From: Eledone cirrhosa
Taxonomy: Eukaryota
Length of the DNA stretch: 64,000 nucleotides
Direction: 5' to 3'
Assembly (NCBI GenBank): GCA_964016885.1
Contig: OZ024742.1
Location: 118,048,001 to 118,112,000, forward strand
Shown: piece by piece, positions 1 through 64,000 of the stretch
Position numbering within the stretch: position 1 is the first letter of the stretch
Layout of the letters: each line of letters begins with the position of its first letter
Notes under the pieces: generated by a model
The model's database searches: none
Seen by the model: the letters and a program-made list of their open reading frames with translations, nothing else
What the model was told of the DNA's origin: nothing
Program-made: the position numbers and the translations under genes

Positions 1-637
1 TTCAAAAAACGTTGCAACCGGAGGAAGACAGGAAGACGATACTTTGGTTCGTGGAAACGTTCGCTGGCAGAGAACGGGAAAAAACGAATATAATACGTCA
101 TTAATAGGAGCGGTGAAAAACAATTACGCGCAATTACGACCTCTTTTATACCATAAACGTGGTTCTGTCTTTGCGTGTAATTGTTTTTCACCGCTCCTAT
201 TAATGACGTATTATATTCGTTTTTTCCCGTTCTTTGCCAGCGAACGTTTCCACTAACCAAAGTATCGTCTTCCTGTCTTCCTCCGGTTGCAACGGTTTTT
301 TGAAATATCCACTTCTGCGTTTACAGATTGACTTTGTTAGTTTCAGAAGATCCCGTTAAGGGCGAAAGCAGCGATTCTTTGCTTAAACTTTAATCTGTTA
401 TTTTAATAAATATTTGCTCTACGGTTCTTATATATTTGATATATATTTATCCTTATCGAGCCCTCTTTGGATTTTAGTCTTCAAATTTATTATTATTACT
501 ATATATATATAGCGATTCTTTGCTTAAACTTTAATCTGTTATTTTAATAAATATTTGCTCTACGGTTCTTATATATTTGATATATATTTATCCTTATCGA
601 GCCCTCTTTGGATTTTAGTCTTCAAATTTATTATTAT

Positions 638-640
<3 letters not shown>
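1..640. mobile_element. Non-coding foldback element, family D (probable Penelope pLTR derivative); 3' 130 bp duplicated
   Basis: 1-133 is the reverse complement of ~171-304, and the left arm runs off the window. 511-640 repeats 370-500 after a short (TA)n. It ends in (TA)n. The same family occurs at 1261-1315 and 12590-13013. Confidence 0.65.
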
Positions 641-725
<85 letters not shown>

Positions 726-740
726 TATATATATACATAT

Positions 741-782
<42 letters not shown>

Positions 783-825
783 TATATATATGTATATATA
801 TATATAATATATATATATACATATA

Positions 826-898
<73 letters not shown>

Positions 899-919
899 AT
901 ATATATGTATATATATATG

Positions 920-1009
<90 letters not shown>

Positions 1010-1036
1010 CCGAAATATATATATAAATATATATAT
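641..1036. repeat. (TA)n microsatellite
   Basis: Read directly; source of the spurious YI-repeat ORFs. Confidence 0.98.
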
Positions 1037-1038
1037 AA

Positions 1039-1235
1039 AAGTGGTTACACAACAGTTAGTTCACCATACCGAGAACAATTGTTTCACCTTAGCGGATCGT
1101 CAGCTGAGGATCCGCTAAGGCGAAACAATTGTTCTCGGTATGGTGAACTGACTGTTGTGTAACCACTTCTACCTAACTCGTCCCATGGACTGAGTGCTCT
1201 ACCACTACGGATATTACCTTCCAGTGTTCTACCAC
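1039..1235. mobile_element. Miniature foldback derivative of Penelope-like family B (pLTR only, with hammerhead motif)
   Basis: 1039-1103 is the reverse complement of 1104-1169, centred on CAG|CTG. The right arm plus tail match ~8943-9076. Flanked by (TA)n. Confidence 0.9.
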
Positions 1236-1339
1236 TATATATATAGTAATAATAATAATGTTTAAGGGTGAAAGTACTGATTCATTGCTTAAACTTTAAT
1301 CTGTTATTTTAATATGGCGACAAAGAAAGATATATATAT

Positions 1340-1597
1340 ATGTAAATGCCAAACTAACTATTTTCAATTCGGTATTTATAACAGACCGCAAGTAAGGTGG
1401 TTGGATAACATCCATAATCTTGGTTGGTTTCGCTTACGGATCCAGCAAGATCAATTAGAGACAGTTGCTTCTGACATAACCTGCTGGAAGGCGGAAAATG
1501 AGGGCTCTATCCAATGAGCTTCCCAGGAATAAGTGGCCGCCAGAGAAGAAGAAGAAGAAGAAGAAGAAGAAGAAGAAGAAGAAGAAGAAGAAGAAGG
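1340..1597 (+). mobile_element. Expander/Rex3-like RTE LINE 3' fragment with (GAA)n tail, internally deleted
   Basis: Peptide VRWLDNIHNLGWFRLRIQQDQLETVASD; homologous to 2290-2820 on the other strand; ends in (GAA)n. Confidence 0.75.
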
Positions 1598-1964
1598 TAT
1601 ATATATATATATATATATACACCTGTGCTTGGCTGACTAAGATTACCTTTTTGTTAGAAGTACCTGGAGGCTGTCAGTTGATTAAGGTGTAGTAGATGTT
1701 TTCCGGGTCGTAGAATTACCGCGTCGGTTTCCCCGAAGCTGTGTTTCATCTACAACATCGTGTAGTAATGTACAACATAACTCTATTGATACTTGAATTA
1801 TATCGATATCAAACTGAATGTGTTACATAAGTAACATCTAATCAGTCTGATCAATCGACAAGATTCCAGACCTCGTTCGATTGCCAAGTGGGGAGGGTCT
1901 CGTCAAATCCGACCAAGGAAACAATGTTTCCATAGGTCTTTCCATTGCTGATACTATCTACCGG

Positions 1965-2105
1965 TCGCAACTCCTGGCAAAAAGAGCAACGTGAAATAGA
2001 GTGTCTTGCCTAAGGACACAAAGCACCACCCACTACTAGAATTGAACTCGCAATCTCAGGATTGCGAATCCAACTCTCTAACCACTAAGCCTCGCACCTT
2101 CACTA
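1965..2105 (-). mobile_element. tRNA-derived SINE 5' part
   Basis: Minus strand has A box GGCTTAGTGG and B box GAGTTCAATTC, then GTGTCCTTAGGCAAGACAC, a typical metazoan SINE core motif. Confidence 0.75.
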
Positions 2106-2142
2106 CCAGCAGCTGATACCCAACATTATTTATATGGAAGAT

Positions 2143-2265
2143 ATTCTGAGTTCAAATCCCGCCAAGGTTAACTTTGCCTTTCATCTTTACGGGGTCTATA
2201 AAATAAAAGTACCAGTAATGCACTGGGTAATTGCTGGCCTTGTGCCAAAAGTAGAAACAATTATT
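2143..2265 (+). mobile_element. tRNA-derived SINE, 5'-truncated (cephalopod-type)
   Basis: B box GAGTTCAAATCC, then ACTTTGCCTTTCATC...AAGTACCAGT...GCTGGCCTTGTGCC. Similar copies at 43371, 58990(-) and 63760(-). Confidence 0.8.
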
Positions 2266-2289
2266 TATATATGAGATACCACTACTTTT

Positions 2290-3050
2290 TCTTCTTCTTC
2301 TTCTTCTTCTTCTTCTTCTTCTTCTTCTTCTTCTTCTTCTTCTTCTTCTTCTTCTTCTTCTTCTTCTCTGGGAAGCTCATTGGATAGAGTCTTCATTTTC
2401 CGCCTTCCAGCAGGTTATATCAGAAGCAACTGTCTCCAATTGATCTGGCTGGATCCCTAAGCGAAGCCAACCGAGCTTATGGATGTTATCCAACCACCTT
2501 ACTCGCGATCTGACTCTGTGTTTCCTGCCGATTGGTTTTACCCATAAAATATATCCAGCGATTCTTTCCTTAGACATTCTAACCACATATCCCTAATACT
2601 GGATCTATGATCTCTCGATGCGAAGTATAGCGGCTCTATTTGGTGCAACTCACTAGCTTCTGAGCTACGCAACCTATCAAGTAATGTTACTCCAAAACTC
2701 TTAGGAGGAATCGTATTTCTGCCGCCTGTATTTGCGAATATTTTCCTTCGGTCATTACCCAAGATTGATGATCATAGGTAAGGATAGATATAAATACCGA
2801 ACTGAAAATAGCTAGTTAGACATTTACACATACTCCACCTCATCTCATGACCGAGTGCTGAAATAGGCGCATAATTGCACCAACTCCAGTAATTCTTGTG
2901 TTTAATTCAGCCTCCTGCCTTTCTTCCCTCGTGGAAACGATCCCATGATACTTGAGGTTCTTCGCCTGATTCAGTGATAATCCATTCACATGTAAAACGC
3001 TCTGCATAGGTTTTCTCGGGCAGACGAATATCTCAATCTTCGCAGCACTC
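2290..3050 (-). mobile_element. Expander/Rex3-like RTE LINE 3' fragment, degenerate
   Basis: Peptides FGVTLLDRLRSSE, KNLKYHGIV...ELNTRI and VRWLDNI; (TTC)n at 2290-2367 is the (GAA)n tail. Confidence 0.8.
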
Positions 3051-3206
3051 AGCAACGTTAAAACAACAACACGATGTGACACTGTTACTCGGTTAAACTA
3101 CATTAGCGACAACACTTTCTGTACTGAACTCATATGCACCACCAGGAACCATTTTCACTGTGACATGAGTACAGCAGGAGTAGCAGCCTCTTCATATATA
3201 TATTAT

Positions 3207-3312
<106 letters not shown>

Positions 3313-4624
3313 ATATATATATATATATAATTACATGCATATGCGCACACTCAGACATACGCATACATACACATCAAATAGTTTATCACGAAGAAAGTAT
3401 AGAAATGAAAACTAATGAAAACATTGATGACATAAAAAAATGTTATCTATTTACAATATATTTCAGTTGGTTTGCGGTTCCCTTAGTAATAAAGCAGGTT
3501 GAAATATAAAGAAAAGAAAAAGAAAATTTGGTTTCCTGATGGCGTCAAACGTTATACACAGACTGCTCATGTTACCACGCAAGAAAATGAAAAATAAGCG
3601 ACAAAGACAAAGCAATTACAAAAGAGAGAAGGAAATGAAAACAAAGAAATACTTCAGCAGCATCAAACAACTGTCGCTTATGTAACATAATACGACACAC
3701 AATATTGATGAAGACAAGCAGAGACCCGTAAACATCTAAACAAAATTTGTGTATGTAGAAATACTCCCACATGAAAAACATGCATTAACACAGAAAATGA
3801 ATATTGTTCCAATGTGGAGTGTGCTTTGGAGAAGTGCAGACGTACAGACGTGCGTGAAAAGAATAACTGAATAATTTTTTCTCTATTTTAATGTCGAAAT
3901 TATAGATACCTCTTTCATATGTTCGTAGTAGTATGAACATATGAAAGATATTTGGAAAGTACACCGTTCTTTCGAAATAAAGTCTACAGACATAACAGAA
4001 TGTGATCAAAACATATGTGCTGTTGATGTGGAGGGGAAACTATTTTCTACGAACTCGTTCACTGTCCATCAATTGCTTACTTGTGGCAGTATATCGAATG
4101 GCTTCTATCTTCCGTATGACAGTTATGACTGTCAAGCGAGTCCTTTGTCAAGATTGAATGTTGGCAAACAAGGAAAGCTCCTTTCTTATGTCAGCCATGT
4201 GATATATTATATACAACAGTAAGTTACCAACAGTGATTGAAATTGTATATGATTATGAGATTATATGAGGTTGTTAGAGACTCATAGTAGGTTGAAACTG
4301 AAGAGACCCTCTACCTCTCTGGTTTCTCTCATTTATATGGAAATCTCTGGTATGTCATCTTTATAGTAACCCCCCCCCCCCCCACACACACACACAAACA
4401 CACACAAATACACATACATGAGGCATGTACATATAGACACATTCATAAATAGATCGACACACATATAAGGATATAGATACACCTTTAGGCAGACGGATGC
4501 ACTCACACAATGCACCTCAACCACACACACACTAGCATCACTGATATACATAGACGCTAAACCACATTGAATTCATTTATGTACACACGCATACATCATA
4601 AACATGCTTACGCACACATACGTT

Positions 4625-4675
<51 letters not shown>

Positions 4676-5310
4676 AGGATGAATATAAAATGAAAGTGCT
4701 TTTTTTAAAAAGGAATTTATTAGGTATTGACATATGTTTCTGTAACAGACGGAATACCTATGTATCGCTGCTTGCGTAATCATATAATGTTAGCAAGTAT
4801 TCGATAGCAAATGTATAATCAGTTGTCACTTCTTCAGAGATTTTGGATAAATTGGATAAAATCAGAAAAATTGAAGTATTTATATTAGTAATAGAGGAAG
4901 AAAAAGAGGGAATAGTATATGACAGATGGTAAATTAATTTACTGCTAAACAAGTATATAATGGGTTTCTAATGAGAATACCATGAGTAAATCTAAATAAG
5001 AATTTTGGGAGTGCCAATTTTAATCTCTACTTGACCAATTGGACAGTGGACAGGGCTGGTCATTTGGTGCAGTAGTATTAATTATAAAGTGTCAATTGGG
5101 GAAGGGGGAGATTTCGATTGCTACTAAATAACATCAATGCTAGTAGCCAGCTGGTATATGCATTAGGGAATTGAATCAAGAAATCAAAAATCTCATTTTA
5201 TCTATAGCAGTTTATATTAAAAGGTAAATAATAGAAGAGTTGATAGAATTAAGACTAATAAAGAATGTTAATATCTATTTTGACAATCAAACGGAGATAG
5301 AGACAGGCGT

Positions 5311-6260
5311 TCAATCCTGGTAGTATTTATAATATGAAAATATAGATTTTAAGCGATGGTTACAGTATAACGATCGCTCTATTTTGTTATTTAATAAAAT
5401 GTTTTGGGATTTCATAATACAAAATAATTCTACATTACATAATTTACAAAATTCCTGTCCATGGGTAATGGGGGGGGGGGCAGCCGCTATTATATCCCAT
5501 TTTAGGTGAAATTGTTGGTTATTTTCACGCAGCTGCCAAGCCTTGTCTGCGAGTGTTGTTACATAACGCTGGTTTTCATGTTTTATCGAGTAACGATGTC
5601 TATAAAGGCGTGATTTGAAGGAGGTGGCTGTAGATCCCACATAGTACCACTTCTGTCTATCCGATTCGATAGTACATTTGTATACGATGTTGCGTTCAAG
5701 ACACTGATTGTTCAACGGACACATTCCTGGTTAGACACAGTTGCAATTAGAATTTTGCGTTGTTGTATTGCCATGGATGGGTTGATGAGGTTGCTTATGT
5801 AGGACAGGATGTTGTTTGTTGTTTTGTGATGTTATAGCTAATGTTTTACGTGTATTGTTATGTGTTGGAAGGCGTTTATACAACCGTTTTGCGTTAAGCT
5901 TTTTTATATGTTGTTCAATATTAGGGGCGGTTGAATATGAAAGTCGAATAGTGTTAGGGTTTAAGATTTTATTATATTTATGTGATGTTGGAAAGTGTTT
6001 TTTAACTAATCGAAAGAATTTTGAGGGTAGATTGATTTTAATAGAGTTGTTATAGACCGGGTTGTACCAAATATACTCCTTACATCGCCTTCTGTTTGGT
6101 GGTGTGCGACTATTATTGTGTCTATTGCGGTAGTGTATGTATGGTGGTGATTCTGTGCTATTTCTACTCCTATGGGATTTATTTTGGGTGTTTTGGTGAT
6201 CTTCGACTATATACTCTATATTATCTAGGTGACCGACTTTCCTAAGTGCATCATCATAAC
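5311..6260 (-). pseudogene. PLE RT-thumb/linker + GIY-YIG endonuclease (family A, left arm), one in-frame TAA
   Basis: IWYNP..KHFP..KILNPNTIRLSYS; CNC-x4-CPL-x3-C; IVYKC..YVGST..FKSRLYRH; CKLC..E..N..CNH. The stop at 5731-5733 is CAA in the right arm. Confidence 0.9.
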
Positions 6261-6262
6261 AT

Positions 6263-7055
6263 CCACCAAACAGAAGGCGATGTAAGGAGTATATTTGGTA
6301 CAACCCGGTCTATAACAACTCTATTAAAACCAATCTACCCTCAAAATTCTTTCGATTAGTTAAAAAACACTTTCCAACATCACATAAATATAATAAAATC
6401 TTAAACCCTAACACTATTCGACTTTCATATTCAACCGCCCCTAATATTGAACAACATATAAAAAAGCTTAACGCAAAACGGTTGTATAAACGCCTTCCAA
6501 CACATAACAATACACGTAAAACATTAGCTATAACATCACAAAACAACAAACAACATCCTGTCCTACATAAGCAACCTCATCAACCCATCCATGGCAATAC
6601 AACAACGCAAAATTATAATTGCAACTGTGTCCAACCAGGAATGTGTCCGTTGAACAATCAGTGTCTTGAACGCAACATCGTATACAAATGTACTATCGAA
6701 TCGGATAGACAGAAGTGGTACTATGTGGGATCTACAGCCACCTCCTTCAAATCACGCCTTTATAGACATCGTTACTCGATAAAACATGAAAACCAGCGTT
6801 ATGTAACAACACTCGCAGACAAGGCTTGGCAGCTGCGTGAAAATAACCAACAATTTCACCTAAAATGGGATATAATAGCGGCTGCCCCCCCCCCCCCATT
6901 ACCCATGGACAGGAATTTTGTAAATTATGTAATGTAGAATTATTTTGTATTATGAAATCCAAAACATTTTATTAAATAACAAAATAGAGCGATCGTTATA
7001 CTGTAACCATCGCTTAAAATCTACATTTTCATATTATAAATACTACCAGGATTGA
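6263..7055 (+). pseudogene. PLE linker + GIY-YIG endonuclease (family A, right arm), frameshift in poly-C
   Basis: ORF 6482-6937 encodes the same protein as the left arm until the C-run at ~6885-6897. Confidence 0.88.
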
Positions 7056-7525
7056 ACGCCTGTCTCTATCTCTGTTTGATTGTCAAAATAGATATTAACA
7101 TTCTTTATTAGTCTTAATTCTATCAACTCTTCTATTATTTACCTTTTAATATAAACTGCTATAGATAAAATGAGATTTCTGATTTCTTGATTCAATTCCC
7201 TAATGCATATACCAGCTGGCTACTAGCATTGATGTTATTTAGTAGCAATCGAAATCTCCCCCTTCCCCAATTGACACTTTATAATTAATACTACTGCACC
7301 AAATGACCAGCCCTGTCCACTGTCCAATTGGTCAAGTAGAGATTAAAATTGGCACTCCCAAAATTCTTATTTAGATTTACTCATGGTATTCTCATTAGAA
7401 ACCCATTATATACTTGTTTAGCAGTAAATTAATTTACCATCTATCATATACTATCCCCTCTTTTTCTTCCTCTATTACTAATATAAATACTTCAATTTTT
7501 CTGATTTTATCCAATTTATCCAAAA

Positions 7526-7640
7526 TCTCTGAAGAAGTGACAACTGATTATACATTTGCTATCGAATACTTGCTAACATTATATGATTACGCAAGCAGCG
7601 ATACATAGGTATTCCGTCTGTTACAGAAACATATGTCAAT
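7526..7640 (+). ncRNA. Degenerate type I hammerhead-like motif with long stem II (family A pLTR); mirror at 4726-4840(-)
   Basis: CTGAAGA at 7529; stem II GTGACA/TGTTAC enclosing ~75 nt; GAAAC-ATAT-GTC with a palindromic stem III; stem I pairs poorly. Confidence 0.55.
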
Positions 7641-7797
7641 ACCTAATAAATTCCTTTTAAAAAAAAGCACTTTCATTTTATATTCATCCTTTCTACATTT
7701 TCTCCGGAATATAATTTATACTCGTTGAGCAAACCTGCACGTACGCTGTTCATCTCTAACGTAACGATATATTATCACTACATTACTGATAACCTGA

Positions 7798-7854
<57 letters not shown>

Positions 7855-7859
<5 letters not shown>

Positions 7860-9073
7860 GTGGTTACACAACAGTTAGTTCACCATACCGAGAACAATTG
7901 TTTCACCTTAGCAGATCCTCAGCTCGTAATGGACATGGTTATACGGAACAGGAAGGACAACCGTACGAACGCGCATGCGCAGAAACGGTCACTTCACACA
8001 CGCAATACTAAATTGCGTGCGAGAGGTGTAAGAGAGATAACTGCGAAAGTTCGAAAGTTTCTGGTTGATAAGAAAATTAGGATGATGTTGTAATTCAATC
8101 CGGAGCAACGTGTGAAGAATTCATTCCTCGTGTTTAGGCAATCACTATTGCGTAATCTCTTTAGAATATTTATTCGTTCATCAATACATAGTCCACACGA
8201 CGGATTGCCCCTTCCGTATGGCTTGGACTTAGTGATGGCTTTCCATTCAATGGAGTAGTCTATACTTGAGTCCTTGAGGGACCATACCTGGCTCGAGAGT
8301 TTCGTGGATGAACGTCTGTCCGGGTACTTAAACGTCGATTGGTGGTTCAGGAAGCGTTCCTTAAATTGGCCCTCCGCCATACACACATAGGATTTGACCT
8401 CCTGTGGTAGATTTGGTCGTTTAGAAGTGACCACAGCTTCATAAACTACAGCGGGTGTGTTGCATTGCTGTTGAAGGGGACAAGCTTAGGGCTTACGACA
8501 AGAGCACCCTGGTGGGGTTCTGCTCTTAGAGCTGTTGGTGATGTGGGCCTTCATGTTCTTAGCACATGAGTATCCTAGTTTTACTTTGTGTCAGTTAAAG
8601 ATGGAGCGGTATTTATGACCTATGGGAAAGTGTCTATCTAAGAGGGCTAGGCATTTTTTGCCTACATTGGTTTAACGTTGAGTGAGAAGGGAGGAGAGAA
8701 CCAGATAGTTTGTCTATTGTTACGTTTTCTTTTCTTATTGCTGTTGTTGTTAACTACAAAGCTCCGGATTGAATTACAACAACATCCTAATTTTCTTATC
8801 AACCAGAAACTTTCGAACTTTCGCAGTTATCTCCCTTACACCTCTCGCACGCAACTTAGTATTACCTGTGTGAAGTGATCGTTTCTGCGCATGCGCGTTC
8901 GTACGGTTGTCCTTCCTGTTCCGTATAACCATGTCCATTACGAGCTGAGGATCCGCTAAGGTGAAACAATTGTTCTCGGTATGGTGAACTAACTGTTGTG
9001 TAACCACTTCTACCTAACTCGTCCCATGGACTGAGTGCTCTACCACTACGGATACTACCTTCCAGTGTTCTAC

Positions 9074-9076
<3 letters not shown>
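7855..9076. mobile_element. Penelope-like element family B copy 1 (Naiad-type), foldback insertion in (TA)n
   Basis: 7855-8106 mirrors 8761-9012; tail 9013-9076. The minus strand encodes IWFSPPFS..HFP..KLGYSC..CSCRKP*ACPL..VYEA..FKERFLNH..CGLC..E..LNTRNE. Confidence 0.92.
8935..8984 (+). ncRNA. Minimal type I hammerhead ribozyme (family B pLTR); mirror at ~7884-7933(-)
   Basis: Stem I CCAT..CGAG/CTCG..ATGG; core CTGAGGA; stem II T-CC-GCTAA-GG-T; GAAAC-AATT-GTT (palindromic stem III, GUU site after 8974). Confidence 0.8.
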
Positions 9077-9171
<95 letters not shown>

Positions 9172-9419
9172 TTGCATACTTACATGTTTACACTCACATT
9201 CATTTACATACATACACTCCTACAGATATATTTACGTACACACATATACGTCCTTATATGTACACACACATTGGTACATAGATATCCAGCCAGCCCCACA
9301 GGTGCGCTTGTTTCATGCGTATATTTAATCCTAACACATTTTCTTAACTTAATTTTTATTTACAATTCATATATATACTTATTTATCTATTTTTATTTAT
9401 ATAATGATTCAGGTATTTA

Positions 9420-9840
9420 AATTTGAATCTTGGGTAATGACCGAAAGGAAACGATCACGATTACAAGCGGCCGAAATGGAATTACTCCGAAGGGTATTTG
9501 GAGTAACATTACTCGATAAAGTGCGTCGCTCCGAGATCAGAGAGTCACTCCAGATAGAGTTGTTACTTTTCCGAATTGAGAGATCACAGCATGTAGTTAG
9601 AATGTCTTACGAGTACCTGGTTAAATCGCTGGACAGATTTTACGGGCAAAACCAGCCAGCAGGAGACCCGAGGATAGAGCCCCCGCAAGCAGCTTGGATA
9701 ACATCTTTGAGCTTGGCTGGTCTCGCTTGAGGATCCAGCCTGATCAGTTGGAGACGGTTTCTTCTGACAGGACCCGCTGAAGGGATTGTTTGAGGACTCT
9801 GCCCCCACAACCCTCTCAGAAATATGAGGGCGAAGAAGAA
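9420..9840 (+). mobile_element. Expander/Rex3-like RTE LINE 3' fragment
   Basis: ESWVMTERKRSRLQAAEMELLRRVFGVTLLDKVRRSEIRESLQIELLLFRIERSQ; ends GAAGAAGAA. Confidence 0.85.
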
Positions 9841-10944
9841 AAAGGTAATTACATTTTATAGTGTTAATATTGTTCAATTGTAAAATTAAAACTTCTTTAA
9901 ATCCCACGTTACCATATTATCGAAATATTACAAGATTATTTTTATTAATATGTATTTATTGCAAATATGCAAATATACAAATGAGAATTATTTTCATTTA
10001 AAAAAGATTTTTATGTTAATTATTTTCATTTTCAAAATTAGTGTTCATTTCATTATGTTCTATAAGTATCATTAAATAATAATTGTTTTACCTATGTACA
10101 TTACCCAATGTTACCTACAAAAGTATCGCCTCAAAATGACCCAACATATGATGGGTCAAATATTTCATGATATTACGCAGGGTTGATAATCTGGGAATGT
10201 TAATATATTCAAATACTTATTCAATATGTCAGACAGATACATTCTAAATTGTTAATAGGAAAATGAGTTTGCAAATGCCAGAAATTTATAAGAGAGAATT
10301 ACTTTTTATCCGTAGATGGAATAACTAGCTCCAACTGGGAATCAGAACCAACTCGTGGGCTTGTCTCAGTGGGATATTACTGATCCTTGAACATTGGAAG
10401 TCACAGTATGTTAATCTCGTAAAAAGCTGTGCCTATGAAATGGCATTTTGTTCTTTAACGATTTTACATTGCCATATGACATTAACTTTTGTTAAGAAAG
10501 ATAATGTCAGCTATCTTATAAATAAACTGAGTTGTAAACGGAATTCCTTTAAATTACACCAGACAGCATACTTCTTTGTCTATAGCTGGAATGTCGGCCT
10601 AATCTATTTGATATTAACCCAAACAGTTAAGCCTAACTGGATGGTTCATCTTAAGTAGCAGAAAATATTTTATGTACTGTTAAATATACATCGATAAAGC
10701 AAACAACAATCAGTAGTTATGTCGTGAGACTTTAACGTACCATGAGGAGATAAAATAGGTTGTCAACTATATGTACGGTTGTATTCATCCGATTTATCTC
10801 GTGCGTATTGAGTCATCGTCTAATACATTTTAAATAGAACTGAATATAAATTCTATAGTAATTTCAGCAAAACTTAATCAAATTTGATATGTTACTATTT
10901 CAATTGTCCATTTTCATTTTGTCTACTATTTGCAGGAAATATTG

Positions 10945-11745
10945 TCAAGACGTGTGGACAACGTGTGAAGAATTCATTTCTTGAGTTTAGGCAATCGCTA
11001 TTGCGTAATCTCTTTAGAATATTTATTCGTTCATCAATAATACATAGTCCACAGGACGGCTTTGACTTAGTGATGGCTTTCCATTGAATGGAGTAGTCTA
11101 TACTTGAGTGCTTGAGGCACCATACGTGGCTCGCGAGTTTCGTGGATGAACGTCTGTCCGAGTACCTAAAGGTCGATTGGTAGTTCAGGAAGCGTTCCTT
11201 AAATTGGCCCTCCGCCAAACCCACATAGGATTTGACCTCCTGTGGTTGATTTTGTCGGTTGGAAGTGACTACAGCTTCATAAACTACAGCGGGTGTGTTG
11301 CATTGCTGTTGAAGGGGACAAGCTTAGGGCTTACGACAAGAGCACCCTGTTGGGGTGTTGCTCTTAGGGCTGTTGGTGATGTGGGCCTTCATGTTCTTAG
11401 CACAGGAGTATCCTAGTTTTACTTTGTGTCAGTTAAAGATGGAGCGGTATTTATGACCTATGGGAAAGTGTCTATCTAAGAGGGCTAAAAATTGTTTGCC
11501 TACATGGGTTTTAACGTTGAGTGAAAAGGGAGGAGAGAACCAGATAGTTTGTCTATTGTTACGCTTTGTTTTCTTATTGGTGTTGTTGTTAGTGGGAGAG
11601 TAAGTGATAGGTTGCGAGAAGCCGCATGCGCGTTCGTACGGTTGTCCTCCTGTTCCGTATAACCATGTCCATTACGAGCTGAAAATCCGCTAAGGTGAAA
11701 CAATTGTTCTCGGTATGGTGAACTAACTGTTGTGTAACCACTTCT
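10945..11745. mobile_element. Penelope-like family B copy 2 (GIY-YIG on minus strand, inverted pLTR piece on plus strand)
   Basis: ~10950-11590 is homologous to ~8107-8750. 11622-11745 matches the pLTR, has the hammerhead core mutated to CTGAAAA, and ends at CACTTCTA|(TA)n. Confidence 0.88.
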
Positions 11746-11756
11746 ATATATATATG

Positions 11757-12010
11757 CAAATATACGTACGAGAAAGTATACGTACCTTCACAAAACATAC
11801 AGGTAATATATACTTACCTATACAAATAAGTAATGGTATAAACATAACATATACTTAGCTACCACATCAAGACGTAAAATATTCGCATATAGTTCGTACT
11901 ATCCGTTAGGGTATAATGTGGGACTGTAATACAGGAAAGTTTTGTGCAATTTATGTTTACAAGCCGTATGTTTTGTGAAGGTACGTATACTTTCTCGTAC
12001 GTATATTTGC
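11757..12010. mobile_element. Degenerate foldback fragment, probably Penelope-like
   Basis: 11757-11800 is the reverse complement of ~11966-12010; TGCAATTTATGTTTACAA (CNLCLQ) resembles the C-terminal CxLC motif. Confidence 0.45.
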
Positions 12011-12264
12011 TTGTATATGTTATGACGTATATATTATATATACTGGTACATGTGCATATGGTTATGTGTATGCGTGAGTTCTGCGTCTGTGTGAGTATGC
12101 GGGTTCGTACGTATGTAGGGTGTGTGTATATGTGTACTTTGTGTTTTGGTTGACGTACGTATGTGTACATATGTGTATTTACATGTAGGTATGTGTGTGC
12201 GCGTTATATATATATTTATGTGTGTATATAATTATATGTATACACACACACACACACACACACG

Positions 12265-12328
<64 letters not shown>

Positions 12329-12589
12329 TTTTATATATTTTTTATGTGTATTTGGTGTATACGTTCGTATGTGTGCGGGTACAGGCGTTGCGTGGGTTGT
12401 GTATGTGTGTGCGTGTTTTTTGTGTGCGTGCTTGTATTTGCATACCCATTGCGGGTGTTTTCGCGTATGCTTGTGTGTGTACGTATATGGATGTGTGTAT
12501 GTATATATTTAATTTCAATTACCTCTGTAATTTATTTACTTTATTCTTAACTCTGAAGCCGAGAATCATCCGGTTTCCTAAATAGAATT

Positions 12590-13013
12590 TTACTCTACGA
12601 CTTCAGTTATACCATATACGTGGTTTTGTCTTAGCGTGTAATTGTTCTCACCGCTCCACATAATGACGTATTATCTTCGTGTTTTCCGTTCATCGCCAGA
12701 GAACGTCTTCATGAACCACCTAAGAGAATATTAGTCTACGACTTCATTTATACCATAAACGTGGTTTTGTCTTTGCGTGTAATTGTTTTTCACCGCTCCA
12801 AATAATGACGTATTATCTTCGTTTTTTTCCGTTCTTTGCCAGGGAACGTTTCCACGAACCAAAGTATCGTCTTCCTGTCTTCCTTCGGTTGCAAAGTTTT
12901 TTTGAAATATTTACTTCTGCGTTCACAGATTGATTTTTTTAGTTTCAGAAGATCCCGTTAAGGGTGAAAGCAGCGATTATCTGCTTAAACTTTAATCTGT
13001 TATTTTAATAAAT
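12590..13013 (+). mobile_element. Family D element with an internal ~140-bp tandem subrepeat
   Basis: ~12595-12720 and ~12736-12860 are diverged repeats; 12736-13013 is homologous to 135-413; ends TTTTAATAAATA|(TA)n. Confidence 0.8.
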
Positions 13014-13033
13014 ATATATATATATATGTATAA

Positions 13034-13129
<96 letters not shown>

Positions 13130-13291
13130 CGTTGAATAATGCTGCTAATTTTAGTGGCAACTCGACATGTTTATAATATCCAGCTTTTATCAGCGACCTG
13201 ATTTGCGTGTGTGTCACTTTAACGGCTTGACCGCATGCGTTGGGCAGGGAGCATAATATTTACTTGCTATACCTTATAGCGTGGAAATAGG

Positions 13292-13372
13292 GCTGTCTGA
13301 AGATTCATTTCTTTCCATTGGAAATTCGTTGGATTTCCAATCTTTCGGAATGATGAAACCGTCGGTAACAGC
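13292..13372 (+). ncRNA. Type I hammerhead ribozyme
   Basis: Stem I GCTGT/ACAGC; CTGAAGA; stem II TCATT/AATGA extended by ATTGGAAAT/ATTTCCAAT; GAA; stem III ACC/GGT around GTC; GUA site after 13367. Confidence 0.88.
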
Positions 13373-13748
13373 ATCTGAACAGGTGATTATTTAATCATTT
13401 TTTAATTTATTTAGAAAATTGTTTAATAACCGTTTGTTTCGCTACTTTTATATTGTTCTGGTATCTCGAATTAGTGCCATTGAACCACATGTATTATAAA
13501 GAACTTGAATATTTCTACAAGTACATTGTACCTGTTGAAGTATCCATCCACTTCTATAATTTATTCTCCTTACGTAGAGAACAAAACGTTGAATAATGCT
13601 GCTAATTTTAGTGGCAATTCGACATGTTTATAATATCCAGCTTTTATCAGCGACCTGATTTGCGTGTGTGTCACTTTAACGGCTTGACCGCATGCGTTGG
13701 GCAGGGAGCATAATATTTACTTGCTATACCTTATAGCGTGGAAATAGG

Positions 13749-13829
13749 GCTGTCTGAAGATTCATTTCTTTCCATTGGAAATTCGTTGGATTTCCAATCT
13801 TTCGGAATGATGAAACCGTCGGTAACAGC
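13749..13829 (+). ncRNA. Type I hammerhead ribozyme, second tandem copy
   Basis: Same sequence as 13292-13372; predicted cleavage after 13824. Confidence 0.88.
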
Positions 13830-13901
13830 ATCTGAACAGGTGATTATTTAATCATTTTTTAATTTATTTAGAAAATTGTTTAATAACCGTTTGTTTCGCT
13901 A

Positions 13902-13983
<82 letters not shown>

Positions 13984-14498
13984 TTAGTTAAGCAAAACAA
14001 GACCACAAATTTCACAAGGAAGACATTATTAAAAGATTGTCAACATATTTAGTTTGATGTAAGGAATGTAGAGAATAATAATAATAATAATATAAATAAT
14101 AATAATGCCCGTTTACAATTGTTTCGCTACTCTGTATAATATTTCTGGATCAGATGACTATGTATCATAATTGATCTGGTTCAGTTGAAAATAATTAACA
14201 TATTTAAAAAAACTGAGTGGCTCATCGGAACTCAAAGGAATATAAATTAAAATAATGTTACATAATACAATGTTCCATATATTAGTTTTTACTATTGTGC
14301 CTTTGTTTCATCAGCTGTCAGCCATAATCAAGCAGTACTCATCTGTCGAGGCTGCATTGTGTGAGATCTGCCTATGGGTAACAAGATGGCTGCCAAAGGG
14401 CATATTTACCTTACCTATTAGAGGGTGGTTTCAGGGGAAGTAACTTCTCAAGAGATTAGAGATTGTGTGTATTTTATAGTTATGTGCTAGTATTTAAA

Positions 14499-16472
14499 TT
14501 ATTTAATTGAGAGACAATGTAGGGGAAGTAACTTATAATTATCGAGTTGTTCATAGCAATTTAACTTATTAGCTACAATTAGAGATGGGGCTACATGACT
14601 AAGTTGGGTCAAAAAAACTCTATTGGCGAAGGAATTAGCCCTTCGATGTTGACAGCTAATGGTTACCTCCGTTCTATCGTTAATTGGTAGAGGTTTTGAT
14701 AGAGTTATGTAATATGCTTCCGTAACGCAGAGATCACAAGATTTCCTTCGTCCATTGAACGGTTGGGCCCTAGCTACGATATCCCATCTTAGTGAGTGTT
14801 GAACTTTGTTTAATTTAAGGTTTTTAATAAGCCTAGCTAGCGATGTCGAACATCTGTTGCTCGGGTCTCGGAAGGAAAAAGAGTGCGCGTTATAGCGTAC
14901 CTTAAAAGGGTTAGAGGTAGATCCGATATAAGAGCTGGTATTCGAAGCAGTCTCAACTGTGCACCTATAGACTATGTTGGGTGTCAGGCAGTGTCCATTT
15001 AATGGGCATGCATTGGGGTACCGGCAGTTGCAGTTGCTTCTGCGGTTAGTTATAGTAGGGTTATTTAACCTAAGCAGTTGGTCCATGCTAGAAGGATTAG
15101 ATGGAGGAGGTGTGCTACTAGAGTAATTATTAGTGTAGAGGCTGGGTGTATTTGATAGGGGTGGTGGTACCGCGGTGTGGGAGTTATAGTGTCTTAGCTT
15201 ATGATGGTTACTGAACGCGATGTGGCTAGCTAGGTTAGGTGTAGTGGAGAATGAGATTTTAATGTTGTTTTTATTAAAGAGTTTGTAATATCTATGCTAA
15301 GGGGGGAAGTGTTTGGATAGGATAGAGAAGAAGCGATTGGGGATATTAATGGCTAGATTAGATGAGAATGGTAGGTTAAGCCAGGTGATATTTCTAGGCC
15401 TATTCCTTCTAGGGGTTCTAGTGGAGTTGGTAGGGGCCTTCCTAGGGTTATTATTACCTGGGGGTTTGTTATTTGTCATCCCATTTCTCATTCCTATTCT
15501 AGGGTTGATTCTAAGTTTGCTACTAGGAGTGGGGAGCAGGCCGCTTCCACCATTAAAGTTCCCTGTATAGGTGCTGTTACTGCTAAAATTCCGGCGAACC
15601 TGGTTATATGCTAAGGTATTTCTAGTTCTAGTGTTAAGTTTATTATGGTGAGTTGCTGTGTTATGGCATTTTGGTATGTAATAAATTGATTGTTTATAAC
15701 CAGATTCAGAGAGAGCCTTATTATAATAATGTGCGTGGTTTATAAATATCTCTTCATTTGCTGATAGCATTGAGATCCTATAGGAGATAGATTTGATTAC
15801 TGCTCTGATGACTGCCGGTGGGTGGTTAGAGTGTGGGCTAATATATGTGAGTATTTCGCCTGGTTTATGGTAAGGGTTATAAAGGTTATTGTTGAGATCA
15901 AGGGTGACGTCTAGGAAGTTTACTACTTTATGGTTCAGCTCGATGGTGATAGAGAGACTGTTATTTTTGAAGAATCTATGAAATTGTTTCTTAAGCAAAT
16001 CGATTCCCCGATTAGTGCAATTGTGGACTGCAAATAGGGCGTCGTCCCTGTATATTCCACCTTGCATGGGTTGGATTTCGGCTCTGATGTTACGTAATAG
16101 GTAAATCCCAACTAAATCGGTGACTTGCGCGGAATCACTTGAACCCATCGTAATGTCAAAGTTATCTGTTCTATCTTTTCTAGTCCAGAGTGCTCCGTTG
16201 AATTCAATGATAGTCTGCCTAGCCATGAGTGTGATGTTAATCTCATTATTGGTTATGTCCGAGTTGGTGGTTGCTAGGGCTAGTGCTTTGTTGAGCAGTT
16301 CCGGGGTTATTGACGCATAATAGCTGTCTATATCAAATTGGATGAACCTCATAGATTGCTTGGACCTTAGATCGGAGAACCATCTGATGACTTGGCCGGT
16401 GTTGGACCACCTCTTGTAGGTGATATCATCCCGTAGCCCAGGGATTATCCTATCAAGGATGCTCTTACTGAT
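14499..16472 (-). pseudogene. PLE reverse transcriptase + GIY-YIG endonuclease, 5'-truncated, single in-frame TAG
   Basis: FIQFDIDSYY, TMGSSDSAQV, YRDD, VNFLDVTLDL, SNHPP; then CNC..CPLNGHCL, IVYRC..YIGST, CDLC..E..CQH. ORFs 15297-16499 and 14499-15086 share a frame across the TAG at 15297-15299. Confidence 0.93.
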
Positions 16473-17825
16473 TCGCCGGAATTTTAGCAGTAACAGCACC
16501 TATACAGGGAACTTTAATGGTGGCAGCGGCCTGCTCCCCACTCCTAGTAACAAACTTAGAATCAACCCTAGAATAGGAATGAGAAATGGGATGACAAATA
16601 ACAAACCCCCAGGTAATAATAACACTAGGAAGGCCCCTACCAACTCCACTAGAACCCCTAGAAGGAATAGGCCTAGAAATATCACCTGGCTTAACCTATC
16701 GTTCTCATCTAATCTAGCCACTAATATCCCCAATCGCTTCTTCTCTATCCTATCCAAACACTTCCACCCTTAGCATAGATATTACAAACTCTTTAATAAA
16801 AACAACATTAAAATCTCATTCTCCACTACACCTAACCTAGCTAGCCACATCGCGTTCAGTAACCATCATAAGCTAAGACAATATAACTCCCACGCCGCGG
16901 TACCACCACCCCTATCAAATACACCACGCCACTACACCAATAATTACTCTAGTAGCACACCTCCCCCATCTAATCCTTCTAGCTTAGGTTAAATAACCCT
17001 ACTATCACTAACCGCAGAAGCAACTGCAACTGCCGGTACCCCAATGCATGCCCATTAAATGGACACTGCCTGACACCCAACATAGTCTATAGGTGCACAG
17101 TTGAGACTGCTTCGAATACCAGCTCTTATATCGGATCTATCTCTAACCCTTTTAAGGTACGCTATAACGCGCAGTCTTTTTCCTTCCGAGACCCTAGCAA
17201 CAGATGTTCGACATCGCTAGCTAGGCTTATTAAAAACCTTAAATTAAACAAAGTTCAACACTCACTAAAATGGGATATCGTAGCTAGGGCCCAACCGTTC
17301 AATGGACGAAGGAAATCTTGTGATCTCTGCGTTACGGAAGCATATTACATAACTCTATCAAAACCTCTACCAATTAACGATAGAACGGAGGTAACCATTA
17401 GCTGTCAACATCGAAGGGCTAATTCCTTCGCCAATAGAGTTTTTTTGACCCAACTTAGTCATGTAGCCCCATCTCTAATTGTAGCTAATAAGTTAAATTG
17501 CTATGAACAACTCGATAATTATAAGTTACTTCCCCTACATTGTCTCTCAATTAAATAATTTAAATACTAGCACATAACTATAAAATACACACAATCTCTA
17601 ATCTCTTGAGAAGTTACTTCCCCTGAAACCACCCTCTAATAGGTAAGGTAAATATGCCCTTTGGCAGCCATCTTGTTACCCATAGGCAGATCTCACACAA
17701 TGCAGCCTCGACAGATGAGTACTGCTTGATTATGGCTGACAGCTGATGGAACAAAGGCACAATAGTAAAAACTAATATATGGAACATTATATTATGTAAC
17801 ATTATTTTAATTTATATTCCTTTGA

Positions 17826-17946
17826 GTTCCGATGAGCCACTCTGTTTTTTTAAATATGTTAATTATTTTCAACTGAACCAGATCAATTATGATACATAGT
17901 CATCTGATCCAGAAATATTATACGGAGTAGCGAAACAATTGTAAAC
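17826..17946 (+). ncRNA. Type I hammerhead variant (CCGAUGA core) with ~75-nt stem II insert; mirror at 14111-14231(-)
   Basis: Stem I GTT/AAC; CCGATGA; stem II GCCACTCTGT/ACGGAGTAGC with a nested CAGAT/ATCTG hairpin; GAAAC-AATT-GTA. Confidence 0.7.
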
Positions 17947-18292
17947 GGGCATTATTATTATTAATATTATTATTATTATTATTATTCTCTACATTCCTTA
18001 CATCAAACTAAATATGTTGACAATCTTTTAATAATGTCTTCCTTGTGAAATTTGTGGTCTTGTTTTGCTTAACTAATGAATATTTCCAGCTCTGCGCACC
18101 TAACCTCTGCATGAACCCAGCCACCTAGCTGCTTTATACTGCATATTGCACATTGAGCACATGCCTTTACGCTTTGGCTTCTAACTAACTCACCAATCTT
18201 TCCTCTCATATCTCCTCTACTATTTCAATCTCTCTCTTTAAGATTGGTTACTCTTGAACTATGTATATATATATATATGTATGTATGTATAT

Positions 18293-18497
18293 ATATAATA
18301 TAGAAATGGCTTCTACAGGACTAGACTGTTTCATTCGAAGGAAATCATCAGGAAAGCCATACAAGAAAGCTTTCCTGATGATTTCCTTCGAATGAAACAG
18401 TTCTAGTCCTGTAAAAGCCATCTCTATATTGAATATTTATACTCTGCTATGTATTTCGGACCTTACTGTGGTTACGCCCGATTGAACCCGGGATATA
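18293..18497. mobile_element. Miniature hammerhead foldback element, family F copy 1
   Basis: ~18297-18358 mirrors ~18369-18430; tail to ~18497; homologous to 62631-62820; TA-rich flanks. Confidence 0.88.
18369..18418 (+). ncRNA. Type I hammerhead ribozyme (family F)
   Basis: GCTTTC; CTGATGA; stem II T-TTC-CTTC-GAA-T; GAA; stem III ACAG/CTGT; GUA site after 18413; (G/A)AAGC. Confidence 0.78.
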
Positions 18498-18800
18498 CAC
18501 AGACCCCCCCCCCCCCCCACACACACACACACACAAATATATATATATATTTATATATATATATGTATATATGTATATATTTATATATATATATGTATTT
18601 GAATATATATATATATATATAGATAGATATAGATAGATGTATGTATATGTATATATATTGTGTGTCTGTGTGTGTGTATGTATGTAGGTAAGTATGCATA
18701 TGTATCCTTTTGTCAGGTTTTGTTTTTTGTCTTGCGGAAGAACTCATAAGAGTCAATAACGGCCATCCAAAAGTGTTTAAATATGTATATACACATGTAC

Positions 18801-19117
18801 CGCGCGGTTAAACCACTGGGAGTGAAATACCCCTAGCCTTTGTCTGGGCATTCTTCTAGGAGAATTTAACTCAGGAAACGAGATAACTCCGATATAAAAC
18901 CTGCGGCTCAGTAGTTACCGATGATGTTGATCGTTTCTTCTTTTCGGGTTATAGCTACTGTCGCTCAGAGAGTGGGATTGGCCTAGTGCACAGTCTTTCC
19001 TCACTTGAAAAAATATCTTCACGCACGGGCATTGAACGATAGAATTAATTAATAATTATTAATAAATGGTATATCGTGCAATGGCCATACTCGATAACGA
19101 GTGGGCAGCCATAATAA
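18801..19117 (+). mobile_element. Bipartite non-autonomous RTE derivative (RTE-tailed SINE-like element)
   Basis: Body matches 23414-23678; 3' end TCGTGCAATGGCCATACTCGATAACGAG..GGCAGCCAT matches the RTE 3' end at ~30500-30538. Confidence 0.8.
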
Positions 19118-19939
19118 TGCATATATGAATGTATAATCGACGGTTCTCACGGCTTCATCATCAATAGCATTGTTGGCTTACTGTTTCTATTATCGTAGGC
19201 ATATGAATTTTATCAGGTTTCATGCATGAGCAGCGTACACGTCATAAACGCGTGGCCTACGACGTGTGGGATTAACAGTCAACCTTTAAGACTTAAATTC
19301 CGGCAAGAAAGCCATAGAATGCTGTTAAAGTATGAAGAACTGCATAAAACTTCATAGAATACATGTGTGTACAATTAAAGAGACAATAAAAATACGCCAA
19401 CAATAGTCCTGAGCATGAGATTGTGGGGATCTGGAAACGTCGATTAAATTATGAATTTAGGCACTTTGTTGTAGAAGCCTTAGACAATAGAAGATAATAA
19501 AGAAATTAAAACATGGAAATAGTCGTCTTTAACAACCTACATATAGAGGAAAGGCTACTTTCGATATATATGAATACACACACACACACACAGACACACA
19601 CACCCACACACATATATATATGTGTGTGTGTGTGTGTGTTTATATTCATGTAGCATGTATAATACACAACAAATAAGGTATTTGTTTTGCAAGGGTTCTT
19701 ATATGAAATCGGGTGTTGAAACAGATATTGTTATATTTGGGGAGGGTTATGTTGTCCTAATATTGCCAAAAATAGTCACTGTTTGGTTTGGTTTTCACTT
19801 CAGTATATTTTTATATTTATATATAATTTAGCTGGCAATCAATGTTTCTCATTGATTGGCCAACAGCTGAAAATATAAATATACATATAATTTCTCAAAT
19901 TTCTTTCATCACACAACTGGAGGAAACACAGTGATAATC

Positions 19940-21310
19940 ATTGAAGGTGTCAGAAGCAACCGTCTCCAATTGATCTGGCTGGATCCGCAAGTGAGACCAA
20001 CCGACCTCATGGATAGCTGTTTTGTTCGGGATCTATCCCTAGGTCTCCTGTCGGTTGATTTTGCCTGTAAAATCCGTTTAGCGATTTCTTCCTGAGACAT
20101 TCTAACTACATCCCCATAGCAGAGGAGCTGTGATCTCTCAATTCGGAAATGTAGCGGCTATATTTGAAGTGACTCTTAGATTCTTAGATCTTCGAGCTAC
20201 GCACCCTATTGAGTAAGGTTAGTCCAAAGACCCTTCGGGGGAACCCCATTTCGTGTTAAGTAATACCATGTCGTCTGGAAATTACAGCCGACCTATCCTA
20301 CACCTGACAGTCGTGATACCACATCCAACCTGGCTACGAATAAAAATAATGAGCAGGAGAGGTGACAATACCACACTTGGTGGAGTCCGACTCCCGCATT
20401 GAATGGTTTCGATTTAGCATAATTTATCGGAACACAAATACTCGTATAGAGCCATCAGGGCAACAAGAAGCTGACAATCGGTCCCATACTCCTGCAGAAC
20501 CTTCCACAGCAGGTCTCGTGGAATGTGGTCATATGCCTTTTCGAGGTCTACAAAGCAAGAATATACCTCTTAGCAATGCTCCCACGATTTCTGAAAATCC
20601 TGCTGCAGTGTGAATATTTGGTCAGCTGTGCTGTGTCCAATACGAAAACCACACTGCTCAACAGCTAGCTCGGACTCGACAATCTTCTAGATATCTTTGC
20701 TAGACACTTAGCTTAGACTTTAACGGGGGGGGGGGCTTAAAAATGAAATATCTCAATAAATGGAGCAATCTCTCTCGTCTCCCTTTTTGAAAAATGAGAT
20801 TACCATTTCCGGTGAACATTGCATCGGTGCCTTTCCAGATACCCAAATCACCCGGCTCGCACGAGTCAGCCAGAGAATACCTCCTCTATCTAAAACTTTT
20901 AACATCTCCGAATTTCATCCGTTACAATGACCTTCCCACATTTGAGCTCTTTAATTGCTCTTGTGACCTCAACCTCCGAAAGATTAATCATCGCTCCCAG
21001 AAGCATCTCGTGTACATCAGAAGATGCTGCTGGGATCGGGTTTAGGAGATCCATCTCGTGAGGATGCACCTCCCCGAAGAGAGGAAAACCCTGACGAGTT
21101 ACTGATAGTAGGAGAGGAGGAGGACTTATTGCGAAATCAGCAACTGGTCTGCCAGAACACTTTGTTTGCTTATCTGAAGTCGGATTACAGCTTAACCCCA
21201 AAGTTCTCCCATGTCTTAACTTTGGATGTCTTTACTGTCACTGCTTGTACAGCAATTGCAAGGAGGACTTATGTCCAAACCAAGCTTTGTAGGCTTCCTT
21301 CTTTGTTCGA
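19940..21310 (-). mobile_element. Degenerate Expander/Rex3-like RTE LINE fragments
   Basis: 19940-20255 is homologous to the 3' fragments above; 20440-21310 has INLSEVEVTRAIKELKCGK..DEIR and TCCGRFC-like RT remnants. Confidence 0.7.
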
Positions 21311-22645
21311 ATGGCAATTTTGACCTCTTCGCATGCGGCGCCACACCAGGCCACTTTCGCCCGCAACATTTAATAGCTGAAGAAGAAACAGCTTATGTAT
21401 ATATGTATGTATGTATGATGGTGATGGTGATGGCGGCGGTGGATAGAGGTGGCAGTAGTGGTGGCAGTTGATGTTGTTGTTGTGTTTTGTTGTGTGTTTT
21501 TTTTAATCGTTTGATGCCGCTGTTGTTGTTGTTGTTGTTGTAAATGTTCATTTCAATTCATTCTGAAGCTGTTGTTGCTGTAAACATTAGTGCCGGTGTT
21601 GTTGTTGTAGATGTTTGGGGTTGAAATCTGGTCGTTTGACTGAGTGATGTATATACATACATATACATACATATATATATATATACCTTTTGTGATTGCC
21701 CCACCGCTCAACTATATGAATGCACACCCGTGACTTTAGAGTGTGAACTTCTGTGACTGCCCAACCTGGGATGTCTCCATTGCATTGCAATGGTCAACTC
21801 AATCGAGTGTGGACATAGCACCTGTTAATTATAAATCTCATTTGAGCATTTGATTGTTGTGATATGGCTAACTGTAACACTTAAGGCGTTCGTGTGCCCC
21901 TGATATATTCAAAAAATATATATCTTATCTCACTTTACTTTATTTTATTTTATTTCATTGTATTTTATTTTATATAATTTTATTTTATTTTATTTTATTT
22001 TATTCTTTACCCTTTATCTTTATTATCTGTATATTTTATATATATTTTTTATATTTTTTATATATATTATTTGTCTATTTTTTATCTATTTTTTATCTAT
22101 TTTTATCTACTCTTATCTATCTTATCTATTTTTGTCTATTCCTTATCTATTCTCTATCTCTTATCCATGGTTAATCTATTTTTTATCTATGGTTAATCTA
22201 TTTTTATCCTTTGTTTATCTTACTTTTACCCATTGTATTTTTACCCATTGTATATCTACCATTTATCTCTTAGCTTTTGCATACTCGTCCATGATATGTT
22301 ATTTGTATTAGTCTATACTATATGTGTTGCATATGGCTGCCTGTTGTGTGGTTGCATGCGGGTGCTCATGCTTATGCGTATGCTTGTATGTAACTGTATG
22401 TTAACAGCACCCTGCCCAACTGCGAGTGATAGCACCTCTTATTTTTCAATGCTTATTTTTCAATGTTTATTTTTTATTTCTTCAATGTTTATTTTTTACT
22501 TTTTACTATTCTTTATCCTCCAATTTTATTTTCTACACTATCTCACTCTATTCACTCTACTCTTTAAACTCCTCCCAACTTATGGCATCCCCATATATAT
22601 TCTTCTGTCTTGGCTTTGTTAATGCTTGTGTAATATGTACTCACT

Positions 22646-22703
22646 CTTTATGCTCTGATGAGTCCCACTTATAGTGTGGACGAAACACTGTTAGCAATTA
22701 AAG
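22646..22703 (+). ncRNA. Type I hammerhead ribozyme (family G, solitary)
   Basis: Stem I CTTTA-TGCT/AGCA-at-TAAAG; CTGATGA; stem II GTCC-CAC-ttata-GTG-t-GGAC; GAAAC-ACT-GTT; ~130-nt tail, then TA repeats at ~22828. Confidence 0.82.
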
Positions 22704-23163
22704 ATATACCTATGTTCTAAGCGTTCTTTGTTGTTAATTATATTACGGCTCTGTCCTCAGACATCGAGCTAACCTTATACTGCCTATTGGATAAGTGGAG
22801 TGTTACACACTCCTAATCCTCTCCCTTATATACTATATATACACATATACATTCAACACAGAGTAGAGAGTTTGACAACAGGTCGGTGATTTTAGTCTAG
22901 ATAGGGTAATGACATCGGGCCTTAAGAAAACAACTTTAACAATAATAATTTTTCTGCTTTTAGCATGGAGCCAGCGATTGCTCCAGCGCATTACTGGTAC
23001 TCTCTTTTGTTGACTCCGTGGGGATGAAAGGCAAGGCAAGGGCCATAGCTGTAAAGTAATTATAATAATACTGAACGGTAACACGAAAGGCTTCAACTAT
23101 ACGAACTCTTTTGAAAGTCAACAGTTGACATAATCTTGTAATCTTGTATCAGTAATGGCGGTA

Positions 23164-23269
<106 letters not shown>

Positions 23270-23379
23270 GTGAGTAGCGTGTGTGTGCTTGTTTGTATGT
23301 ATGAGTGTTGGTGTGTGCGCGCGTATGTATGTGTGTGTGTCGTACGTATAAGTGTCAACAAGTGAGTTTTTTTATGCGC

Positions 23380-23678
23380 GGGGACATAGAAATAGTCGGG
23401 CTGGATACCCGATCGCGCAGTTAAACCACTGGGAGTGAAGAACCCCTAGCCCTTGTCAGGGCATTCTTCTAGGAGAAGGCATCTCAGGAAACTGGGTTAA
23501 CTCCGACATAAAACCTGCGGCTCAGTAGTTACCGATGATGTTGATCTTTTCTTCATTTCGGGTTATAGCTACTGTCGCTCAGAGAGAGGGATTGGCTCAG
23601 TGCACAGTCTTTCCTCACTTTAAAAATATTCTTCACGCACAGGCATTGCACGATTGCATTAATTAATAATTATTAATA
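23380..23678 (+). mobile_element. RTE-related 5' segment (same family as 18801-19117), interrupted by the following LINE
   Basis: Direct homology to 18801-19064; ends at an AAT-rich tract where the Tx1-like element begins. Confidence 0.75.
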
Positions 23679-23699
23679 GTGTATTATTATTATTATTAT

Positions 23700-26600
23700 A
23701 CCACACCTACAACAAACACAGACATACCCGAAACAACACCACCAAAACCATCACCACCACAGTCACCAAAACGAAAACAAATAAAACCACACCAACAAAA
23801 TGTTAAAAACTTCGTGCTTGTCAGAAGGGCCAACGATAAACTGATGTCCCTCTTAGCACGAAGCAAGGACATTCAAACAGAGGGGGAGATTTTTGAAAGG
23901 AGCACATTTTGCATGCCAGAAGATTTGCTTCTGGTCCGAATATAATTCAATTCCTTCAAAGAAATTTGAGAGAGCTTTCCTCAAGACATGGGAACCCCGA
24001 ATGTGAAACCCACATCGAGACTTTTAAAGGGGTTCCCAAAAGAAACCCCACCAACCATGGAGGTCGAACCACCCGACCTTCACAAGACCCCGGGAGGTAA
24101 GTAAACCTTCCCTCCCTCTCTTAGCTTACCAACATGGCCATATCAAGTTTAAATGTTCGCGGAAGTTTAAATGTTCGCGGCCTGGGGTCACCCTGGAAGC
24201 AGGGTCGCCTGCTCAACGACCTCAGGTCGCTGGAAATGGATGTGATTGCCGTCAGCGAGACCAGAACTTCCGACACGCGCACACTAGCTCCCATTTTCGA
24301 CGACTATCAGATCTTGGCATCTGTTAGCAGGCCGGGAATGGGGGGTAGAGTGGCAGTGCTGTTTAGGAAAGGACTGGATCTCGAGGTAAGGTCGATCTTC
24401 CGGGACCCGGACGGTAAGTTGGTGGTCTTGGATGTGAGCAGTAGCGAAGGTGGTGCCTTTAGACTGCTGGCCGTCTACGCCCCTTCAGGGGCCGGACGAC
24501 CGGACTTCTTTAGGCGCCTGGAGACCTTTCTGGGTACGTCTCGCCCTTTACTGTTAGCGGGGGACTGGAATGGCATCTTAGACGCACGCTGGGATTGTGT
24601 GGGAGTAGCCGATAGGAGCGGAGGGTGCAAAAGCCTCAAGCACCTACTCAGCCAGTTCCAACTGTCTGACAGGTATCGACTAGATTTTCCCAATGTGCCA
24701 GTATGGACATGGACCAACCGAATGGGGTCATCTAGATCGTATATAGACAGGATCTTCATTAGGAAAATAGATAGAAATAGTGTAGGCTGCTCACTTTTTA
24801 AAGCGGTCGCCTATTCAGATCACAAATTTGTGATCTGTACGGTCGACCTAGATAAAACGCATAGGTTAGGACCGGGTTACTGGAAGCTGAACATGTCATT
24901 TCCGGCACGTAAGACTTAGAGGGACTGAGTCAACAATTTACTTAAGCAAAAGTTGACAGGGGGATCATCAACAACAGATGTTGGGGAGCTCTCAAAAGAG
25001 AGATTTGAGTAACTTCGATAGAGTTCAGCAAAGAACTAGCGTTAGAGAAAAATAGAAAGGAGGGGGAGCTGGTAGATAAGTTAGACGAGGCTATTTGTAG
25101 TGGCATTGTAACCGACGTGCTAACGGCAAGAATGGCATTAGACCATTTCTTCAATGCGAAACACGAAGGTTGCATTGTCAGAGCTAAGGCGCGTGCGCTG
25201 AGAAACGAGGGAACCAAAGCTGTTCGATGGGCCCGCGTGGCGGAGGCGCAGCGTGGTAATAAAACCACAATTCGGTCTTTGTGAACCGAGACAGACACGA
25301 GATAAGCGATTCCAAGCGGATGTGTGAGGCCTTTCGCCGGCACTTTGCTCGGTTGTTCGGGGAAAGTGGCGAGTCAGAAAGAGTAGCGGATTTCAGTCCC
25401 TACCTTGACGGCTTGCCGCGCATCTCGACGCTCGACGCTGAGCGCTGCGAAAGGCCGATTACTTCAGCCGAAATTCAGGACGGCCTTGTCGGCTGCATGA
25501 GGCGCAAGTCACCCGGTTTGGATGGCCTGCCCTACGAGCTTTACGTAAATATGCCAGACTTGTTCTCCGATCTCCTCGAAGCACTCTACTGCAACTGGCA
25601 GCAGAATGGGAGTATTCCCAGTTCTGTGAGCAGGGGAGTGGTGACGCTGATAAGGAAAGACGAGAACAAGAGGGATACATTAGACAACTTCAGGCCCATA
25701 ACTCTGCTCAACACAGAGTTTAAGATTTTGGCCAAGGTGCTAGCAAAGAGATTGGCGCTTGTCGTCGAGGATTTGGTTGAGGAGGCGCAAACTTGCGCAA
25801 TCCCAGCCAGGTCCATACACGACAATCTCCACCTGATGCGATATATCATAGAGAGGGTAGGGTATAAACCTGGCTTCGGTGGGGCACTGATCAATTTAGA
25901 TCAATCGAAAGCATTCGATAGGGTCGTCCATCGGTATCTGGAGTTTGTCCTCAAAGCAGCTGGCTTCCGCCCTGTCTTCAGAAGCTGGATCGCTGCAATG
26001 CACAGCGGCACACGCTCGGTGGTCAAGGTTAATGGCTACCTCTTGGAACCATTTCGGCTCTCCCGATCGGTCCGTCAAGGGTGCCCTCTCTCTTCCCTTC
26101 TGTACGTATTCACTCTCGAGCCTTTACTGCGGAAGCTGGGGCTGTTGTAGGGCATTCCGCTCCAACCGGGACGTGGAAAGGCGGTGTCGGCTTATGCGGA
26201 CGACATCACCGTGATGGTGTCGAACACCTCAGAAATCGAGGTGGTTGGCACCTTATTGAAGGAATATGAAAGGTTGACAGGAGCCAAACTTAAACCGGAA
26301 AAGTCGGTGGGCTTGCAGCTCGGAACCTGGAGATACAAGCCCATGCCGTCCAACAGCGTTGTGGGGCGCTGGACGGACGGACCGGTAAAGTTGCTCGGGG
26401 TCTGGTTCGGACCAGACCTCCAGGTGGAAAATAATTGGGACGAGATAACGAGCAGAGTAGCCAGTCTCACCCAAAAATGGGCTGGGAGGAAGCTATCACT
26501 GAAAGGTCGCGCGGAGGTGGCGAATGCGTACATCGCGTCCGTCATCTACTACCGCTTGACCGTCGTGCCTTGCCCCCGTCCGCGCCTCATCAAGTTGGAA

Positions 26601-27500
26601 CGGCTCCTCTTCAAATTCTTGTGGAGGGGACAAGTTCCGTTGGTGAGGCGGTCCATCTGCTGCCAGCACCCTCTACGCGGAGGGCTGGACATGCCGTGGC
26701 TAATGATGCGCAGACATGCGTTGAGACTGCGATATCTCCAGATATTCTGCCTCAACGGTGAACAGGTGTGGTCGCCGTTTATCAGACGGGCCTTTCCGCA
26801 GCTAATTTCTTTGACTGAGCTGCAGTCCTGGGTTAAGAAGAGACCGAGACTGGGTGACTGGCACCTGGAATGTTGCCAGGCACTCACTGCCCTCTACCAA
26901 CTTCCACTCTCGAGTTCTATAGAGGATTAGTGGTGGGCAAGTGCGATGACGCACTCGGAGAGGCTTTGGGCCTCGACGAAGTCGAACTGACCAGTCCGTA
27001 CCGGAGGACCTTTGAGCCGGGGACGATGAACAATCTCCAGAAATCCCTCGTTTGGCAGTGCTACCGGGGGGCACTGCCGGTTCGGGATAAACTCTACATG
27101 CACGGAAGTGCTGTCCGCCGGACCTGCCCAAGATGCGCACAGAACGACGAAACCGTTCTGCACGCACTTGTCCAATGTCCGTGCATTACTGTCTTGTGGA
27201 GTTATGTCGAACAGCTACTGTCGCGTGTGGAACTAATCCGGCTATCGGCCGAATCCATAGTGAAGATCGACCCACCGCCTTCCTTGGGTCAGGAAGAGCA
27301 GGACATTTTCCTGTCTGGTGGCAGTTGCGAAAGATGTTATATGGTGGACCAGGTTAAAAGGACTGAAAACAGACACTTTTCTCTTCGGCCAATCCCTCAT
27401 CAACTTCTTCAAGTTTCACCTGGAAAGGAAGGTGATGGTGGAGAGGGAAGTGGTGCCCTCCAGTACATTTGCTAAAAGGTGGATGAATGTGGCGAGACTG
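23700..27500 (+). mobile_element. L1/Tx1-type LINE copy 1 (ORF1 end, APE endonuclease, RT, zf-RVT), degraded
   Basis: LNVRGL, VSETR, VYAP, AGDWN, YIDR, SDH (APE); KSPGLDGLP, FRPITLLN, LDQSKAFDRV, VRQGCPLS, YADD (RT); CPRC..ETVLHALVQC. Confidence 0.93.
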
Positions 27501-30500
27501 GCTCGTGAAGGCATGGGTGGGAAAGTGTAATAACAATGGTATACTCCTGCTGCAGATGTGTGAGGAGCTGGATCTGTGTTACCAACACCATGTTCCAACA
27601 AAAGATCAAATTTAAGACCACATGGATACATCCTGCAACTAAGGAATGGCATCTTTTGGACTATGTCCTACTCAGGATGCGTGACAGACATGATGTGCAG
27701 TGTGTTTGTGCCCTTCGTGGAGCTGAGTGCTGGACTGACCACCACCTGGTACGCGCAAAAGTGAAAATAATCACTAAACGTAAAAACCGGGCTCCTGGTT
27801 TTGCCCTGCTCAGAAGATTGAATGCTGCTCGTCTTAGGGATAAAAATGTGAAGAGGACATAGCAAGAAGAGATGCAGGTTGCAGATGTTGGTGAGGATTG
27901 GCCGACCCTTAAAAAGTCAGTTTATGATGTAGGCAGGCGTGTTCTGGGATTGGTGCAGAGAAAACATCAAGCTGGTTTAATAAGAATGATAAACATATAG
28001 AAGACTTGTTAGCTGATTATAGGCGTGCTCTGTCACGCTACTTGACGGCAAAACCACAGGAGAAGAATATGTTGCATAAGGAACTCAAGAATGTGAAATC
28101 ACGTGTTATGCGGAGTATTTCTCAGAAGAAGTATCAGTGGTAGAGTGAGAAGGCTGATGAGATACAAACTGCGTCAGATTCCAATAATACAAAGCTGTTG
28201 TATAGTCTCTTGCGTGAACTTTATGGACCGCCTTCTTCTCTGGTGACACCGCTTCGCAGCAAGGATAGCAAAGAACTTCCTCGTGACTCACAAGGAATTC
28301 TACGAAGGTGGCGAGAGCACTTTCATGAGCATTTGAAGATTTCCTCAATCTCATTCCAGAAAGTCCTGTGAAAGTAGCTCTCGCAGAACCTCCGACGCTT
28401 GTGGAGGTTGCAGTGGCTATCTCGAAGCTGAACAGTGGAAGGTCTCCAGGTATGGATGGCATACATGCAGAGCTCCTACAATATGGTGGTGAGAGACTCC
28501 TGCAACATCTTCACTCTTTGTTTGGCAGGATATGGGCAAGTGAATCCGTACCTGAGGACTGAAGAGATGCAGTAATGGTGGTCTTGTACAAGGGAAAGAG
28601 TAACAGGAATGATTGTGGGAACTACAGAGGTATATCATTGCTTTCTGTCATAGGGAAAGTTTTATGTAGGGTGCTTCTGGACCGTCTGCTGCCATACATT
28701 GCAGATTGTGTTCTTCCTGAAAGTCAATCTGGTTTTCGTGCTGGACGCGGCACTACTGATATGATCTTCTCAGCTAGACAGCTCCAGGAGAAGTGCATGG
28801 AACAAGGTTTGGATCTGTATCGGGTTTTTGTCGATCTGACAAAAACTTTCGATAGTGTTAACAGAAATTCATTATGGAAGGTTCTCCAGAAACCTGGTTG
28901 CACTGATAAGTTCCTTGCTTTAGTTAAGTCTTTCCATGACGACATGAAGGCTTGGGTTAATGTCGGAGGTAACATGTCTGAGCCTATCTCAGTAGAAAAT
29001 GGAGTGAAACAGGGAGATATTCTAGCACCGACCCTGTTTGTCATATACTTTGCAATGGTTTTCTATATTGCATTCAGGAATTGCGAGCATGGTGTTTACA
29101 TCCGATATCGAACCTCAGGCAGCATATTTAACATAAGGCGCTTTGCTGCAAAAACAAAAGTATTTACATCAATCATAAGAGACCTCTTGTATGCAAATGA
29201 TTGCGATCTTGTAGCGCACACAGAGGGTGATATGCAGTACATTTTGAATGCATTTTCTGATGCTTGCACTGCCCTAGGATTAACTGTCAGTCCCAAGAAA
29301 ACCGTCGTCACGACCAACCTGCCCCTGGTAAGCAGTACAGTGAACCAAATATATATGTGTATGGTAAACGACTTGGAGTGGTTGATCAGTTTGTCTACCT
29401 GGGAAGCACTGTCAATCGATACAGCAACCTTGATAATGAAATCCCACTCAGGATTAGGAAAGCAAATGATGCTTTCGGAAAGCTAGAAAGGCAACTCTGG
29501 TGTCTGCGAGACATATGCATGAAGACAAAGGTAAAGGTGTACAAAGCATGTGTGCTCTCTTCTCTTCTTTATGCCTGCGAGACCTGGGTCACATATCGAC
29601 ACCACCTTAAGCAATTGGAGCGTTTCCATCAGATGTGTCTCAGACTGATCCATGGCGTTCACTGGAGGGACCACATTAGTGATGCCGAGATCTTGGAAAG
29701 CTCTATGTGTGACAGTATAGAAGCTCTTGTGCTTAAGCAACGACTCCGTTGGAGTGATCACCTTGCCAGGATGAAGGATTCTAGAATACCAAAACAACTC
29801 TTTTATGGAGAGTTAGTTAAAGGAAAACGACAGCCACATAAACCAAAAAAGAGGTATAAGGATTCCTTGAAAGCCTCTTTGAAAGACGCTAACATCTCTG
29901 CTGATACATGGTATAATGTTGCTGCTGATCGTAATAAATGGAGAAAGACTGTATATGAGGGAAATGTTGCCTTTGAGGCATCTCGAATCACATACGAGAA
30001 AGTAAAGCGGGATATGAGGAAGGGCATTGCTGTTGCACTTCCAGACGGCGAAGGTCCTCCTATGGTGCTGACATGCAGCGTCTGTGCGAGACTGCCTAAG
30101 CAAAGCTAGACTCGAAAGTCATCTTCGCAGTCATAAAATAAGACCAGTGGTTGACTACCAGGCTACTGTTAGAGATGTTACTCATCATGCTTGCCAAACA
30201 TGTGGTAGAGAATGTAAATCAGTAGGAGGGCTCAAACTACATGCAAAAGTAGATGAACTCCAACCACAGCCGGCTATTCCCAGTGAATGTTTTGGTTGTC
30301 AACTCTGTGTAAGACATTTTAGATCATTGGCTGGGCTAAACAGCCACATTCGATCGCATCGCTGTTAATTGCTATCGTGTGGGTGTGGGTGTATAGATAT
30401 GTTTATGTGTGTGCGTGTGTGTGTATATATATATATGTATATTATCATTGTTGTTGTTGTCGTTATTATTATTGTGATTATTTATTATGGTTTCTTTTCT

Positions 30501-30540
30501 CGTGCAATGGCCATACTCGATAACGAGGAGGCAGCCATCA
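27500..30540 (+). mobile_element. RTE (BovB-like) LINE lacking the 5' part of the endonuclease, with stops and frameshifts
   Basis: TWIHP..WHLLDYVL, CWTDHHLV; SPGMDGI, NYRGISLLS, QSGFRAGR, GVKQGDILAPTLF, YAND (YADD mutated), YLGS, RLRWSDH, RIPKQLFYGEL; C-terminal C2H2 fingers. Confidence 0.93.
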
Positions 30541-30883
30541 TGTATATATGTATGGATGTATGGATGGATGGATAGATGGGTGGATGGTGATGTGTGCGTG
30601 TGTGTGTGTGTTTATGTATGGATTTATTGACTGCAGCGCTCACTTCGTACTTATTTTACTATCTCTGAACGATGAAAATCAAAGATAACAGTGACAGGTT
30701 TTGAACCAATAACCTAAAAATACTTAATTAAATAACATAGGGCTTACACTGCAGTACTCTAGTATTTACGTCTTTACTTTTTATTCACTCAGAAGAGAGA
30801 TTGTACAACTGATTTTAATTGGATACCTCACTATGTTAGATTTAAGGTGAACAAATATTTTATAATGATGCGAATGTTTTCAC

Positions 30884-32450
30884 ATAGTTTCCAATGTAGC
30901 TTAGATTAAGTTTCATTTTGTAAATCTATAAGCTGTGATTGGTTATTCATCAGCCAGTCATATTGCTTTTTCCAAGAACTGTTAAATACTTTCTTGGTGA
31001 TTTGATAAAAAGAGAGAGTCCTGTTTGAGTTGTTCGTTTTAAAATTTAAATTAATGTTATGATTGGTTGATTAAATATTGACACATTTACTCTGCTGTAA
31101 TAAAGTTATATTTAAACAACATTCTATTTTTGCTTTACGCAATGTACGGCATCCGGATATGTTACCAGAAGAAACAAGATAATGCATAAAGAAATTCCCA
31201 TCTGGCCTCTTTAGAATTTCTAATTTATCTTCAAAAATCTATCTTTAGTACGTAGATGTTGCTCAAACACACGCAAAAAATGTCTCACCATAATGGCTCA
31301 CGAAATGAGAGCTGCCGTTGCGAAAGGTATAGAATATTTCCATATCATAAAATAACTAAATGATTGTAGAAAATGAATGATTATTGAAAATAGATCAGCC
31401 TGCGCTATTCAATGAACATTGTGTAGGTTCCTTTCCAGAAATCCAGGTCAGCTGGCACACATGAGTCAACCAGACAATACCTTCTTCACAGTGGCCTTGC
31501 TACATTTGAGCTTTAATTGCTCTTGTAACCTCAACCTCTGAACGATTAGTCATCGCTCTCAGAAGCACCTCGTGTACATCAGAAGATGCAGTTGGAATCG
31601 AGTTTAGGAGATCAGCAAGTATTCTCGCGATCTCGCGAAGATGCATCTCTCCGAAGGGACGAGAACCCAAGACACGTTCCTGATAATAGGTGTGGAGGAG
31701 GACTTCTTATTACGAAGTCGGCGGATGGTCTGCCAGACACTTTATTTGCTGATCTTAAGTTGGATTCCAACTCAAGCACTTTCGCCCTCAGTATTTAACA
31801 CGTAGTTTCCAATATAGCTTGGATTAAATTTTATTTTGTAAATCTATAAGCTGTGATTGGTTATTTATCAACCAATCATATTGCTTTCTTCAAGAAATGT
31901 TAAATACTTCTTGAGGATTTGATAAAACGAGAGAGTCCTGTTTGAGGTTATTTATTCTATGGAATGTCAGCATGTTCGTGATGTTCGTTTTAAAAAATTA
32001 TATTAATGCTATGATTGGTTGATTAATATTAACACATTTACTCTGCTGTAATAAAGTTATATTTAAACGACATTTTTTTTTCTTTACGAAATATACGATA
32101 GCCGGATATGTTACCAGCAGAAACGAGATAATGCATAAAGAAATTCCCAACTGGCCTCTTTAGAATTTATAATTTACCTTCAAAAATCTATCTTTCATCC
32201 GTAGCCGTTGCTCAGACACACTCAAAAAATGTCTAGATCGAATAACACGGATATGAATATTTATCTAAAGATCTGTCAATAACTTAGTTCCTAGAAACAC
32301 GAAGTTTTCAACGAGATGATTTAAGAGAATAGACTCACCATAATGGCACTTAAAATGAGAGCTGCCTTTGCGAAACTTATAGAACATTTTTCCATATAAT
32401 AAAATAACTAAATGATTATTGAAAATAGATCAGCTTAAGCTATTTGAAGA
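30884..32450 (+). repeat. Diverged direct duplication (30884-~31415 and 31803-~32450) flanking an RTE fragment (31430-31760, minus)
   Basis: Both copies begin TAGTTTCCAAT..AGCTT..ATTAA and end AAAATAGATCAGC..GCTATT; the middle is homologous to 20940-21190. Confidence 0.8.
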
Positions 32451-32689
32451 GCAAATAATATGCCCAGCTGGCCAAAACATAAACGTAAATCGTTGATTAA
32501 AGCAAAGGAAACTATGAAAAGTATATTTCAGAGAAACACCAAATTGAACAATATTATAGCGTTTCGTCCTTCAGCCTTTTTAGTTCCTATCCTGTAATTT
32601 GCGTTTCACTTAGATCAATCAAATGGGTATAAATAATACACTAATATTTACACACCTTCAATTCGGAGATTAAGAAAAACTTCACCTTC

Positions 32690-33660
32690 ATCTATCGTAT
32701 TTTATTTGAAGGTATCCGTCAGAGTATCGACGTCGAACGCCAACCTCTTTGTTAACATCTTGGCCCAAATCTTGAACTCCGCATTTCGTATAATTATGCT
32801 TCGAAAATTATCAATGTGACCTCAATTCTGATTCTCCAGTCCAGCTACCAGTTGCATTGAAGTCCATCCTGTGATCTGTATCACCACTCCTCCCGAATAA
32901 TTGAGCAAAGTGCCGCAAGAAAACGACACACATCTGTTTAGAATCGAGTAGCTCGTAGTAGTCCGTCAAAGACTGGATTATAATCTTGTTGCTACGCTGC
33001 ACCTCTACCACTAGGTTTCATCAAACAATCTTTGACTTTTTATATCTTAGACCACGTGCTTTAGTTCTGAGAACGCAACATTCGGTATTTAGATTTGACG
33101 AATTGTTGAAGGACCAATGTCCCAGCAAGTATGACGGTCTCGATGCCTTTCATAAAAGCCATTTTTTAAAGTTTATAATTAGTTCTCCCTCTAATGTAGT
33201 TTTTTCCATTACTAAAACTTGTCGATTCTACCCTTTTATGGGTGAACCACTATTTGTTATTGACAATCGCCCCGTCAATGTCCGCTTAACTAGCTTGATA
33301 ATTCTGTCACGCTACGCTTTATGGAAATAACGCGTTCTACTTCAGTAACCGGGTCCTTGCCTACGAAGTCTTTCTAGATCGATCGAACAGTTTACAAATG
33401 AGTTGCCGGTGTAGTCGCTTACTTTAAATTGAAGATAACACATGCTATTCCTATATACTGACCAACAGAATATCCTATCTAAATAAGATCTGAATGATCC
33501 GATGCGGTTTGACCATGATCACATTAGCACATTCGGGAAGTCTACCTGACTGTTGGAAACATGTGAGCAAGTTTGCCAGGCATTTATGTTCTTCAGTCTT
33601 CTTTCAGTTCATAAATTATAACAAACTTACAGGATCGATGCGAACCACATCTCGAAAGAC
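32690..33660 (-). mobile_element. Old degenerate L1/Tx1-type fragment
   Basis: Minus strand NAEFKIWAKMLTKRLA, MCVVFLRHFAQLFG and endonuclease remnants, homologous to 24600-25760. Confidence 0.7.
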
Positions 33661-33845
33661 TCAACAACAAATATAATAATAATAATTTGGTAGTATTTAG
33701 CTGTTTTAACGGCGATTCTAGCAATGGGTTTTCCTCATTTTTATATGTATTCAAATACACTTTCACTTCGTCTCGATCAGAGAGAACATTATTTTTTTCA
33801 TTTATTATTATTATTATTATAATTATTAGTATTATTATTATTATT

Positions 33846-36800
33846 GAGTCTGAACGGACGTCTTTTTGCTCGCTTCCGTAAGTTTATTTATTTACCTGTC
33901 AAAACTTATTTATTGAATTCTTTGTTATTGTGTAAGGCATACAAGCCCTTGGACTTTGCCCTGTGAAGGGGAAAGAATAATATTTGGGCCTTTTGGCACA
34001 AATATTTGAACTCTTTTACATTTTAGAAAAATTATCGAAAAAAAAAAAACATGGCTGAGCCACGCCCTCCAGCGATATGCCTGCTGTCGTGCGACAACGA
34101 CGTAAAAGTTGAGAGGAGCGCTACGGCGAAATTAACAGAAATTGATACAACAACCACCACCACAAACAATGTGAACAAAGACAGCAATAAGAACTCTAAT
34201 TTTGAAAAAAATGACAGTAACAGCGACAACGAAAATACAGATAACAGAAAAAATGACAAATGCAACAACAATATCAACACCACTAACATGAAAACAAATA
34301 GCGACAACACCAACAGCAACAATACCAACTGCACCGAGAACAACGGCGGCACCAAAGACAAAAATGATAACAGCGACAGTGATAACAGCAACACCAACAA
34401 GAACAACGACAACAACAACAACATCGACAACAAGAAGAACACTTTCGCTGCGGCAGCAGCAAAAAAGAGGCCATGCTTCAACATGGACCTCTCAAACAAA
34501 GATGAAAACTTGGCCCAGGCCTGGAAGCTCATCAAGCAAGAGCAAACCTGGACCAACTTAACTGTCTCGGTAGAAGCTATTGAGGCAGTGGAGGGCAGAA
34601 CGGTGCATTATAGATGCATCTCAGCACAAACCAAAAGGGTAACTTTAATTCCACAAGCAAATGTCGAAGTCGCGCTGAGGTGCATCAGAGATCACACCGA
34701 ATACATAGCGAGGGCAGACAGTACGGCCCCATTTCGGTGCTGCTCAAGTCAGAAGCCCTCGCTATGAAACATGCTATGACTCCTTGCAAAACCAGCAAGG
34801 TCATAATGTACCCCTCCCACATTGGAAAAAGAACGGCCCGTCTCCGCATTCCCAGAATCCCACCAGGACTTGACATGTGGTGGCTTCTGGGATGTGTGAT
34901 TGTGGAGGGGACAGATACCGTCCCGATAGAAGTGACAAGAACGGCCAGAGAGGACTGGTCCGGGGTTGACCTGGAGATACTTATCCTAATCAGGCCCGAG
35001 AATGTGAAGTTAATCCCGACCACATCCGCCTTCAGAATGGGACGGTCATTCATATTATGACTGAGGGAAAAAGGCCGCATTGTTTTGTTTGTAGGGAAAA
35101 AACCCATTTGCAAGCCTTCTGCCCTCAACTGCTAAAAGATGCAAGGGGTCAAAGGGCTCCACTGCTGCCGACGCCGGGGCGAGGACCACAACCAACACCA
35201 GCACCGGAAAAACCACCAACAACAACACCAATAGAAAGACCACCCAGGGGGGAAACGAGGAAAGTTGTCAAATCCCCCCCCCCCCCCACAAAATACACAC
35301 ATCAATAAAAACATAAACACACACACAGACACACTTACAGAGACAGACCCCTCACCTACCAGTAGTGAAGATGAGGGAAAACCAAAAAAAAAAACCAAAA
35401 ATACAAAAAAGGAAACACAACAAGAAGAAAAACTCAACAAAGCATAAAATCACCTACAATAAAAAATGCAGACACCCCCCGCAAACATCTCTCCAATAAC
35501 ATCAACATCAACACCACCATCACCATCACCAGAATCCTCCAAACGCAAACAACCTGAACAGACGCAAGAACAAATACACACACAACATCTGAAACCACAG
35601 ACACCGCACTCACAACAAACACAGATACAACCGAAACAACACCACCAAAACCATCACCACCACAGCCACACAAACAAATAAAATCACACAAAAAAACATA
35701 CAAAACTTCGTGCTCGTCAGGAGAGCCAACAAGGAACTGATGGCCCTCGTAGCACGAAGTGAAAATATACAAAAAGAGGGGGACATTTTTAAATCGAGCA
35801 CGTTCCGGAAGATTTGTTTCTGGTGCGAATGTCGCTCGATTTATACAAAGAGATACGAGACAGCTTTCCTCGGGACGTTGGAACCCCGAACGTAAAACCC
35901 ACTTCAAGACTTTTAAAGGAGTTCCCAAAAGAAACCCCACCAACTATGGAGGTCGAACCACCCGACCTTCACAAGAGCCCGGAAGGTAAGTAAACCTTTC
36001 CTCTCTCACTTTTAACCTGCCAACATGGCCGTATTAAGAGTAGGAAGTTTAAATGTTCGAAACCTGGGATCGTCCTGGAAGCAGGGTCACCTGCTCAACG
36101 ACCTCAGGTCTCTAGACATGGATGTAATTGCCGTCAGCGAGACCAGAATTTCCGACACGCGCACACTAGCCCCTATTTTCGACGACTATCAGATCTTTGC
36201 ATCTGTTAGTCGGTCGGGACTAGGAGGCGGGGTGGCATGGCTGTTTAGGAAAGGCCTGGATCACGAGGTTAGGTCGATCTTCCCGGACCCGGACGGGAAT
36301 TTTGTGGTCCTGGACGTGAACATTAACGAAGATGGTGCCTTTAGACTGGTGGCCGTCTACGCCCCTACTAAGGCAGGACGGCCAGACTTCTTTAGACGCA
36401 TGGAAGCCTTTCTGGGTACGTCTCGCCATTTACTGTTAGCGGGGGACTGGAACGGCATCTTTGACGCACGCTGGGACTATGTGGGAGTATCCGATAGGAG
36501 CGGGGGGTGCAAAAGCCTCAAGAACCTGATCAGCCAGTTCCAACTGTCTGACAGGTATCGACTAGATTTCCCCAATGTGCCAGTATGGACATGGACCAAC
36601 CGAATGGGGTCATCTAGATAGTATATAGACAGAATATACATTAGGAAAATAGACAGAAATAGCGTAAGCTGTACACGTTTTAAAACGGTCGCCTATTCAG
36701 ATCACTAGTTTGTGAGCTGTATGGTCGACCTAGATAAGACGCGTAGGTTAGAACCTGGTTACTGGAAGCTGAACATGTCATTTCCGGTAGGTTAGGCTGA

Positions 36801-38550
36801 CAGGGACCAGGTCAACAATTTAGTTAAGAATAGGTTGACAGGGGGAGTCGTGAACAATAGAAGGTGGGGGACTCTCAAAAGAGAGATTAGAGTAATGTCG
36901 ATAGAGTTTAGCAAAGAAGTAGCGTTAGAGAAAAATAGAAAGGAGGGGGAGCTGGTAGATAAGTTAGACGAGGCTATTTGTAGTGGCATTGCAACTAACG
37001 TGCTAGCGGTGAGAATGGCATTAGACCATTTCTTCAATGCAAAACACGAAGGTTGCATTGTCAGAGCTAAGGCGCGTGCTCTGAGAAACGAGGGAAACAA
37101 AGCTGTTCGATGGGCCCGCGTGGAAAAGGCGCAGCGTGGTAATAAAACCACGATTCGGTCCTTGACGGACCGAGACGGACGCGAGCGATTCCAAGCGGAT
37201 GTGTGAGGCCTTTCGCCAACGTTTTGCTAGGTTGTTCGGGGGAATTGGTGGGTCAGAGACGGTGGCGGACTTCAGTCCCTACCTCGATGGCAACTCTCGA
37301 CGGCCGACGCTAGGCGCTGCGAAAGGCCGATTACTTCAGTCGAGATTCAGGATGCCCTTGTCGGCTGCATGAGGCGCAAGCACCCGGTTTGGATGGTCTG
37401 CCCTACGAGCTTTACGTAAATATTCCAGACTTGTTCTCCAATCTCCTCGAAGCGCTTTACTGCAACTGGCAGCAGAACGGGAGCATTCCCATTCTGTGAG
37501 CCGGGGCGTAGTGACGCTGATAAGGAAAGACGAGAACAAGAGGGATACATTAGACAATTTCAGGCCCATAACTCTGCTCAACACAGAGTTTAAGATTTTG
37601 GCCAAGGTGTTAACGAAGAGATTGGCGCTTGTCGTCGGGGATTTGGTTGAGGAGGCGCAAACTTGCGCAATCCCAACCAGATCCATACACGACAATCTCC
37701 ACCTGATGCGATACATCATAGAGAGGGTAGGGTGTAAACCTGGCTTCGGTGGGGCTCTGATCAATTTAGATCAATCGAAAGCATTCGATAGGATCAACCA
37801 TCGGTACCTGTCGGCTGGCCTCAAGGCGGCTGGCTTCGGCCCTGTCTTCAGAAGCTGGATCGCTCCAATGCACAGCGGCACCTGCTCGGTGGTCAAAATT
37901 AATGGCCACCTCTCAGAACCGTTTCAGGTCTCCCGATCGGTCCGTCAAGGGTGAATAGCTGTTGTGTGTTAAACGGATCCGGCTATCGGCCGAGTCCATA
38001 GTGAAGATCGACCTGCCGCCTTCTTTTGGCCAGGAAGGGCAGGCAATTTTCCTTTGTCTGGTGGCAGTAGCGAAAGAGGTTGTATGGTGGACCAGGTTGA
38101 AAGGACTGAAGACAGACAATTTTCTCTTCGGCCAATCCATCATCAACTTTTTCAAGTTTCACCTGGAAAGGAAGGTGAGGGTGGAGAGAGAAGTGCTTCC
38201 CCCCAGTACATTTGCTGTAAGGTGGGTGAATGTGGTGAGAATGGCCCGTATGAGTGGGCCTACTCTGGTCATGCGCCTGTAGGTGGGTACATTTGAGGAG
38301 GAGAGGGGTGCCCTTCCAGGGGCTCTCGAAGCGTCGGGTCGTTCAGGTTTGGTGGGGTACCTGAGCGAACCCTGGGTGCTCACTCCCCCCCCCACCTATT
38401 GGGGAATTTTTCTTGTTGTATTTTTCTTGTTACTTTGTTATTGTTATTGTTATTCAAAATGTTTACTCGATTTTTCTGTAAAATCCCACTGTCCCAGTAT
38501 TTTGTATTGTCCTCTATACGTCGGCCCTTGTGGCCAATAAATGAAATCAT
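33846..38550 (+). mobile_element. L1/Tx1-type LINE copy 2, probably 5'-complete, with a large deletion in RT
   Basis: Starts after (TTA)n. ORF1 is in pieces at 34051-35989 with an Asn-rich N-terminus and a CCHC knuckle CFVCREKTHLQAFC. ORF2 starts at 36025 and jumps from VRQG (37950) to the C-terminus. AATAAA, then (TTA)n. Confidence 0.92.
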
Positions 38551-38557
38551 TATTATT

Positions 38558-40168
38558 ATTACTGCACAAACTGGAGACCTTGACGGGGGTCCCGTCGAAC
38601 ATGGATGCGGAAGATCCGTGTCAGCATATGCGGACGATGTCACCGCAGTGGTGTCGAACGCCAAACACATCGAGGCGATCGGCATTACACTAAGAGAATA
38701 CGAAGCGGTGACAGGAGCAATGATCAACCAGGAAAAGTCAGTGGGCCTTCAGCTCGGCACCTGGAGAGGCAGGTCCATGCCGTCCAACAGCGTCGTCGGG
38801 CACTGGACGGACGGACTGGTTAAATTACTAGGGGTCTGGTTCGGTCCGGACCTCCAGACGGAGAAAAACTGGGACGAGGTGACGAGCAGGGTGGCTTCTC
38901 TCACCCAGAAATGGGCGGAGAGGAAGCTATCCTGAAAGGTCGAGCGGAGGTGGCTAACGCGTACATCTCGTCCGTCATCTACTACCACTTGACCGTCGTA
39001 CCTTGTCCTAAGCCCCGCCTGACTGCACTGGAGCGTTTGCTCTTTCGCTTTTTGTGGGAGGGACGCGCTCCGATGGTCAGCGGTCCATCTGCTGTCAACA
39101 CCCTTCCTCGAAGGTGATCAGGTGTGGTCGCCGTTTGCTAGACACGCCTTTCCCCAGCTCGTCTCCTTGACGGAGCTGCAGTCCTGGGTCAAGCGAAGAC
39201 CGAGAGGGAGCGCTTGGAGACTGGAATGTGTTCAGGCGCTCACAGCCCTCGACCAATCGGGGAATGTGATCGGTGGAAACTCCACCTTGGCGTTCTATAG
39301 AGGATTAGTGGAGGGGAAGAGCGACGACGTACTTGGAGAAACTCTAGGCGTTGACGAAAATCAACTAGCCAATCTCTTCGGAAGGACTTTCGGGCCGGGA
39401 CCTATGGACAACTTTCAGAAATCCCTGGCCTGGCAGTGCTACCGAGGAGCTTTGCCAGTTCGGGATAAACTCTACAGCCATGGAGGTGCCGTCAGCCGGG
39501 CATGTCCGAGATGCGCGCAGGGCGACAAAACCGTCCTGCACGCACTCGTCCAGTGTCCGATCATTGCTGACTTGTGGGTTTATGTCGAACGCCTGCTGTC
39601 ACGTGTAGGACGGATCCAGCTATCAGCTGAGTCCATCGTGAGGATTGCCCCGCCCTCTTCCTTTAGCCGGGAAGGGCAGGCAGTTTTTATCTGTCTGGTG
39701 GCCATGGCGAAAGAGATAGTATGGTGGACACGTTTGAAAGGGCTGAAGACGAGCACTTACCTCTTCGGTGATGCTCTGATTAACTTTTTCAAATTTCATT
39801 TGAAGTGGAAAATCAGGGTAGAGAGGGAAGTGCTCTCTTCCCAGCATTTTGTTGAAAGATGGGTGAGAGAGGCAAGAATGGCCCGAGTGAATGGGCCTAC
39901 TCTGAGTATGTGTCTATAAATTAAAGGTGGAAAACTGGGAGAGGGCACTTGCCCTGGTGGTCAGGGTCACTGTGGCCTTTTAATGGGCTTTCTCCACGAA
40001 TATCCCTCGGAAGTCTCCCCCCTATTGGGGAATTTTTTCATTGTTCTATTATTACATCCTCTGTTTCTTTTTTTTTACACGCAGAAATGCCCATTTGTAC
40101 CGCCCTGTATCGTCCTGTACTGTCCTTAATGTCTACTTTATGTAAACCCTTGTGGTTAATAAAGAAAG

Positions 40169-40170
<2 letters not shown>
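38558..40170 (+). mobile_element. L1/Tx1-type LINE copy 3, 5'-truncated (related subfamily)
   Basis: YADD, KLLGVWFG, CPRC..TVLHALVQC; AATAAA at ~40158, then (TTA)n. Confidence 0.9.
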
Positions 40171-40202
<32 letters not shown>

Positions 40203-40204
<2 letters not shown>

Positions 40205-43200
40205 AGTTGCATTTATCTTGCTTTATGTTCATACGAGTTAGCACCAAGTCACAACCAGTGACCTCAAGAGACAACAAGGTCCTCCATGTTCAAGAAAGAA
40301 CATACATACTCACACATGCATCTTTAGTGTTTAGACTTGTGATGTACTTATATTGACAGAATCTTCCTTAGTATATGGGCAGTTCCCATTTCTCCTATAC
40401 GCGGGTTTCCTGGGATCTGCGATAAGTAATCATTAGAGCCCTTAGGTATCATTCCCAGAGCGCCTACAACCACTGGTATTGTTTTAGTTCTCAATTTCCA
40501 CACTTTTCCAATTTCTATCTCCAGGTCCTTATACTTGCTCAATTTTTCAAATGTTTTTATAGATACATTCTTGTCTATTGGAACAGACATATCAATTAGC
40601 AGGCATACCCTCTTTTTAAAGTCCTTCAATATTATATCAGGTCTATTTGCATCTATTTTTCGGTCTGTTTGGATGCTAAAGTTCCACAAGATTGAGATGT
40701 GATCTTTTTCAAGTATGGGAGGTGGTTGATGTTCCCACCAATTCTTTTGATGGGGCAGGTCAAAATGCTTACACATTATCCAATGTATGTATTGTGCAGC
40801 TCTGTCATGCCTGTTTAGGTATTCGGTTGGAGCTATAGGACTGCACATTGAAATTATATGGTCAATGGTCTCTGGTTGTTTTTTGCATACACGGCATAAT
40901 GGGCTGCATCCATTTTTTATTATGTTGGCTTGGTAATTTTTTGTTGGCAGACACTGATTTTGTGCTGATATAATCAGTCCTTCAGTCTCCGATTTCAGTC
41001 CAGAGGATGCCAACCACTGTTGGGTTAAAGTTTTGTCAACATCAGGATTGTTAGCTCCATTACTGTATCTTTGTGCATCTTTTGTAATGGAATATGATCT
41101 TTTGATGCTTTCGTGTTTCAAAACGTGTTTGATCATCCAATCATGTGATTCCCTTAGATATGTAGATAATCCAATTGTTGCAGTTTTCAACGCAATGTCT
41201 AACTGGATTAACCCACGTCCTCCTTCTTTCCTAGGGAGATATATTCTATCTATATCTGCCTTAGGGTGATGCATTCTGTGCATGGTTAAGAGTTTTCGAA
41301 TTTTTGTATCGAGCCTACGGATCTCTGTGCTTGACCAGTTGATGACATTGTAACTGTAGGTTACTACTGGTATGGCAAGCGTGTTTATGGCATCGATCCT
41401 ATTCCTTGCATTCAATTCCGTTCTTAAGATTGCGGTAACATTCCTTCCTTATCCTTTCCCTCATTGTCGAGTGCTTGATTCCGTCTCCTTCACAAACACC
41501 TAGATATTTGTAAGTCTTTTCTTGATCAAGTTCTCTTATCACGTTCCCCCGATCAAGATTAATGTCTGAACTCTTCAGGAGCTTTCCTCTGGTGAACGTT
41601 GCTTTGGCGCATTTATCTAGTCCAAATTCCATTTTAATGTCATCACTGAACTGCTCCACAGTGGATAATAGCCCTTGCAATTGTTCATCATTTTTTGCAA
41701 ATAGTTTCAGGTCATCCATGTAGAACAGGTGATTAATGGTTTTGTCGTAGACTTTATATCCATGTTTTGTTTCATTGAGCATTTTACTTAATGGTACAAG
41801 TGCGATGCAGAATAAAAGCGGTGATAAAGAGTCACCCTGAAAAATTCCACAATTAATATTAACTTCTCCAGCTTCCAGTGATTTTGTTTCACTATTCAAA
41901 AGGAGTGTCGTTTTCCATGTCTTCATACTGAATGACAAAAACCTCCTGACAACGGGGGATATTTTGAAAATCTCTAAACATTTTTCAATCCAACTGTGTG
42001 GCAAACTATCGAATGCTTTTTTATAATCTATCCAAGAAATCGATAGATTTTTGTGTCTATTATGACAATCTTCCAGTATCATTTTGTTAACCAGAAGCTG
42101 ATCCTTACAGCCATATGAGCCTCGTTTACACCCTTTCTGCTCAATGGGAAATAGGTCATTTGTTATCAGGTGGTCATATGTGTATTCATTTAGGACTGAT
42201 GTTAAAACTTTATACATTGTGGTAAAGCAAGTTATCGGTCTGTAATTTTTGGGATTGTTTGTCTCATCATTCTTCGGAAGCAGGAATGTAATGCCGTTAA
42301 CTAGCCATGATGGTATATTTTCTGGCTCCTTACCTATTTCATTGTAAAGTTGGGCTAACAGCTCATGAGACTCTGTGAAGGCATTTATCCAAAAGTTCTG
42401 TATTATGTCTTTTCCTGGGGATTTCCATTTGCTGGTTTTTCTTAGAGCCAAGCGCAATTGTTCAACTGTTATATTTTCCCATATTTGTTCCTCAAGCTGA
42501 GCTGTATCTTTCATTTGTCTGTCTATCCATGGGGCATGTATGTTATGAACTTTTTCTTCGGCCCAGATCTTTTCCCAGAATTCTTGCACTTCCTCCTTGG
42601 GTGGTATTGATTTAGCAGTTATTGTTGACTTACCAATTTTTCTGTAGAAGTTTCTTTGGTTGTTTTTGAACATATTATTGTCCTTATAGAATCTAGATCG
42701 TTTTTCAAAGCGCCTTATACGAGCAGCTTTGGCCGACACTTTTTGCTTCATTATTTCTATCAGCATGTCTATGTCACATGTTGATTTTATACTGTACTTT
42801 TTTTTTAATTTTCTAAGTTTAGTTTGTTTAACATGTTCACCTACTTTATAGTTTGTTAAAATTTCTATGTCAGATCGTAGAGAATTCCTTTGTTTTTTCA
42901 TCTTCACTCCACATAAGTGAGTGGTGACTTTAGCCGATGCATAACAGCGATGATTTAAATCAGTAATGTTTAGTTTGTTTGTGATGATAATGTTTTTGAG
43001 AATTATGTTAGTCTTGTGTATTATCTTTTGGTTCTGTTTGGAGTTTTGGATCTTAGGGAGGGTGTCTCGTTGCCCCATGTCAGATTCTTTCATTTTCATC
43101 CATTCGATCATAATTTCATCCTTCAAGTTGGTAAGTTCATTCTCATTCATTTCTTTATCATTTACGATCTCATTATTTTCATTTGGAGTTTCATCCTGAG

Positions 43201-43310
43201 CATCCACTTTTTCGATCCTTTTTTTAATTTGTTCTGTTGCCAGTGATTCCGCCCCAACCCTGGGGTTTGAAGTGTTACAGTTTACCTCGTTTTCACTGAC
43301 ACATGTTTCA

Positions 43311-43312
<2 letters not shown>
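40203..43312 (-). mobile_element. R4/Dong LINE family A copy 1 (RT + CCHC + restriction-like endonuclease)
   Basis: WKSPG, NYRPITC, QKGC, IDYKKAFDS, GIFQGDSLSP, YMDD; CRVC..ETIDHIISMC; RPDII..LIDMSVP..EKLSKY; flanked by (TAA)n. Confidence 0.93.
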
Positions 43313-43356
<44 letters not shown>

Positions 43357-43370
43357 CATTATTATTATTA

Positions 43371-43488
43371 TTCTGAGTTCAAATCCCGCCGAGGTTAACT
43401 TTGCCTTTCATCCTTATGGGGTGGATAAAATAAAGTACCAGTAATGCACTAGGAAAATTGCTGGTCTTGTGCCAACAGTAGGAACAAT
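43371..43488 (+). mobile_element. tRNA-derived SINE, 5'-truncated, within (TTA)n
   Basis: Homologous to 2143-2265. Confidence 0.8.
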
Positions 43489-43498
43489 TATTATTATT

Positions 43499-46400
43499 CT
43501 TTGAGTCTCAGTCATTGATGTTATTTAACTAGAAAGTTTGTTGAAATGAATATCAAGCCACTACCTGCAGCCTCAGACATTCAGGACGTATCGGAGGGTT
43601 CTTGCTGTTCCCAAGCCTGCCTTTTGAACTGTTCCAAAAAGCGGGGCTAGACTAATATTCTTTAACCATCCTTGGAAACTCTTTGAGTTAGTACCTAGTG
43701 TGCCTATGACAATCGGGACGACCTTGATTTCATGGCAGTCTCAAATCCTTTTTACTTCCCACTTTAAGTGCTGGTATCGGTTAATTTCCACCTTCTCCTG
43801 CTCTTGCACTCTCGTGTCAAATGGGCAGGCTACATCCACCAATCAGGCACGATCTTTTTTCCTTGTCCAAAACCACCAGGTCAGGCCTATTGTGTTCTAA
43901 TTTCTTGTCCGTCTGTATCCTAAAATCCCATAGCACCTTCACCTGATCGTTTTCATCAGCCACTCATACCTCGTCTCAGAATATGGTAAATTATTTACTT
44001 TGCATAGATGCCAGTGGATCACCCTGCCTGGGCTAGGTGTTTACACTCAGATACAATATGATCCATAGTCTCCTCTCTCTCTCCACATATACTATACAGT
44101 GAGCTAGCCTCCTCCATGTCAATATGGTGTTTCACCCACTTCGTTCTGAGGGCCTGTTCTTGCGCAGCCATTAGCATTCCTTCTGTAGCTTTTTTAGGTT
44201 TCCTCTTTTTAACCAGTTCCATGTCTGTGGATCTCTAAATTCCATTTCCTTAAAGAAGGTGCTATGAAGGGATTTTTCATGAAGGTTGCTCTTCTTCCTT
44301 GTTGTTATTTCCTCCTTGGACATGCCCTGGTCTATTGTCTTCTCCTTCAGTACAATTTTGAGCAATGGCTCCCACTGTCAGTCACATATTTGTGCATGTT
44401 GTTTTTCTCAATCTGAACAAGTCCTCTATGCTAAGACCTCTTCCACCTTCAGATCTCTTTAAGCAGAGGCTATCAACATCAGTCCTCTTGTGGAACATGT
44501 TGTAGATAGTCATTAGCTTCCTTGTCTTCCTATCCATTTCCTTTTGTTCAGCAACATTCCATTTCAGATTTCCCACACTGTACCTAATAATAGACACAGT
44601 TCGGGAATTGACTGCACTTATGACATTCCTACTATTTAGATGTGATTTTAATACGCTCCTTACTCTCCTTATGTACTAATATCTTATCAATTCTTTCATT
44701 TTTTTGTTCTTGATGTCATCTGCATCAAGAACACCCAAATATTTGTATCCTTCTTCAGTGTCAATTTCCTTTATCATCTCACCTGTTGGTACCTGGATTC
44801 CGTTACTTCTGTTCAATTTACCCCTCTTAATCACAAGGACTCCACACTTATTAATACCAAATTCCATACATATATCATTGCTAAAAATACGGACAGTGTC
44901 AACAAGTACATCCAACTCCTTCTCACTCTTCCCAAAGAGTTTAAGATTGTCCATGAAGAGGAGGTGATTGATGGTAAGCCCTCCCTTTCCCAACCTGTAT
45001 CCTGCTCTCACTTTTCGCAGTACACTGGACAGGGGCATCAGGGCAAGGACAAACAAATCCCAAGGATTCTCCAGTTGATGTTAATTCTGTTTCCCAGGAC
45101 TTCATACTTTTGCCCAACAACTGTCTGATGTTATTTGCCACCTTGAAGATCTCCAGGCTTTTGGTGATCCAAGAATGAGGCACCATGTCAAATGCCTTTT
45201 TGTAATCTATCCATCGCATGGCAAGACCAGTGTGCCTCCTCTTTCAATTCCTCATTACCGTCTTATCAATAAGTAACTGGTCTTTTGTAACACGGGACTT
45301 CTTTCGGCATCCTTTCTGTTCGTCCGGTAACAAGTTGTTTGTGTGGAGGTGATGGTAGATTACCTCAGACTCAATGCCTGTTAACAGTTTCCACATTATG
45401 GACAGACATGTGATAGGTCTATAGTTGGTAACATTATTACCCTTGATTCGCTCTTTCATTACCAGAACTGTGGTGCCTTTTGTCAACTACTCTGGTACTT
45501 CACCTGACATCAAGCAGTCATTGAACATGATTGCAAATTTAGGGTGGGGAGATTTTATATTTTTAATCCAATACCCTTGAACACCATCTGGGCCTGGTGA
45601 TTTCCAGTTGGTTATTTGGCCTCCCCTTTAAAAGTTTCAACTGTGATACTCAAATCAGGTTGTTGGTGTGCTTGTTCACTTATCTCCTTTTGAACTGTCT
45701 CAATCCACACTGCCTGACTATTATGTTCAACACCTGCTCCCATATTCCTCTCCAGAATGTCTTAGTCTGTTCCGCCTCAGGGATCACGTCGTTGCCTCTT
45801 TCTTTCCCTCTAAGCTGTCCAAACAACATCTTCTGGTTGTTGTCAAACATGCGGTTCTGTCTATACTGACTAATTCTGTTCTCATACCGCCTAATCTTTG
45901 CACTTTTTGCTACAATGCGTTGCTTCAGTTCCTCTATGATAATATTTAGTTAGCTCTTTCCCCCTAGTTTTGTATTTTATTTTCAATCTATCGTTAGTGT
46001 CTATGTTTTGTAGTGACCCATTCAGTAAAGACTTAAGCTTTCCAATGTCTTTTCTCATTTCCTTGATTTGACCATTCAGTCGTTTCTTCCACCAATGTTC
46101 TGATCTTTCTTATTTGTTGTTTCCTCTCGTTTTTATGCCAAGTAATTTCCTCGCGGTTGCTTTCAGGATATTGTTGATTTGGTGAAGGTTCCTCGCCTCA
46201 AGGTATGGGATGACTTTGTTTACCTTATCTGTTGTTTCTCTTAACTTTTTTCTGTCTACAAATCTTAGGTTCATAGGTTTTCCACTATCATTGTTCATTT
46301 CATCTACCACTAAGTTCAGGATATCAACCAAATCTTGCCCTAGCCCGTCAGCATTCATTTCCTCGAAGGCCGTATCTTTGTTCCAGATGTTATTTATTTC

Positions 46401-46895
46401 AGCATTCAGATCCTTGTCTGCTTCGGATGCTTCCTCAGGTCTCTCAACCTCTTCACCTTCATTTCCCACTGGCTCGTTTGCCTGACATACTCCACTCTCC
46501 ATTTCCAACTTAATCTCTCTGCTCAGTTCCTCCAGTTCCAACTCGCTTATCCATCCATTAGTTCTTATTACCCGAGCCTGTGCAGTCAATTTTTGTTCAT
46601 CTAATTTAAATAGACCAATCTTGTTCCAGATGTCATACATCCGTTTCCTATAGCCTTTTTCCATGGGGTTACTCTTCAGGTAACATTTCATGACAGTTCT
46701 ATTCAGTTGGTTCTTGTCCCTTTCCTTCTTCTTCTTCCTCCAGCACCAGCAGTATTTGCATGACAGCCAGGTCCCTGCTGCTGGGCCAGGGAGCACATGC
46801 TGGGTCTTTCACATGTCTTTCACATGGCGTTCTATTTTCCTTTTCACCGTTATTCGAACTGCTTAGGTTCGACATTTAAACACTCATATCGAGGA
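43499..46895 (-). mobile_element. R4/Dong LINE family B copy 1, near full-length, heavily mutated
   Basis: Fragmented ORFs from the N-terminal NRTVMKCY..GYRKRM domain through RT to REL; (TAA)n at both ends. Confidence 0.92.
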
Positions 46896-46913
46896 TTATT
46901 ATTATTATTATTG

Positions 46914-48312
46914 TTCTTTGAGTTTCAGTCATTAATCTTATTTAACTGGAAAGTTTTTTGAAATGAATATCAAGACACTACCTGCAGCCTCAGATATTCA
47001 GGACGTATCCTTGCTGTTCCCAGCAAGCATGCCTTTTGAAGTGTTCCAAAAAGCGGGGCTGGACTAATCTTCTTTAACCATCCTTGGAAACTCTTTGAGA
47101 TAGTACCAAGTGCGCCTATGACAATGGGGACCACTTTGACTTCATGGCAGTTCCAAATCCTTTTTACCTCCCACCTTAAGTCCTGGTATCGGTTAATTTT
47201 CTCCCTCTCCTTCTCTTGCACTCTCGTGTCGAATGGGCAGGCTACATCCACAATCAGGCACGATCTTTTTCCCTTGTCCAAAATCACCAGGTCAGGTCTA
47301 TTGTGTTCCAGTTTCTTGTCCGTCTGTATCCTAAAATCCCACAGCACCTTCACCTGATCGTTTTCCATCACCGACTCTGGCTTATGCTCATACCACTTCT
47401 CAGAATGTGGTAAATTGTTTACTTTGCATAGATGCCAGTGGATCACCCTGCCTATCACATCATGTCTCCAGCCTTTATAGTGAGCCTGGGCTAGGTGTTT
47501 ACACTCGGATACAATGTGAGCCACAGTCTCCTCTCTCTCTCCACAGATCCTACACAGTGGTCTAGGCTCCTCCTTGTAAATATGGTGTTTCAGCCACTTC
47601 GTTTTGAGGGCCTGCTCTTGCGCAGCCATTAGCATTCCTTCTGTAGCCTTTTTAAGGTCTCCTCTTTTTAACCAGTTCCATGCCTGTGGATCTCTAAATT
47701 CAGTTTCTCAAAGAAGGCACTATGAAGGGATTTTTTATGAATTCATGAATTTTTCATGAATTCCTTATGTATGTAATTCCTTCAATTTTTGTTCTTGATG
47801 TCATCAGCCTCCAGAACACCTAAATATTTGTATCCCTCTTCAGCATCAATTTCCTTTATCATCTCACCTGTTGGTACCTGGATTCCGTTGTTTCTGCTCA
47901 ATGTACCCCTATTCATCACAAGGACTCCACACTTACTAATACCAAATTGCATACATATATCATTGCAGTGTCAACAAGCACATTCAACTCCCTCTCACTC
48001 TTCTCGAAGAGCTTAAGATCTTCCATGAAGAGGAGGTGATTGATGGTAAGCTCTCCCTTTCCCAACTTGTATCCTGCTCTCCCTTTTCGCAGTATAATGG
48101 TCAGAGGGATCAAGGCAAGGACAAACAACAAAGGGGACAAACTATCTCCCTGGAAGATACCTCTCTTGATCCTCACGCCTTCCAAGGATTCTCCAGTTGA
48201 TGTTAACTCCGTTTTCCAGAACTTCATACTTTTGCTCAACAACTGGTTGATGTTATCTGCCACCCTGAAGATCTGTAGGCTTTTGGTTATCCAAGAATGA
48301 GGCACCATGTCG
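46914..48312 (-). mobile_element. R4/Dong LINE family B copy 2, 5'-truncated and internally deleted
   Basis: GIFQGDSLSP..FMED; CRICGEREETVAHIVSEC; RPDLVIL..DVACPFD..EKINRY. Confidence 0.92.
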
Positions 48313-48352
48313 AATTTATTATTATTATTATTATATTATTATTATTATTATT

Positions 48353-51085
48353 ACAGTTGCATTTATCTTGCTTTATGTTCATACGAGTTATCACCAAGTC
48401 ACAACCAGTGACCTCAAGATACAACAAGGTCCGCCATGTTCAAGAAAGAACATACATACTCACACATGCATCTTTAGTGTTTAGACTTGTGATGTACTTA
48501 TATTGACAGAATCTTTCTTAGTATATGGGCAGTTCCCATTAGTACTATCTTCTGGTTGTTGTCAAACATGCGGTTCTGTCTATACGCGGGTTTCTTGGGA
48601 TCTGCGATAAGTAATCATTAGACCCCTTAGGTATCATTCCCAGAGCGCCTACAACCACTGGTATTGTTTTAGTTCTCAATTTCCACACTTTTCCAATTTC
48701 TATCTCCAGGTCCTTATACTTGCTCAATTTTTCAAATGTTTTTATAGATACATTCTTGTCTATTGGAACAGACATATCAATTAGCAGGCATACCCTCTTT
48801 TGAAAGTCCTTCAATATTATATTAGGTCTATTTGCATCTATTTTTCGGTCTGTTTGGATGCTAAAGTTCCACAAGATTGAGATGTGATCTTTTTCAAGTA
48901 TGGGAGGTGGTTGATGCTCCCACCAATTCTTTTGATGGGGCAGATCAAAATGCTTACACATTATCCAATGTATGTATTGTGCAGCTCTGTCATGCCTGTT
49001 TAGGTATTCGGTTGGAGCTATAGGACAGCACATTGAAATTATATGGTCAATGGTCTCTGGTTGTTTTTTGCATACACGGCATAATGGGCTGCATCCATTT
49101 TTTATTATGTTGGCTTGGTAATTTTTTGTTGGCTGACACTGATCTTGTGCTGATATAATCAGTCCTTCAGTCTCCGATTTCAGTCCAGAGGATGCCAACC
49201 ACTGATGGGTTAAAGTTTTGTCAACATCAGGATTGTTAGCTCGCTCTGGGTATTTTCCATACAGAGGCTTTTCTTGCCATTTCTTAGCCAGTTTCTGTAG
49301 CAGTTCTTTCTTTGCAGTTACTTTTACCTGCTTTGCTTTTTCTGTGTTTTCCATTTCAGCAGTAAATGGGACTTCTGAAATTTGTAGTCCATTACTGTAT
49401 CTTTGTGCATCTTTTGTAATGGAATATGATCTTTTGATGCTTTCGTGTTTCAAAACGAGTTTGATCATCCAATCATGTGATTCCCTTAGATATGTAGATA
49501 ATCCAATTGTTGCAGTTTTCAACGCAATGTCTAACTGGATTAACCCACGTCCTCCTTCTTTCCTAGGGAGATATATTCTAACTATATCTGCCTTAGGGTG
49601 ATGCATTCTGTGCATGGTTAAGAGTTTTCGAATTTTTGTATCGAGCCTACGGATCTCTGTGCTTGACCAGTTGATGACATTGTAACTGTAGGTTACTACT
49701 GGTATGGCAAGCGTGTTTATGGCATCGATCCTATTCCTTGCATTCAATTCCGTTGTTAAGATTGCTCTTACTCTGCGGTAACATTCCTTCCTTATCCTTT
49801 CCCTCATTGTCGAGTGCTTGATTCCGTCTCCTTCACAAACACCTAGATATTTGTAAGTTTTTTCTTGATCAAGTTCTCTTATCACGTTCCCCCGATCAAG
49901 ATTAATGTCTGAACTCTTCAGGAGCTTTCCTCTGGTGAACGTTGCTTTGGCGCATTTATCTAGTCCAAACTCCATTTTAATGTCATCATTGAACTGCTCC
50001 ACAGTGGATAATAGCCCTTGCAATTGTTCATCATTTTTTGCAAATAGTTTCAGGTCATCCATGTAGAACAAGTGATTAATGGTTTTGTCATAGACTTTAT
50101 ATCCATGTTTTGTTTCATTGAGCATTTTACTTAATGGTACAAGTGCGATGCAGAATAAAATCGGTGATAAAGAGTCACCCTGAAAAATTCCACAATTAAT
50201 ATTAACTTCTCCAGCTTCCAGTGATTTTGTTTCACTATTCAAAAGGAGTGTCGTTTTCCATGTCTTCATACTGAATGACAAAAACCTCCTGACAACGGGG
50301 GATATTTTGAAAATCTCTAAACATTTTTCAATCCAACTGTGTGGCAAACTATCGAATGCTTTTTTATAATCTATCCAAGCAATCGATAGATTTTTGTGTC
50401 TATTATGACAATCTTCCAGTATCATTTTGTTAACCAGAAGCTGATCCTTACAGCCATATGAGCCTCGTTTACACCCTTTCTGCTCAATGGGAAATAGGTC
50501 ATTTATTATCAGGTGGTCATATGTGTATTCAGTTAGGACTGATGTTAATATTTTATACATTGTGGTAAAGCAAGTTATCGGTCTGTAATTTTTGGAATTG
50601 TTTGTCTCATCATTCTTCGGAAGCAGGAATGTAATGCCGTTAACTAGCCATGATGGTATCTTTTTTGGCTCCTTAACTATTTCATTGTAAAGTTGGGCTA
50701 ACAGTGAAATGTGAAGGCATTTATCCAAAAGTTTTGTATTTTGTCTTTTCCTGGGGATTTCCATTTGCTGGTTTTTCTTAGAGCCAAGCGCAATTGTTCA
50801 ACTGTTATATTTTCCCATATTTGTTCCTCAAGCTGAGCTGTATCTTTCATTTGTCTGTCTATCCATGGGGCATGTATGTTATGAACTTTTTCTTCGGCCC
50901 AGATCTTTTCCCAGAATTCTTGCACTTCCTCCTTGGGTGGTATTGATTTAGCAGTTATTGTTGACTTACCAATTTTTCTGTAGAAGTTTCTTTGGTTGTT
51001 TTTTAACATATTATTGTCCTTATAGAATCTAGATCGTTTTTCAAAGCGCCTTATACGAGCAGCTTTGGCCGACACTTTTTGCTTG
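48353..51085 (-). mobile_element. R4/Dong LINE family A copy 2, 5'-truncated
   Basis: 739-aa ORF 48545-50764 has RT (YMDD), CCHC and REL; nearly identical to copy 1; (TAA)n on both sides. Confidence 0.94.
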
Positions 51086-51142
<57 letters not shown>

Positions 51143-51144
<2 letters not shown>

Positions 51145-54100
51145 TCTTTGAGTCTCAGTCATTGATGTTAGTTAACTGGAAAGGACGTAACGGAGGGTTC
51201 TTGCTGTTCCCAGCAATCATGCCTTTTGAAGCGTTCCAAAAAGCGTGAAGGGGCCAATTTTCTTTAACCATCCCTGGAAACTTTTTGAGATAGTCCCTAG
51301 TGCGCCTATGACAATCGGGATCACTTTGACTTCATGGCAGTTCCAAATCCTTTTTACCTCCCACTTTAAGTCCTGGTATCGGTTAATTTTCTCCCTCTCC
51401 TTCTCTTGCACTTTCGTGTCGAATGGGCAGGCCACATCCACAATCAGGCACGATCTTTTTTCTTTGTTCAAAACCACCAGGTTAGGTCTATTGTGTTCCA
51501 GTTTCTTGTCCGTCTGTATCCTAAAATCCCACAGCACCTTCACCTGATCGTTTTCTATCACCGCTTCTGACTTATCCTCATACCACTTCTCAGAATGTGG
51601 TAAATTTTTTACTTTGCATAGGTGCCAGTAGATAACCCTGCCCATCACATCATGTCTCCAGTCCTTATAGTGAGTCTGGGCTAGGTGTTTACACTCGGAT
51701 ACAATGTGAACCACAGTCTCCTCTCTCTCTCTCCACAGATCCAGCACAGTGGACTAGCCTCCTCCTTGTAAATGTGGTGTTTCAACCACTTCGTTTTGAA
51801 GGCCTGCTCCTGCGCAGCCATTAACATTCCTTCTGTAGCCTTTTTAAGGTCTCCTCTTTTCAACCAGTTCCATGTCTGTGGATCTCTAAATTCAGTTTTC
51901 TCAAAGAAGGTACTATGAAGGGATTTTTCCTGAAGGCTGCTCTTTCTCCTTGATGTTATTTCCTCCTTGGACATCCCCTGGCCTATTGTCCCCTCCTTCA
52001 GTACAGTTCTGAGCATTGGCTCTTTACTATCAGTCACGTATTTGTGTAGCTTGTTTTTCTCCATCTGAACACAGTCCTCTATGCTGATAAGACCTCTTCC
52101 ACCTTCAGATCTCCTTAAGTAGAATCTATCGGCATCACTCCTCTTGTGGAACATATTGTAGATAGTCAATAGCTTCCTAGTCTTCCTATCCATTTATTTT
52201 TGTTCAGAAACATTCCATCTCAGAATTCCCGCACTGTACCTAATAATAGACACAGCTCGGGAATTTACTGCACTTATGGCATTCCTACTGTTCAGATGTG
52301 ACTTTAATACGCTCCTTACTCTCCGAAGTATTCAGTTCTTATCAATTCCTTCATTTATTTGTTCTTGATGTCATCAGCCTCCAGAACGCCCAAATACTTG
52401 TATCCTTCCTCAGAGTCAATTTCCTTTATCATCTCACCTGTTGGTATCTGGATTCCGTTACTTCTGCTCAATTTACCCTTCCTCATCACAATGACTCCGC
52501 ACTTACTAATACCAAATTGCATACATATATCATTGCTAAAAATACGGACAGTGTCAACAAGCACATCCAACTCCTTCTCACTCTTCCCGAAGAGCTTAAG
52601 ATCGTCCATAAAGAGGAGGTGATTGATGGTAAGCCCTCCCTTTCCCAACCTGTATCCTGCTCTCACATTTCGCAGTACACTAGTTAGGGGCATCAGGGCA
52701 AGGACAAACAACAGAGGGGACAGACCATCTCCCTGGAAGATACCTCTCTTGATCTTCACGCTTCCCAATGATTCTCCAGTTGATGTTAACTCTGTTTCCC
52801 AGGACTTCATACTTTTGTCCAACAACTGTCTGATGTTATTTGCCACCTTGAAGATCTCCATGCTTTTGGTGATCCAAGAATGAGGCACCATGTCAAATGC
52901 CTTTTTGTAGTCTATCCATCCCATGGCAAGACCAGTGTGTCTCCTCTTGCAATTCCTCATTACCATCTTATCAATAAGTAACTGTCCTTTGTACCACGTG
53001 ACTTCTTTCGGCATCCTTTCTGTTCGTCCGGTAACAAGTTGTTTGTGTGGAGGTGATGGTAGATTTCCTCAGACATAATGCTTGTCAACAGTTTCCACAT
53101 TACGGACAGACATGTGATAGGTCTATAGTTGGTAGCATCATTACCCTTGATTCGGTCTTTCATTATCAGAACTGTGGTACCTTTTGTCAACCACTCTGGT
53201 ACCTCACCTGACATCAAGCAGTCATTGAACATGGTTGTCAGTTTCGGGTGGAGGGATGTTATGTTTTTAATCCAATACCCCTGCACACCATCTGGGCCAG
53301 GTGATTTCCAGTTGGTTAGTTTTTTGGCCTGCCCCTTAAGAGTTTCAACTGTGATACTCAAATCAGTTTGTTGGTGTGCCTGTTCACTGATCTCCCTCTG
53401 TACTGTCTCAATCCACACTGCCTGGTCATTATGTTTAACATCCCGCTCCCATATTCCTCTCCAGAATGTTTTAGTTTGTTCCACCTCAGGGATCAAGTCG
53501 TTGCCTCTTTCTTTCCCTTCAAGCTGTCCAAACGGCATCTTCTGGTTGTTGTCGAACATGCGGTTCTGTCTATACTGACTGACTCTGTTCTCGTATCGCC
53601 TGATTTTTGCACTCTTTGCTACAATGCGTTGCTTCAGTTCCTCTATGATAATATTTAGCTTTTTCCTCCTAGTTTTGTACTTTATTTCCAGCCTATTTTT
53701 AGTGTCTATGTTTTTTAATGTCTCATTCAGTAGGGACTCAAGCTTTCCAATGTCATTTCTCATTTCCCTGATTTTACCACTCAGTCGTTTCTTCCACCAA
53801 GGCTCTGCTCTTTCTTGTCTGTTGTTTCCTCTCGCTTTTATACCAAGTAGTTTCCTCACCGTACTTGCTGTTGCTTTGAGGATATTGTTGCACTGGTGAA
53901 GGCTCCTCGCCTCAAGGTATGGGATGACTTTGTTTACCTTAGCTGTTGTTTCTTTTAACTTTTTCCTGTCTACAAATCTTAGGTTCATAGGTCTCCCACT
54001 ATCATTGTTCAATTCATCTACCACTAAGTTTAGGATATCAACCAAATCTTGTCCTAGCCCGTCAGCATTCATCTCCTCAGTGGCCGTATCTCTGTTCCAG

Positions 54101-54640
54101 GTATTATTTATGTCAGCATTCAGATCATTGTCTTCTTCGGGTGGTTCCTCCGTTCTCTCGACCTCTTCACCTTCATTTCCCACTGGTTCGTTTGCCTGGC
54201 ATACTCCGCTCTCCATCTCCAAGCTAATCTCTCTGCTCAGTTCCTCCAGTTCCAGCTCGCTTATCCACCCATTAGTTCTTATTACCCGAGCCTGCTCGGC
54301 CAGTTTTTGTTCATCTAATTTAAATGGACCAATCTCGTTCCAGATGTTATGCATCCTTTTCCTATAGCCTTTCTCCTTGGGGTTACTCTTCAAGTAACAT
54401 TGCATAACAGTTCTATTCAATTCTTTCGTCCAGTTGGTTCTGGTCCCTTTCCTTCTTCTTCTTCCTCCGACACCAGCAGTATTTGGTTGACAGCCAGGTC
54501 CCTGCTGCTGAGCCAGGGAGCACCCGTTGAGTGAGAGTCTGTCACATGACATTCTAGTCTCCATTTCACCGTTATTCGAACTGTTTAGGTTCGACATTTA
54601 AACACTCTTATCGAGGATTGGCGAATGTATGGTTACATAA
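51143..54640 (-). mobile_element. R4/Dong LINE family B copy 3, full-length ORF broken by frameshifts
   Basis: ATG at 54597; RTNWTKELN..CY..GYRKRM..W N-terminal domain; RT FMDD; REL. Confidence 0.93.
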
Positions 54641-54996
54641 CCACCGGTGAATTACTCGTCTCCGGTGGTTTCGTCACTCCACGTGACTTTTGTGTGGCAT
54701 TATCACGCTGTAGACGAATCCAAATAAACAAACAAACAAACAGGCAGAAAAAACCCCAAAAATGAATAAGCATAAGTTTCATTGTACTGTAGTGTTTGAA
54801 TGTCTGACTTAATTTTTCCCTTCCCTTCTCTGTCCGTCCGTTTGTTTTTCTCTTCATTTTTATTTCCTTTACGTTTTTCGTTGTTGCTGTGCTGCTTTGA
54901 TTTTTATTTTTATTTTTTTTATTTTTGACCGGGTCATCAATTCAGTCTATTTATATATTTTGATGCCTTCCTCTTTTAGTGAGAATTCTACAATGT

Positions 54997-55530
54997 AGCA
55001 GGGGCTAGCGGGAGAGAATAGCGGCGGTAGTGATAATGAGGCAGTGGTGGTGGTGGTGGTGGTGGCGGTGCTGTGCTAGCAGCAACTAGCAGGAGGTAGT
55101 GGGAGAGAAGAGCGGCGTTAGCGATAATGAGGCAGTGGTGGTGGTGATGTGGTCGTACTACTGTAGTGATGGTGTTGAAGTTGGAGTAGAAATTTGAGTC
55201 GACTTGACCAGAGTTTTCATCGTGGTAGTGGTGGTGGTATTGGTGGTGAAATTATCTTTAGTGAAATTATCGTTAGTCGCGTATATGTGTTGACATATTG
55301 CCTTAATATTGGAATTAAACATTTTGTTAAAACTAAAACTTGAGGCAATAATTATAGTAATTATTATTATTATGCTGAGATTGGTGGTGGTGGTGGTGAA
55401 ATTGCCGTTATCTGGCTGTTGTGTTTAGTGTACACAGAGGGGTGATGGTGTAGGTGGTGTATCTAGTTTCTGATGTTGGTGAAATTGCTGTTATTTGGCT
55501 GTTCTATATAGTGTAGACAGAGGGGGTTTT
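54997..55530 (+). repeat. GGT-rich low-complexity region with two short tandem duplications
   Basis: AGCAGG..GGGAGAGAA.AGCGGCG.TAG.GATAATGAGGCAGTGGTGG occurs twice (~54997, ~55088); GGTGAAATTGC.GTTAT.TGGCTGTT..ACAGAGGGG occurs twice (~55395, ~55478). Confidence 0.7.
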
Positions 55531-55765
55531 CTTCCATTTATAACCATTTTCTTTTTTGAATATAAAATGTATAGTACAAAATTAAATATTTGAGCGATAT
55601 AACAATATATTATGGATCCGAATTTTTTAGGACTCAAGCCGAATGTTTTATGCAACATTTGTACTAAGAATTGTTATTTCACGATTGATTTAAATATGTT
55701 AAAAAATCAAAACTTACGGGAGCGATTTCTCGACCTTCTATCCACCATGTGTGTCTTCTTCCCTA

Positions 55766-55820
<55 letters not shown>

Positions 55821-56199
55821 GAAGGAGAAGCCACGCTTCTTATTGGCTCCAGTTTTTTTCAACAGTATACATCTATTTCAACCGTTCCTAACCTTTTATT
55901 CTTTATTACCTTTAAAGTTTTAAACTTGATAAGAGTTGCGAGGAAGTGATCCACTTAATACAGGGGGTTCCCTCGTAAATAATTCGACAACCCTTTATGG
56001 GGTCTCGTATTCTGTTGAATTTATTTGAAAAATTTTTCGTTCAAACATGGATGCCACAAAAGAGAGAGAACGCTGTCAGACAACAGAGAGAGGAGGACTT
56101 TGTCAACATGTCAACAAGACAGCGTTTGAGCAAAGATGAATATGAAAGAAAATATTACGAAAGAAAAGAGAAACAATGTCCTTTTTAATGATAATAATA

Positions 56200-58965
56200 A
56201 TAACAAGGACAAAGTTGAAGAGATGTTTGGTAACCCACGGGAACGAAGGAGAGATGGTCTGTCTGATGAGAGAAATGTGGATGGCATGGAACACAATGTA
56301 CGAGAGAAATAAAGGCAAGGTTACAGGAGGACAACAGGAGTCTTATTTGTAACCTAAGGAAGGTTGACCAATGCAAGCTGAACCAAGAAACATATACGGT
56401 AAATGAAGTTCTGAAATACATCAAAACAAATAACATCACAGAAAGAAATGACCTGATAAAGTCAGCAAGCATTGTTATAGCAGAAAATATGGATGTAGTT
56501 GTCAAGGCGAAGAAAAACAATAAGGGAGCCAAAAAAAATAGCCATGGTGGAAAAGGAGAATACAGGCCATCTAGAAAGACATTTCTGTCTTAGTTCAAAA
56601 AGAGGAGAGAGAGCTTAGATATGAAAACATACAAGACGCTAGAAGGAAAGTATGGCATTGAAAGAAAAGGCCAAAAAGTAAAAATGGAGGAACTCAAGCA
56701 ACGTCTACAAAAAAAGCAAAGATAGTAAGATACGAACAAAGAATAAAGCAATATCGGCAAAATAAACTATTTAGGGTAGACCAAAAGAGATTTTACCGAA
56801 AATTAAATGGAGTGTGTGACTATACCGGATAATGTTGAAAGTTAAATGTTTTGGAGTGACATTTGGAGTAAAGAGATATGAAGGAAGCCAGAAAAAATAT
56901 GAGCAACTCAATGTCTCCGAAACTTGAGTTCAAGGCTAATGGATCAAAAGATTTAGCCAATGCCATGAACGAATAACAGAACAACTCAACACATTGCTAA
57001 ATGCTGATCAAATGATATAGAAGTGGCTGACAAAGGGGAGGACAGGTTTGTGCTTAAAAACTAAAGGGAATGCGATAACATGCCTACCACTTATGTGGAA
57101 ATTATTGATTGGAATAATCGCAGAATCGATCTACAGATAGTTTGAAGAAAATGGAGTTCTACCAGATGAGCAGAAAGGTTTCAAGCGTAAATGTAGAAGA
57201 AGTACAAAGGTCCAGCTTTTGATAGATAAAACAAACTTAATGATATCAATAGGAGGAAAACTAACCTGACCTTAGCGTGGATCGATTACTGCAAAGCTAT
57301 GACATGATTACGCACTCTTGGATTATGGAATGTGTTAACTTATTTGGTATTATATCAAATGTTGAGCGATTCTTAAGGAAAAGTATGAAAGACTGAAAGA
57401 CTGAACTGACAGCATATGAAAGAAATTTAGGAACAATAGAAATCAAGAGAGGTATATTCCAAGGGAACAGCCTGTCATCTCTCATGTGTGTACTGTGTAT
57501 AATATCACTGACAATTATCTTGAGAAAAGCTAAGGCTGGGTATGAATTCAAAGGTCCCCAGAAAAACACCAACGACTTCAAGATTTATGGTAAGAATGAT
57601 TCCCAGCTTAGTTCCCTTGTTGATACGATGTATACTTTTAGTGCTGACATCAGATTGGAGTTTAGATTAAAAAAGTGCGATGTATTAATTTTGAACAAAG
57701 GCAAAATTAAAAGCATTGGCGTGGGGGAGGGGTGCTTCCACCAGGAAAGGTTATGAAGTAAATAGAAGAGGAAGGTTAAAAATACTTAGGGATATTGGAA
57801 GTTGATAAGATAATGCAGGAGGAAATGAAAGAAAAGTTTAAGGTGGAATACATGCAAAGACCGAGACTTATTCTCAAGTCGAAACTGAATGGAAAGAATA
57901 AGATGGAAACTATCAATACATGGGTAGTATCACTCCTTAGATACGGGGTGTGGGGGTGTTCACGTGGACAGCAGATGAGCTAAATAGTTTAGACGGAAAA
58001 CGAAGAGAGATATTGACTAGATATGGGGTATTTCACCCAAAGAGCGACACAGACAGATTATATATACCAATAAAAGGAGGCGGAAGAAGACTTATGGGGT
58101 GCGAAGACAGCATTAGAACAGAAGAAACAATATGGCGTGGTACATGAAAGATTCAACAGAACCACTGTTGGTGGAAGTAAGAAGGTCGGGGATGTGCAAA
58201 ATAGAAGATTGCAAAGAAAAAATGCAGTACAAGCATTTGAAGATGGATGAAACTGAAAATAGATGGACAGAAAAAAGAATGTATAAACAATTCCAAAGAG
58301 ATGTTGAAGATGGGACAGACAGAGAAAATAGGTGGGTAGGGATGACTAAAAGTGATCTAAAACCAGAAAGAGAATCCTTAATTTGTGCTGCTCAAGAACA
58401 AAGCGCCAAAAAACAACTTCATAAAACAGAGTAGACCAAACAGCGGAAAGTGATAAGTGTAGAATTTGTGGCATGAATGGGGAAACTGTATGGCATATTA
58501 CCAGTCAATGTACACCACTAACTCAGAAAGAGTATAAGAGACATCACGAAAACATAACAGGGATAGTCCATTGGGCACTTTGTGGCAAATATGCACTTGA
58601 CAGAGCAGAAAGTGGTATGAACATAACCCTGAGGGCGTTATCGAAACGATAATGCAAAGATCCTGTGGGATTGTGTGGTACAGTGTAACCATGATATTAA
58701 GCATAGCAGACCATGATATTGTAGTAACTGAGAAATAAAGCAATCTGGGCTCGATCATAGGAACAGTGAGTAAAGATCTTGAAAAATACATTAAACAAAT
58801 AGGGATAGCAATACGGATGGAAGACTTAGAAAAAACAGCATTGCTTGGAACAGCTCGAATACTCCGGGTACTCGAAAAATAAGGGATGTTACCTCAGTCC
58901 ACTGGTAGCGAACAGCTAACACTGTATTATATATCAAGTGTTCGAAGCTGTGAGAAGAAACAATA
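56200..58965 (+). mobile_element. Old R4/Dong LINE family C, highly degenerate
   Basis: [82 protein letters not shown]; AAT repeats at both ends. Confidence 0.88.
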
Positions 58966-58989
58966 ATAACAATAACGGCTTCTGGTTTA

Positions 58990-59195
58990 GACACAAGGCC
59001 AGCAACTTTGGGGGAAGGGAAATTCGATTAAATAGACCCTAGTGCGTGACTGGTACTTTATTTTATAGACCCCCCCCCCAACCGTAAGATTGAAATGCAA
59101 AGCTAACCTCAGCAGGATTTGAACGCAAAACGTAAAGCGCCGTAACTATGCTGCAACGCTTGGTGTTCGACGCTCTACCGATACTGCCAATTCAC
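58990..59195 (-). mobile_element. tRNA-derived SINE
   Basis: Minus strand has GGCAGTATCGGTAGAGCGTCG..GTTCAAATCC..GAGGTTAGCTTTGCATTTCA..AAGTACCAGT..GCTGGCCTTGTG. Confidence 0.8.
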
Positions 59196-59745
59196 CGATA
59201 TTGTCATTAATAATATATAGAACTATTTCTCTTTACCTCTATTTCCGTGGCTTCATTAAGATATAGATATATAAAGTACATCTCTTTAACCTTCAAGATT
59301 GAATGTTTATGTCTTTTCCTTGGAATTCTTCTTTTAATACAAGAATAAAACAACTTTTGGATATTCCATTATCATATAAACTCGCCAAAAGAATGTTAAG
59401 AATTCTTCTTGGATGTGTGTAAATGTGTGAAGGAGGAGAAGGAAGGTGGGGAGTCAGTCAGCAAAACGGAAGTAATGCTTTCATCCACATGTAAACGGGT
59501 GCAGAAATAGTATTGGGAAGGAATGCTATAGTTTCTTTATACAAGTCTTTAATCGTATTATTAGCAAGAATTGAATCATTAGGTGCTCGTGGCGTCTTCC
59601 CTCTGTATTCTAAGATATACAGTAGGATCTCTTATACGTAACACAACTTTACACTGCCTGATTTTGTCATTAAGATAGCTACACCCGTGTAGCTTCCAGT
59701 GTGTATCCAATGTTAATAATTTTCCCAGAAAGAACAGCACATATG

Positions 59746-60376
<631 letters not shown>

Positions 60377-60388
60377 CGACAAATATGG

Positions 60389-60725
60389 ATTCAAGCACTC
60401 GACGTTATGTTACTTCTTCAAAGCAAGAATGACGGACTATGATTAGAATGAGGAAAATGCGAAACTGTGATACCTATTTCAATGACAATCATGGTACTTG
60501 ATTAATTAACCATTCTTGTGATATCAACAGACAATGACATTGAGTAAAAGGTTACGTTTCCAAGAATGGTTAAATAATCAAGTGACCATGATCGTCCTTG
60601 AAATATGTATCACGGCTTAATTAATAAACAACTCTTTAGCATCTACAGCTTCGGCTTATTCTCATTCTAATTATACTCCGTCATTTTTGCTTTGAAGAAG
60701 TTACATGACGTCGAGTACTTGAATC
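60389..60725. mobile_element. ~340-bp imperfect palindrome (MITE-like or old foldback)
   Basis: 60389-60452 pairs with 60661-60725; ~60465-60518 pairs with ~60561-60615. Confidence 0.65.
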
Positions 60726-62506
60726 GAATTGCAGAATTCCAGCTATGCCTACCGTATGTATTTAGCTCCGCCTGTTGAGCGCTTTTTGATACAATCCGAT
60801 AAATTTGATGAAGTGAGGCATCGGCTAACTACTACACCCGGAAACTCCCTCTACTGCTTGGACCAAGTTTACTTATTGGATTTCCCTAACAGTTGACGGA
60901 AATGTAATTATAAACCAACTTTTGACCGCATTAATAAGAGAACAAAAAGCAACGATAACCTCTTACTTTCCCGCAACACCTTTTATTTCTCATTAAAACC
61001 TGGAAACGTAGTCCCCTGCTAAGTACAATCCTGCCTCATCTAACCAAGAACGACCGGAGAACTCTATCTGCACCCGGTATGAACTGAACTGACCAAAACA
61101 CCCAAAGCACTGTGAATATAACTGGACTCTATATTTCGTCACTTCTACCTTATTCGCAATCAAACATTTGTCACATATGTTTTCCTTTATTTTTTCTTTA
61201 TAACTCCTTTTTCTTCTTTATACTTTTTCTTACATTTTCCTACTTGATTGACTGGGATATCAACTATATGATTATTTAATTATTACGTTCTACAATTTAA
61301 ATTCACCTGCTATTTTTCATGATGCCAGTTTTTTTCTAGTCTGGCTTCATAGCAAATCAATAGGCTATCTATCCCATGGATACTTCATATAAAATTCAAT
61401 TGTTAATCACTATCAACATTTAGTATCCAATTCTAAACTCAATTTCTATCACTATGATAGAATTTATATATATGTGTGTATGTGTGCCTTTGCGCGCGTG
61501 TGTGTGTATGAATATTTAAGAATGCATCCGTTTTCAAGACGAGGAGTTATCTTACTTTTATTTTTTAGTTAGGATTAGCTTCAGGCTCTATCCACCCACT
61601 CCTAAGACCATAACATATAGATGCTTTAACAACGCATAATTTCTGAGTTTTAGTATGTGTGTATTTTACCTTACTGTTACTTTACCATGTGTTTATGCTA
61701 ACACACACATATTTGACTTTGAAAATTTTTTACTAAATGTTTCGTATCACGTGTATATTCTACCATGTGAATATTAAAACATAATTGTATCTTATCATGT
61801 AACTATTTAAACATATGGGAATATAATAAACTTGGCACATAGATTACTGAATCACGCTACATATTTTACGGTATTTAGTTAGGTATCTTACTGTTTTTAT
61901 TCCAATTGTTGCCGACTTCGACATTGAATTCTATATTTAGAAATCGTTTAAAGTCATTACAGTTATATATGTGATTCGGTGATATATTGATTCGGTCGAC
62001 TCTGTTTAATCAGCTGTATATAGTACTTAATGATTATTTTGCCTCGGAGTATGTTTACAGGAGCTCTTACGAAGTGAACATAACAGTTTATTCATATATT
62101 GTTATATAGTATCATTATCTTGAATATATTGAAGTATAAAAAATGTACTTTCATGTGATCAGATATTTTACAAATAGTACACTGGTTTTATTTGTTTTTT
62201 GAATAATTTGAAATATATATATGGATGGATGCTTATCTTCCAGTGAAAGATTAGTGAGAGAGAGAAAGACAGAGAGAGAAAGAGAGAGAATGATGGATAG
62301 ATTGATGGATTTCTTCCAGACAAGAAGGAGTGAGAGAGAGAATGATAGAGAGGAATTGAAAAAGAAAAAAATCTAGAGGAAAAATGGCGATTAGTGGTGT
62401 GGAGAGGGGAGACTGGTATGTCGAGGCAACTGCTTGTCTTCAACAAAAGGACCTTTCTAGGCACAAACCCGTGGTCATTTGTAATCATAGGAGCATCTCA
62501 ATATTT

Positions 62507-62820
<314 letters not shown>

Positions 62821-63035
62821 CACACACACAAATATGTATATATCATCGCGATGTTGGTATATTGTTGTTGTTCAACCCCAGGTCATTCCAAATTCGGTAG
62901 ACCTATAGTAAAGTACAACCCAGCCTTGATTATCTCGTCTTATATTGTACCGAGAACTATGTACTGAGAACTATATTATTCAACGTGTCATTTAAAAAAA
63001 CTGTGGAACGTGATATACTGCTATTTCTAGTAGGT

Positions 63036-63613
63036 CAATCCCTTACGTTATTTCGATATTTGTTCAATCCCTTACGTTATTTCGGTATTTGTTCAATCCC
63101 TTACGTTATTTCGATATTTGTTCAATCCCTTACGTTATTTCGGTATTTGTTCAATCCCTTACGTTATTTCGGTATTTGTTCAATCCCTTACGTTATTTCG
63201 GTATTTGTTCAATCCCTTACGTTATTTCGATATTTGTTCAATCCCTTACGTTATTTCGGTATTTGTTCAATCCTTTACGTTATTCCGGTATTTGTTCAAT
63301 CCCGTACGTTATTTCGATATTTGTTCAATCCCTTACGTTATTTCGGTATTTGTTCAATCCCTTACGTTATTTCGGTATTTGTTCAATCCCGTACGTTATT
63401 TCGATATTTGTTCAATCCCTTACGTTATTTCGGTATTTGTTCAATCCCGTACGTTATTTCGATATTTGTTCAATCCCTTACGTTATTTCGGTATTTGTTC
63501 AATCCCTTACGTTATTTCGGTATTTGTTCAATCCCTTACGTTATTTCGGTATTTGTTCAATCCCTTACGTTATTTCGGTATTTGTTCAATCCCTTACGTT
63601 ATTTCGGTATTTG
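63036..63613 (+). repeat. 29-bp minisatellite, ~20 copies (CAATCCCTTACGTTATTTCGGTATTTGTT)
   Basis: Head-to-tail units with no spacers; variants mainly TCGG/TCGA and CCTT/CCGT. Confidence 0.97.
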
Positions 63614-63754
63614 TAATCGTATTTCGTTTGTCATTGAATTAAATTTCTCCCGAAGTGAAATTCATCGTCGTTTTGCAATGTAAGGCACAACTGGTTAAAT
63701 ATACAGTATTTGCTATGCAATGACCTGCAGAGATACTGCGATAAAATATTGGTT

Positions 63755-63985
63755 TCTGATTTAGGCACAAGGCCAATATTTTGGGAGGAAGGGAAAGTTA
63801 ATTAAATCGACCCAAGTGCATTACTAGTACTTTATTTTATCGACCACCCCCCTCCCCCAGCCTCCGTAAGGATGAAAGGCAAAGCTAACCTCGGCGGTAC
63901 TTGAACTCAGAACGTAAAGGACCTTCATTATATGCCACGCCACAGGGTGTCTGATGCTATAGCGATACTACCAATCCCCCGCCCT
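63755..63985 (-). mobile_element. tRNA-derived SINE
   Basis: Minus strand has CTGAGTTCAAG..CGCCGAGGTTAGCTTTGCCTTTCATCC..GGTCGATAAAATAAAGTACTAGT..GGCCTTGTGCC. Confidence 0.8.
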
Positions 63986-64000
63986 TACAATAATCGCTTC

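Follow-up and report, generated by a model that had tools for sequence, protein, structure and literature searches.

The question raised by this locus is how an element comes to lie head to head with a copy of itself inside a (TA)n microsatellite, with one arm stopping at a TA within its own pLTR and the other running on into a tail. Self-comparison of the window, i.e., the whole stretch of 64,000 nt of Eledone cirrhosa DNA that was analysed, agreed with the earlier note that A, B1 and C are head-to-head foldbacks with (TA)n flanks, and that in each of them the minus arm ends at an internal TA while the plus arm runs on. Their parts were as follows:

4627–4672: (TA)n target left of A
4673–6262, minus strand: tail-less arm of A, 1590 nt, with the end of the RT thumb, a CxCX5C linker, a GIY-YIG endonuclease (broken by a stop), the 3′ UTR and the pLTR up to the inner TA
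6263–7693, plus strand: tail-bearing arm of A, 1431 nt, 9 substitutions from the other A arm, with a coreless hammerhead remnant at ~7609–7652
7694–7695, plus strand: inner stop of A, TA, a 2-nt overlap with the target
7696–7802, plus strand: tail of A, 107 nt, with the bulged-hairpin pattern at 7702–7729 (3-bp base, disfavoured in the predicted fold)
7803–7856: (TA)n common to A and B1
7857–8752, minus strand: tail-less arm of B1, 896 nt, endonuclease without the final CxH, diverging from B2 at 8106/8107
8753–8760: filler at the head-to-head junction of B1, the first 7 nt of which match the inverted left arm end at 6 positions
8761–9010, plus strand: tail-bearing arm of B1, 250 nt, with a type I hammerhead (core 8945, cut site 8974)
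9011–9076, plus strand: inner stop of B, TA (9011–9012), and 64-nt tail with a bulged hairpin at 9017–9036, followed by (TA)n at 9077–9170
13981–16471, minus strand: tail-less arm of C, 2491 nt, with a 5′-truncated RT, an N-rich stretch, a CxCX5C linker and a GIY-YIG endonuclease; one in-frame stop near 15297
16472–18079, plus strand: tail-bearing arm of C, 1608 nt, with a hammerhead-like motif (U4C core) at about 17824–17945
18080–18259, plus strand: inner stop of C, ATAT (18080–18083), and 176-nt tail with a bulged hairpin at 18089–18158

Further copies were spread over the window:

1–499, plus strand: D1 foldback, truncated by the window edge, tail 414–499, hairpin from 416
1038–1235, plus strand: mini-B foldback, 68-nt arms overlapping at AGCT (1102–1105), inner and outer stops as in B1
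10959–11622, minus strand: long arm of B2, at least 664 nt, without the pLTR end
11623–11746, plus strand: short arm of B2, 122 nt plus TA, tail-less, with the inner stop of B1 and an 8-bp palindrome at its start
12581–13015, plus strand: D2, non-inverted and tail-less, hammerhead-like motif with a U4A core at 12946, inner stop ATAT at 13012–13015
13128–13910, plus strand: F, 1.7 units of 457 bp in direct tandem with a (TA)n tract on either side, hammerheads at 13297 and 13754
18303–18492, plus strand: E1 mini foldback, with a tail-less left arm, a hammerhead, TATAT at 18425–18429 and a 63-nt tail to a short TA and (CA)n
62638–62815, plus strand: E2 mini foldback, with the stops of E1; the shorter arm is the tail-less one

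B2 (11745) shares the stop of B1, as had been noticed, and so does mini-B; D ends at an internal TA as well, D2 being judged against the tail-bearing D1. A remnant of the B pLTR was sought left of B2 and not found (scores 24–25, against 22–36 in shuffles). The second unit of F ends at TATAT, and in unit 1 the hairpin at 13455–13485 comes after that same site. D2 and F have no inverted arm.

Self-BLAST of this one window gave 11 inverted pairs, pure microsatellite palindromes and dispersed copies being left aside, and both ends were readable in six. The others were D1 (window edge), B2 (3′ end of the long arm missing), 60388–60725 (too diverged), 11748–12018 (no PLE feature) and 19027–19086. 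The pair at 11748–12018 was not counted as a PLE because it showed neither a hammerhead match nor a TA overlap, and F was dropped as a two-ended case because its own 5′ truncation sets its unit boundary, which leaves a single stop. An inverted 5′-truncated arm with a tail at a single end was present in all six readable foldbacks, and all six paired one inner end with one outer end. Independent choice of ends at 0.5 would give this outcome with 1.6%. We did not find such strict pairing in print. The old foldback at 60388–60725 did not clearly fit the scheme. The arms share 50–1600 nt, and the tail-less arm is the longer one in A, B1 and C, as proposed; it is not so as a rule, since B2 (122 nt tail-less against at least 664 nt), E2 (49 against 56 nt) and mini-B (68 against 68 nt) fail it, E1 measuring 58 against 56 nt.

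The arms differ by 0.6–6%, and over four foldbacks the differences amounted to 27 transitions and 16 transversions, a transition excess with p 7e-5 against 1:2. Palindromes next to microsatellites are hard to assemble, and chimeras of fold-back reads or of the assembly might imitate such a structure. However, the differences between arms, the family-specific stops that recur in separate copies, the spacers that continue the ORF and the same layout in print for the Hydra clade (Penelope-13_HM) make an artefact scarcely credible, which bears out the argument raised against it earlier.

Judged by their motifs, A, B and C are divergent members of the Hydra clade of Penelope-like elements (PLEs), inserted in (TA)n. 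They had been called unrelated families; their endonuclease regions are 29–35% identical, and all three matched the same protein set. The left arm of C, read from its translation, has the order RT, linker and C-terminal GIY-YIG endonuclease. Its RT found 72 relatives (E down to 1e-74), and its GIY-YIG match in Pfam was weak (E 0.08, under the cut-off); Pfam matched no GIY-YIG in A and B and named no RT. The CxCX5C linker is intact in A and C and interrupted by a stop in B, and its 5-residue spacing was found in 26 of the 42 relatives carrying such a linker. The CCHH motif is absent, with 0–1 Cys within the GIY-YIG core of A, B and C. CxxC before E and CxH after N are both present in A, C and B2, and the left arm of B1 is without the H. 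DK[TS] was seen in 24, and the upstream RW[KR] in 14, of the 72 mostly partial relatives; the copies in the window all start 3′ of DKT/RWK. (TA)n lies on both flanks of A, B1, C, mini-B and F and on one flank of E. Neptune, Nematis, Penelope/Poseidon and Naiad were rejected on the absent CCHH and the domain order. D, E, F and H carry no ORF and are placed in the clade provisionally, by hammerhead style and flanks only.

A hand-made hammerhead descriptor matched B, E, F and D (D with one core change). The statement that the stop lies downstream of a hammerhead, made for A, B1 and C, was overstated, as A and C gave no descriptor match. By eye, C has a U4C and D a U4A core and the core of A is lost, so that none of these three families has an intact core. 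Rfam returned no hammerhead, whether at the gathering score or with E relaxed to 5.

In all six families, 2–5 nt of the inner stop are shared with the (TA)n target, an observation that we did not find in print. The summed overlap was 22 nt against a null mean of 5.9, and 187 of 2,000,000 draws reached this value (about 1e-4), which lends statistical support to the proposed priming at an internal UA. The chance that all six stops contain TA was 2.7e-5, and 4e-3 for A, B and C alone. Priming and a cut made by the endonuclease in element DNA would both leave a TA at the junction, which on its own does not distinguish them. The stop is located at a UA-rich spot 12–138 nt beyond the hammerhead site, and no accessibility common to the inner stops was found (unpaired probability 0.04 to 0.99). 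In A, 12 of the 21 TA runs within 100 nt exceed the used TA in length, so overlap alone does not choose the site. The B stops are reused, the inner one in 3/3 tail-less arms with 12 TA runs present and the outer one in 2/2; both E copies likewise share their inner stop (to within 1–2 nt) and their outer stop. Mini-B carries a C>T at the last base of the inner stop.

This reuse bears on the possibility that both arms were tailed at insertion and that a subsequent deletion from the internal TA to (TA)n removed one tail. A TA overlap would be expected from such a loss, and microhomology deletions inactivate PLE copies in rotifers. However, the deletion would have to pick one stop out of 12 TA runs in 3/3 B arms, recur at one stop in both E copies, take a 2-nt site in A despite 12 longer runs nearby, and affect exactly one arm every time; this history is very improbable.

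The outer stop lies 63–176 nt beyond the inner one, giving tails of that length against 30–40 bp in the canonical PLE layout (PMC3846280, and the Figure 2 legend of PMC8557442). That the other arm also meets (TA)n was not true of E, where both tails reach a short TA and then (CA)n, and the C tail reaches TATG(TA)n. Compared with the N-terminus of related proteins, the tails gave no coding match (best E 0.025 among many weak matches). The outer end is probably inside the 5′ UTR of the next tandem unit and not, as had been supposed, at the extreme 3′ end of the RNA; no copy in the window runs beyond the outer stop, and the evidence for an internal location comes from an inspection by eye of published Hydra-clade consensi.

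A bulged hairpin with compensatory pairs begins 1–6 nt 3′ of the inner stop in five of the six families, and also in a held-out seventh family:

22651–22828, plus strand: H, with a canonical hammerhead, a candidate stop TATAT at 22739–22743, a bulged hairpin from 22748 and a TA-rich flank

Neither a second, tail-less copy of H nor an ORF was present within the window. By a pattern drawn by eye, post hoc, from these tails and published consensi, the hairpin fell at most 12 nt from the tail start in 5/6 families, against shuffle rates of 0.01–0.12; the probability of at least 5/6 was 1.3e-6 from shuffles and 5.8e-5 from the 10% window background. The stem swaps were G-C/A-U and C-G/U-A. A stricter pattern still matches 51 times in the window, neither E copy passes the pattern alone, and the base stem of A has a pairing probability of 0.01. 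Neither the tail lengths nor the hairpin at the inner stop were found in print.

The junctions between arms were mixed: mini-B has a 4-nt overlap, B1, E1 and D1 have short templated fillers, E2 has ~1 nt inserted, and A is near blunt. From the conserved G-[KR]-I-S-K motif, an overlap of ~4 nt is inferred for C. Such mixed junctions appear to resemble end joining, the likeness being drawn from joins made by polymerase theta.

The tail on the short arm of A, B1 and C has no counterpart in the long arm, which rules out that the short arm was simply copied from the long one by DNA fold-back. An earlier published view starts from self-priming or snap-back, which would yield hairpin DNA that the GIY-YIG endonuclease resolves before integration with a one-sided cut in element DNA at the inner TA. 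Self-priming of an antisense template from junction palindromes was proposed in PMC3846280, and PMC8557442 attributes the tail to endonuclease resolution. An enzyme preference for TA would account for the overlap, as a cut at the element's own TA leaves the same junction, and the mini-B and B2 junctions do lie on 4- and 8-bp palindromes. However, A, E2 and C have no palindrome there, and the 160–880-nt spacer of A, B1 and C is part of the tail-less arm, which means that the arm made first would have to be the one trimmed every time. The non-inverted D2 and F end at the same kind of site, and start sites in vitro coincide with tail ends (PMC11167929). We consider this origin possible and rather unlikely.

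The other alternative is ordinary twin priming of the L1 type on one tandem transcript, in which the target ends prime in different pLTR copies and the arms come from non-overlapping RNA. In L1 twin priming, two target ends prime, with a start at poly(A), and an inversion with a microhomology-type junction joins non-overlapping parts of the RNA. Here, unlike L1, both arms hold the same 3′ sequence head to head; this contrast, drawn already in the earlier note, is weaker if the template was a tandem transcript with two pLTRs, from which non-overlapping copies could still arise. PLE loci are tandem or partially tandem and yield multi-copy RNA, F is such a tandem, and the short arm of B1 is only 250 nt, about one pLTR. 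However, A and C would require upstream partial copies of at least 1.4–1.6 kb, and the constant pairing of inner and outer ends (1.6% for 6/6) is left unexplained. This account is doubtful.

The foldbacks are best explained, with a probability that we put at roughly 0.55, by twin priming at two internal RNA sites followed by host end joining. On this sequence-based reading, an RT-endonuclease, probably a dimer, would bind a transcript running through the pLTR into the 5′ UTR of the next unit, hold the bulged hairpin at the tail start and nick both (TA)n strands. One target 3′ end would prime at the UA immediately 5′ of the hairpin, to which it would pair over 2–5 nt; the other would use another internal site, located 3′ of the hairpin. 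Both cDNAs would stop early, after which host end joining would link their 3′ ends head to head and fill in the second strands. The source of the cDNAs may be a single RNA, a pair of RNAs or a tandem RNA of which two units were copied; the few B-family variants did not discriminate between a single template and two. The reused fixed stops, the TA overlap, the hairpin, the tail on the short arm of A, B1 and C, the mixed junctions and the two-site starts in vitro (PMC11167929) favour this priming model. The two-site priming by both cut ends first suggested for this locus fits the anatomy, apart from its outer site, and was foreshadowed by in vitro work on another PLE clade (PMC11167929).

PLE RTs are the sister group of telomerase, and a telomerase-like arrangement may tentatively be imagined, with the hairpin as a binding or boundary element and the adjacent 5′ UA as the alignment region for the nicked (TA)n primer. 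Two RT subunits on one RNA would flank the hairpin and copy it one behind the other, with the first cDNA displaced by the subunit that follows. If true, each insertion would have exactly one tail-less and one tailed arm (6/6 here), and the tail-less arm would usually reach at least as far 5′ (A, B1, C and E1, with a tie in mini-B). Against this expectation, E2 is short by 7 nt and B2 is contrary.

The core of this layout is already published. An inverted 5′-truncated arm with a single-end tail is standard PLE anatomy (PMC3846280; PMC8557442), the layout of A–C is this known anatomy, and Penelope-13_HM is listed with an inverted 5′-truncated copy (PMC8557442). As described by Craig et al. (2021, PMC8557442), the Hydra clade shares with these elements the CxCX5C linker, the lack of CCHH, CxxC and CxH around E and N, (TA)n insertion and, where the descriptor matched, a hammerhead with U-U as the first pair in stem II; it differs in that the cores of A, C and D are degenerate here. 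In the sections consulted, that paper does not discuss Hydra tails, TA at the inner stop or the tail hairpin; it names the making of tandem and inverted PLE insertions and the choice of microsatellites as an open task. Compared with the canonical PLE layout, the arms here reach 1.4–2.5 kb, and a target duplication is unreadable inside (TA)n. Non-LTR retrozymes (bioRxiv 10.64898/2026.07.22.740005) are similar in that each unit of the short tandem F has a type I hammerhead and the minis consist of pLTR only; the passages of that preprint that were searched contain no "tail" and no foldback analysis.

If the UA and hairpin signal and the strict pairing of ends are true clade-wide, they would offer simple mutational tests and a rule for curating Hydra-clade ends; should the hairpin or the pairing not stand up across a whole genome, the remainder would be an ordinary example of published PLE anatomy. 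The closest experimental parallel is PAc, a Poseidon element of Anolis, for which both DNA strands were nicked and extended in vitro and two internal starts bound the tail (Frangieh et al., 2024, PMC11167929). PAc resembles the present elements in having two fixed starts downstream of an uncleaved hammerhead, an AT-rich target, a stem-loop in the start region and a predicted dimer, the evidence here consisting of genomic stops only. However, a PAc start lies inside the ORF without target homology, whereas the inner stop here overlaps the target by 2–5 nt and the tail looks non-coding; for PAc, moreover, no difference in start site was seen between the strands, whereas each readable foldback here combines one inner and one outer stop. 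The shorter end, stopping at a TA just before a conserved RNA hairpin, suggests how copying starts.

Self-comparison of the window revealed three long foldbacks lying between (TA)n tracts, each consisting of two arms of one Penelope-like element (PLE) placed head to head. They are listed here with the further copies, where letters denote families and numbers denote copies.

4673-7802, A, long head-to-head foldback
7857-9076, B1, long head-to-head foldback
13981-18259, C, long head-to-head foldback
10959-11746, B2, broken copy
1038-1235, mini-B, mini foldback
18303-18492, E1, mini foldback
62638-62815, E2, mini foldback
13128-13910, F, direct tandem
window edge, D1, truncated foldback
D2, non-inverted copy

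Both ends were readable in 6 of the 11 inverted pairs (A, B1, C, mini-B, E1, and E2). In all six, the minus arm ended at an internal TA-containing site in the pLTR (the inner stop), as an earlier note had claimed for A, B1, C, and the minis, and the plus arm carried a tail up to an outer stop (107 nt in A, 64 in B1, 176 in C, 64 in mini-B, 63 in E1, and 67 in E2). B2 and mini-B shared the stop of B1; D2 stopped at ATAT and unit 2 of F at TATAT, each judged against a longer copy of its family. The tail-less arm, which the earlier note called longer in A, B1, and C, was so in these three; the two arms matched in length in mini-B and nearly so in E1, and in E2 and B2 the tail-less one was the shorter. 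Likewise, not every tail met (TA)n: those of E reached a short TA and then (CA)n. All six readable foldbacks carried the tail on the right-hand (plus) arm, and B2 had the reverse orientation, a 6/7 bias that is not significant. The tail of C joined its tract at an ATG (18261-18263), 178 nt past the inner stop, which may be chance within TATG; this distance is near the 5' UTR length of the Hydra-1_Obim consensus consulted. A local duplication of the last 130 nt of D1, tail included, was found at 370-640, and a decayed third D fragment (1262-1314) ended near the inner stop, followed by 15 foreign bases.

The families had been described as unrelated. They are instead divergent: the endonuclease regions of A, B, and C share 29-35% identity, and all three match relatives of the RT of C, which numbered 72 and whose named animal members came from cephalopods, sea cucumber, and sea anemone. 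A, B, and C contained CxCX5C and a conserved E and N flanked by CxxC and CxH, and lacked CCHH; the DKT and RWK positions fall outside these truncated copies. The Hydra clade is marked by CxCX5C, CxxC/CxH, and the absence of CCHH, and nearly all its families target (TA)n (PMC8557442). These motifs suggest that A, B, and C are Hydra-clade PLEs. An asparagine-rich stretch of C between the RT thumb and the linker (15400-15700) resembles the N-rich inserts of rotifer PLEs (PMC3846280). The hammerhead of the earlier note was recovered by a hand descriptor in B, E, and F, and in D with one core change; the motif of C was hammerhead-like with a U4C core, and in A the core was lost. No hammerhead in the window matched Rfam. 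Stem III was self-complementary in A, B, and C (about 7633-7640, 8966-8973, and 17934-17941) and could pair two template RNAs within one particle; PLE hammerheads are thought to work as dimers, and close opposite-strand pairs have been noted (PMC4209133). F resembled a non-LTR retrozyme (457-bp units, 99.7% identical, one hammerhead per unit) and terminated by the same TA-plus-hairpin rule as the PLE families.

The foldback feature is real. The arms differed by 9 substitutions in A, 7 in B1, 23 in C, and 4 in mini-B (27 transitions vs. 16 transversions), and the stops recurred, which argues against read or assembly chimeras and makes such an artefact scarcely credible. For each stop, the overlap between element and (TA)n was scored in both phases of the tract, at all breakpoints up to 100 nt away. 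Summed over six families, it came to 22 nt, whereas the null mean was 5.9; 187 of 2,000,000 draws attained 22 nt, and the probability of a TA in the stops of all six families was 2.7e-5. Overlap is nevertheless insufficient to pick the site, because 12 of the 21 TA runs near the stop of A are longer than the one used.

The tails had no clear sequence similarity to one another, yet the same hairpin, overlooked in the earlier note, opened them. Its base stem was RCTC/GAGY, except in F, which had GTTC/GAAC; a bulge of 1-2 nt on the 3' side and a stacked upper stem completed the structure. In five of six families the hairpin began 1-6 nt past the TA run. Both E copies failed the pattern, although its 5' half survived in E1 and its 3' half in E2. 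The pass rate was 1-12% for shuffled tails and 10% for window positions, giving a probability for at least five of six families of 1.3e-6 or 5.8e-5, respectively. Compensatory swaps occurred at two base pairs, and the base-stem pairing probability was 0.72-0.97 in B, C, D, and F and 0.01 in A. In H, a seventh hammerhead-bearing element left out when the pattern was drawn, the hairpin stood 4 nt past TATAT. The pattern is post hoc and common alone (51 strict matches in the window), and the evidence for the hairpin is its position. An old foldback with a degenerate hammerhead (60377-60790; arms 88% identical over aligned columns) had one pattern match within both arms (60675) and a second, minimal one on the longer side (60765); it is no clear exception to the rule but does not fit it either.

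Read by eye, published consensi showed the hairpin after a TA run in Hydra-2_Ajap and Hydra-2_Amil, and in Hydra-1_Crog with one mismatch, while Hydra-1_Amil ended ahead of it and none was seen in the Hydra-1_Obim consensus. Hydra-1_Ajap opened with the hairpin at its 5' end, its first bases resembling the tail of B, and stopped at a TA run at its 3' end (PMC8557442). In the two complete Hydra 5' ends counted, about 115 and 173 nt preceded the ATG (PMC8557442), the range of the tails here. From this placement and these distances, the tail probably represents the beginning of the 5' UTR of the next tandem unit. The outer stop would then lie within the RNA and not, as had been proposed, at its extreme 3' end.

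The tail of A, B1, and C was present on the short arm and absent from the long arm, which therefore did not serve as template for the short one unless it was trimmed afterwards. The mini-B junction had a 4-nt AGCT overlap, B1, E1, and D1 had short templated fillers, E2 had about one added base, and A was near blunt. For C, about 4 nt of overlap can be inferred from its relatives, which carry G, then K/R, before ISK (24 and 19 of 27). Junctions this varied resemble the products of host end joining, with two cDNA ends as the partners; snap-back followed by endonuclease resolution predicts an identical TA junction and seems unlikely. Twin priming on tandem RNA is somewhat less likely still, and later deletion of one tail is very improbable. 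We favour, with a probability of roughly 0.55, a reading in which priming would occur on both nicked target strands, the hairpin would fix the two internal sites used, and 2-5 nt of UA pairing would help at the inner one; host end joining would then link the two cDNA ends head to head. Mixed inner and outer ends in 6/6 foldbacks have a probability of 1.6% under independent choice, which motivates the doubtful idea that two RT subunits, one on each side of the hairpin, copy the same RNA in convoy; B2 does not fit it.

Three breakpoints coincided in family B (8106-8107, 8753-8761, and 10959): the 5' end of the B1 short arm, the CxH loss in its long arm, and the divergence of the B2 long arm from B1. 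A template jump together with a short pLTR RNA whose 5' end is fixed may explain them. In all three minis, both arms terminated about 8 nt or less from the 5' side of the hammerhead core (1102-1105, 18360-18369, and 62686-62688), as if RT stalls there; they ran past the cut site, indicating uncleaved templates.

Elsewhere, an inverted repeat of 45-53 bp enclosing 165 bp (11748-12030), starting at the short TA tract of B2, had no hammerhead or TA overlap and is possibly a MITE. A dense nest of decayed non-LTR retrotransposon ORFs of endonuclease-RT types, arranged in repeated blocks, occupied 23700-55000, and a tandem array of 58-bp period lay at 63022-63614.

The foldback layout and two-start logic are already known. 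PLEs were described as having an inverted 5'-truncated copy and a tail of 30-40 bp that is frequently confined to one end, Penelope-13_HM being listed with such a copy (PMC8557442), and the same layout was attributed to self-priming (PMC3846280). Both strands were found to be nicked and extended; the two starts were internal and bounded the tail, the hammerhead of the template was uncleaved, a dimer was predicted, and, in the main text, the start site was not homologous to the target (PMC11167929); dimeric hammerheads were also described (PMC4209133). Our literature search, incomplete in coverage, found no publication about the length of tails in the Hydra clade, TA overlap of the inner stop, a hairpin in the tail, or twin priming in PLEs. 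Compared with these systems, the long tails, the TA-overlapping inner stop, the conserved tail hairpin, and the strict inner/outer pairing are new.

Follow-up and report, generated by a model that had tools for sequence, protein, structure and literature searches.

The window, the whole 64,000-nt stretch of Eledone cirrhosa DNA analysed here, carries at positions 13128–13910 (plus strand) a single-armed insertion of a 457-nt repeat, amounting to 1.71 units (783 nt). Its first unit spans 13128–13584, with unit position 1 at 13128, and is followed by a partial second unit (13585–13910, unit positions 1–326). Alignment of 13128–13453 with 13585–13910 gave a period of 457 nt with 325 of 326 positions identical, the sole mismatch (13161) lying outside the ribozyme. 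The insertion is 5′-truncated at 13128, ends 3′ at a start site that we call A, and is bordered on both sides by (TA)n target tracts (13008–13127 and 13911–13980). The unit has a GC content of 35% and, read as a circle, no ATG frame longer than 35 aa on either strand. The 457-nt tandem, its location in (TA)n and its non-coding nature, all proposed in an initial annotation of this DNA, were thus confirmed.

Each copy of the ribozyme reads GCUGU CUGAAGA, a 51-nt stem II, GAAA, stem III ACCGUCGGU, A17 and ACAGC, and H17 could be located at both GUA sites named in that annotation (13367 and 13824). The first type I hammerhead (13292–13372, plus strand; predicted cut after 13367) comprises a 5-bp stem I (13292–13296/13368–13372), the CUGAAGA core (13297–13303), the long stem II (13304–13354), GAAA (13355–13358) and a palindromic stem III (13358–13366); the second (13749–13829, plus strand) is identical to it, with a predicted cut after 13824. 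A strict motif scan found two matches in the window, both in the repeat; 200 shuffled windows averaged 0.005. No hammerhead family was listed among the 52 Rfam matches at E≤1, for which the long stem II is the probable reason; the microRNA matches of the same scan were rejected as AT/AC microsatellites.

The two hammerheads had been described as fully formable. Their pairing and identity stand, but stem II starts with a U-U mismatch, the loop of stem III is only 3 nt long, and the hammerhead fold (−24.6 kcal/mol) lies about 5 kcal/mol above the free, inactive minimum-energy fold (−29.5 kcal/mol). On the variant-free circle the active fold was predicted at −111.8 against −118.1 kcal/mol. Stem III is favoured as a self-duplex (−11.3 kcal/mol) over a hairpin (+0.4 kcal/mol), and a double hammerhead is therefore likely: the ribozyme would be marginal as a monomer and would likely pair with a second one through the stem III palindrome. 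A double hammerhead is described for axolotl retrozymes in the available text of PMC7229834.

The 457-nt monomer predicted between the cut sites (13368–13824, plus strand) would fold as a highly self-paired circle (−111.6 kcal/mol, z −4.35), none of 100 shuffles reaching so low an energy. The minus-strand circle (−90.4 kcal/mol) resembled its shuffles, and the motif scan found no hammerhead on the minus strand of the unit. Among 39 differences from an older subfamily, only 4 disrupt base pairs predicted with confidence for the young circle, from the young sequence alone, versus 12.8 expected (0 of 5000 randomisations as low), which argues for selection on the predicted circle fold. A 487-nt contig (one period plus 30) in one sequencing run was rejected as evidence of a circle, as a tandem DNA array gives the same.

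Distribution and insertion ends of the family

A ribozyme 22-mer had 326 exact matches in the 3.0-Gb genome and its reversed control none. Searching with the 457-nt unit gave at least 177 matches, from the best 38 of 1,656 candidates, and a query with the 3′ half gave 766 hammerhead matches at one mismatch. We took 97 stretches around matches, choosing those with the highest scores and those listed first for contigs C1 and C2; such a sample is not random and favours long, young arrays. Insertions had to reach 100 nt, which removed five of the final 20 stretches; 93 insertions, the window copy included, were kept. They form three subfamilies with units of 457, 467 and about 468 nt and identity down to 82%. 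More than two units are present in 40/93 and more than three in 24/93; the largest two-armed array has 28.3 units (13 kb; contig C1) and the largest one-armed array 40.7 (19 kb).

Every long copy, in the young as well as the 82–95% subfamilies, wraps from unit position 457 to 1 without entering an ORF. Using four PLE (Penelope-like element) protein pieces from the window as queries, we found a PLE ORF on the same strand in the 1 kb upstream of one of 40 one-armed copies, and a TA tract intervenes there. The element therefore evolved as a protein-less unit. Neither of the sequence patterns that the initial annotation named as refuting its reading, copies always running on upstream into a PLE ORF and never having more than two units, was observed. 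Every feature of a non-LTR retrozyme that could be examined was found across the 93 insertions (one type I hammerhead per short non-coding unit, no LTR, dispersed dimers to multimers, GC below 50%), self-cleavage and the self-paired circular RNA being predicted. Our data thus support the assignment, already made in the initial annotation, of this young family of 457-nt hammerhead repeats to the non-LTR retrozymes. In young insertions the single-unit change rate is about 1 per 1,000 bases; the family being young, its insertions display their two-site and one-template signatures directly.

The insertions end at two sites. An internal copy of start site A, ending ...GCUACUUUUAUAU, lies at 13441–13453 (plus strand; unit position 326), is predicted to be single-stranded and is located 3′ to a hairpin (13387–13429); the copy used by the window insertion (13898–13910, plus strand) merges into (TA)n. 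Start site B, ending ...CCACUUCUAUA (13548–13558, plus strand; unit position 431), is predicted to be mostly single-stranded and is likewise 3′ to a hairpin (13506–13546). B follows A by 105 nt, the two being 86 (A) and 191 nt (B) past the cut site, and both end in TAT(A), which merges into the target. Among 145 outer ends, 71 were at A, 66 at B and 8 elsewhere, one of these 8 being the edge of a fetched stretch. Many insertions are arranged head to head with both 3′ ends outward. The 52 complete two-armed copies comprise 45 A+B, one A+A and 6 with another end, i.e. one site per arm in 45/46 scorable pairs (p=7e-13); the A+B combination recurred in 7/8 of the two-armed copies in loci fetched after the rule had been noticed and in 5/7 of a later set. 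Inner ends were evenly spread over the unit (KS p=0.21), with 6/146 within 5 nt of the cut site versus 3.5 expected, and 217 passes over the predicted cut site showed no indel.

A minor third end was observed near unit positions 279–290, in the AT-rich loop of the 261–312 hairpin (L059, L136, L143+L158+L159 and L214).

PLE-type insertions combine constant 3′ ends that carry a tail, 5′ ends that vary, an inverted 5′ copy and a microsatellite target. The copies examined here show this anatomy, which supports a PLE signature for the family, with two fixed ends, one per arm, in (TA)n; their ends agree with the tail described for PLEs in PMC8557442. A purified PLE protein from the anole has been found to cut both target strands and to extend them, and it initiates at two internal positions of the RNA, which set the genomic tail (PMC11167929).

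Penelope-like neighbours and a candidate helper

A two-armed PLE copy, separate from the retrozyme and with two ends about 108 nt apart, is located at 4668–7802. Many open 781-aa frames of its family were present among the best 150 of 58,389 candidates; an intact ORF lies, for example, in the region of C3:316,597,086. The intact frame carries RWK, DKT, a CxCx5C linker, CxxC/CxH around E and N and a C-terminal endonuclease, and the target is (TA)n; these motifs, read against the available part of a published description (PMC8557442), indicate a Hydra-clade PLE. The rule of one start site per arm also holds in this autonomous family of the same genome, where one end type per arm was found in 11/13 scorable pairs (15 fetched). 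Target, end spacing and intact ORFs are the three points on which the Hydra-clade family may be nominated as candidate helper.

The enzyme had been supposed to be a Naiad-type RT. Naiads have an N-terminal GIY-YIG and no canonical hammerhead, whereas the two window PLEs and L197 have the RT or linker first and the endonuclease last. With the Hydra-clade motifs and C-terminal endonuclease of the intact member, a Naiad helper is thus unlikely as judged from these elements, and this part of the annotation is not supported; cephalopod Naiads are described as old remnants in the accessible part of PMC8557442. Pfam barely recognises the window PLE proteins (GIY-YIG, E 0.08), and the closest named relatives of the neighbouring RT include sequences of Octopus sinensis (55% over half of the query) and Argonauta hians (47%).

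We also compared the unit with PLE 3′ UTRs, 853 TA-abutting ends and the intact Hydra-clade UTR, a set that took in a minority of the PLE families in the genome, and found no homology above shuffles except for a single 28-nt match. It joins the Hydra-clade UTR to site B, was noticed after the fact and was equalled in 8/2000 shuffles. Other leads were rejected: look-alike motifs shared with the PLE at 7855–9090 were not significant (223/1000 shuffles), a 13-nt match to the 3′ end of the adjacent PLE (E 9.6) has the wrong strand for the insertion polarity, and no convincing chimeric arm was seen in 13 one-armed copies with non-TA 5′ flanks.

The annotation had further stated that the repeat ends like the adjacent PLEs; this holds for the copy at 4668–7802 but not for that at 14074–17983, which is two-armed, has a C-terminal endonuclease and carries an (ATT)n end on both sides. 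In the 3′ UTR of the latter, a motif resembling a hammerhead combines a CCGAUGA core with a loop II of about 100 nt and a stem III that is palindromic. The short, two-armed PLE end at 7855–9090 includes a minimal motif of hammerhead type. Its arms terminate in (TA)n at two different sites, spaced by about 68 nt, and the short end, CCACTTCTA, resembles retrozyme site B.

Other elements were observed in the window. Small copies at 18260–18420 and 62630–62830, with a hammerhead motif adjoining (TA)n, inverted arms and relatives in many fetched loci, possibly represent a second retrozyme or a PLE-end family. Another TA-abutting family (330–652 and 12520–13010) has two recurrent termini (13 + 13 in fetched loci) and internal 141-nt duplications, and its end shares a TA tract with the retrozyme. 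An isolated hammerhead-like motif with a CUGAUGA core lies at 22648–22700. The region 24125–54597 contains many broken LINE-type ORFs with, by eye, endonuclease-RT and RT-restriction-like endonuclease patterns, and 63035–63614 is a minisatellite (29-nt, 20 copies).

Array-fixed variants and the copied template

We analysed variants in 61 young insertions, where 23 distinct variants were fixed in all covering units of an array (array-fixed) and 78 were found in one unit. Fixation extended to both arms in 19 array-by-variant cases, against three records that involved a pair of units within a single arm. A search of the whole assembly for five of the array-fixed variants showed three to be private to one locus: 196G, carried by all 28 units of the two-armed giant, had 27/27 exact matches there, 412T had 10/10 and 158G 3/3 at their single loci. 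The source array of such private variants could be absent from the assembly, in another haplotype or individual. Of the remaining two, 252G is also found in one unit elsewhere, on a different background, and 393G at nine other loci, mostly of older subfamilies, in four of which only one of two covering units has it.

The two classes differed in their spectrum. On the ribozyme strand, A>G made up 12/23 array-fixed but 7/78 single-unit variants (Fisher p=2.4e-5), while T>C made up 2/23 and 15/78. Against the expectation from the single-unit rate, 12 array-fixed A>G were observed where 1.4 were expected, whereas the other transitions matched it (T>C 2 vs 3.0, G>A 2 vs 3.4, C>T 4 vs 2.0). The excess was first seen in 48 young insertions (10/17 array-fixed variants); the loci that followed contributed one A>G site not seen before, a recurrence of two A>G sites already known and two sites of other kinds, numbers too small to count as replication. 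A predicted paired A was affected at 11/12 sites, against 85/127 A overall (p=0.056). ADAR enzymes have neighbour-base preferences; the neighbours of the A>G sites lean toward them, not significantly (p 0.05–0.12).

A variant present in every unit arose before copying, so that its simplest origin would be an edited RNA template. On balance we lean toward A-to-I edited templates as the explanation of the excess. A live possibility, if one that we lean against, is that it arose from DNA hairpin hot spots or from selection for A-U to G-U changes that keep the fold; this is a sub-question within the model. Variant 393G perfects an inverted repeat and is unit-specific in the four older loci, 11 of the 12 sites would retain a G-U pair in a fold that tolerates such changes, array-fixed C>T also exceeds G>A (4 vs 2), and no long-term A>G excess separates young from older subfamilies (5 A>G, 8 T>C). 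Selection, however, removes variants and does not add them: it would not raise A>G so far above expectation with the other transitions left as expected.

The array-fixed variants equally bear on the template. Repeated copying of one monomer, without stop or scar, is what a ligated circle would give, and this reading is supported by the variants fixed in both arms, the seamless passage of the cut site and the lack of a 5′ pile-up there. The same observations agree with the annotation's proposal that the 1.7-mer of the window is a rolling-circle cDNA. Against a circle stands the hammerhead fold, which is not that of minimum energy; of nine Xenopus retrozyme dimers one was cleaved in vitro, according to the available part of 10.64898/2026.07.22.740005.

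If no circle were involved, uncut linear multimer transcripts could have been inserted as a non-autonomous PLE-type tandem and later altered by unequal exchange, with the hammerhead as a passenger. Junctions without scars and an even spread of 5′ ends would be expected on this view as well. For the anole PLE, uncut RNA serves as the main substrate and the hammerhead is dispensable (PMC11167929), and local amplification by unequal crossover is proposed by Li et al. in the available text (10.64898/2026.07.22.740005). Within long arrays, duplication did occur: in that of 40.7 units a block of variants (35A + 455T) is repeated at units 31–33 and 37–40, and local duplication or assembly error therefore shaped it; other partial variants recur three units apart. 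We nevertheless consider this route unlikely. Exchange does not readily account for variants that are fixed in the two inverted arms and, within the assembly, private to one locus, and arrays of about 2 units already carry array-fixed variants in every covering piece (L067, L138, L139), which leaves little room for it. The 78 single-unit variants, compared with only 9 records (7 events) of partial variants, speak against much homogenisation. Finally, A>G changes made on a linear multimer RNA would be unit-specific, yet the excess is found among array-fixed variants.

Repeated jumping of the RT from the 5′ to the 3′ end of a cut linear monomer uses one monomer, so that it explains the array-fixed variants, and needs no ligase. 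Template jumping by non-LTR RTs often adds or removes bases, whereas the 217 junction passes are free of indels and no excess of 5′ ends marks the junction; we judge it very improbable. Hardly credible is the annotation's own alternative, a 5′-truncated partial tandem (pLTR) of an autonomous PLE, which would fit the target, tail and inverted arms shared with PLEs and the hammerhead-like motifs of window PLE UTRs but is largely refuted for the 93 insertions by the 457 to 1 wrapping of all long copies and the missing upstream ORF (39/40 one-armed copies, the remaining one separated by TA).

Further regularities were noted among the variants. For those confined to some units, a spacing of three units between recurrences was seen five times and one of two units not at all (L035, L072+L073, L143+L158+L159), a pattern that may reflect lesion-driven RT errors, local duplication or assembly. 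Variant 434G is scattered over 6/28 units in both arms of the C1 array. Single-unit variants comprise 32 T>C + G>A versus 17 A>G + C>T on the RNA strand, as RT wobble errors would give.

Proposed cycle and comparison with known systems

We propose that the retrozyme probably spread by means of a Penelope-like RT/endonuclease that copied the predicted RNA circle repeatedly, its ends being set at two fixed sites in (TA)n. The array would be transcribed and two hammerheads, probably paired through their palindromic stem III, would excise the 457-nt monomer, which would then be ligated. Carrying one ribozyme and a more stable inactive fold, the circle would resist re-cutting. A (TA)n-targeting PLE protein, most plausibly of the Hydra clade, would nick both strands, and the two DNA 3′ ends would prime on the RNA at different UAU(A) sites, A for one end and B for its partner, in keeping with the ends observed. 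Both cDNAs would run around the same monomer for 0.2 to many turns, with random stops, before being joined head to head, or a single arm would survive. The window copy would be such an arm, primed at site A (13910), extended for 1.71 turns and stopped at 13128. More speculatively, A-to-I edits on some templates would become fixed A>G in the new array, and long arrays may later be reshaped by local duplication.

A bolder formulation, which we hold tentatively although it is well within possibility, would make each array the DNA record of one circular RNA, a PLE RT dimer priming both strands at two different sites of the same circle and rolling round it, and A-to-I edits being written into the germ line.

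The kind of element is known; what appears new is genomic evidence on how retrozymes may move. We found no report of such footprints in the literature on retrozymes, RNA editing, rolling-circle copying and retrotransposition, where subscription papers or supplements could hold one. Retrozymes are known from many animals; as far as the available texts go, published models of their tandems are hypotheses that conflict, invoking rolling-circle cDNA (2020) or local unequal crossover (2026), with PLEs suspected. The PLE cycle gains a rule, one start site per arm, and both a 457-nt substrate and intact Hydra-clade ORFs are at hand for testing in vitro. Should editing account for the A>G excess, edited RNA was copied into the genome, and changes made in RNA would become heritable in DNA; should each array record one circle, the family would offer the natural equivalent of rolling-circle sequencing for the cycles of retrozymes and PLEs.

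The element resembles metazoan non-LTR retrozymes, as far as these are described in the available text of PMC7229834, in its short non-coding tandems with one type I hammerhead per unit, GC below 50%, dimers to multimers and a predicted, strongly self-paired circle. In the axolotl HHR_Amex2 of the same source, helix II likewise starts with a U-U, and the dimer is the more effective form. Our element differs from these retrozymes by a unit of 457–468 nt rather than 150–450, a 51-nt stem II and a strict (TA)n target; two-armed head-to-head insertions, two fixed ends and array-fixed variants are found here and are not described in that text. Expression and cleavage were demonstrated for those retrozymes and would be expected of ours. 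Tandem cDNA made by RT copying of primed circles was proposed there, with PLEs as candidates (Cervera and de la Pena 2020, PMC7229834). The retrozymes of Li, Clavereau and Pollet 2026 (10.64898/2026.07.22.740005) share the PLE link, co-occurrence with PLEs and a size range (51–972 bp) that includes our unit. In the part of that work available, the PLE link consists of co-occurrence and pLTR homology and local tandem amplification is favoured; here it consists of insertion anatomy, and no pLTR homology was found in the PLE ends and UTRs compared.

Hydra-clade PLEs, in the accessible text of Craig et al. 2021 (PMC8557442), have the (TA)n target, hammerheads and inverted 5′ copies seen here, but are autonomous elements, while the retrozyme is protein-less. 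The same text mentions non-autonomous, multicopy head-to-tail Chlamys elements (MRC1), Chlamys being mostly without canonical hammerheads. The anole PLE (Frangieh et al. 2024, PMC11167929), similarly, has two internal RNA starts that set its genomic ends, extends both strands and inserts into an AT-rich target. That element is autonomous, belongs to the Poseidon clade, and has a 30–40 bp tail and a start site not homologous to the target, whereas the retrozyme is a non-coding passenger whose ends pass into TA, whose two sites are 105 nt apart and whose arms use one site each in 45/46 scorable pairs.
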